Positions 1 through 24,699 of a stretch of 24,699 bases of DNA are shown piece after piece; the stretch's first letter is position 1; each line of letters begins with the position of its first letter. Below the pieces are notes generated by a model, which did no database searches, was not told the origin of the DNA, and saw only the letters and a program-made list of their open reading frames with translations. The translations under genes and the position numbers were made by a program. Source of the DNA: Clostridia bacterium (lineage in GTDB: Bacteria > Bacillota > Clostridia > Oscillospirales > Acutalibacteraceae); NCBI GenBank assembly GCA_017387165.1, contig JAFOFS010000250.1, forward strand, positions 1 through 24,699. Direction: 5' to 3'.

Positions 1-30
1 AATATAACTAAAATAGCAAAGGTATAAGAC

Positions 31-75
31 AAAATTAAAAGCTGTGTAGAAAATTTCTACACAGCTTTTTTCTTT
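31..75. terminator. Intrinsic terminator-like inverted repeat downstream of ftsZ, possibly bidirectional
   Basis: Perfect 16-bp inverted repeat AAAAGCTGTGTAGAAA-A-TTTCTACACAGCTTTT (37-69) with T-rich tracts on both strands, about 46 nt past the ftsZ stop. Confidence 0.75.
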
Positions 76-115
76 CCTTAAGCGTACGACTCGTACGCAT
101 CGGAATTTTTTGTTT

Positions 116-1249
116 TTAGTCTTTCTTCTTGGTGAAGTAGGTCATCACGTCGAGGTAATCGTCGTTATCCTGCGACGGGGGAACGACCGTACCGGCAGCC
201 GACGAGGCGGGAGCCGCTTCGACCGGGCGCGCCTTGCTGATGAAATCCCACTCCAGATCGTCGTTCTTGACCGACTTGCCGGCGGATTTCTCATCAAAGC
301 CGGTGGCGATGACCGTCACGCTGATGCAGTCGTCCATATTCTCGTCGAACGCCGCGCCCCAGATGATGTTCGCATCCGGATGCGCCATACGGGAGATCTC
401 GCCGGAGGCCAGCTCCACGTCCTCGAGGTCGATGTCGGGGGAGGCGGTGATGTTGATCAGCACGCCGCGTGCGCCGTCGATGGTGGTTTCCAGCAGCGGG
501 CTGGCAACCGCACTCTTGGCGGCTTCGATCGCCTTGTCCTTACCTTCGGCGCGGCCGACGCCCATGTGCGCGTAGCCGGCGTCCTTCATAACCGAGGTGA
601 CGTCCGCGAAGTCGAGGTTGACCAGCGACGGAACCTTGATGAGCTGGGAGATGGACTGCACGCCCTGGCGCAGAACGTCATCCGCCACCTCAAACGCGTT
701 GGCAAGAGTGATGCGGGTCTCGGTGACCAGCTTCAGGCGATCGTTTGGGATGACCACCAGGCTGTCCACGTGCTCACGCAGAGTGGCGATGCCTTCCTCC
801 GCCTGCTGCATACGGCGACGACCCTCGAAGCCGAACGGCTTGGTGACGATACCGACGGTCAGGATGCCCATCTCACGGGCGATCTCCGCCACGACGGGAG
901 CCGCACCCGTACCGGTGCCGCCGCCCATACCGGCGGTGATGAACACCATATCGGTGCCCTTCAGCGCGTCGATGATCTCGTCGCGGCTTTCCTCCGCCGC
1001 ACGCTGACCTTTTTCGGGATTGGCGCCGGCGCCCATACCACGGGTGAGCTTCTCACCGATCTGGATGCGCTGGGTTGCCTGCGAATGAGAAAGCGCCTGG
1101 CGGTCGGTGTTGATGGCGACGAATTCCACGCCGACCATACCCGAACGCGCCATACGGTTGACAGCGTTTCCGCCGCCGCCGCCGACGCCGATTACTTTAA
1201 TTTGGGTACCTTCCATAAATTCGTCATCAAAATGCAGACCCATGCTCAT
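116..1249 (-). CDS. ftsZ: Cell division protein FtsZ (377 aa)
   Basis: [14 protein letters not shown] and tubulin signature GMGGGTGTG; NLDFADV T7 loop; GGAGGT RBS 7 nt upstream of the ATG; TAA stop. Confidence 0.99.
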
Positions 1250-1329
1250 AGTGCATACCTCCGTACTCTTTAGTAATCACATTCGTCCGAAAACAAATGC
1301 AGAGTTGTACATCTTGTATATTTAATTCT

Positions 1330-1358
1330 ATCATAACACAACTGTTTGACAATTTCAA
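1330..1358 (-). promoter_or_regulatory. Sigma-A-type promoter for ftsZ
   Basis: Minus strand TTGAAA-17 nt-TATGAT with a TGn extended -10, in the AT-rich divIB-ftsZ gap. Confidence 0.7.
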
Positions 1359-1359
1359 G

Positions 1360-1388
1360 AAAAAAAGCCGAAAAATTTCGGCTTTTTT
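1360..1388 (-). terminator. Intrinsic terminator after divIB
   Basis: Inverted repeat AAAAAAGCCGAAA-AA-TTTCGGCTTTTTT (1361-1388); on the minus strand the hairpin is followed by a 7-T run; lies about 18 nt after the divIB stop. Confidence 0.75.
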
Positions 1389-1405
1389 GAAAAAATATTC
1401 GCGTG

Positions 1406-2371
1406 TTATTCTTCGCCCGTTTCTTCTTCCGATTCGGGGACTTCTTCCCCCTCGGGAACGGATGGCTCGGTCGGCTCGACAGGGAAGGAATCCGGCTCGC
1501 GGATATAGTCGGTGGGGGTGAAGATGACCTGGTTATTTTCCTTGTTGTCGTCGGAGTAGGAGGAAATATCCAAAACGCCCTTGGCGTGCTTTCCGTAGTC
1601 GCTTAAGACCTGCGGCAGCGTTCCGGCAAACACGCGCAGCTCGTAGGTGAGGTTGCTGTCATCGCCCAATTTCACGCGGATCTGATGGTTCCACACCATC
1701 GTCAGATGGGTCAGGCTGGTCATATCGATCTCGCAGATGCCGGTGATCTGCTGCGTTCGGAGTTCGGTCAGCAGCTGCTGCAAAATGGCGGCGGTGCGCG
1801 GCTCCAGCGCCGCTTCGCCCAGCTTGCCGCCTGTCGTTTTCGCTCCGCGAACGTACAGGATGCGGTCGGGCGTGTCGGCGGTCATTTCGCGGTAGCCGAT
1901 GGTGTGCAGCGTATCGTCCAGCAGCGCCCAGCGTCCGTTATCGTAGACCGCGCAGACGGCGGTCTTTTCGGTCACCTCGATGACGAAGACGTCTGCCGAC
2001 GGGGTGGTGATCTTGACGCTCTTGAGATAGGGGCAGAGGGCCAGAATGTTTTGCTCGGCGGCCGATTTGCTGACCGTCATAAAATTCTGACCGACCTGCA
2101 GTCCCGATGCCGCGAGGATGGTTTCGGTGGGGAGGTGGTCGTTGCCCGACACGCGGATCTCCTTGATGCCGGTGCTGCCGACCGACACGCTTTGTCCGGT
2201 CTGCTGCATCAGCTCCTGCTCGGCGCGGCGCACCTTGGCCAGCGGATAGAAATGGATGATGAGCGCGACCACCACGAGGATCGCGACAAACAACGCGACC
2301 GTCGTCAGAAACCGACGCAGGCCGACGTTTTCTTTTTGATTTGGTTTTCGCGGAATGCGGGTGACGCTCAC
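1406..2371 (-). CDS. divIB: Cell division protein FtsQ/DivIB (321 aa, GTG start)
   Basis: Short basic N-terminus, one TM helix, POTRA domain (IKEIRVSGNDHL...ILAASGLQVGQN), acidic tail; directly upstream of ftsZ; RBS AAAAGGAAGTG. Confidence 0.88.
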   Translation of the reverse strand: MSVTRIPRKPNQKENVGLRRFLTTVALFVAILVVVALIIHFYPLAKVRRAEQELMQQTGQSVSVGSTGIKEIRVSGNDHLPTETILAASGLQVGQNFMTVSKSAAEQNILALCPYLKSVKITTPSADVFVIEVTEKTAVCAVYDNGRWALLDDTLHTIGYREMTADTPDRILYVRGAKTTGGKLGEAALEPRTAAILQQLLTELRTQQITGICEIDMTSLTHLTMVWNHQIRVKLGDDSNLTYELRVFAGTLPQVLSDYGKHAKGVLDISSYSDDNKENNQVIFTPTDYIREPDSFPVEPTEPSVPEGEEVPESEEETGEE

Positions 2372-2394
2372 GGTTTCACTTCCTTTTACGTTTT

Positions 2395-3654
2395 TTACGG
2401 ATCGACCCGTCGGATACGGGCGCCGATGGCGGAGAGTCCGCTCTCCGGATCGGCATAGCCGCGGTCGAGATGCTGCAATTCACCGATGGCGGAACGCCCC
2501 TCGGCAGCCAAAGCGGCGACCACCAGCGCAGCGCCGCCGCGCAGGTCGGTGCAATCCACCGCCGCGCCGGAAAGGGATTTGACCCCCTCGACCACCGCCA
2601 CGCGCCCTTCGGTCTTGATGCGAGCGCCCATACGAAGCAGCTCGCCGACGTATTTGTAACGGCATTCAAAGATGTTTTCGACGAACACCCCCGTGCCGTC
2701 AGCCACCGTAGCCGCCGCCAGCAGCGGCGCCGCCGCGTCGGTCGGAAAGCCGGGATACGGCATGGTGCGCAGGTAGGGGATACGTTTTAAGCGGCGCGGC
2801 GCCTTCAGGCGGACGCGGTCGGCGTACACCGACAGTTGACACCCCATTTCCGAGAAAAGCGGAAGAACGGTGTCGATATGCTGCGGACAGCAGGCGGTGA
2901 CCGTGCCGTCGCCTCCGGTCGCGGCAATCGCCGCCAAATAGGTGGCGGCTTCGATGCGATCGGGTATCACGGTGTGCTCTGCCGCGGCAAGACGGGGGAC
3001 GCCCTCGATGCGGATGGTACCGCCGTCTGTATGGATATGCGCTCCGCAGGCGGTGAGATACGCCGCGAGATCGGAAATTTCCGGTTCTCTTGCCGCGTTG
3101 AGCAGAGTGGTGACGCCGTCGGCGGTGACCGCCGCCAGCAGAATGTTTTCGGTTGCGCCGACGCTGGGGAAAGCGAGCGAAACGGTTTCTCCGTGAAACC
3201 GCCCGTCCGGCAGACAGGCGTGCAGCTGTCCCCGTTCCTCCGTAATGACCGCCCCCAGTTGCCGCAGCGCGGAGAGGTGGAGGTCGATGGGGCGAGGACC
3301 GAGTTCGCAACCGCCGGGGTAGGAGAGATGCGCTTCACCGAAGCGAGCCATCATCGCGCCCAAAAACACGATGGACGAGCGCATTCGCCGCATCAGGCGG
3401 TCGGAAATCACCGGCTTATCCGCTTGGTCGGGGCAGACGGTGACCGTCCTGCCCTCCTGCCGCACGCGGCAGCCGAAGTCGGTCAGAATTTCCAGGCAAC
3501 CGCCGACGTCGGAAAGCGGTGGTACGTTATGTAATACGCTTTCGCCGTCTGCGAGCAGCGTGGCGGCCAACAGCGGCAGCACCGCGTTTTTGGCGCCGTG
3601 CACGGCGATTTCGCCGCGCAGCGGATAGCCGCCGTCTATCAGTAATCGGGACAT
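2395..3654 (-). CDS. murA: UDP-N-acetylglucosamine 1-carboxyvinyltransferase MurA
   Basis: GAKNAVLP, MRSSI, catalytic Cys loop PGGCELGPRPIDLHL, SVGATEN, AAREPEI, PYPGFPTD, DLRGGA. ATG at 3654 preferred over GTG at 3660 from spacing to the AAGGAGG RBS. Confidence 0.97.
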   Translation of the reverse strand: MSRLLIDGGYPLRGEIAVHGAKNAVLPLLAATLLADGESVLHNVPPLSDVGGCLEILTDFGCRVRQEGRTVTVCPDQADKPVISDRLMRRMRSSIVFLGAMMARFGEAHLSYPGGCELGPRPIDLHLSALRQLGAVITEERGQLHACLPDGRFHGETVSLAFPSVGATENILLAAVTADGVTTLLNAAREPEISDLAAYLTACGAHIHTDGGTIRIEGVPRLAAAEHTVIPDRIEAATYLAAIAATGGDGTVTACCPQHIDTVLPLFSEMGCQLSVYADRVRLKAPRRLKRIPYLRTMPYPGFPTDAAAPLLAAATVADGTGVFVENIFECRYKYVGELLRMGARIKTEGRVAVVEGVKSLSGAAVDCTDLRGGAALVVAALAAEGRSAIGELQHLDRGYADPESGLSAIGARIRRVDP

Positions 3655-3696
3655 ACGCACTCCCTCCTTTGTCTGCGGAAATACTTCCGCACTGCC

Positions 3697-3725
3697 ACCA
3701 TATGACGGGCAGAGGAGAAGAGTGC
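3697..3725 (-). promoter_or_regulatory. Putative mother-cell sigma (SigK/SigE-type) promoter upstream of murA
   Basis: Minus strand GCAC-17 nt-CATATGGT matches the Bacillus SigK pattern AC-N16-18-CATAnnnT; lies in the murG-murA gap. Confidence 0.45.
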
Positions 3726-3730
3726 GAATT

Positions 3731-4852
3731 TTATTTGTTCAGCGCCTTTTCAATGACCTCCCAAATACGGTCGGAGGCGTCGAGAATGGCGTCCTTACGG
3801 GCGGCTTCGCCCATATTTCGCAGGGTAGCGGGATCGGCTAACAGGCGGTCGATGGCGGCGGCAAGCGTCTTGCCGTCCAGATCCTTTTCTTCGATGCAGA
3901 CCGCCGCGCCTTTGTTGACCAGCACCATCGCGTTGTGGAACTGGTGGTTCTCCGCAACGTAGGGGGAGGGAATCAGCACCGAGGCCACGCCGCAGGCAGG
4001 CAGTTCGCTGATGGTCATCGCGCCGCAGCGGCAGATGACCAGGTCGGCCGCCGCCATACAATCGATCATATTGTCGATATACGGGCGTACCGAGATGCCG
4101 TTCCTGTCGGTCGGGACACCCTTTTCCTGCAACGCCGCGACTGTATCGTCGTAGCCGTTTTTGCCGGTGCCGTGGATGTGTTGGCAGCGACCGCTCGCGG
4201 CGCTTTGCGCCAGCACCTCCACCATGGCCTCGTTGATCGGACGGGCGCCGAGACTGCCGCCGAAGGACAGCACCAGCGGACGGTCGTCCGCGCCGATGGC
4301 GGCTCTTGCCGCGGCTTTATCAACCGAAAGGAACTCCGCGCGGAGCGGATTGCCGGTCACCACCAGCGGACAGCTGCCGGACGGCATCTTGGCCTTGGAC
4401 GCTTCGGTTGGCAGGCAGATGGCGGTGGCGTATTTCGCCAGCATTTTGACGGTCACGCCCGGGAGGGCGTTGGATTCGTGCACCACCACGGGAATGCCCG
4501 TTTTGGCGGCGGCGCGCAGAATCGGGCCGCTGACGTAACCGCCGGTGCCGATGGCAATATCCGGCTTGAATTCTTTGAGTATTTTTTTGCAGGCGCTGCC
4601 GGCGGTCACTGCGTGCCACGCGGCGCTGACGTTATGGGCGATGCCTGCCGGTGTCAGCTGACGGGAAAAGCCTTTGACCGTGACCGTCTTGAGCGGGTAG
4701 CCTGCTTTCGGCACCAGCTCGGTTTCCATACGACCGGTCGCGCCGACAAACAGAAATTCCGCATCCGGCACACGGCGGCGAATATCCGCCGCGATCGCCA
4801 AGGCAGGGTTGATATGTCCGGCGGTACCGCCGCCTGTCATCAATACACGCAT
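3731..4852 (-). CDS. murG: Undecaprenyldiphospho-muramoylpentapeptide beta-N-acetylglucosaminyltransferase MurG
   Basis: GGGTAGHINP, GTGGYVSGP, HESNALPG, TGNPLR, GGSLGA, ENHQFHNA motifs. Confidence 0.98.
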   Translation of the reverse strand: MRVLMTGGGTAGHINPALAIAADIRRRVPDAEFLFVGATGRMETELVPKAGYPLKTVTVKGFSRQLTPAGIAHNVSAAWHAVTAGSACKKILKEFKPDIAIGTGGYVSGPILRAAAKTGIPVVVHESNALPGVTVKMLAKYATAICLPTEASKAKMPSGSCPLVVTGNPLRAEFLSVDKAAARAAIGADDRPLVLSFGGSLGARPINEAMVEVLAQSAASGRCQHIHGTGKNGYDDTVAALQEKGVPTDRNGISVRPYIDNMIDCMAAADLVICRCGAMTISELPACGVASVLIPSPYVAENHQFHNAMVLVNKGAAVCIEEKDLDGKTLAAAIDRLLADPATLRNMGEAARKDAILDASDRIWEVIEKALNK

Positions 4853-4856
4853 CGTT

Positions 4857-6053
4857 TTACTCCTTTTCGGGGGAATCCGGCCGCCGTGCGCTCTGCCGCG
4901 CCTGACGGGATACCGAGAGAATAACGCCCATTTGCATCATCATCATAACCAGCGACGAGCCGCCGTAGCTGAAGAACGGCAAGCCGATGCCGGTGTTGGG
5001 CATCAGGTTGCTGACCACCATGACGTTCAAGATGACCTGAACGCCGATCTGCGCGGCAATGCCGATGGACAGCATTGCGCCGAATTTATCGGCGGCGCGC
5101 ATACTGATGGTGATACCGCGCCACACCAGCAACCCAAACAAGATCAGGATAATCGCCGCGCCGACAAAGCCGAGCTCCTCGCATACGATAGCGAAGATGA
5201 AGTCGTTTTGCGGTTCGGGGAGGAACAGGTGCTTTTGCACCGAGTTGCCCAGACCGACGCCCATCAGACCGCCCGAGCCGATGGCGTACAGCGATTGCAC
5301 CGTCTGCCACGCCATATCGCGTCCTTCCGAGCCGGAGTTGAACACCTCCAGCGGACGCTGCCATACCGCGATGCGGTCGGCCTCGTAGCCGAATACGCCG
5401 ACCAGCAGCAGGATGGCCGCCACGCCGAGCGCCGCCACCACCGCCAGATAGGAGATACGCGTGCCGCCGACGAACATCATCACGGCGCCGATGGCGACGA
5501 TGAGGATGGTACCCGACAGGTGCGGCTCAAACAGCACCAGCACCGCCACGCAGCACAGCAACACCGCAAACGGCACGAAGCCGATGGTGAATTTTTTCAT
5601 CTGCTTGTGGTTGATGGAAATGAGGTGGGCAAACGCTAAAATAATGCCGAATTTCGCCAGCTCGGACGGCTGGAAGCCGCCGATGACCGGCAGGTTGATC
5701 CACCGCTGAATGCCGGTGGGGGAGGGAACGAAAAAGACGACGATGAGCAGCAACACCGACAGACCGAAGATCGGCCAGGTGAGGCGGTGCAGAATGTGGT
5801 AGTCAAAGAAGGACACCGCAAACATCGCGACGATGCCGATCAACGCGAAGATAAACTGCTTTTTGATATAGAAGAACGGATCGCCGTCGTAATGCGAGGC
5901 GTAGATGTAGCTGGCCGAGAACAGGCAGACCAGACCGATCGCCATCAGCAGCAACAGAATGAGGATAAAGGGCGCATCCAGCGTGCCGGCGGCACGGAAG
6001 ATGTGCTTCCACCATTTATAACGCGTTTTTTTGCTCGTCGTTTCGGAAGCCAT
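4857..6053 (-). CDS. ftsW: SEDS family peptidoglycan glycosyltransferase FtsW/SpoVE
   Basis: Polytopic membrane protein with RWI, FQPSELAK, EPHLSGT, AIGSGG, LPEPQNDFIFA and GIGLPFFSYGGSS; between mraY and murG. Confidence 0.95.
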   Translation of the reverse strand: MASETTSKKTRYKWWKHIFRAAGTLDAPFILILLLLMAIGLVCLFSASYIYASHYDGDPFFYIKKQFIFALIGIVAMFAVSFFDYHILHRLTWPIFGLSVLLLIVVFFVPSPTGIQRWINLPVIGGFQPSELAKFGIILAFAHLISINHKQMKKFTIGFVPFAVLLCCVAVLVLFEPHLSGTILIVAIGAVMMFVGGTRISYLAVVAALGVAAILLLVGVFGYEADRIAVWQRPLEVFNSGSEGRDMAWQTVQSLYAIGSGGLMGVGLGNSVQKHLFLPEPQNDFIFAIVCEELGFVGAAIILILFGLLVWRGITISMRAADKFGAMLSIGIAAQIGVQVILNVMVVSNLMPNTGIGLPFFSYGGSSLVMMMMQMGVILSVSRQARQSARRPDSPEKE

Positions 6054-6087
6054 CGGGCGTTCTCCTTTCGTCGGATTTTCGGATAGT

Positions 6088-7110
6088 TTACAGCCACATA
6101 AACAAAACGGTCAGCGCGGAAACCACCAGCGTGATCAGCGAGAAGGTGATGACGATGCGGTTTTCGTTCCAGCCGCCCATCTCGAAATGGTGATGGATGG
6201 GGGCCATACGGAACAGGCGCTTGCCGTGGGTCAGCTTGAAATAGCCGACCTGCAGGATGACCGACAGGGTTTCCATAATGTAGATGACGCCGAACGGCAC
6301 CAGCAGCAACGGATGACCGATGCCGAACGCAATGCCGCAAAGCGCACCGCCGATGTACAACGAGCCGGTATCGCCCATAAACACCTTCGCCGGATGGAGA
6401 TTGTACAGCAGGAAGCCCATCAGACCGCCGATCAGCGCCGCCGAGACCAGCCCTTGGTAAAACTCGCCCAGCAGACCGCAGACGGTGAGGAACGCGATAG
6501 CGGCAAACACCGTGACGGTGCCGCAAAGACCGTCCACGCCGTCGGTGATGTTGGTGGCGTTGGAGGCACCGGCGACGATGAAGATGACCACCGGAATGAT
6601 CCACAGACCGAAGTCCACCTCACCGAAGAACGGGAGATAGAAGGTGCGGGCGTCCGCGCCGCCGAAATACAGCAGCAGCGCATAGCCGAGGGACAGCACG
6701 AACTGCAAAAACAGCTTTTGCTTGTCGGTCAGACCGAGATTGCGTTTTTTGACGATCTTGATGTAGTCGTCCACAAAGCCGATGGCGCCGCAACCGACCG
6801 CCAGCAGAAGACCGCCGTACAGGCGCACCTGCGTCGCGGTGGGCTCCGCCAGAATGTTCCAGTTGAGGACGGTGCCGCAAAATACCAGCATCACGATCAC
6901 CGCCAGCAGCATACCGGCAATAAACAAAACGCCGCCCATGGTGGGGGTGCCCTGCTTGTTTTTGTGCCAGGACGGACCAATATCCAAAATGGTCTGTCCG
7001 AATTTCAGCTTGTGCAGCAGCGGAATGACCTTTTTGCCGAGCAGTGCCGCCGTCAAAAAGGCAACGAATGCCGCGGCAATAAGCGCCAACGGTTGTGTCA
7101 GATTGGGCAT
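6088..7110 (-). CDS. mraY: Phospho-N-acetylmuramoyl-pentapeptide transferase MraY
   Basis: KQGTPTMGG, GFVDDYIK, NATNITDGVDGL, PAKVFMGDTGS, FRMAPIHHHFE motifs. Confidence 0.98.
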   Translation of the reverse strand: MPNLTQPLALIAAAFVAFLTAALLGKKVIPLLHKLKFGQTILDIGPSWHKNKQGTPTMGGVLFIAGMLLAVIVMLVFCGTVLNWNILAEPTATQVRLYGGLLLAVGCGAIGFVDDYIKIVKKRNLGLTDKQKLFLQFVLSLGYALLLYFGGADARTFYLPFFGEVDFGLWIIPVVIFIVAGASNATNITDGVDGLCGTVTVFAAIAFLTVCGLLGEFYQGLVSAALIGGLMGFLLYNLHPAKVFMGDTGSLYIGGALCGIAFGIGHPLLLVPFGVIYIMETLSVILQVGYFKLTHGKRLFRMAPIHHHFEMGGWNENRIVITFSLITLVVSALTVLFMWL

Positions 7111-7114
7111 AGTG

Positions 7115-8542
7115 TTAATCCTTCTTTCCTGCCAGCACCTCAGCGACGATCTTGCGTTCGTCCAGCTCGACGGTGCGGTTTTTTAATATCTGATAGGTTT
7201 CGTGTCCTTTGCCTGCCAGCAGGACGGTGTCCCCTGCCTGCGCATGCTCAATCGCCCAGCGAACCGCTTGCTCGCGGTCGGGGAGGATGACCATCGGGGT
7301 ACCGTCGGGAATGCCGGGGAGTACCTCCTCAATGATGTCCATCGGCTCTTCCGAGCCGGGATTGTCCGAAGTCAGCACCAGCAGATCGGACAGACGGGCG
7401 GCGATTTCGCCCATGATCGGGCGCTTGGTGCGGTCGCGGTCGCCGGTGCAGCCGAACACGGTGATCAGCCGTCCGCGCAGACCGAGCTGAAGCGTCCGGC
7501 AGATCTTTTCCAGACCGTCGGGGGTGTGGGCGTAGTCCACCACCACCGTGAAATCGCGTCCCGTGGGAACGATCTCGGCGCGACCGTTGACTCCCGTCAC
7601 CTGCGAGATCGCCTCGCAGACCGTGTCAAACGGCAGGCCGACCGCCACCGCCGCGGCAATGGCGCCCAGCGCGTTGTTGACCGAGAATTCACCCGGCATC
7701 GAGAGGGACACCTCCGCGCGGCGGTTGCCGGCGCAGACGGTGAAATTCGAGCCGTCGGGGCGATAGCGGAGGTTTTCGGCGGTGAAATCCGCCTTCTCTC
7801 CGATGCAGAAGCGGTAGACGGGGCAGGTCAAGCCGTCGGTCAGACGGTCCACCCATGCGTCCTTTGCCTGTACCACCGCGCATTCGCTCTGTGCGAACAG
7901 CAGCTTCTTGGCGTCGCAGTATTCTTCCATCGTGTGATGATAATCCAAGTGATCCTGGGTCAGATTGGTGAACACACCGGCCGCAAAGGTGACCCCTGCC
8001 ACGCGGCGCTGATGCAGCGCGTGGGAGGATACCTCCATCACGACGTAGTCGCAGCCCTCGTCCGCCATCTCCGCAAACAGCTGCTGTAGCTCGTAGGCGG
8101 CAGGGGTGGTGGCGGAGGAGGACACCACACGCTGACCGATGAGGTTTTGAATGGTGCCGATGAGACCGACCTTGTGACCGCAGGCCTCCAGCATCTGCTT
8201 GAGCATATAGGTGGTGCTGGTCTTGCCGTTGGTGCCGGTGATGCCGATGATGTTCAGCCGTGAGGCCGGATGTCCGAACCAGTTGGCTGACAGCAGCGCC
8301 CACGCCTCACGGGTGTTGTCCACCCGAATCTGATGCTCCAGCCCGAGGTCACGCTCCACCATAACGGCGGCCGCGCCTGCGGCGAGCGCGTCGGCAGCAA
8401 AGCGGTGGGCATCCACCGATACGCCGTCGATGCAGACGAACAGGCAACCGGCGGTCACCTTGCGGGAGTCGCAGACCAGCGCGGTGATCTCCGGGTTTTC
8501 GCCGTAGGTTGCCACGCCGGCAAGCAGCTGCTGTAATTGCAT
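7115..8542 (-). CDS. murE: MurE-family Mur ligase, second tandem copy, with variant DNPG specificity motif (475 aa)
   Basis: GITGTNGKTST P-loop, MEVSSH, FTNLTQDHLDYH, DYAHTPD, GKGHETYQ; specificity motif reads SDNPGSE (DNPG at 7355-7366). Confidence 0.93.
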   Translation of the reverse strand: MQLQQLLAGVATYGENPEITALVCDSRKVTAGCLFVCIDGVSVDAHRFAADALAAGAAAVMVERDLGLEHQIRVDNTREAWALLSANWFGHPASRLNIIGITGTNGKTSTTYMLKQMLEACGHKVGLIGTIQNLIGQRVVSSSATTPAAYELQQLFAEMADEGCDYVVMEVSSHALHQRRVAGVTFAAGVFTNLTQDHLDYHHTMEEYCDAKKLLFAQSECAVVQAKDAWVDRLTDGLTCPVYRFCIGEKADFTAENLRYRPDGSNFTVCAGNRRAEVSLSMPGEFSVNNALGAIAAAVAVGLPFDTVCEAISQVTGVNGRAEIVPTGRDFTVVVDYAHTPDGLEKICRTLQLGLRGRLITVFGCTGDRDRTKRPIMGEIAARLSDLLVLTSDNPGSEEPMDIIEEVLPGIPDGTPMVILPDREQAVRWAIEHAQAGDTVLLAGKGHETYQILKNRTVELDERKIVAEVLAGKKD

Positions 8543-8546
8543 ACGG

Positions 8547-9974
8547 TCAATCCTTCTTTCTTTGTAATGCCTCCGTCACGATACGCCGCTCGTCAAGCGG
8601 CAGGACGGTATTTTTTACGATCTGCACGGTTTCGTGCCCTTTTCCTGCCAGCAAAACGGTATCTCCCGTCTTGGCTTGGGTCAGCACCCAGCGAATTGCC
8701 TCGGCGCGGTCGGGAATGACCGCCGTCGGCGTGCCGGGTGGGATGCCGCGCAGGATGTCGTCGATGATGTCGTCGGGCTGCTCCGAGCGGGGGTTATCCG
8801 AGGTCACCACCGTCAAGTCGGCGTATCGGGCGGCAATCGCCCCCATCTGCGGACGCTTGCCCTTGTCGCGGTCACCGCCGCAGCCAAACAGCACGAACAG
8901 GCGCCCGGTCAATCCGTGCTGCAGCGCCCGACAGATTTGTTCCAGCCCGTCGGGGGTGTGGGCGTAATCGATGAGCACGGTGAAATCGGTGTCGGTCGGC
9001 ACCACCTCGGCGCGTCCCTTGACGCCGCGCATATACGGCACGGCGCCGCAAACGGCGTCAAACGGCAAGCCGAGCGCCAACGCCGCGGCGATCGCCCCCA
9101 GCGCGTTGCTGACCGAAAATTCCCCGGGGATCGGCAACCGTACCCGTTGCTCGCGGTTGTCGGCGCAGACGGTGAATTCTACGCCGTCGGGGCGGTAGGA
9201 AACCGCTTTGGCGAAGACGTCGCCGCCCTCGCTTGAGGAGAACAAGCGCACGGGGCAGGGAAGCGACGCGGTCATACGGGCGGTCCACCGATCGCTTTTT
9301 TGCGCCACCGCGCAGTCGCTCTGTAAAAAGAGCAGCCGTTTGGCGTCGCAGTAGGCCTCCATCGTGCGGTGATAATCCAAATGATCTTGTGTCAGATTGG
9401 TAAAGATGCCGGCGGCGAAGCGGATGCCTGCCACCCGTTGCTGATGCAGCGCGTGGGAGGATACCTCCATCACCGCGAAATCACAGCCCTCGTCCGCCAT
9501 TTCCGCCAACAGCCGCTGCAGCTCGTAGGCGTCGGGGGTGGTGGAGGCGGAGGGAACGGTGCGATAGCCGATGCGATGGGCAACCGTGCCGATGAGGCCG
9601 ACGGTGTAGCCGCAGGCCTCCAGCATCTGCGCCAGCAGGTAGGTGGTGCTGGTCTTGCCGTTGGTGCCGGTCACGCCGACGACTCGCAGCCGCTCGGCAG
9701 GGCGACCGAACCAGTTGGCGGAGAGCAGCGCCCACGCGCGTCGCGTGTCGGGAACGAGAATTTGCTGCGGCAGACCGAGGTCCTTCCCGACCACCACCGC
9801 GGCTGCGCCGTTTGCCAGCGCCTCGGCGGCGAAGCGGTGTCCGTCGGTGTCTACGCCGTCGATACAGACGAACAGACAACCGGCGGTTACCGCACGGGAA
9901 TCACAGACGAGTGACGAAATCCAAACATCCTGTCGGACGGCGGCCACGCCGTCGAGTAATTCCCGTAAATTCAT
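8547..9974 (-). CDS. murE: UDP-MurNAc-L-Ala-D-Glu:meso-diaminopimelate ligase MurE, first tandem copy, canonical DNPR motif (475 aa)
   Basis: GVTGTNGKTST, MEVSSH, FTNLTQDHLDYH, DYAHTPD, FGCGGDRDKGKRP, SDNPRSE (DNPR at 8787-8798). Confidence 0.95.
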   Translation of the reverse strand: MNLRELLDGVAAVRQDVWISSLVCDSRAVTAGCLFVCIDGVDTDGHRFAAEALANGAAAVVVGKDLGLPQQILVPDTRRAWALLSANWFGRPAERLRVVGVTGTNGKTSTTYLLAQMLEACGYTVGLIGTVAHRIGYRTVPSASTTPDAYELQRLLAEMADEGCDFAVMEVSSHALHQQRVAGIRFAAGIFTNLTQDHLDYHRTMEAYCDAKRLLFLQSDCAVAQKSDRWTARMTASLPCPVRLFSSSEGGDVFAKAVSYRPDGVEFTVCADNREQRVRLPIPGEFSVSNALGAIAAALALGLPFDAVCGAVPYMRGVKGRAEVVPTDTDFTVLIDYAHTPDGLEQICRALQHGLTGRLFVLFGCGGDRDKGKRPQMGAIAARYADLTVVTSDNPRSEQPDDIIDDILRGIPPGTPTAVIPDRAEAIRWVLTQAKTGDTVLLAGKGHETVQIVKNTVLPLDERRIVTEALQRKKD

Positions 9975-9989
9975 CGATAAGCCCCCTGT

Positions 9990-12236
9990 TCAGTCGTCTA
10001 CGTCCAGATACGAGAAGTGTACGTTTACGACCGAACCCAGCGGCATCTCCGTGCCTTCCGGCCATTCCTGCGACGAACAGATCGCCGTGCCGTGTTCGAC
10101 GCTCAGACCGGATACGATCAGGTTGATGTCGGCGGCGTAGGCGGCGTAGGTCGCCTGGGTAAGCGACATTCCGATAAAGTTGGGCACGACGGTGTTTTCG
10201 CTGAGCGATTCACTGTCGGTGTACAGCACGATGGTGCCCTCTTTCGGAATGGTGGCACCCGCGGCGGGCACCTGGTCCAAAACCGTCTGTCCGTCACCGA
10301 CGACGGTGTAGTCCAGCCCGGCGTTGTTGAGCAAGGTCTTGGCGGTGTCCAGTTCCTTGTCGGTGACGTTGGGGGCGGTGGTGGACAGATTGGCAAGTTC
10401 TTTTTCGGTATACAACGGCTCGATGCCGAGATAGGGGAGGGTATCCTCGATGACCTGTCGGCAGACCGGCGCTGCGACGTAGCTGCCGTGGACGTTGGAG
10501 CCGTGCGGCTCGTCGATCATGGCCAACACCGCAATTTCGGGGTTGTTGCCGGGGGCAAAGGTACCAAACGACGCCCACACGCTCTCTTTGGTTTCGGTGT
10601 CGTCGGCGGTACCGGATTTACCGGCCACGCGGTAGCCGGCGACGTAGACGTTCTTGCAGCCGCCGCCGTCCACCGCCGCCTGCATCATTTCGTTGACCTG
10701 AAGAGCGGCGGAAGCGGAGATGACCTGACGCTTGACGGTGGTCTTCGTTTCGGACACGATGTTTTGATTGGCGTCCAGCACACGCTGCACGACGTACGGC
10801 TGCACCAGATAGCCGCCGTTGGCGACCGCCGAGAGGGCGGTGATCATTTGAATGGGGGTGACCTTAAAGGTCTGACCCATCGACTGGCAGGCTACCTCCA
10901 GCGGTGTCATATTGCTGCCGTGATACAGGCTTTCGGACGGTGCCGCCTCGCCCAGCATATCGATGCCGGTGCGCTCGGTGAAGCCGAAGCCGACAAAGTA
11001 TTTGAAGTACAGGCTGCCGCCGATCGCCATACCCAGCTTGGCAAACGCCGGGTTGCAGGAATGGGACAGCGTTTCCGCAAAGGTTTGGGAACCGTGACCC
11101 ACCAGATAGTGGCAGTTGATGATATCCGGGCCGATGGCCAGATAACCGGGGCAGTAGGTGGTGTCGCCGGTCACCTGAATGCCGGCGTCCACGGCCATGG
11201 CGGAGGTGAACACCTTAAACACCGAGCCCGGCTCGTAGTATTCGGAAACCGCCTTGTTGGTCCATTGCTTCTGCAGGGCGGCGGTGCGCGCCGCGGCGCG
11301 TTCTTCCTCGTCCTGAATCTGCTGGATGGCCTCCAGCGCGGCGGTGTCGTACACGGTGAACGGTTCGTTGGGATCATAGTCGCCCGAAACCGCGCAGGCG
11401 AGGATGGCGCCGGTGTTGACGTTCATCACCAAACAGATGCCGCGGTTGGTCGCCTGCGAATTGGTGATCGCTTCGTCCAGATATTTTTCCGCGAAGTGTT
11501 GGATAGTGGAATCGATGGTCAGCACCAGACTGTTGCCGTCCTCCGCGTCCACCGTCTTTTCATACGTCAGGGCGATGGACATATCGCCGCCAACGCCGTT
11601 TTGCGCCGTGACGATGCGTCCGGGGATACCGGCCAGCACCTCGTCGTATTGCGCCTCCAGACCGTACAGGCCGTAGTAGTCGGCACCGCAGAAGCCGATT
11701 ACCGTCGAGGCGAGCGAGCCTTGCGGATACGAACGGGTGTAGTCGGAAATGATGCGGAAAACGCCGGCTCCGGAAAGCTCCTTGCTTTCCACCCACTCGA
11801 TGAATTCCTCCACCAGCGGACGCTCGATCTTTTGTACCACGACGGCGTATTGCGAAGTGGTGTCGGTGGCACGGTTGTACAGGCGGTCGCGGTCTACCTT
11901 AAACATCACCGACAGCTCGTCGGCGATCGTCTCGGCGGTGTCCTCGTCGGGGATGTTGCTCGGGTCCATAATGACCGTCCATACCTGCTCCGATTCCGCC
12001 AGAACGTTTAAGTTGCAGTCGTAGATGGTGCCGCGGGAGGCATCGACCAGCGTGTCGCTCATCTGCTGCGAAACGGCAAGAGACGACCAATAATCGTGCT
12101 GGAATACCTGCACGTACAGCAGGCGTCCCATAATGCAAAATACCGTCAGCGCCATGACGACGAGAACCCAGATACTGCGGTTCCACATCGAGCGGGTCGG
12201 CAGCTTGGTGGTGGCGGTGCGCTTCTCGTTTGCCAT
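9990..12236 (-). CDS. spoVD: Class B penicillin-binding protein, FtsI/SpoVD family, with two C-terminal PASTA domains (748 aa)
   Basis: N-terminal TM, RGTIYD dimerisation motif, SxxK (GSVFK), SxN (SCN), KSG; two PASTA repeats. Start MANEKR at 12236 has AAAAGGAGG RBS. SpoVD vs FtsI is inferred from the upstream SigE-like promoter. Confidence 0.88.
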   Translation of the reverse strand: MANEKRTATTKLPTRSMWNRSIWVLVVMALTVFCIMGRLLYVQVFQHDYWSSLAVSQQMSDTLVDASRGTIYDCNLNVLAESEQVWTVIMDPSNIPDEDTAETIADELSVMFKVDRDRLYNRATDTTSQYAVVVQKIERPLVEEFIEWVESKELSGAGVFRIISDYTRSYPQGSLASTVIGFCGADYYGLYGLEAQYDEVLAGIPGRIVTAQNGVGGDMSIALTYEKTVDAEDGNSLVLTIDSTIQHFAEKYLDEAITNSQATNRGICLVMNVNTGAILACAVSGDYDPNEPFTVYDTAALEAIQQIQDEEERAAARTAALQKQWTNKAVSEYYEPGSVFKVFTSAMAVDAGIQVTGDTTYCPGYLAIGPDIINCHYLVGHGSQTFAETLSHSCNPAFAKLGMAIGGSLYFKYFVGFGFTERTGIDMLGEAAPSESLYHGSNMTPLEVACQSMGQTFKVTPIQMITALSAVANGGYLVQPYVVQRVLDANQNIVSETKTTVKRQVISASAALQVNEMMQAAVDGGGCKNVYVAGYRVAGKSGTADDTETKESVWASFGTFAPGNNPEIAVLAMIDEPHGSNVHGSYVAAPVCRQVIEDTLPYLGIEPLYTEKELANLSTTAPNVTDKELDTAKTLLNNAGLDYTVVGDGQTVLDQVPAAGATIPKEGTIVLYTDSESLSENTVVPNFIGMSLTQATYAAYAADINLIVSGLSVEHGTAICSSQEWPEGTEMPLGSVVNVHFSYLDVDD

Positions 12237-12263
12237 GGTCGAATCCTCCTTTTCATGATCTCT

Positions 12264-12304
12264 AAAAATAGCAAAAAGGTCCAAGACTATCCTCATCTCG
12301 GACC
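12264..12304 (-). terminator. Terminator-like hairpin between ftsL and the PBP gene
   Basis: Minus strand GGTCCGAGA-9 nt loop-TCTTGGACC (9 bp with one G-U pair) followed by TTTTTGCTATTTTT. Confidence 0.55.
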
Positions 12305-12334
12305 TTCGGGTCGCATAGGCAGGCGTCTGTCACT

Positions 12335-12362
12335 ATTGTATGACACCTGCGGGCGAATATTA
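12335..12362 (-). promoter_or_regulatory. Putative SigE-type sporulation promoter upstream of the PBP gene
   Basis: Minus strand TAATATT-13 nt-CATACAAT; the -10 equals the Bacillus SigE consensus CATAcaaT and the -35 resembles TCATATT. Confidence 0.55.
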
Positions 12363-12827
12363 CGAAAACAAGCCGACGACACCCTTCCAAAGGCCGGTAA
12401 AGAAATTTTCACCGCCGTCGGCGGGCAACTCGGCGCGGTCAACCGAATCCACCGAGAAATAGTGGATTTGATTGGGCTCGACCTTGACCATCCCGTGCTC
12501 CTTGGCGTACGCCTCGACGTTGTCGGGACTGGCGACTTCCGCGATCTCACCCTTCAGGCGGACGTTTTCGCTCTGCAGGATCTGCGTCTGCTCCCGTGCC
12601 TCCTAAATGCTCGTGTTCAGCTCGGTGAGACGCACACGGGCGAAGATGGCGAGCAATACGAAGGAAAGCGCCACCGCGGTGCAGGCAACGGTCGCCAACG
12701 TATTCAGAGTGGATTGGACCCGACGCTGGCGCTTGTTGGCTCTGACCGCTTTTTTATTCGGTTTTAACGCGACGACGTTCGGCTTTTTTTCCTCGAACAT
12801 CGACAGGTCGTATGCGTGCTGTGCCAT
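12360..12827 (-). pseudogene. ftsL: FtsL-like cell division protein interrupted by one in-frame TAG at codon 75 (155 aa if read through)
   Basis: Between rsmH and the PBP gene; AAAGGAGTG RBS; basic N-terminus plus TM (74 aa), TAG at 12603-12605, then the same frame stays open for 80 codons (EAREQTQILQSENVRLKGEIAEVASPDNVEAYAKEHGMVKVEPNQIHYFSV...FFTGLWKGVVGLFS) to TAA at 12360-12362. Confidence 0.85.
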
Positions 12828-12842
12828 CGGGTCTCACTCCTT

Positions 12843-13781
12843 TCAATCGTTGTATGGCTCGTGTCGCTTGATGATGCAGCGGAGCTTGGCGCTTCGGCTG
12901 CGTGGATTTTCGGCTTCCTCCTGCGGCGTGGCGACGATCGGTTTACGGATCGCCGGTTCGGCAGCCGGAGTGCGTCCGCAGACGCAGACGGGAAATTGCG
13001 GAGGGCAGATGCAGCCCTGCCGCCACGCGGCGAAGCGTTGCTTGACGATGCGATCTTCCAGCGAGTGGAAGGTGATGATCGCCAACCGTCCGCCTTCCTT
13101 CAGGCAACCGAACGCGGTGTCCAGCGCTTCGGACAGGCAATCCAACTCGCCGTTGACGGCGATGCGGATCGCTTGGAAGGATTTACGGGCAGGGTGACCG
13201 GCGCGCCGTACGGCGGCAGGTACGCTCTCGCAGATGATATCCGACAGCTCGAAGGTGGTGCGGATGGGCTTGTCCTTTCGCGCCTCCACAATGTTGCGAG
13301 CAATCTGTCGGGAAAATTTTTCTTCACCGTATTCCCAGAGGATACGGGCGATCTCACGCTCGTCGGCGGTGTTGATCAGATCGGCGGCGGTCGGGCCGCT
13401 TTGACTCATGCGCATATCCAGCGGTGCGTCCATATGGAACGAGAAGCCGCGGTTGGCGGTATCCAGCTGGTGGGAGGACACGCCGATGTCCAGCAGAATG
13501 CCGTCCACGCCGTCCACGCCGTGCGCGGCCAACACCTTGTCCATCTCGGTGAAATTGGAATGCACCACCGTGGCCGGCAGACCGGCTAACCGCTTTCCTG
13601 CCTCCGCAATGGCGTCGGGATCGCGGTCAAGAGAATAAAGATGACCGGTGGTCAGTCGGGACGCGATCTCAAAGGAATGTCCGCCGCCGCCGGCCGTGCC
13701 GTCCACGTACAGGCCGTCCGGTCGGACGTCCAACGCGTCGATGGTCGGCTGAAGCAGCACCGGCAAATGATAGGCGCCCAT
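12843..13781 (-). CDS. rsmH: 16S rRNA m4C1402 methyltransferase RsmH (MraW)
   Basis: HLPVLL, DGTAGGGGHS, DIGVSSHQLD, RGFSF, PLDMRM, FQAIRIAVN, ITFHSLEDR, NPRSRSAKLR; TGATG overlap with mraZ. Confidence 0.98.
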   Translation of the reverse strand: MGAYHLPVLLQPTIDALDVRPDGLYVDGTAGGGGHSFEIASRLTTGHLYSLDRDPDAIAEAGKRLAGLPATVVHSNFTEMDKVLAAHGVDGVDGILLDIGVSSHQLDTANRGFSFHMDAPLDMRMSQSGPTAADLINTADEREIARILWEYGEEKFSRQIARNIVEARKDKPIRTTFELSDIICESVPAAVRRAGHPARKSFQAIRIAVNGELDCLSEALDTAFGCLKEGGRLAIITFHSLEDRIVKQRFAAWRQGCICPPQFPVCVCGRTPAAEPAIRKPIVATPQEEAENPRSRSAKLRCIIKRHEPYND

Positions 13782-14200
13782 CAGAACAGCGCCACCGCCA
13801 GCGCGGTTTCGATCTCGTCGTCGTCCATCTCTTCCATTTCCTGCTCGTACATGGTCGGGTTCCAGATCTCCGCACGGGTGCCGGCACCGATGACCAGCGC
13901 TTCTTTCTCGATGGAAGCGTACTCAAGCAGCTCTTTTTTCAGATTGATACGACCCTGCGCGTCGATGTCAACGTCGCAGGCGTGGGATGCCAGATAACGG
14001 GACAGCTTGCGGACCTCTTTGGTCATCGGCTGATCGCTCAGCTTGGCCATCCGCTCGTTCCACTCGGCAAGAGAATACAGGCAGATGCAGTGATCCATCA
14101 CCGCCGCCGCGACGAACGATTCGCCGAGCTCTGCGCGGAACTTCGCCGGGACGAACAAGCGGCCCTTGGCGTCTACGTTGTGTTGATATTTACCGAGCAT
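13781..14200 (-). CDS. mraZ: Division/cell wall cluster transcriptional repressor MraZ
   Basis: Two SpoVT/AbrB-type repeats (VDAKGRLFVP; IDAQGRINL), GAGTRAEIW; GAAAGGAGG RBS; first gene of the dcw cluster. Confidence 0.97.
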   Translation of the reverse strand: MLGKYQHNVDAKGRLFVPAKFRAELGESFVAAAVMDHCICLYSLAEWNERMAKLSDQPMTKEVRKLSRYLASHACDVDIDAQGRINLKKELLEYASIEKEALVIGAGTRAEIWNPTMYEQEMEEMDDDEIETALAVALF

Positions 14201-14244
14201 CTGTCTGCCTCCTTTCGGTTTGGTGTGGTCGGGTGGATTGCAGC

Positions 14245-14309
14245 GGCTTCACACGGGATTCACAGCGTTTTCACATCCGTGTTGAAAAGTTGGTTGAAAC
14301 TGTTGAAAA
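14245..14309. repeat. Phased short repeats in the mraZ 5' leader
   Basis: TTCACA at 14248, 14259 and 14270 (exact 11-bp period), then GTTGAAA at 14281, 14293 and 14302. Confidence 0.7.
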
Positions 14310-14310
14310 T

Positions 14311-14350
14311 TCCCCACTTCTAAACATTTCGCACCACTTTGCACCCTTAT
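14311..14350 (-). promoter_or_regulatory. Putative MraZ binding boxes
   Basis: Four minus-strand decamers with 10-bp period just downstream of the -10: ATAAGGGTGC, AAAGTGGTGC, GAAATGTTTA, GAAGTGGGGA. These resemble the GTGG-type repeats bound by MraZ upstream of mraZ in Firmicutes and Mollicutes. Confidence 0.7.
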
Positions 14351-14356
14351 GGGACT

Positions 14357-14385
14357 ATTATATACGCATTTAATAAAAATTGCAA
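14357..14385 (-). promoter_or_regulatory. Sigma-A promoter of the dcw (mraZ) operon
   Basis: Minus strand TTGCAA-17 nt-TATAAT. Confidence 0.8.
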
Positions 14386-14455
14386 GGGGTTTTTCGAAAA
14401 AAAGCCCTTGCAATCAACTGGAAAATTTTCACAAAATTTGACACTGTTTTTCGGT

Positions 14456-14500
14456 AAAAAGAACAAGGACTCGACCGCCCCTTTCGGGGAAGTCGAGTCC
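14456..14500 (-). terminator. Intrinsic terminator ending the Rnf-like/hydrolase operon
   Basis: Minus strand GGACTCGAC-TT-CCCC-GAAA-GGGG-CG-GTCGAGTCC followed by TTGTTCTTTTT, about 18 nt after the stop at 14519. Confidence 0.8.
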
Positions 14501-14518
14501 GAATTGCGTTTGTTGAAA

Positions 14519-15691
14519 TCAGCCTTTCAAGGCGGCGAAATCGTAGCTGCCGTTGGCGGCATACACCACCACGGGACCGTCTCCGACCGCTTTCAGCATG
14601 GCCTTGATCTGGTTGGCGTTTTGTCCGTTCACGTTCAGCCACGGCAGCAGCGCGGGGGCGCTTTCGCCCAGCTCATCGGCGCGGAAGCGGATCTTCTCCA
14701 GCATCGCCTGCGTGCCGTTTTGCGGCAGCATCGGGGAGAGGAAATCGCCGCCGAACTTGAGCGGATTGTCGCTTCCGTAAATGGCGGTGTTGCTGCCGGT
14801 GGCGGATTCGCCTGCGCAGCAGAAGCTGAGCTCCATACCGGTCAAAGCGGTTTTCGCCTCGCTGACAAAGGTCTGCAGCACGGCGATCTCCGGCTTCTGC
14901 TGATTGGTCAGCGAGCTGTCGAAGAATGCCAGCTGACGCTGGAACGGGAACTGGACGCCGTCGTAGATGAGGGCGGTGAAGCCGACCTCCTGCAGCTCCT
15001 TGCCCAAGCCGACGAGATACTGACGGGCGCCGGGCTTGTACGGGTTGAGCCAGGTTTTGCCGCCCTTGTCGTAGGCGTTGTCCAGCCAATCGGTCATGGT
15101 GCCTTCGGCGTAATATTCGATGATGGCATCCATCGAGCGATAGGTGCGGTCATAAAAGGCGTACAGATAGCCGACCGCCAGCATATCCTGCTCCTCGCAG
15201 ACGGCAAGAAGCGCTTTGAGCTGCGCTTTGCTGACGGCGGTGGCGTGCACGCTGCCGGCTTTTTTGACGGTGTCGCTTTCCGCTTGGAAATACACCCGTC
15301 CGACCGTGTCCTTCAGCTCCAGCACCACGCCGTTGTAGCCGGCGGCTTTGGCGGCGGTCACCGTCTGCGCAAAGGCAGCGGTATCCCCCAGCGCCGACGG
15401 CGGCAGATAAACGGCACGCAGACCCGACAGGGATTTTTGCGGAGCGGGGGTGACGGTGGTCTGGGTGTTGGTCGTCGAAGCGGTGCTGTCGGTCGAGGTG
15501 GTGGAGGAGGGTGTGCTGACGTCGGGGGTGGTCTGCGGACGATTCAGCAGCCATTTACCGGCGAGCACGCCGAGCGCCACGATGCCGATACAGGCAACTA
15601 CGGCGCCGAGTGTTTTCCAGATCGGGGAACGCCGGCGGTAAGGATTGCGGCGCCGATAGGTGGGGCGCCGTTTGATTTTACGCGGTTTCAT
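14519..15691 (-). CDS. Membrane-anchored putative glycoside hydrolase-like TIM-barrel protein (DUF4015/GHL10-like, 390 aa)
   Basis: Arg-rich N-terminus, one TM helix, Ser/Thr-rich linker, then LRAVYL, GYNGVVLELKDTVGRVYF, WLNPY...ARQYL and GFTALIYDGVQFP, resembling DUF4015/GHL10 motifs; AAAGGAGG RBS overlaps the upstream stop. Confidence 0.65.
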   Translation of the reverse strand: MKPRKIKRRPTYRRRNPYRRRSPIWKTLGAVVACIGIVALGVLAGKWLLNRPQTTPDVSTPSSTTSTDSTASTTNTQTTVTPAPQKSLSGLRAVYLPPSALGDTAAFAQTVTAAKAAGYNGVVLELKDTVGRVYFQAESDTVKKAGSVHATAVSKAQLKALLAVCEEQDMLAVGYLYAFYDRTYRSMDAIIEYYAEGTMTDWLDNAYDKGGKTWLNPYKPGARQYLVGLGKELQEVGFTALIYDGVQFPFQRQLAFFDSSLTNQQKPEIAVLQTFVSEAKTALTGMELSFCCAGESATGSNTAIYGSDNPLKFGGDFLSPMLPQNGTQAMLEKIRFRADELGESAPALLPWLNVNGQNANQIKAMLKAVGDGPVVVYAANGSYDFAALKG

Positions 15692-15703
15692 CGTGACCCT
15701 CCT

Positions 15704-16288
15704 TTACATAAAGGAAATTGAGGACGAAAAGCCCAGCATCGCAAGCGCCATCAACCCAAACCACAGCAGGGTGACCGGCAGACCGCGAAAAGCGCGGGGC
15801 ATATCCGAATGATCCATCTGCTCGCGTGCCTCTGCCACCAGCAGGGACAGCAGGCAGAAGCCGACGCAGGCGCCGGCCGCCATACCGATCGCACCGAGCA
15901 GAGTGACCGCGATCTGGTGATTGGCGAGCAGGCAGACGCCCACAACGACGTTGTTGTACGCCGCCATCGGCAACCAAAGCTCCACCCGCTTGTACAGCGC
16001 AGGCAACGCTTTTTTGAGCAGCAGCACCGCCAGCAGATACAAGACGGTGACCGCCACGATAATCGCCAGCGGACGCAGATAGTGACCGCCTTTAAAGGTA
16101 AACAGCGGCAGCACGTAGAAGGTGCTGATGGTGGTCAGTACCGCAAACAGCAGCCTGGTACCCGAAAACCACAGCAATTCCTTCGGGCGTCGGGTGACGC
16201 GGAGAAGCAGCGAGGAACCGAAACCGGTGGATAACACGAGATTCGAGAACAGAGCCGCGGCTAAAAAGGTAAGAAGCAGTTCAAGCAT
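15704..16288 (-). CDS. RnfA/RsxA-like (Rnf-Nqr family) membrane protein, degenerate (194 aa)
   Basis: Six hydrophobic segments; NLVLSTGFG, WLPMAAYNNVVVG, EQMDHSDMPRAFRGLPVTLLWFGLMALAMLGF match the RnfA layout; ATG at 16288 with AAGGAGGTG RBS. Confidence 0.85.
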   Translation of the reverse strand: MLELLLTFLAAALFSNLVLSTGFGSSLLLRVTRRPKELLWFSGTRLLFAVLTTISTFYVLPLFTFKGGHYLRPLAIIVAVTVLYLLAVLLLKKALPALYKRVELWLPMAAYNNVVVGVCLLANHQIAVTLLGAIGMAAGACVGFCLLSLLVAEAREQMDHSDMPRAFRGLPVTLLWFGLMALAMLGFSSSISFM

Positions 16289-16961
16289 CCTCGCGCACCT
16301 CCTTATCCGGAACGAGCAGCTCGACCTCATCGAGATCGTCCGAACGGTGGCGACGGGACAGTCCCTGCAAGGCGGCGGCCATCAGACCGAGCAGAATGAA
16401 GGCGGCAAACGACTGCGCCGCTTCCGGCAGCGGCAGTGTGATGCCGACGGGGATATTCCAGATGGTGTTGCTCGCGACCAGCTCGCGCAGCGCGCTGACG
16501 ATCGCGATCACCAGTCCAAAGCCGAAGGCGGACGCGAGTGCGTCCATCATCGCGGCGGCAGGGCGGTTGCCGATCGAGAAGCCGCCGACGCGGTAGGTGA
16601 CGATGGTGTTGACCGCCATCAGCGGAATGAACAGATGCAGCTTGGCGTATAGCGCGGTGGAGATCCAGTGATCCAGCACCAGCGCCGTTCCGGCGAGCAG
16701 CACGGACGCCACGAGGGTATACAGCGCCGGTTGCAGCCAGTTGGCGAGCTTGCGACCGATCAGCGACATCAGCAGGCTGAGCGGCAGCAGCGTAATGAGG
16801 GTGCACAGCGCCAGTGCGACGCCGCTCTTGAGGTCGGCACCTGCCATAATGATGGGGCAGACGCCGATGGCCTGCACCAACACCAAATTGTTGCGCAGGG
16901 CGGTGTCAAAGAAGATGGAAGTCAGCTTCCATCCGCTGTGCGAAGCGGTAGGCTTATGCAT
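16281..16961 (-). CDS. RnfE/RsxE-like (Rnf-Nqr family) membrane protein, degenerate (226 aa)
   Basis: NNLVLVQAIGVCP, LHLFIPLMAVNTIV, GFGLVIAIVSALRELV, AAFILLGL match RnfE; GAGGTG RBS; overlaps neighbours by 8 nt. Confidence 0.88.
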   Translation of the reverse strand: MHKPTASHSGWKLTSIFFDTALRNNLVLVQAIGVCPIIMAGADLKSGVALALCTLITLLPLSLLMSLIGRKLANWLQPALYTLVASVLLAGTALVLDHWISTALYAKLHLFIPLMAVNTIVTYRVGGFSIGNRPAAAMMDALASAFGFGLVIAIVSALRELVASNTIWNIPVGITLPLPEAAQSFAAFILLGLMAAALQGLSRRHRSDDLDEVELLVPDKEVREDA

Positions 16962-17928
16962 GACGGCGCCACCTCACTTCCACAAAACGGTGCAGCTGCC
17001 AGGTCCAACGATCGATGATGGACGACAGCGGTCCCATCATCAGCACGGCAAAGCAGCCGCCGTCGGCGTACCGGCCGAAATGACGAAGCGCCATCACCGC
17101 CAGACCGAGCAGCGCGCCGAAGACGATACGGCCGCTGCGGTGGTGGGGGGTGGTGGTCGGGTCATTCAGGAAAAACACGCCTGTGAAAAGCAACGTGCCC
17201 GAGCAAAGCTCCAGCATCACGTTGTGCCAGTAGGTACTTTCCGCACGGGGGAACAGCAAGGCCAGAATCGTGCAGGTGATCATATAACTGACAAAGCCGG
17301 CCAGCGAAACGGTGCGGCGGAAGCGCAAAAACAGCAGGCAGGCGATCAGAACGATGATCGCCGTGGAGCCGATCGCTCCCGGCGTGCTGCCGAACAGCAG
17401 ATCGGTGAAGGTCTCAAACGAGGTGCCGCCGCTTTTGAGGGTGGCAGCGACCGAGTTCTGATAGAACACGTCGGAGGTATCCCACACCAGACGCAGGTTT
17501 TGCGACGGGTTGGGGTAGGCCGCCATCGACCGTTCAAAGCAGACGGTGACCAGCGCAACGCCGGCGGCGGCAGGGTTAAACAAATTGCGTCCGCTTCCGC
17601 CAAACGGCATCTTGGCGATCAGAATGGCAAAGGCGGAGGCCACGATCGGCACGTAGATCGGCACGATGGGGGACATCAGGAGTCCGATCAGACCGCCGGT
17701 CACAAAGGCGGTGCCGTCACCGAGGGTGATCCGCTTGCCGAAGAGCAGGCAGGCGAGTACTTCGCTGGCTACTGCCGCGGCGATGGCGATCAGCACCACG
17801 AAAACGGGACGGGGACCGTACTGCACCGCCGAGAAGACGGTCAAGGCCGCCACGGCGATCAGCACGTCAAAGGAATAGCTGATGACGCTTCGGCCTGCCC
17901 GAAGCGACGGGGTGATTATGGATTCCAC
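16954..17928 (-). CDS. RnfD/RsxD-like membrane protein, degenerate (324 aa, GTG start)
   Basis: DGTAFVTGGLIGL, AKMPFGGSGRNLFNPAAAG, PGAIGST, GVFFLNDPTTTP match RnfD/NqrB. GTG at 17928 with GGGGG RBS chosen over the ORF-track start at 18030, which lies deep inside rnfC. Confidence 0.88.
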   Translation of the reverse strand: MESIITPSLRAGRSVISYSFDVLIAVAALTVFSAVQYGPRPVFVVLIAIAAAVASEVLACLLFGKRITLGDGTAFVTGGLIGLLMSPIVPIYVPIVASAFAILIAKMPFGGSGRNLFNPAAAGVALVTVCFERSMAAYPNPSQNLRLVWDTSDVFYQNSVAATLKSGGTSFETFTDLLFGSTPGAIGSTAIIVLIACLLFLRFRRTVSLAGFVSYMITCTILALLFPRAESTYWHNVMLELCSGTLLFTGVFFLNDPTTTPHHRSGRIVFGALLGLAVMALRHFGRYADGGCFAVLMMGPLSSIIDRWTWQLHRFVEVRWRRHA

Positions 17929-19193
17929 GATTCGTCCCCCCAATTCACAAAAATGGTGCCCTCTGCCGATTCGCCCGCTTGCAGAACGGTTTGGGCAATG
18001 GGACGGTGAGCGGGACACACGGCGGAGCAAACGCCGCAGCCGTCACAGTCTTCGGGCTCTAAAGCAGTCAATCGTTCGTATTGCATATTTTCGTATCGCT
18101 TGGCGATCTCATACGGCAGCAGACCCTTGTGGCAGACGGCGGCGCATTGTCCGCAGCCGATGCAGCTGCGTACCCGATACGGAATGGGATCGCGCAGCGC
18201 CACCAGACAGGTCATACCCGGCAGGATGGGCAGCGAACGGTCGGTAATCTCCACGCCGGTCAGCGCATCACCGATGAGCAGCAGGCTGACGTTTTTGCCG
18301 ATGCCGCACGCTTGCAACGCATCCTCGATCGGGGTGCCGAACGGCACCTGCAGATTGTAGGAGGTTTCCAGCGCATCGCCGGCGACGGTGAGAAAACCGT
18401 CGATATGCGGAGCGCCGAATGCAACCGCGCGGTACAGCGCCAAGCACGCCTGTGTGCCGACAAAGCCGCATTTTCCCTCGTATTCGGAGGGCTCCTTGTT
18501 GAAAACGGGGTAACGACGACGTTTGATCTCGCGAATGTCGTTGGGGTCAAACTGCGCCGCCATTTTGCGAACGCGGGATTCGGCGGTGTGCAGCAGCAGA
18601 CGGGTCATCGGAATACCGGCGGCTTTAGCCGCCAGGCGCAGACCGATCAGCACCTGCCGTCCGTAGGCTTTCAGCACGGCGTAGGCGCACGACTGATACG
18701 GTTCCGCCTCGATGGCGTCCAGCAGCAGGCAGGGCGGCGTGTCGAAATCCGCCCAGGAGCGGAGCTTGGTATGCAGCTGCACGCCGTCCAGCTCATCGAC
18801 GATGCCTGCCTGATGACAGGCGGCGATGATCTGCTCGGCGGTGAGATCGTCCGGCATCTGCGGCAACGGCTCCTCCACCGGTTCTTCGGTGAGGATGCGG
18901 TCAACCGCCGAACAGGTCAGTTCTCCGTAGATCGGATGTTGAATGTGGGTCATACCGGCAACCACACCGGTCACCGAGCTGTACAGCGCCGCATCGTCTT
19001 GATCGGTCGGTTTGCCAAGCATACCGCCGCGTTCCACCGTGTCGTAATCCGCCACGACGGGGGTGAGGCGACGCACGTTGCCGTAGGTCAACGGCAGATA
19101 GACGCGCGAAACGTCGGTCAACACTTTAATGGGTCGATTGGGTGCCGAGCCTTTTTCCAAGGTCATCGGAATTCCGCGTTTGAAATCCTTCAT
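17916..19193 (-). CDS. RnfC/RsxC-like protein, degenerate, with two 4Fe-4S motifs (425 aa)
   Basis: N-terminal barrel-sandwich (VYLPL...YSSVTGVV), AGIV..., EAEPY, SLBB-like (TVAGDA...NLQVPFGTP), CIGCGQCAAVC and CDGCGVCSAVCP; AAAGGATGTG RBS. Confidence 0.88.
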   Translation of the reverse strand: MKDFKRGIPMTLEKGSAPNRPIKVLTDVSRVYLPLTYGNVRRLTPVVADYDTVERGGMLGKPTDQDDAALYSSVTGVVAGMTHIQHPIYGELTCSAVDRILTEEPVEEPLPQMPDDLTAEQIIAACHQAGIVDELDGVQLHTKLRSWADFDTPPCLLLDAIEAEPYQSCAYAVLKAYGRQVLIGLRLAAKAAGIPMTRLLLHTAESRVRKMAAQFDPNDIREIKRRRYPVFNKEPSEYEGKCGFVGTQACLALYRAVAFGAPHIDGFLTVAGDALETSYNLQVPFGTPIEDALQACGIGKNVSLLLIGDALTGVEITDRSLPILPGMTCLVALRDPIPYRVRSCIGCGQCAAVCHKGLLPYEIAKRYENMQYERLTALEPEDCDGCGVCSAVCPAHRPIAQTVLQAGESAEGTIFVNWGDESWNP

Positions 19194-19266
19194 CGGTGGT
19201 CACATCCTTTCGTGGGCATGCGGATTGTCCGTTGCATATCGTGAAAATAAAAGGGGGGATGCGCGG

Positions 19267-19596
19267 ATGGCAAAGCATACGGCGGGAAAGCTCCGGGTCG
19301 TTCGGGAACTTCGTCCGCTGGTGTATACCTTCGCAGACGGCGATGCGCTGCTGCAGCTGCTGGCGGCGTGCCGCAGCCGCGGTTGGGCGCTGCCGGCTGA
19401 CGAGTTGTGGTGGCGAGGAGATCGCTACAGCGCGGTGCTGACCGACCGCACGCCGTCGGCGGCAGGGTGGGCGCTGCTGGAGGAAACCGCCGTTTTAAGC
19501 GGTTGGGGAAACGCGGCGGCCGAAGCGGTCCGCTGCGGTATTTGTCTTACAGACGGTGGAACTGTTCTACCAGAGCGACCGGATCCGCCGCTTTAA
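19267..19596 (+). CDS. Small protein resembling the C-terminal domain of the ClpC adaptor MecA (109 aa)
   Basis: AAGGGGGG RBS 8 nt before ATG 19267; GC3-rich codon usage; LVYTFADGDALLQL...ELWWRGDRYSAVL...LLEETA...RCGICL resembles the MecA CTD pattern (by eye only). Confidence 0.55.
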   Translation: MAKHTAGKLRVVRELRPLVYTFADGDALLQLLAACRSRGWALPADELWWRGDRYSAVLTDRTPSAAGWALLEETAVLSGWGNAAAEAVRCGICLTDGGTVLPERPDPPL

Positions 19597-20191
19597 ACAG
19601 AGCACTGCCTGCCACGACGATATCCACGCCTGCCTCTGCGCAGAGCGGAGCGGTATCCGCCGCCACGCCGCCGTCCACCTGCACGGGAACGTTCAGGCCG
19701 CGACGCGCGCATTCCGCCTTGATGGCGGCCACCTTGGGCAGCATATCCGCCATAAACGCCTGTCCGCCAAAGCCGGGCTCCACCGTCATCACCAGCACCA
19801 GCGACAGCTTGTCGAGGTAGGGGAACACCGCCTCTGCAGGGGTGCGAGGCTTGACGGTCAGCGCCGCCTTTTTCCCCAGCGCCAGAATGGCGTCGATGGT
19901 GGCGGCAATATCGGCGTCGCTTTCGACGTGGAAATTGATGATGTCGGCGCCGGCGTCGGCAAACGCCCGGATCAGACGATCGGGATGCTGCATCATCAGA
20001 TGGACGTCAAAGGTCAGATCGGTCAGCGGTCGCAAGGTTGCGATGACGGGCGGACCGAAGCTCAAATTGGGCACGAATACACCGTCCATCACGTCCAGAT
20101 GGATCATATCGGCGCCGCTTTGCTCCACAAAACGGACAACCTCGGCAAGGTGGGTGTAATCGCAATTGAGGATGGAGGGGGAAACCTGCAT
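19547..20191 (-). CDS. rpe: Ribulose-phosphate 3-epimerase
   Basis: SPSILN, IHLDVMDGVFVPNLSFG, FDVHLM, VMTVEPGFGGQ, VQVDGGV, VAGSA motifs. Confidence 0.98.
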   Translation of the reverse strand: MQVSPSILNCDYTHLAEVVRFVEQSGADMIHLDVMDGVFVPNLSFGPPVIATLRPLTDLTFDVHLMMQHPDRLIRAFADAGADIINFHVESDADIAATIDAILALGKKAALTVKPRTPAEAVFPYLDKLSLVLVMTVEPGFGGQAFMADMLPKVAAIKAECARRGLNVPVQVDGGVAADTAPLCAEAGVDIVVAGSALFKAADPVALVEQFHRL

Positions 20192-20208
20192 ACCGATCGT
20201 CCTTTCTT

Positions 20209-21798
20209 TTATATAATACTATTTAATATACCGTTCAAATCGTCGTAACGCGGCTCAAGCAGGTGTTCACCGAAGCGGTCGAGATACCGCGTCTGCATCG
20301 CGGCAGCGGTGGCGCCGGCAATATCCGCGCGGGGGTTATCCCCGACGTACACGCAATCCTCGGTCGGCAGACCCATTCGCCACGCGACGCGTCGGAACAG
20401 TTCGGGATTCGGCTTCTGGACCCCCTCGTCACCTGCCACCACGACCGCGTCCACCTCGCCGGCGAGGGCGGCGTGGTACAGCTTGCGATTTTGCAGGAAG
20501 GAATGTCCGTTGGTGAGGATGCCGACCTTCAGCCCTGCCGCTCGCAATCTACGCAGGGTGGGGACGGTGTCCGCAAAAACCTGCACGCAGGGGGCAAAAA
20601 GGCGATGGCAGAGACGGATCAATTCCTCGGTATCGTGGGACAAGCCCCAGCGCTGCTTGATATCCTCAAACAGCACCCGATAGGGGATGTCGATGTTATC
20701 CCGCGGCCAAAAGCCGCGTCCGCAGCCGCCGGCTTCCCACAGCGCGTGCGCTTTGGCGTCACGCTCCTCCTGCGGAGCGTCGGGGAACAGGCGGTTGACA
20801 AACAAAACGGAAAACTGCCGCCACGCTTCCACGCGGCTGTGCAGGGTGTCGTCAAAATCAAACCAGACCGCACGGATGGTTCCCTGCGGACGGTACATCT
20901 CCCGTACGGCGGCGACGTCGGCGGCCACCTGCGCAAACAGCGCGTCGGTATCCGCAAACTGCCGCTCCTCGCGGAGCAAGCGCACGGGGTACACGGTGAT
21001 CTCCTTGCCGTACGCTTCTTCCGCAAAATCCAGCAGATGCGTTTCGGCAAGCGGTGTGTCAGCGCCGACCGTCGGCTTGATGCCGATGTTGGTGACGCCG
21101 ACGTAGGATTTTCCGTCCACCACCGCAACCGAGGCGTACACGCCGAATTTCGGCAACGCCGCATCGGGCGGAAGCGGTTGGTTGAGGGTGGGAAAGCCTG
21201 CCGTCCGACCGAGGCGATTGCCGGCGGTGACGGGGGCGGTGATGCCGTAGCTGTGACCGAGCAGACGGGAAGCCTCCTGCATCTCGCCCTCCGCCAGCAA
21301 GCGGCGGATGCGGGCGGAGCTGATCGGCTGGTCGCCGTCCAACACGGTCGGTACCGCCAGCACCTCAATGCCGAGCGGTCGGCAAAGCGCGGTGAGCAGG
21401 GTCACGTCCCCTGCCGCCTCCGCGCCGAAGCGGAAATTTTCGCCGCAGGCGACCCGTTTGGCGCGCAGCGCACCGTGCAGCACGTCCCGTACGAATTGCG
21501 CAGGGGAAAGACTTCGAACGGCGGAGAATTCCATTTCGACCGTCTGCTCGATGCCGAGACGGGACAACCACAACTGTTTCTGGCGGTCGGGTTCAATCGG
21601 CAGAGCGGATTTCGGCAGCGTATGCGGCGAATCGGAAAACGTGAGCACCGTCGGGGTGAGTCCCTCCACTGCCACCACCTGACCGATCACCTCGCGGTGA
21701 GCCAGATGAACGCCGTCAAACACGCCGATCGCCACCGCGCGATCCACCGGCGGCAAGGCCGCCGCTTCGGACGGGAAACGATACGCGTTCAACAGCAT
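20209..21798 (-). CDS. ribF: Bifunctional riboflavin kinase/FAD synthetase RibF fused to a C-terminal HAD-superfamily hydrolase (529 aa)
   Basis: GVFDGVHLAH, GENFRFG, ISSARIR, GRTAGFPTLN, GIKPTV, ETHLLDF, then in frame DFDDTL, LTNG, KPNP, GDNPRAD (HAD motifs I-IV); follows truB. TTG at 21792 is an alternative start with better RBS spacing. Confidence 0.93.
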   Translation of the reverse strand: MLLNAYRFPSEAAALPPVDRAVAIGVFDGVHLAHREVIGQVVAVEGLTPTVLTFSDSPHTLPKSALPIEPDRQKQLWLSRLGIEQTVEMEFSAVRSLSPAQFVRDVLHGALRAKRVACGENFRFGAEAAGDVTLLTALCRPLGIEVLAVPTVLDGDQPISSARIRRLLAEGEMQEASRLLGHSYGITAPVTAGNRLGRTAGFPTLNQPLPPDAALPKFGVYASVAVVDGKSYVGVTNIGIKPTVGADTPLAETHLLDFAEEAYGKEITVYPVRLLREERQFADTDALFAQVAADVAAVREMYRPQGTIRAVWFDFDDTLHSRVEAWRQFSVLFVNRLFPDAPQEERDAKAHALWEAGGCGRGFWPRDNIDIPYRVLFEDIKQRWGLSHDTEELIRLCHRLFAPCVQVFADTVPTLRRLRAAGLKVGILTNGHSFLQNRKLYHAALAGEVDAVVVAGDEGVQKPNPELFRRVAWRMGLPTEDCVYVGDNPRADIAGATAAAMQTRYLDRFGEHLLEPRYDDLNGILNSII

Positions 21799-21813
21799 TC
21801 ACCTCATTTCGTG

Positions 21814-22695
21814 TTAGATCGGGAACAATTTTCGTACGGTCAGTTCGCCGTCCTGCGGCGTTCCCAAACCGAGGAAGGTGCCGTCCGGCGCACAGACGCG
21901 CACCGTGCCGTCCACCGCCGTCTTGAGGCGGTCGAGCGCCAATCCGCCGCCGTTTTGAAAACGGGTGGCCTGCGCGGGGGACACGGTAATCGACGGGTAC
22001 ACCGTAAACAGCGTTTCGGTCGGCAACAGCAAGCCCAGCCGCTGTTCTTCGCTCATGGCGCGAAGCTGCTCCAGCGTGTGACACGCAGACAGCGCATATC
22101 CGGCCGCTTCGGTACGGCAAAGCGCGGTCATCACCGCGCCGCAGCCGAGCGCCCGACCGAGGTCGGCACCGATGGTGCGGACGTAGGTACCTTTGGAGCA
22201 GGCGCAGTCCACCGTCAGCTCGCCGCTTTGCTCGTTATACGAAACGATCTCCAGGCGATAGACGGTGATTTCCCGCGCTTCGCGCTCGATCTCGATGCCC
22301 TGACGGGCCAGCTCGTACAGACGGACGCCGTCCTTTTGTACCGCCGACATCATCGGCGGCACCTGACGGATCACGCCGCGAAACGCCGCCAACGCCTGTT
22401 CTACGGCGTCGCGTGTGGGAAGCGGTCGTTCGGTGGGGGTTACCTCCCCCCAGATATCCTCCGTATCGCTGACCAAGCCGAAGCGGAAGGTGGCGGTGTA
22501 CCGCTTGTCCTGCACCGGAAGCAGGTCAAGCGCACGGGTCGCATTGCCGCACAGGATGGGCAAAACGCCGACCGCCATCGGATCGAGCGTTCCTGCGTGT
22601 CCCGCCTTTTTGACTCCCAACAGCTTTCGGGTAACGTTACAGGCGAGAAAGCTGGTCATTTCGGGAGATTTGTTGAGCAGAAAAATGCCGTTCAT
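21814..22695 (-). CDS. truB: tRNA pseudouridine(55) synthase TruB (293 aa)
   Basis: KAGHAGTLDPMAVGVLP, KRY, QVPPMMSAV...GVRLYELARQG, CSKGTYVRT; start MNGIFLLNK at 22695 with GGAG RBS. Confidence 0.97.
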   Translation of the reverse strand: MNGIFLLNKSPEMTSFLACNVTRKLLGVKKAGHAGTLDPMAVGVLPILCGNATRALDLLPVQDKRYTATFRFGLVSDTEDIWGEVTPTERPLPTRDAVEQALAAFRGVIRQVPPMMSAVQKDGVRLYELARQGIEIEREAREITVYRLEIVSYNEQSGELTVDCACSKGTYVRTIGADLGRALGCGAVMTALCRTEAAGYALSACHTLEQLRAMSEEQRLGLLLPTETLFTVYPSITVSPAQATRFQNGGGLALDRLKTAVDGTVRVCAPDGTFLGLGTPQDGELTVRKLFPI

Positions 22696-22700
22696 ATCGT

Positions 22701-23675
22701 TTACTCCGTAATGCTCGGCACCGCTGCGGCAACGGCATCCACCAGCAGGCGAAGCGTTTCCTCCAGCGGTTTGTTGATGTGGCAACCGGCCGCTGCGGCG
22801 TGACCGCCGCCGCCGAGACGCGCCGCAATATCCGATGCGTCGGCGTGGTTGCCGGTGCGGAAGCTGACCTTAAAGCCGCCGTCCGCCGTTTCACGCAGCA
22901 TAATGCCAACCCACACGCCCTCTACCTGACGGGGAATGGGGGCAAGTCCTTCCATATCGTTTTCCACGACGCCGGCGCGGCGGATCATCTCCGCGGTGAT
23001 CGGCATAATGGCCAGACGATCGTGAAAATGGAACTGCATCGCCGCCAGCGCCAACCGTTCCAGCTCCAGACGGGCGCGGGATTTGATGTCAAACATCTCG
23101 CGGTTGATGCGGTCGGCGCACACGCCAAGCTCCATCAGCTCCGCCGCCAGGCGATGTGTCTCGGCGGTGGTGTTGCTGTACTTAAAGCAACCGGTGTCGG
23201 TGGAAATGGCGGTGTACAATGCCTCCGCAATGACGGGGTCAAGCGACACGCCCATGGCGGCGATCACCTTGCTGACCGGCATCGCCGCCGCGCTGCAATC
23301 CTGCAGCAGCAGACGGGAGGCGTAACGGGTGTTGGAATGGTGGTGATCGATGCAGAGATCGATCCGTTTGCCGTAGACGGCGTTAAATTCCGCGCCGAGC
23401 AGCTTGCTGTCCGCAACGTCCACCGCCACGATGTGCGCTTCGCTCACCTCGTCGGCTTGCGCCGCGGAGGTGAGGTAGGCGTACTTTTCGGGGATGGGAT
23501 CGGCGCAGATCACCCGCGCCTTTCGTCCGGTACGCTGCAACGCGCGGCACAGCGCATAGGCGCTGCCCAACGTGTCGCCGTCGGGGTACTGATGGGTCAG
23601 AATGAGCCAGTCACGCTCGGACAACAAGGTCGCGGCGGCGAATGAAACGCTGATATCCTTACAGAGTTCACTCAT
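22701..23675 (-). CDS. nrnA: DHH/DHHA1 phosphoesterase (NrnA nanoRNase/pAp phosphatase, stand-alone c-di-AMP PDE family)
   Basis: THQYPDGDTLGS, VDVA, IDHH, TDTGCF, GGGGHAAAAG; usual rbfA-DHH-truB synteny. Confidence 0.92.
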   Translation of the reverse strand: MSELCKDISVSFAAATLLSERDWLILTHQYPDGDTLGSAYALCRALQRTGRKARVICADPIPEKYAYLTSAAQADEVSEAHIVAVDVADSKLLGAEFNAVYGKRIDLCIDHHHSNTRYASRLLLQDCSAAAMPVSKVIAAMGVSLDPVIAEALYTAISTDTGCFKYSNTTAETHRLAAELMELGVCADRINREMFDIKSRARLELERLALAAMQFHFHDRLAIMPITAEMIRRAGVVENDMEGLAPIPRQVEGVWVGIMLRETADGGFKVSFRTGNHADASDIAARLGGGGHAAAAGCHINKPLEETLRLLVDAVAAAVPSITE

Positions 23676-24036
23676 CCGACGGCTCCTCCTCTTTTCGGTT
23701 GAGATCGTTTAAGATGGTGGCGATATGGGCGCTGTACGCGATGGAATCGTCCGGCACGAAGCGCAGCTCGGGGGTATGGCGCAATTTGAGCGCCAGCCCC
23801 AGCTGCTTCCGCATATAACCGGCGGCATTCTGCAGACCCTTGGCGGCCTGCTTCGCGCCGTCCATTCCGCCCAGCGAGGTGATGTGCACCGTCGCATAGG
23901 AGAGATCCCGCGTGACGTCAACACGCAGGATGCTCACCATATTGTCGGCCACGCGGGGATCCTTGACCGTCCGCAGGATGGCCGTCAGCTCACGGGTGAT
24001 CGACTCGCTGATATGACTGATGTGATAGTTAGGCAT
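23668..24036 (-). CDS. rbfA: 30S ribosome-binding factor A
   Basis: KDPRV, VDVTRDLSYATV, AAGYMRKQLG..LKLRHTPELRFVPD; follows infB. Confidence 0.96.
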   Translation of the reverse strand: MPNYHISHISESITRELTAILRTVKDPRVADNMVSILRVDVTRDLSYATVHITSLGGMDGAKQAAKGLQNAAGYMRKQLGLALKLRHTPELRFVPDDSIAYSAHIATILNDLNRKEEEPSDE

Positions 24037-24048
24037 ATTGCCCTCCTT

Positions 24049-24699
24049 TTAGTCGCGGTATTCCTCGATGATATACGACTCGAACACGTCGCCTTCCTGC
24101 AGATCGGTGAAGCGCTCCAGACCGATACCGCACTCGTAGCCTTCGGCCACTTCCTTCTGGTCGTCCTTAAAGCGCTTGAGGGAGACCATCTTATCGTCCG
24201 CAATGATGATGTTGTCACGCACGATACGAATGAGGTCGTTGCGGTACACCTTGCCCTTGGTGACGTAGCAGCCGGCAATCTGACCGACGCCGGTGATGCG
24301 GTACACCTGACGGACTTCGACGTAACCGTGGATGACCTCGCGGGTCTTGGGCGCCATAATGCCCTTGATCGCCGCCTGGATCTCCTCGATGCAGTCGTAG
24401 ATGATGCGATACATACGCAGATCGACGTTGTCGCGAGCGGCGACGTCGGCCGCGGTCGGCTCGGGACGGACGTTAAAGCCGACGATAATGGCGTTGGACG
24501 CCGAGGCGAGCATCACGTCGCTCTCGTTGATCGCACCGGCTGCGCCGTGGATGATGCGGACGCGCACTTCTTCGTTGGAGAGCTTCTCCAGCGACTGACG
24601 CACCGCTTCGACCGAGCCCTGAACGTCTGCCTTGATGATGATGTTGAGGTCCTTCATCTCGCCTTCCTTGATCTGATCGAACAGGTTGTCGAGGGTGAC
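24049..24699 (-). CDS. infB: Translation initiation factor IF-2, C-terminal part (5' end lies outside the window)
   Basis: Frame open from the window edge ([32 protein letters not shown]); [34 protein letters not shown]. Confidence 0.98.

Follow-up and report, generated by a model that had tools for sequence, protein, structure and literature searches.

The stem peptide's residue at position 3 decides the chemistry of cell wall cross-links, the specificity of endolysins and bacteriocins, and sensing by the host; NOD1 recognizes DAP-type fragments. In MurE ligases that add meso-DAP, the arginine of a DNPR motif (R416 in E. coli) binds the distal, D-centre carboxylate of the substrate. Biochemical work of the 1970s on Lysinibacillus (Bacillus) sphaericus reportedly found a vegetative Lys-adding activity and a DAP-adding activity induced at sporulation. 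Our literature search on MurE R451A, DNPG-type MurE and L. sphaericus murE returned nothing.

The missing arginine of Staphylococcus aureus MurE is held to discriminate electrostatically against DAP, and an A409R substitution in this enzyme brings no gain of DAP activity (PMC3829189). Thermotoga maritima MurE carries DDPR and nevertheless adds L- and D-Lys (PMC9434261). As these two cases show, the DNPR/DNPG motif does not by itself determine specificity. Non-DAP wall types, including B2-alpha, are listed for the genus Eubacterium (PMC11382707), and wall type is given as unknown for most gut Ruminococcaceae and Oscillospiraceae (table in PMC11382707).

A recent tandem duplication of murE

The window, a 24,699-nucleotide stretch of DNA from an uncultured cattle-gut Clostridia bacterium (genome G000), contains two murE genes arranged head to tail between a SpoVD-like penicillin-binding protein (PBP) gene and mraY (Table 1). 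A sequence-only reading of this DNA had described two collinear 475-aa MurE genes that are about two-thirds identical, and alignment bears this out: the proteins match at 318 of 475 positions (67%) with zero gaps. Both genes lie on the minus strand, a detail absent from that reading. Copy 1 is the upstream gene in transcription order, with copy 2 downstream. The gaps separating the PBP gene, copy 1, copy 2 and mraY are 15, 4 and 4 nt, and the ribosome-binding site of copy 2 (AAGGA) is located within the 3' end of copy 1.

Table 1. Features of the murE locus, with positions in the window.
Feature	Position	Strand	Basis
murE copy 1 (P0001, 475 aa), DAP-type signature	8547..9974	minus	NF001126, 546 bits
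murE copy 2 (P0002, 475 aa), without DAP-binding Arg	7115..8542	minus	NF001126, 574 bits
Spacer, copy 1 TGA to copy 2 ATG, 4 nt (CCGT)	8543..8546	minus	Direct coordinate check
Class B PBP (SpoVD/PBP2B-like, two PASTA domains), 15 nt upstream of copy 1	9990..12296	minus	Domain search
mraY, 4 nt downstream of copy 2	6088..7110	minus	Domain search and coordinate check
SigE-like promoter pattern, ATATT-N13-CATACAAT	12335..12360	minus	Pattern match only; conserved in G000, G004 and G003
Sigma-70-like promoter TTGCAA-17-TATAAT, upstream of mraZ	14357..14385	minus	Pattern scan
DNPR motif, copy 1; Arg396 codon CGC at 8787-8789	8787..8798	minus	Aligns with E. coli MurE D413-R416
GCGGDRD loop, copy 1; Gly366 = E. 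coli G386, Arg369 = E. coli R389	8865..8885	minus	Alignment
GHETVQ, copy 1	8622-8639	minus	Direct coordinate check
DNPG motif, copy 2; Gly396 codon GGC at 7355-7357	7355..7366	minus	Direct coordinate check
GCTGDRD loop, copy 2; Thr366 in place of Gly	7433..7453	minus	Direct coordinate check

An assembly chimera was ruled out. The tandem pair is also present in the genome of a sister species (G004) and on a Logan contig from a third lineage, and independent contigs from three bovine-gut metagenome runs (three studies) span the junction between the copies. We also considered whether copy 2, which occupies the usual murF slot, stands in for murF. This was rejected because relatives show the order PBP-murE-mraY without murF at that position; the murF-ddl pair of G000, whose MurF is divergent, was found on a separate contig, C236, and likewise counts against a murF substitute.

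A MurE phylogeny, proposed with the sequence-only reading and run here, shows that the duplication is young. It postdates the split from a single-copy sister lineage (G003) and predates the split between G000 and G004 (support 100/97-100). Purifying selection acts on both copies (dN/dS 0.18 for copy 1, 0.16 for copy 2). Between G000 and G004, the copy 2 orthologs are 83% identical, a rate equal to that of neighboring essential genes (81-96%), and the copy 1 orthologs are 74% identical; the rate of copy 1 is roughly double that of copy 2 and of the neighbors. With the state of copy 1 and the sister group as ancestral, nine changes are fixed on the copy 2 lineage, and the only non-conservative ones are G366T and R396G.

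The same reading had named a private mutation or sequencing error, absent from orthologs, as the finding that would undo its case for the R-to-G change. The change is present in orthologs, and both explanations were rejected: the copy 2 ortholog of G004 keeps T366 and G396, including the GGC codon, all 11 members of the copy 2 protein cluster retain both residues, and the Gly and Thr codons show zero variants in three bovine-gut metagenome runs from three studies. We conclude that the pair arose by a recent tandem duplication within the dcw operon, which a small clade of uncultured Clostridia of the ruminant gut has retained.

The amino-acid-binding pocket of copy 2

Both copies contain the three Mur-ligase domains (PF01225, PF08245 and PF02875) and exceed the TIGR01085 (murE) cut-off of 257.3 bits, at 514.8 for copy 1 and 517.8 for copy 2. 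They also lie above the cut-off of NF001126 (DAP ligase), copy 2 having the higher score, and below that of NF010628 (S. aureus-type L-Lys MurE; 334.4 bits for copy 2 and 313.5 for copy 1, cut-off 536). Aligned to E. coli MurE (1E8C), both carry the TGTNGKTS P-loop, QDHLDYH, CDAK (the carbamyl-Lys context) and GKGHET. The GHETVQ of copy 1, singled out earlier as unusual, is indeed private to the G000 lineage; copy 2 and the sister-species copy 1 read GHETYQ.

DAP-specific MurEs have two further features, the DNPR motif and a glycine at the third position of GCGGDRD. Copy 1 has both and copy 2 neither, and the motif and codon differences (CGC vs GGC) reported from the sequence agree with a direct check of the coordinates. 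The remaining DAP contacts (D393, N394, R369 and E448) are all retained in copy 2. Residues 366 and 396 sit at the C-terminal ends of adjacent strands, from which we infer that they are close in space.

Loss of an arginine seen as essential to DAP-type MurE might mark copy 2 as a decaying or non-catalytic duplicate. Several features make this highly improbable: at least two species keep the 475-aa frame whole, the dN/dS is low, the gene evolves at the rate of its essential neighbors, and the P-loop, DHLDYH, carbamyl-Lys context and GKGHE are all preserved.

Across the MurE family, the two substituted positions vary together. Among 232 MurEs, 137 of the 153 Arg-bearing enzymes have Gly at position 366 vs 1 of the 79 Arg-less ones, the latter a set fetched by DNPG/DNPA patterns rather than a random sample. 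Position 366 changes along with 396 in about 5.8 of 6 phylogenetically independent contrasts, one of which is the copy 1/copy 2 pair itself, and the reverse is never seen (sign test, p ~0.03). The covariation extends over about nine independent Arg-less lineages, including sole MurEs of the Eubacterium limosum type. Two other Clostridia families, one of them the E. limosum group (e.g. WP_038351173.1), have a sole MurE with DNPA and either GCNGDRD or GAAGDRD that still scores as an NF001126 "DAP ligase". Automatic annotation gives this label to every enzyme compared, Arg-less sole MurEs included.

DNPG is not unique to copy 2. When 185,579 species genomes were scanned, 73 of 80 loci taken from the matches listed were MurE-family ORFs with DNPG; within a 401-genome Clostridia sample, the motif occurs in G000 only. 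All five DNPG genomes tested have at least two MurEs. Two-MurE genomes are fairly common, and the present pair belongs to this known theme as a young and minimal variant.

These patterns bear on whether copy 2 is still a meso-DAP ligase, redundant or supplying extra dosage, perhaps with other kinetics or sensitivity to inhibition. The intact DAP contacts, an NF001126 score above that of copy 1 and the fact that the motif alone does not settle specificity all speak for such an enzyme and counter a non-DAP copy 2; moreover, that copy 1 rather than copy 2 evolves faster is not the classic pattern for a new-function copy. Against it, each of 139 close DNPR relatives has Arg396, the arginine is present in 153 of 153 sampled DNPR MurEs, its loss was fixed jointly with G366T, a change pair typical of non-Arg MurEs, and plain redundancy rarely lasts under such selection across species. 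We regard a DAP-adding copy 2 as unlikely, though deserving serious weight.

Because positions 366 and 396 co-vary across independent Arg-less MurE lineages, a change of copy 2's substrate from meso-DAP to another amino acid, probably Lys or Orn, is likely. The earlier proposal that the ligases differ at the DAP-carboxylate-binding arginine stands, since the difference is conserved in orthologs, maintained by purifying selection and part of the two-site signature. With the arginine that grips DAP lost from copy 2, wall peptides of two kinds probably form in the cell.

Our best explanation, to which we give a probability of roughly one half, is a duplicated murE in which copy 1 would be DAP-type and copy 2 non-DAP, with both tripeptides made together. 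Copy 1, its full meso-DAP signature retained, would keep the ancestral activity. Copy 2 keeps all catalytic and ATP-binding features and carries two radical replacements in adjacent amino-acid-binding loops: R396G takes away the arginine responsible for binding meso-DAP by its distal (D-centre) carboxylate, and G366T alters the GCGGDRD loop. The preference for meso-DAP would thereby be lost and a diamino acid without a distal carboxylate added. L-Lys, one LysA step from DAP, is the favored candidate for that reason; L-Orn is possible.

Lys or DAP supply was rejected as a marker. G000 has a near-threshold LysA (268 bits) and G004 a DapF, and LysA-like and DapF patterns are common to single-copy G003 and do not track the duplication. 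No Fem-type bridge enzyme, a marker of Lys walls, was found in G000 or G004, a result uninformative for wall type.

A bolder version, which we hold only tentatively and think doubtful, is that a change of chemotype is in progress: a duplicate DAP-type MurE became non-DAP (Lys/Orn) by G366T and R396G, copy 2 is now the main, more constrained enzyme and the DAP copy is relaxing. If true, nature would have supplied in this pair a minimal map of what determines MurE specificity, and a path along which Gram-positive lineages change their position-3 chemistry.

Expression of the two ligases

The sequence-only reading had placed the two ligases in different walls, as in L. sphaericus, with the DNPR copy supplying the spore cortex with DAP stems and the DNPG copy supplying the vegetative wall with Lys or Orn stems. 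It assigned copy 1 to the cortex from its position directly behind a SigE-like promoter. That promoter pattern is real and is conserved in G000, G004 and G003, although it is a pattern match only. Sporulation genes are also present (SpoIVA and SpoIIGA in G000; Spo0A in G004, G003 and G008), although Spo0A was not found in the 87%-complete genome G000. The roughly twofold faster evolution of copy 1 would likewise be expected of a gene needed only part-time.

The gene layout, however, does not support this division. In simple pattern scans, copy 1 contains nothing like a sigma-A, E, F/G or K promoter, and no terminator-like site lies between the copies; given the short gaps, both copies are therefore driven by whatever promoter lies upstream of the PBP gene. 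The mraZ promoter, the sole sigma-70-like site on the minus strand within 2300-14600, and the SigE-like promoter would each express both copies. With a 4-nt spacer and a coupled ribosome-binding site inside copy 1, no sign of separate temporal regulation appears at the pattern level. Furthermore, the relatives G003 and G008, presumed spore-formers, have a single DNPR MurE. The single candidate RNA run yielded one 254-nt contig, inside copy 2, which is uninformative on expression. Of the proposed two-ligase switch, the difference between the ligases survives, but we consider the spore/vegetative split improbable.

Under the preferred reading of a DAP-type and a non-DAP ligase, both UDP-MurNAc-tripeptides are probably produced together, since one transcription unit holds both genes in translational coupling. 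The ratio of the two would depend on enzyme kinetics and substrate pools, not on separate promoters.

Comparison with described MurE systems

The pair offers a clean test of the determinants of MurE amino-acid specificity because the copies are 67% identical and only two radical differences are fixed on the copy 2 lineage. S. aureus A409R, which gave no DAP use, is the reverse experiment to copy 2. The locus also adds evidence that uncultured Bacillota commonly carry two MurEs and so may have stem peptides that are mixed or can be switched.

Relative to meso-DAP MurE (EC 6.3.2.13; E. coli 1E8C, M. tuberculosis 2WTZ; NF001126/TIGR01085), both copies share the three-domain architecture and pass the family cut-offs. 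Copy 1 carries every DAP-binding motif, and copy 2 differs by Gly for E. coli R416 and Thr for E. coli G386. The S. aureus L-Lys MurE (4C12/4C13; DNPA; NF010628) resembles copy 2 in that a small residue replaces the arginine. It differs in its P-loop, TGTKGKT vs TGTNGKT in copy 2, and copy 2 falls outside NF010628; unlike the S. aureus enzyme, copy 2 is separated from a DAP-type enzyme by only one recent duplication. When expressed in an E. coli host, S. aureus murE causes lysis. T. maritima MurE (4BUB, DDPR) shows that the choice at position 3 hinges on pocket context and substrate pools; that enzyme keeps the arginine but in vivo adds L- and D-Lys (PMC9434261), which warns against a deterministic reading of the motif.

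L. sphaericus is similar in having two position-3 ligase activities, predicted here, in one organism; it forms spores, as the present bacterium, with its SpoIVA and SpoIIGA genes, may also do. Its activities are separately timed, whereas the present genes are translationally coupled in one operon. The sole MurEs of the E. limosum group and the second Clostridia family are, like copy 2, DAP-lineage enzymes that lost the arginine and the loop glycine; however, each is the only MurE in its genome, is about 40% identical to copy 2, and has Ala rather than Gly. Old second MurE paralogs of other Clostridia and Bacillota (TGTKGKTT, GSVGERTxxR, DNPG) also pair an Arg-bearing with an Arg-less MurE in one genome. 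These DNPG paralogs often adjoin an Asp/Glu-racemase gene, and the partner DNPR/DNSR MurE adjoins murF. Ancient (30-40% identical) and unlinked, those pairs differ throughout the pocket, whereas the pair described here is tandem, 67% identical, and distinguished by two radical pocket changes.

The murE pair and its origin

The window is an entire contig, 24.7 kb long, from a 1.57-Mb metagenome-assembled genome (MAG; G000, completeness 87%, contamination 7%); bovine-gut metagenomes contain this organism. The minus strand carries a dcw cluster in the order mraZ, rsmH, ftsL, a class B PBP with two PASTA domains, murE copy 1, murE copy 2, mraY, ftsW/spoVE, murG and murA. The ftsL region contains an in-frame TAG; with this entered as X in the tblastn query, all 155 aa align (75% in the sister species G004, 58% in the single-copy sister lineage G003). 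The tandem MurE pair is confirmed: the two 475-aa proteins share 67% identity with zero gaps. Re-reading both sequences gave the motifs described in the sequence-only reading, namely GCGGDRD, DNPR (CGC) and GHETVQ in copy 1 and GCTGDRD, DNPG (GGC) and GHETYQ in copy 2.

Table. Features located in the window and in related loci
Feature	Contig or locus	Coordinates	Strand
murE copy 1	window	8547-9974	-
murE copy 2	window	7115-8542	-
Terminator-like hairpin	window	12275-12307	-
Listed PBP start (ATG)	window	12296	-
ftsL region	window	12360-12827	-
LysA-like decarboxylase of G000	C250, L186	1177-2460	
Divergent MurF, 540 aa, with ddl	C236 of G000, L181	124-2961	
Racemase-MurE pair	L089	2552-4776	
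Racemase-MurE pair	L078	2238-4594	
Racemase-MurE pair	L076	417-2559	

A matching tandem occurs in just one of 40 relatives, G004, a goat-colon MAG of the same genus. Its copy 1 (DNPR) is 74% and its copy 2 (DNPG) 83% identical to the window's, and neighbouring dcw genes share 81-96%. All 26 single-copy relatives with the MurE locus read have DNPR. In a third lineage, a Logan contig carries a copy 1-type gene and, after 5 nt, the beginning of a copy 2-type one. Among the best 120 matches in a 5.8-billion-protein collection, DNPG was confined to the window's own cluster and a G004-type cluster, in which 11 of 11 members have FGCTGDRDRTK and DNPG. The R-to-G change, which might have been private to this genome, is therefore kept in orthologs. 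The copy 1/copy 2 junction is spanned by contigs of three bovine-gut runs from three studies, and contigs of these runs that cover the Thr366 and Gly396 codons show zero variants there. In a maximum-likelihood tree (supports 100/97 to 100/100), the MurE phylogeny proposed as a check, the duplication is younger than the split of the G003 lineage and older than that of G000 and G004. Because single-copy relatives have the order PBP-murE-mraY, this was a simple in-place tandem duplication.

Between G000 and G004, the dN/dS values are 0.18 (copy 1) and 0.16 (copy 2), so both are maintained as proteins and a decaying copy 2 is very improbable. Copy 1 is the faster evolver, with a stem branch of 0.19 vs 0.098. 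We defined copy 2's fixed changes as positions fixed in its clade at which the ancestral residue survives in copy 1 and in the sister group. Nine positions qualify (G45A, G251A, V312I, I335V, G366T, R396G, I407V, V419I and I420L), and only G366T and R396G, in the two loops building the amino-acid site, are non-conservative. Arg396 is present in 139 of 139 close relatives without exception. Copy 1 has ten fixed changes of its own, none of them at a known DAP contact.

The amino-acid site of copy 2

Aligned to E. coli MurE (1E8C), Gly396 of copy 2 corresponds to R416 and Thr366 to G386; the P-loop, DHLDYH, R389 and the GKGHE glutamate are retained. Published structural work describes the Arg and Asn of DNPR as hydrogen-bonding to the free carboxylate of DAP, and holds that in S. 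aureus MurE an Ala in place of the Arg leads to electrostatic discrimination against DAP (PMC3829189).

Across 401 Clostridia genomes, T-x-DNP[A/G] is limited to G000, where it reads DNPG, and nine genomes from two families, where it reads DNPA; a reversed-pattern control gave zero matches. The DNPA enzyme is the sole MurE in all five genomes tested. One of the two families includes the Eubacterium limosum group; in E. limosum itself, L-Orn occupies position 3. For the genus Eubacterium, a review table gives non-DAP wall types, B2-alpha included (PMC11382707). Scanning one genome per species (185,579 species) for h-h-T-x-DNPG-x-E-x-P, we fetched 80 loci among the matches listed, of which 73 proved to be MurE-family ORFs with DNPG. 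A large Clostridia group among them combines a TGTKGKTT P-loop with GSVGERT; further members come from actinobacterial and planctomycete groups, Cohnella, Lacticaseibacillus and others.

In 232 MurEs, Gly366 accompanies Arg in 137 of 153 enzymes, vs 1 of 79 that lack it. A tree built without columns 366 and 396 contains at least nine Arg/non-Arg switches, and 366 moves with 396 in ~5.8 of six supported independent contrasts, never opposite (p ~0.03); the six include the window's own pair, without which five of five run in the same direction. Given this pattern, copy 2 made the two moves also made by independent lineages that abandoned the DAP-binding arginine. The nearest independent parallel among the matches listed is a DAP-lineage MurE with FGCPGDRDRTK and DNPG, 41% identical, from the MAG Bacillota bacterium AS21ysBPME_335 (L120/L173). 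Four MurE-family genes in that assembly score above cut-off, so it may be mixed.

With odds of about one in two, we read copy 2 as a functional MurE whose specificity has moved from meso-DAP to another residue, probably Lys or Orn. Co-expression with the DAP-type copy 1 would then yield two kinds of stem peptide. That copy 2 still uses DAP is distinctly less likely. Both copies exceed the TIGR01085 and NF001126 cut-offs, and copy 2 outscores copy 1 on the latter, a "DAP ligase" model (574 vs 546 bits); the DNPA enzymes of the two Clostridia families score with it too. As a specificity marker the DNPR/DNPG motif is suggestive, not decisive: S. aureus A409R did not gain DAP activity (PMC3829189), and T. 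maritima MurE adds L- and D-Lys despite its DDPR motif (PMC9434261).

Operon layout and substrate supply

Spacers are 15 nt between PBP and copy 1, and 4 nt both between the copies and between copy 2 and mraY; the copy 2 ribosome-binding site, AAGGA, lies within the 3' end of copy 1. On the minus strand of 2300-14600, the single sigma-70-like site is upstream of mraZ. The SigE-like element noted earlier is real: pattern matching finds ATATT-N13-CATACAAT ahead of the PBP gene, conserved across G000, G004 and G003, and G000 encodes SpoIIGA and SpoIVA. Simple scans inside copy 1 detected no sigma-A, E, F/G or K-like patterns. The short spacers, internal ribosome-binding site and promoter scans together place both copies in one transcription unit. 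This layout gives no support to the proposed switching of transcription between cortex and vegetative wall, and a true developmental switch between the copies is unlikely. What stands of the sequence-only interpretation is the change in copy 2, whose two-site signature matches Arg-less lineages.

The terminator-like hairpin (13 bp plus T-run; equivalents in fetched loci L036 and L035) sits downstream of the SigE-like promoter, before the PBP coding region, and is conserved in G000, G004 and G003. With a terminator-like leader behind its promoter, the PBP-murE-murE-mraY unit may be subject to attenuation or have a structured 5' leader. As the listed PBP start falls within this hairpin, translation may really begin further downstream.

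The lysine/DAP pathway is variable within the genus. LysA-like and DapF genes are present in the G000/G003/G004 group, and use of the two copies could possibly be split by substrate pools. The LysA-like decarboxylase common to these three genomes scores 268 bits, just below the curated cut-off of 297.9; two further relatives, G008 and G001, have canonical LysA (444-472 bits). Among these five genomes DapF appears only in G003 and G004, within open frames of ~1350 aa. In this genus murF lies away from the PBP-murE-mraY locus. The divergent MurF of G000, followed by ddl, scores 229 bits vs the TIGR01143 cut-off of 288.6, matching model positions 67-367 only; neither it as query nor the family model found an ortholog in the 98%-complete G004.

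Other genomes with two MurEs

Two-MurE genomes are common. Of 40 order-level relatives, five have a second, distant MurE match. Each of the five DNPG-bearing genomes tested has two or more MurEs; the second is Arg-bearing (DNPR or DNSR) in the four read, and a MurE copy adjoins murF in three of the five. In three unrelated Clostridia MAGs (L089, L078, L076), a gene of the Asp/Glu-racemase family (PF01177) comes immediately before an old DNPG-type MurE (TGTKGKTT, GSVGERTxxR) and overlaps with it. The L089 and L078 genomes have a second MurE elsewhere, adjoining murF, with DNSR in that of L089. What distinguishes the window's pair is its youth, its tandem, coupled arrangement and its minimal pocket changes.

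Follow-up and report, generated by a model that had tools for sequence, protein, structure and literature searches.

Four subunits of the locus described here are homologous to those of the Rnf complex (A. woodii 9ERI, C. tetanomorphum 7ZC6 and A. vinelandii 8AHX), in which the RnfA/RnfE pair forms an alternating-access Na+ path (PMC11889175). In Na+-NQR, NqrA is a homolog of RnfC that is devoid of cofactors, and the final cofactor ahead of the acceptor is a riboflavin carried by the RnfD homolog (PMC12174285). Partial systems have also been described: Meheust et al. 2021 (eLife, PMC8238504) reported flavinylation-dependent NQR/RNF-like RnfD-NqrF fusions with ApbE and FMN-binding partners from Actinobacteria and CPR. 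Among cell wall enzymes, Cwp19 of C. difficile is a peptidoglycan lytic transglycosylase (PMC6016235, PMC5765458). In the literature, we found no paper on a four-gene, stripped Rnf cluster associated with a DUF4015 gene.

Such a cluster is present in the window, i.e. the whole 24 699-nt stretch of DNA that was analyzed, from a cattle-gut Clostridia bacterium. Five overlapping or abutting genes, all on the minus strand, occupy positions 14519–19193: rnfC′ (17916–19193, 425 aa), rnfD′ (16954–17928, 324 aa), rnfE′ (16281–16961, 226 aa, with an acidic C-terminal tail), rnfA′ (15704–16288, 194 aa), and a DUF4015 gene (14519–15691) that encodes a bitopic protein of 390 aa. The overlaps are 13 nt for rnfC′/rnfD′ and 8 nt for both rnfD′/rnfE′ and rnfE′/rnfA′, and a 12-nt gap with a strong ribosome-binding site lies between rnfA′ and the DUF4015 gene. 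Shine-Dalgarno sequences are found at all five starts. The start of rnfD′ is a GTG at 17928 preceded by GGGGGGA (a TTG at 18030 was considered and rejected), and the start of rnfA′ is an ATG at 16288 preceded by AAGGAGGTG. A promoter-like site, TTGCCA-18-TATTTT (19244–19273, minus strand), is located 5′ of rnfC′ and is a consensus match only (9 of 12 positions). The operon ends at an intrinsic terminator on the minus strand (14456–14500; stem-loop GGACTCGAC...GTCGAGTCC with a T-run), which is followed by the mraZ promoter (TTGCAA-17-TATAAT, 14385–14357). Coordinates and signals are therefore as given in the original prediction, which described five coupled genes with ribosome-binding sites and a single terminator in front of the dcw promoter.

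The conserved neighbors of the cluster are rpe, encoding ribulose-phosphate 3-epimerase (19547–20191, minus strand), and a divergent MecA-like gene (19267–19596, plus strand), the product of which has 109 aa here and ∼200 aa in relatives. The mraZ/dcw adjacency, part of the synteny that had been proposed for a survey, is limited to the three closest genomes. An assembly artefact can be dismissed, since at least 20 gut metagenome runs (mostly bovine), originating from ∼10 studies, contain the window sequence. As weak evidence, contigs from RNA libraries match rnfD′, rnfE′ and rnfA′ at ≥99% identity.

The same genome carries a canonical rnfCDGEAB-apbE operon on a separate contig (C198), a point that the original prediction had asked to be checked, and this operon presumably carries out energy conservation. 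The rnfG and rnfB genes, noted earlier as missing, have no counterpart within the five-gene cluster and are found only on that contig. All four Rnf-like proteins pass Pfam gathering thresholds (224.7 bits for RnfD′, 100 for RnfE′, 68.4 for RnfA′ and 35.8 for the RnfC_N match of RnfC′; families PF13375/Fer4, PF03116 and, twice, PF02508). Against the curated NCBIfam cut-offs they fall short, with scores of 168.7 versus 245.95 for RnfC′ (TIGR01945), 166.5 versus 207.05 for RnfD′ (TIGR01946), and 68.3 versus 213.4 and 88.3 versus 229.3 for the third and fourth models (TIGR01948 and TIGR01943). The canonical RnfC and RnfE of the same genome score 497 and 248, both above the cut-offs.

The divergence extends to the functional sites, as defined by the published structure of the A. 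woodii complex (PMC11889175); the losses are seen in the window and in ∼35 related clusters. The model of RnfC′ has the full RnfC fold (TM 0.78–0.79 versus RnfC), with the GMGGAGFPT motif of the FMN/NADH loop replaced by DELDG (DELDG-VQLHT) and EAEPY standing where canonical RnfC has ECEPY, both family-wide. In RnfD′, the flavinylated threonine of the SGAT motif (T156 in A. woodii) is aligned to A, G or S throughout the stripped clade, and conservation of the threonine next along in the window (SVAATL) fails already inside the genus. One of the four cysteines of the intramembrane [2Fe-2S] site of RnfA/RnfE is left: RnfA′ has Ser for C25 and Asn for C113, and RnfE′ has Thr for C108 and keeps C25 (GVCP). 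The Na+-gating ion pair is also gone (in A. woodii numbering, RnfE′ has Gln for R67 and Gly for E115, and RnfA′ has Val for E88), and E88 is missing throughout the core stripped clade. The altered loop, flavinylation motif and A/E cysteines singled out in the original prediction are thus real and family-wide. In sum, two subunits (RnfG and RnfB) have been lost together with the sites for NADH/FMN in RnfC and for covalently bound FMN in RnfD, and with the [2Fe-2S] cluster and Na+-gating ion pair of RnfA/E. Therefore, the cluster can encode neither a ferredoxin:NAD+ oxidoreductase nor a redox-driven Na+ pump.

These losses also bear on whether the cluster could be an additional, genuine Rnf for which the canonical operon supplies RnfG and RnfB. 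RnfG, RnfB and ApbE are indeed encoded elsewhere in the genome, and RnfA′ retains the equivalents of K32 and R154, which in the A. woodii complex are cytoplasmic and turned toward RnfB. However, the sites that RnfG and RnfB would feed are gone, and all four proteins remain under the curated family thresholds. Moreover, the stripped form stands alone, with one RnfD homolog per genome, in G033 (a closed genome), G030 and G024, and no FMN_bind domain, which is that of RnfG, was found in any of these three. This explanation is contradicted by the data and we regard it as extremely improbable.

Other cofactor sites are preserved. Both CxxCxxCxxxC [4Fe-4S] motifs of RnfC′ are intact, with C344, C347, C350, C354, C383, C386, C389 and C393 invariant in 24 sequences. 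In RnfD′, alignment to canonical copies and PDB chains shows that the residues corresponding to the riboflavin ligands, the NPA asparagine and the LNDP aspartate (N123 and D249 in A. woodii), are kept; they are present in every RnfC′-bearing cluster apart from two on long branches, and the clade without RnfC′ has lost them. The description of the operon as cofactor-stripped was consequently correct for the sites in RnfC, RnfD and RnfA/E listed above and overstated for the Fe-S cysteines of RnfC′ and the riboflavin ligands of RnfD′. This retention fits catalytic electron transfer as much as sensing.

A shortened electron-transfer enzyme would make direct use of the retained sites. A cytoplasmic donor such as ferredoxin would reduce the [4Fe-4S] clusters of RnfC′, which would pass electrons through the riboflavin of RnfD′ to a membrane-soluble or extracellular acceptor, for example a free flavin held non-covalently in the former FMN pocket, with RnfE′ and RnfA′ being structural and the DUF4015 gene an unrelated passenger. 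The invariant cysteines, the co-occurrence of the riboflavin ligands with RnfC′ and the position of riboflavin in NQR all speak for it, and the order also contains C-D-B trios and C-D pairs (L071, L073 and L075), which suggest C-D as a functional unit. Several observations count against it. The outward FMN site has no covalent anchor, and ApbE was not found in the stripped-only genomes G033 and G030. An endogenously synthesized quinone is unlikely as the acceptor because a search of five genomes gave no UbiA-type prenyltransferase, and the neighborhood shows no evident acceptor. In addition, RnfD′, RnfE′ and RnfA′ persist under apparent constraint without RnfC′ or the riboflavin asparagine (L010, L031 and L032). 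We therefore consider such an enzyme unlikely.

The cluster is maintained by selection. Each of the 11 species in the genus has it, within the order it occurs in at least five families (f1, f7, f10, f11 and f15), and the stripped clade comprises 21 deeply divergent members. The dN/dS values are 0.11–0.29 (NG86, nine pairs) at dS of 0.65–1.7, and are thus not near 1, and reading frames are intact in all genomes examined with one exception, the match in G012, where one TAA interrupts the frame. A feature suggestive of decay, with the cluster as a functionless leftover from duplication or replacement of an rnf operon, is the evolution of RnfE′ and RnfA′, which is much faster than that of their canonical counterparts (between G000 and G001, 37% identity for RnfA′ versus 74% for RnfA, and 36% for RnfE′ versus 58% for RnfE). 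However, the intact frames, the low dN/dS, the depth of the clade, the preserved translational coupling and the emergence of new conserved motifs (DELDG, LNDP and NPAAAG) contradict decay, which has next to no probability in our assessment. Purifying selection maintains four full-length subunits with Rnf folds, the [4Fe-4S] clusters of RnfC′, the riboflavin-pocket residues of RnfD′ and the close translational coupling of these subunits with a bitopic protein. In agreement with the earlier proposal of selection on a new role, and with the existence of genomes without RnfG or ApbE, the cluster is a conserved, selected Rnf derivative that is non-respiratory in use.

RnfD′, RnfE′, RnfA′ and the DUF4015 protein are retained without RnfC′ in L010 and L032; therefore, the common denominator of the clusters is the membrane trio and the ectoenzyme. 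A cofactor-free channel or transporter for ions or solutes, in which the inverted-repeat pair of A/E type and the ten-helix D-type subunit would act as a passive or secondary carrier independently of the DUF4015 protein, would account for the presence of this trio in all variants and for the preservation of its folds and many transmembrane motifs, and the Na+ path of the Rnf A/E pair provides a precedent. Nevertheless, the R67-E115-E88 network and the cluster-adjacent Na+-binding residues are not conserved, there is no sign of any substrate, and a carrier of this kind accounts neither for the invariant Fe-S cysteines of RnfC′ nor for the tight coupling with the DUF4015 gene, which makes this explanation distinctly unlikely.

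The DUF4015 protein consists of an Arg-rich cytoplasmic tail (residues 1–24), a transmembrane helix (residues ∼25–49), a Ser/Thr linker and a (β/α)8 barrel (residues 89–390), which is complete in the AlphaFold2 model. The match to PF13200 (73.2 bits, cut-off 27) covers profile positions 1–190 only. By sequence, the barrel matches PDB entry 4s1a (E = 1e-9), which is also its nearest fold, followed by Cwp19 at a moderate TM of ∼0.5; GH20 hexosaminidases score alike to Cwp19, and dispersin is also similar. A candidate catalytic aspartate (YDGVQFP) that aligns with the putative one of Cwp19 and 4s1a is present here, and six species of the genus have Thr in its place, so hydrolysis cannot be taken for granted. 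The protein thus resembles glycan-cleaving enzymes and is a putative member of this group. The predicted Cwp19-like fold lends support to the idea of a role in the cell envelope put forward originally; for the suggested role in spores, the sole support is that the genome encodes SpoIVA. The tail and transmembrane helix are conserved to the same degree as the barrel, which may in part reflect their biased composition.

The association of this single-copy gene with Rnf-type clusters is frequent and not exclusive. It lies directly 3′ of such a cluster in 18 of the 26 related genomes that have it, but the same bitopic gene also follows a complete canonical rnfCDGEAB in G026 and G027, is absent from the stripped clusters L016/L017, L031 and L044, is located away from the cluster in G020 and G036, and occurs in G037 in the absence of any RnfD. 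The coupling that had been postulated therefore exists here and is not special to the stripped state. The rpe gene is found upstream of stripped clusters and also of some canonical ones. DUF4015 was already linked to rnf and rpe before RnfG and RnfB were lost, and its place in the operon may be inherited synteny only.

The explanation that we favor, with a little less than even confidence, is that the membrane module partners or controls a wall glycanase, with the Fe-S clusters and riboflavin providing a redox input. The cluster descends from an rnf operon located between rpe and a DUF4015 gene. RnfD′, RnfE′ and RnfA′ would form a membrane platform on which the DUF4015 protein, with the same topology as the lost RnfG, could dock through its Arg-rich tail and single N-in helix, and docking would position or switch the glycan-cleaving domain outside the cell. 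Where RnfC′ is present, its Fe-S clusters and the riboflavin of RnfD′ might inform the platform about redox conditions in the cytoplasm. In its strongest form, which we think improbable, the complex would be a redox-gated controller of wall remodeling made from a respiratory ion pump, one that senses ferredoxin or the redox state and switches the DUF4015 glycanase through the D′E′A′ core. If so, quinone-less gut Clostridia would couple wall cleavage in growth, separation or autolysis to their energy state. Equally conceivable is a more radical variant, in which RnfC′ and RnfD′ would provide the membrane flavin reductase that is missing from the extracellular riboflavin shuttle reported for Faecalibacterium.

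Compared with Rnf, the stripped cluster has the same gene order, C-D-(G)-E-A, retains the riboflavin ligands and both [4Fe-4S] motifs, and differs in the absence of RnfG, RnfB, the FMN/NADH loop, the flavinylated threonine, three of four [2Fe-2S] cysteines and the Na+-gating ion pair, as well as in having the DUF4015 ectoprotein as its fifth gene and in existing beside or without canonical Rnf. NqrA of Na+-NQR superimposes on the RnfC′ model with TM of 0.55–0.61 but contains no Fe-S clusters, whereas RnfC′ has Fe-S motifs. NqrF (FAD/2Fe-2S) and NqrC are absent from the stripped cluster; NqrD/E retain the [2Fe-2S] cysteines and NqrB the flavinylated threonine, unlike RnfE′, RnfA′ (C25 of RnfE′ excepted) and RnfD′, and the acceptor of Na+-NQR is a quinone. 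The systems of Meheust et al. are likewise partial Rnf/Nqr derivatives with a proposed non-canonical role, but in the stripped cluster flavinylation is lost and the NqrF domain is absent. Cwp19 (GHL10, PF02638) and Cthe_0052 (PDB 4S1A, DUF4015) have a (β/α)8 barrel like that of the outside domain of the DUF4015 protein, which belongs to PF13200 and is anchored by an N-terminal transmembrane helix and Arg-rich tail, in contrast to the cell-wall-binding repeats of Cwp19. FtsEX is a transporter-type complex that no longer transports and instead governs an extracytoplasmic peptidoglycan hydrolase in an ATP-driven manner. The likeness to the stripped cluster is one of logic only, with no homology and with redox as the possible input; if the proposed controller is real, it would be the first counterpart of FtsEX to be derived from a respiratory complex.

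The five genes are collinear on the minus strand of the window. The first, rnfC' (17916–19193), encodes an RnfC_N domain and two Fer4 motifs, and is followed by rnfD' (16954–17928; PF03116, 224.7 bits), rnfE' (16281–16961; PF02508, 100 bits), rnfA' (15704–16288; PF02508, 68 bits) and the gene of a DUF4015 protein (14519–15691; PF13200, 73 bits). Reading of the junctions led to revised starts for D' (GTG at 17928, with GGGGGGA ahead) and A' (ATG at 16288, with AAGGAGGTG ahead). Neighboring genes overlap by 13 nt (C'/D') and 8 nt (D'/E' and E'/A'), and a gap of 12 nt with AAAGGAGGG separates A' from the DUF4015 gene. A promoter-like site is located upstream of rnfC' (19273–19244, minus strand), and a stem-loop with a T-run (14500–14456, minus strand) closes the unit, directly followed by the mraZ promoter (TTGCAA-17-TATAAT). 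The gene calls, junctions and closing stem-loop all agree with the operon described in the original prediction. A functional tie to mraZ/dcw was rejected, as this adjacency occurs only in the window and in genomes G004 and G003, with other downstream genes elsewhere. The operon is preceded by a divergent MecA-like gene, then by rpe and a ribF-HAD fusion. The MecA-like gene (19267–19596, plus strand) encodes 109 aa here and at locus L008, and ∼200 aa with a full PF05389 domain in other congeners (L013, L051–L056); in the window it appears to have been cut down to its C-terminal domain. The fusion is one 529-aa ORF (20209–21798, minus strand) with FAD synthetase, riboflavin kinase and HAD phosphatase domains in Pfam, two genes upstream of a cluster whose D' retains the riboflavin pocket; no such ORF was seen adjoining the stripped cluster (an Rnf relative without RnfG and RnfB) at L013 or L016.

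The window belongs to a metagenome-assembled genome (MAG) that comprises 375 contigs, totals 1.57 Mb and is 87% complete. The separate canonical rnfCDGEAB that the original prediction suggested looking for is present in it, on contig C198, as rnfC-D-G-E-A-B followed by an ApbE gene. The proteins of contig C198 clear the curated NCBIfam thresholds for Rnf (RnfC 497 bits, RnfE 248 bits); those of the window fall well below them, with scores of 168.7 against a threshold of 246 for C', 166.5 against 207 for D', 68.3 against 213 for E', and 88.3 against 229 for A'. The canonical RnfE of contig C198 (L049:6468–7154) carries a Cys-rich C-terminal tail (e.g. GCSGHCADCGSASPDC), also found in canonical RnfE of related genomes (L058, L059, L060, L062, L064, L012) and missing from the remaining RnfE proteins of the order. 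It could be an additional metal or Fe-S site.

Relatives of D' form a distinct set of ∼48 clusters with 39–99% identity, beyond which identity falls sharply to canonical RnfD at ∼29%. Every one of the genus's 11 species genomes has the order rpe, divergent mecA, C'D'E'A' and DUF4015, and each except G009 (84% complete) shows a canonical rnf as well. The same arrangement recurs in further genera of the family and, elsewhere in the order, in at least families f7, f10, f11 and f15. The order-wide Pfam survey covered the upper range of scores, so the prevalence it gives is a lower bound. In nine pairs analyzed by the Nei-Gojobori method, dN/dS for C', D', E' and A' was 0.11–0.29 at dS of 0.65–1.7, compared with 0.07–0.15 for Rpe and 0.23–0.48 for the DUF4015 protein. 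E' and A' have diverged faster than canonical RnfE and RnfA; between genomes G000 and G001, for example, A' is 37% identical and canonical RnfA 74%. Constraint on the stripped genes is relaxed, yet clearly there. Decay of the operon was considered as an alternative, but the low dN/dS and the intact frames make it extremely improbable, and pseudogenization was rejected on the same grounds. The stripped complex is maintained by selection, and the original suggestion of selection rather than decay holds, the operon being conserved across the genus and several families. Distant stripped clusters encode RnfE' proteins with low-complexity extensions of 100–300 aa, which are Lys/Ala/Glu-rich and N-terminal at L030 (5801–6919) and L035 (7857–9374), and acidic, repetitive and C-terminal at L010 (6929–8035), L031 (8125–9459) and L032. 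G013, a 3.7-Mb genome of the same family, has three RnfD homologs, at a stripped cluster, an RnfC-D-E-A-B cluster (L060) in which no RnfG was detected, and a C-D-G fragment-like locus (L048, L060 and L061 together).

To define which sites are lost, functional residues were taken from the structure of A. woodii Rnf (PMC11889175) and mapped by HMMER alignments to PDB chains 9eri, 7zc6 and 8ahx and by family alignments of ∼35 G/B-less and ∼20 canonical clusters. Across the stripped family, RnfC carries a new conserved motif, (I/V)DE(L/I)DG, in place of its FMN/NADH loop (GMGGAGFPT), and RnfD no longer has the flavinylated Thr (SGAT to S-x-A-(A/G/S)); the next Thr after this position in the window's D' is not conserved among congeners. 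Both RnfA Cys ligands of the [2Fe-2S] cluster and the second RnfE Cys are also gone, leaving one of four. E88 of RnfA (A. woodii numbering) is lost throughout the family, and R67 and E115 of RnfE are lost in addition in the window's subclade, which therefore has no Na+-gating ion pair. The complex is incapable of the Rnf reaction and of the Rnf Na+ pump. The description ‘cofactor-stripped’ nevertheless goes too far, as the [4Fe-4S] motifs and the riboflavin ligands remain. The eight Cys that make up the two [4Fe-4S] motifs of C' do not vary in 24 sequences, and D' keeps both riboflavin H-bonding residues, the Asn of NPA and the Asp of (T/N)D(Y/P). The AF2 model of C' (pLDDT 82) resembles RnfC (TM 0.78–0.79) more than the cofactor-less NqrA (TM 0.55–0.61). 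The predicted remaining segment of the chain runs from two [4Fe-4S] clusters to riboflavin. The riboflavin ligands are kept in all C'-bearing reduced clusters but two long-branch ones (L044 and L042), and the NPA Asn is replaced in the single clade that also has no C' (L010, L031, L032); apart from the two long-branch loci, a reduced locus has either both C', with its Fe-S clusters, and the riboflavin ligands, or neither. The joint loss of C' and the Asn is one evolutionary event and is therefore suggestive only. Other reduced or divergent clusters of the order have also lost the flavinylated Thr and the FMN loop of C and kept the riboflavin ligands. These are RnfC-RnfD-RnfB trios without G, E and A (L071 in G095, L073 in G134), a C-D pair (L075 in G108), a very divergent C-D-G-E-A-B (L067 in G042) and a degenerate C-D-(gap)-E-A-B in which no G was detected (L072 in G144).

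Three genomes, G033 (closed, 99% complete), G030 (98%) and G024 (79%), have a single RnfD homolog, which is of the stripped kind. The FMN_bind domain is absent genome-wide in all three and ApbE is absent from G033 and G030, so the stripped cluster does not rely on RnfG or flavinylation in trans (INDEPENDENCE from canonical RNF). A trans-complemented Rnf that borrows canonical RnfG/B was rejected as exceedingly unlikely, because the acceptor sites are lost and genomes exist with neither RnfG nor RnfB. A shortened electron-transfer enzyme is an unlikely alternative. A self-made quinone as in NQR is an unlikely acceptor for it, since searches of five genomes for a UbiA-type prenyltransferase came back empty.

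The DUF4015 protein starts with a conserved cytoplasmic tail rich in Arg, crosses the membrane with one TM helix and, after a disordered Ser/Thr linker, ends in a (beta/alpha)8 barrel on the outside; its topology (N-in, one helix, outside domain) is the same as that of the lost RnfG. Conservation of the tail (0.34) and the TM helix (0.30) is on a par with that of the barrel (0.34) and exceeds that of the linker (0.20). In sequence and in the AF2 model (pLDDT 80.5), the barrel matches Cthe_0052 (4S1A), followed in fold by Cwp19 of C. difficile and then by GH20 hexosaminidases and a dispersin. Cwp19 is a lytic transglycosylase with a GHL10 barrel (PMC6016235, PMC5765458). These model-based matches point to a GlcNAc-type wall polymer as the likely substrate class. 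In six congeners, Thr takes the place of the Asp that aligns with the putative catalytic one. Across 41 relatives, no genome has more than one copy of the gene; 26 have it, and in 18 of these it directly follows an Rnf-type cluster (16 stripped, two canonical). It is placed elsewhere in G020 and G036, is present in G037, a genome without RnfD, and is absent from the stripped clusters L016/L017, L031 and L044. Pairing of an acidic E' tail with the Arg-rich tail was dropped, as the acidic C-terminal tail is not conserved family-wide. The D'E'A' membrane trio is the part common to all variants, usually with the bitopic DUF4015 protein alongside. Because of this, and because C' and the riboflavin ligands co-vary, we tentatively favor D'E'A' as a platform that may hold or switch the outside glycanase, into which C' and riboflavin, where present, would feed redox input. 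That the membrane proteins form a channel or carrier without cofactors is rather improbable.

In the RnfD tree (IQ-TREE), 21 stripped sequences group in a single clade (UFBoot/SH-aLRT 100/99), and canonical RnfD from genomes that also hold stripped copies fall into two other well-supported clades, one of which joins Lachnospiraceae-labelled sequences (100/99). When the tree is rooted on the outgroup, single-copy canonical RnfDs of the order form a grade with the stripped clade at its tip, on a weakly supported backbone. Genome G027 has a canonical rnfCDGEAB exactly between rpe and DUF4015, and G026 has one with DUF4015 39 nt further on. Gene order thus indicates that the DUF4015/rpe linkage is older than the loss of G/B. 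In the simplest story, a resident rpe-rnf-DUF4015 locus would have given rise in place to the stripped operon; as the root position is weakly supported, this descent is only suggested. L035 (G030) seems to reflect a more recent and perhaps independent loss.

The window stretch was found in at least 20 gut metagenome runs, mostly bovine. Three RNA-library runs contained contigs of 217–263 nt (at least 99% identity) on E', the D'/E' junction and A'; these weakly suggest that the operon is transcribed, with DNA carry-over possible. A role in spore biology, as originally proposed, found no backing, as nothing links the operon to sporulation; the MAG, which is incomplete, encodes SpoIVA and yielded no Spo0A_C.

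Rnf is usually regarded as an all-or-none energy-conserving module. The stripped family, which is widespread, conserved and uncharacterized, represents a natural experiment for probing the capacities of the Rnf/Nqr membrane core in the absence of its cofactors, and control of a wall glycanase or electron transfer to a new acceptor, if true, would be a new function for a respiratory scaffold that ranks among the oldest. Public records label its proteins as ordinary RnfABCDGE subunits C, D, E and A, so a second Rnf may be counted where none can work when the metabolism of gut and rumen Clostridia is reconstructed, and for G033, G030 and similar genomes the sole ‘Rnf’ counted may be a stripped form that cannot act as one. 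The organisms that carry it are relevant to rumen and gut health. In line with the original statement that no functional description was known, searches of the literature on DUF4015, on partial Rnf clusters, on Rnf paralogs and sporulation, and on Faecalibacterium, Rnf and extracellular electron transfer turned up no account of the stripped cluster. The partial ‘NQR/RNF-like’ systems reported in eLife (PMC8238504) are flavinylation-dependent RnfD-NqrF fusions and are different from the stripped cluster.
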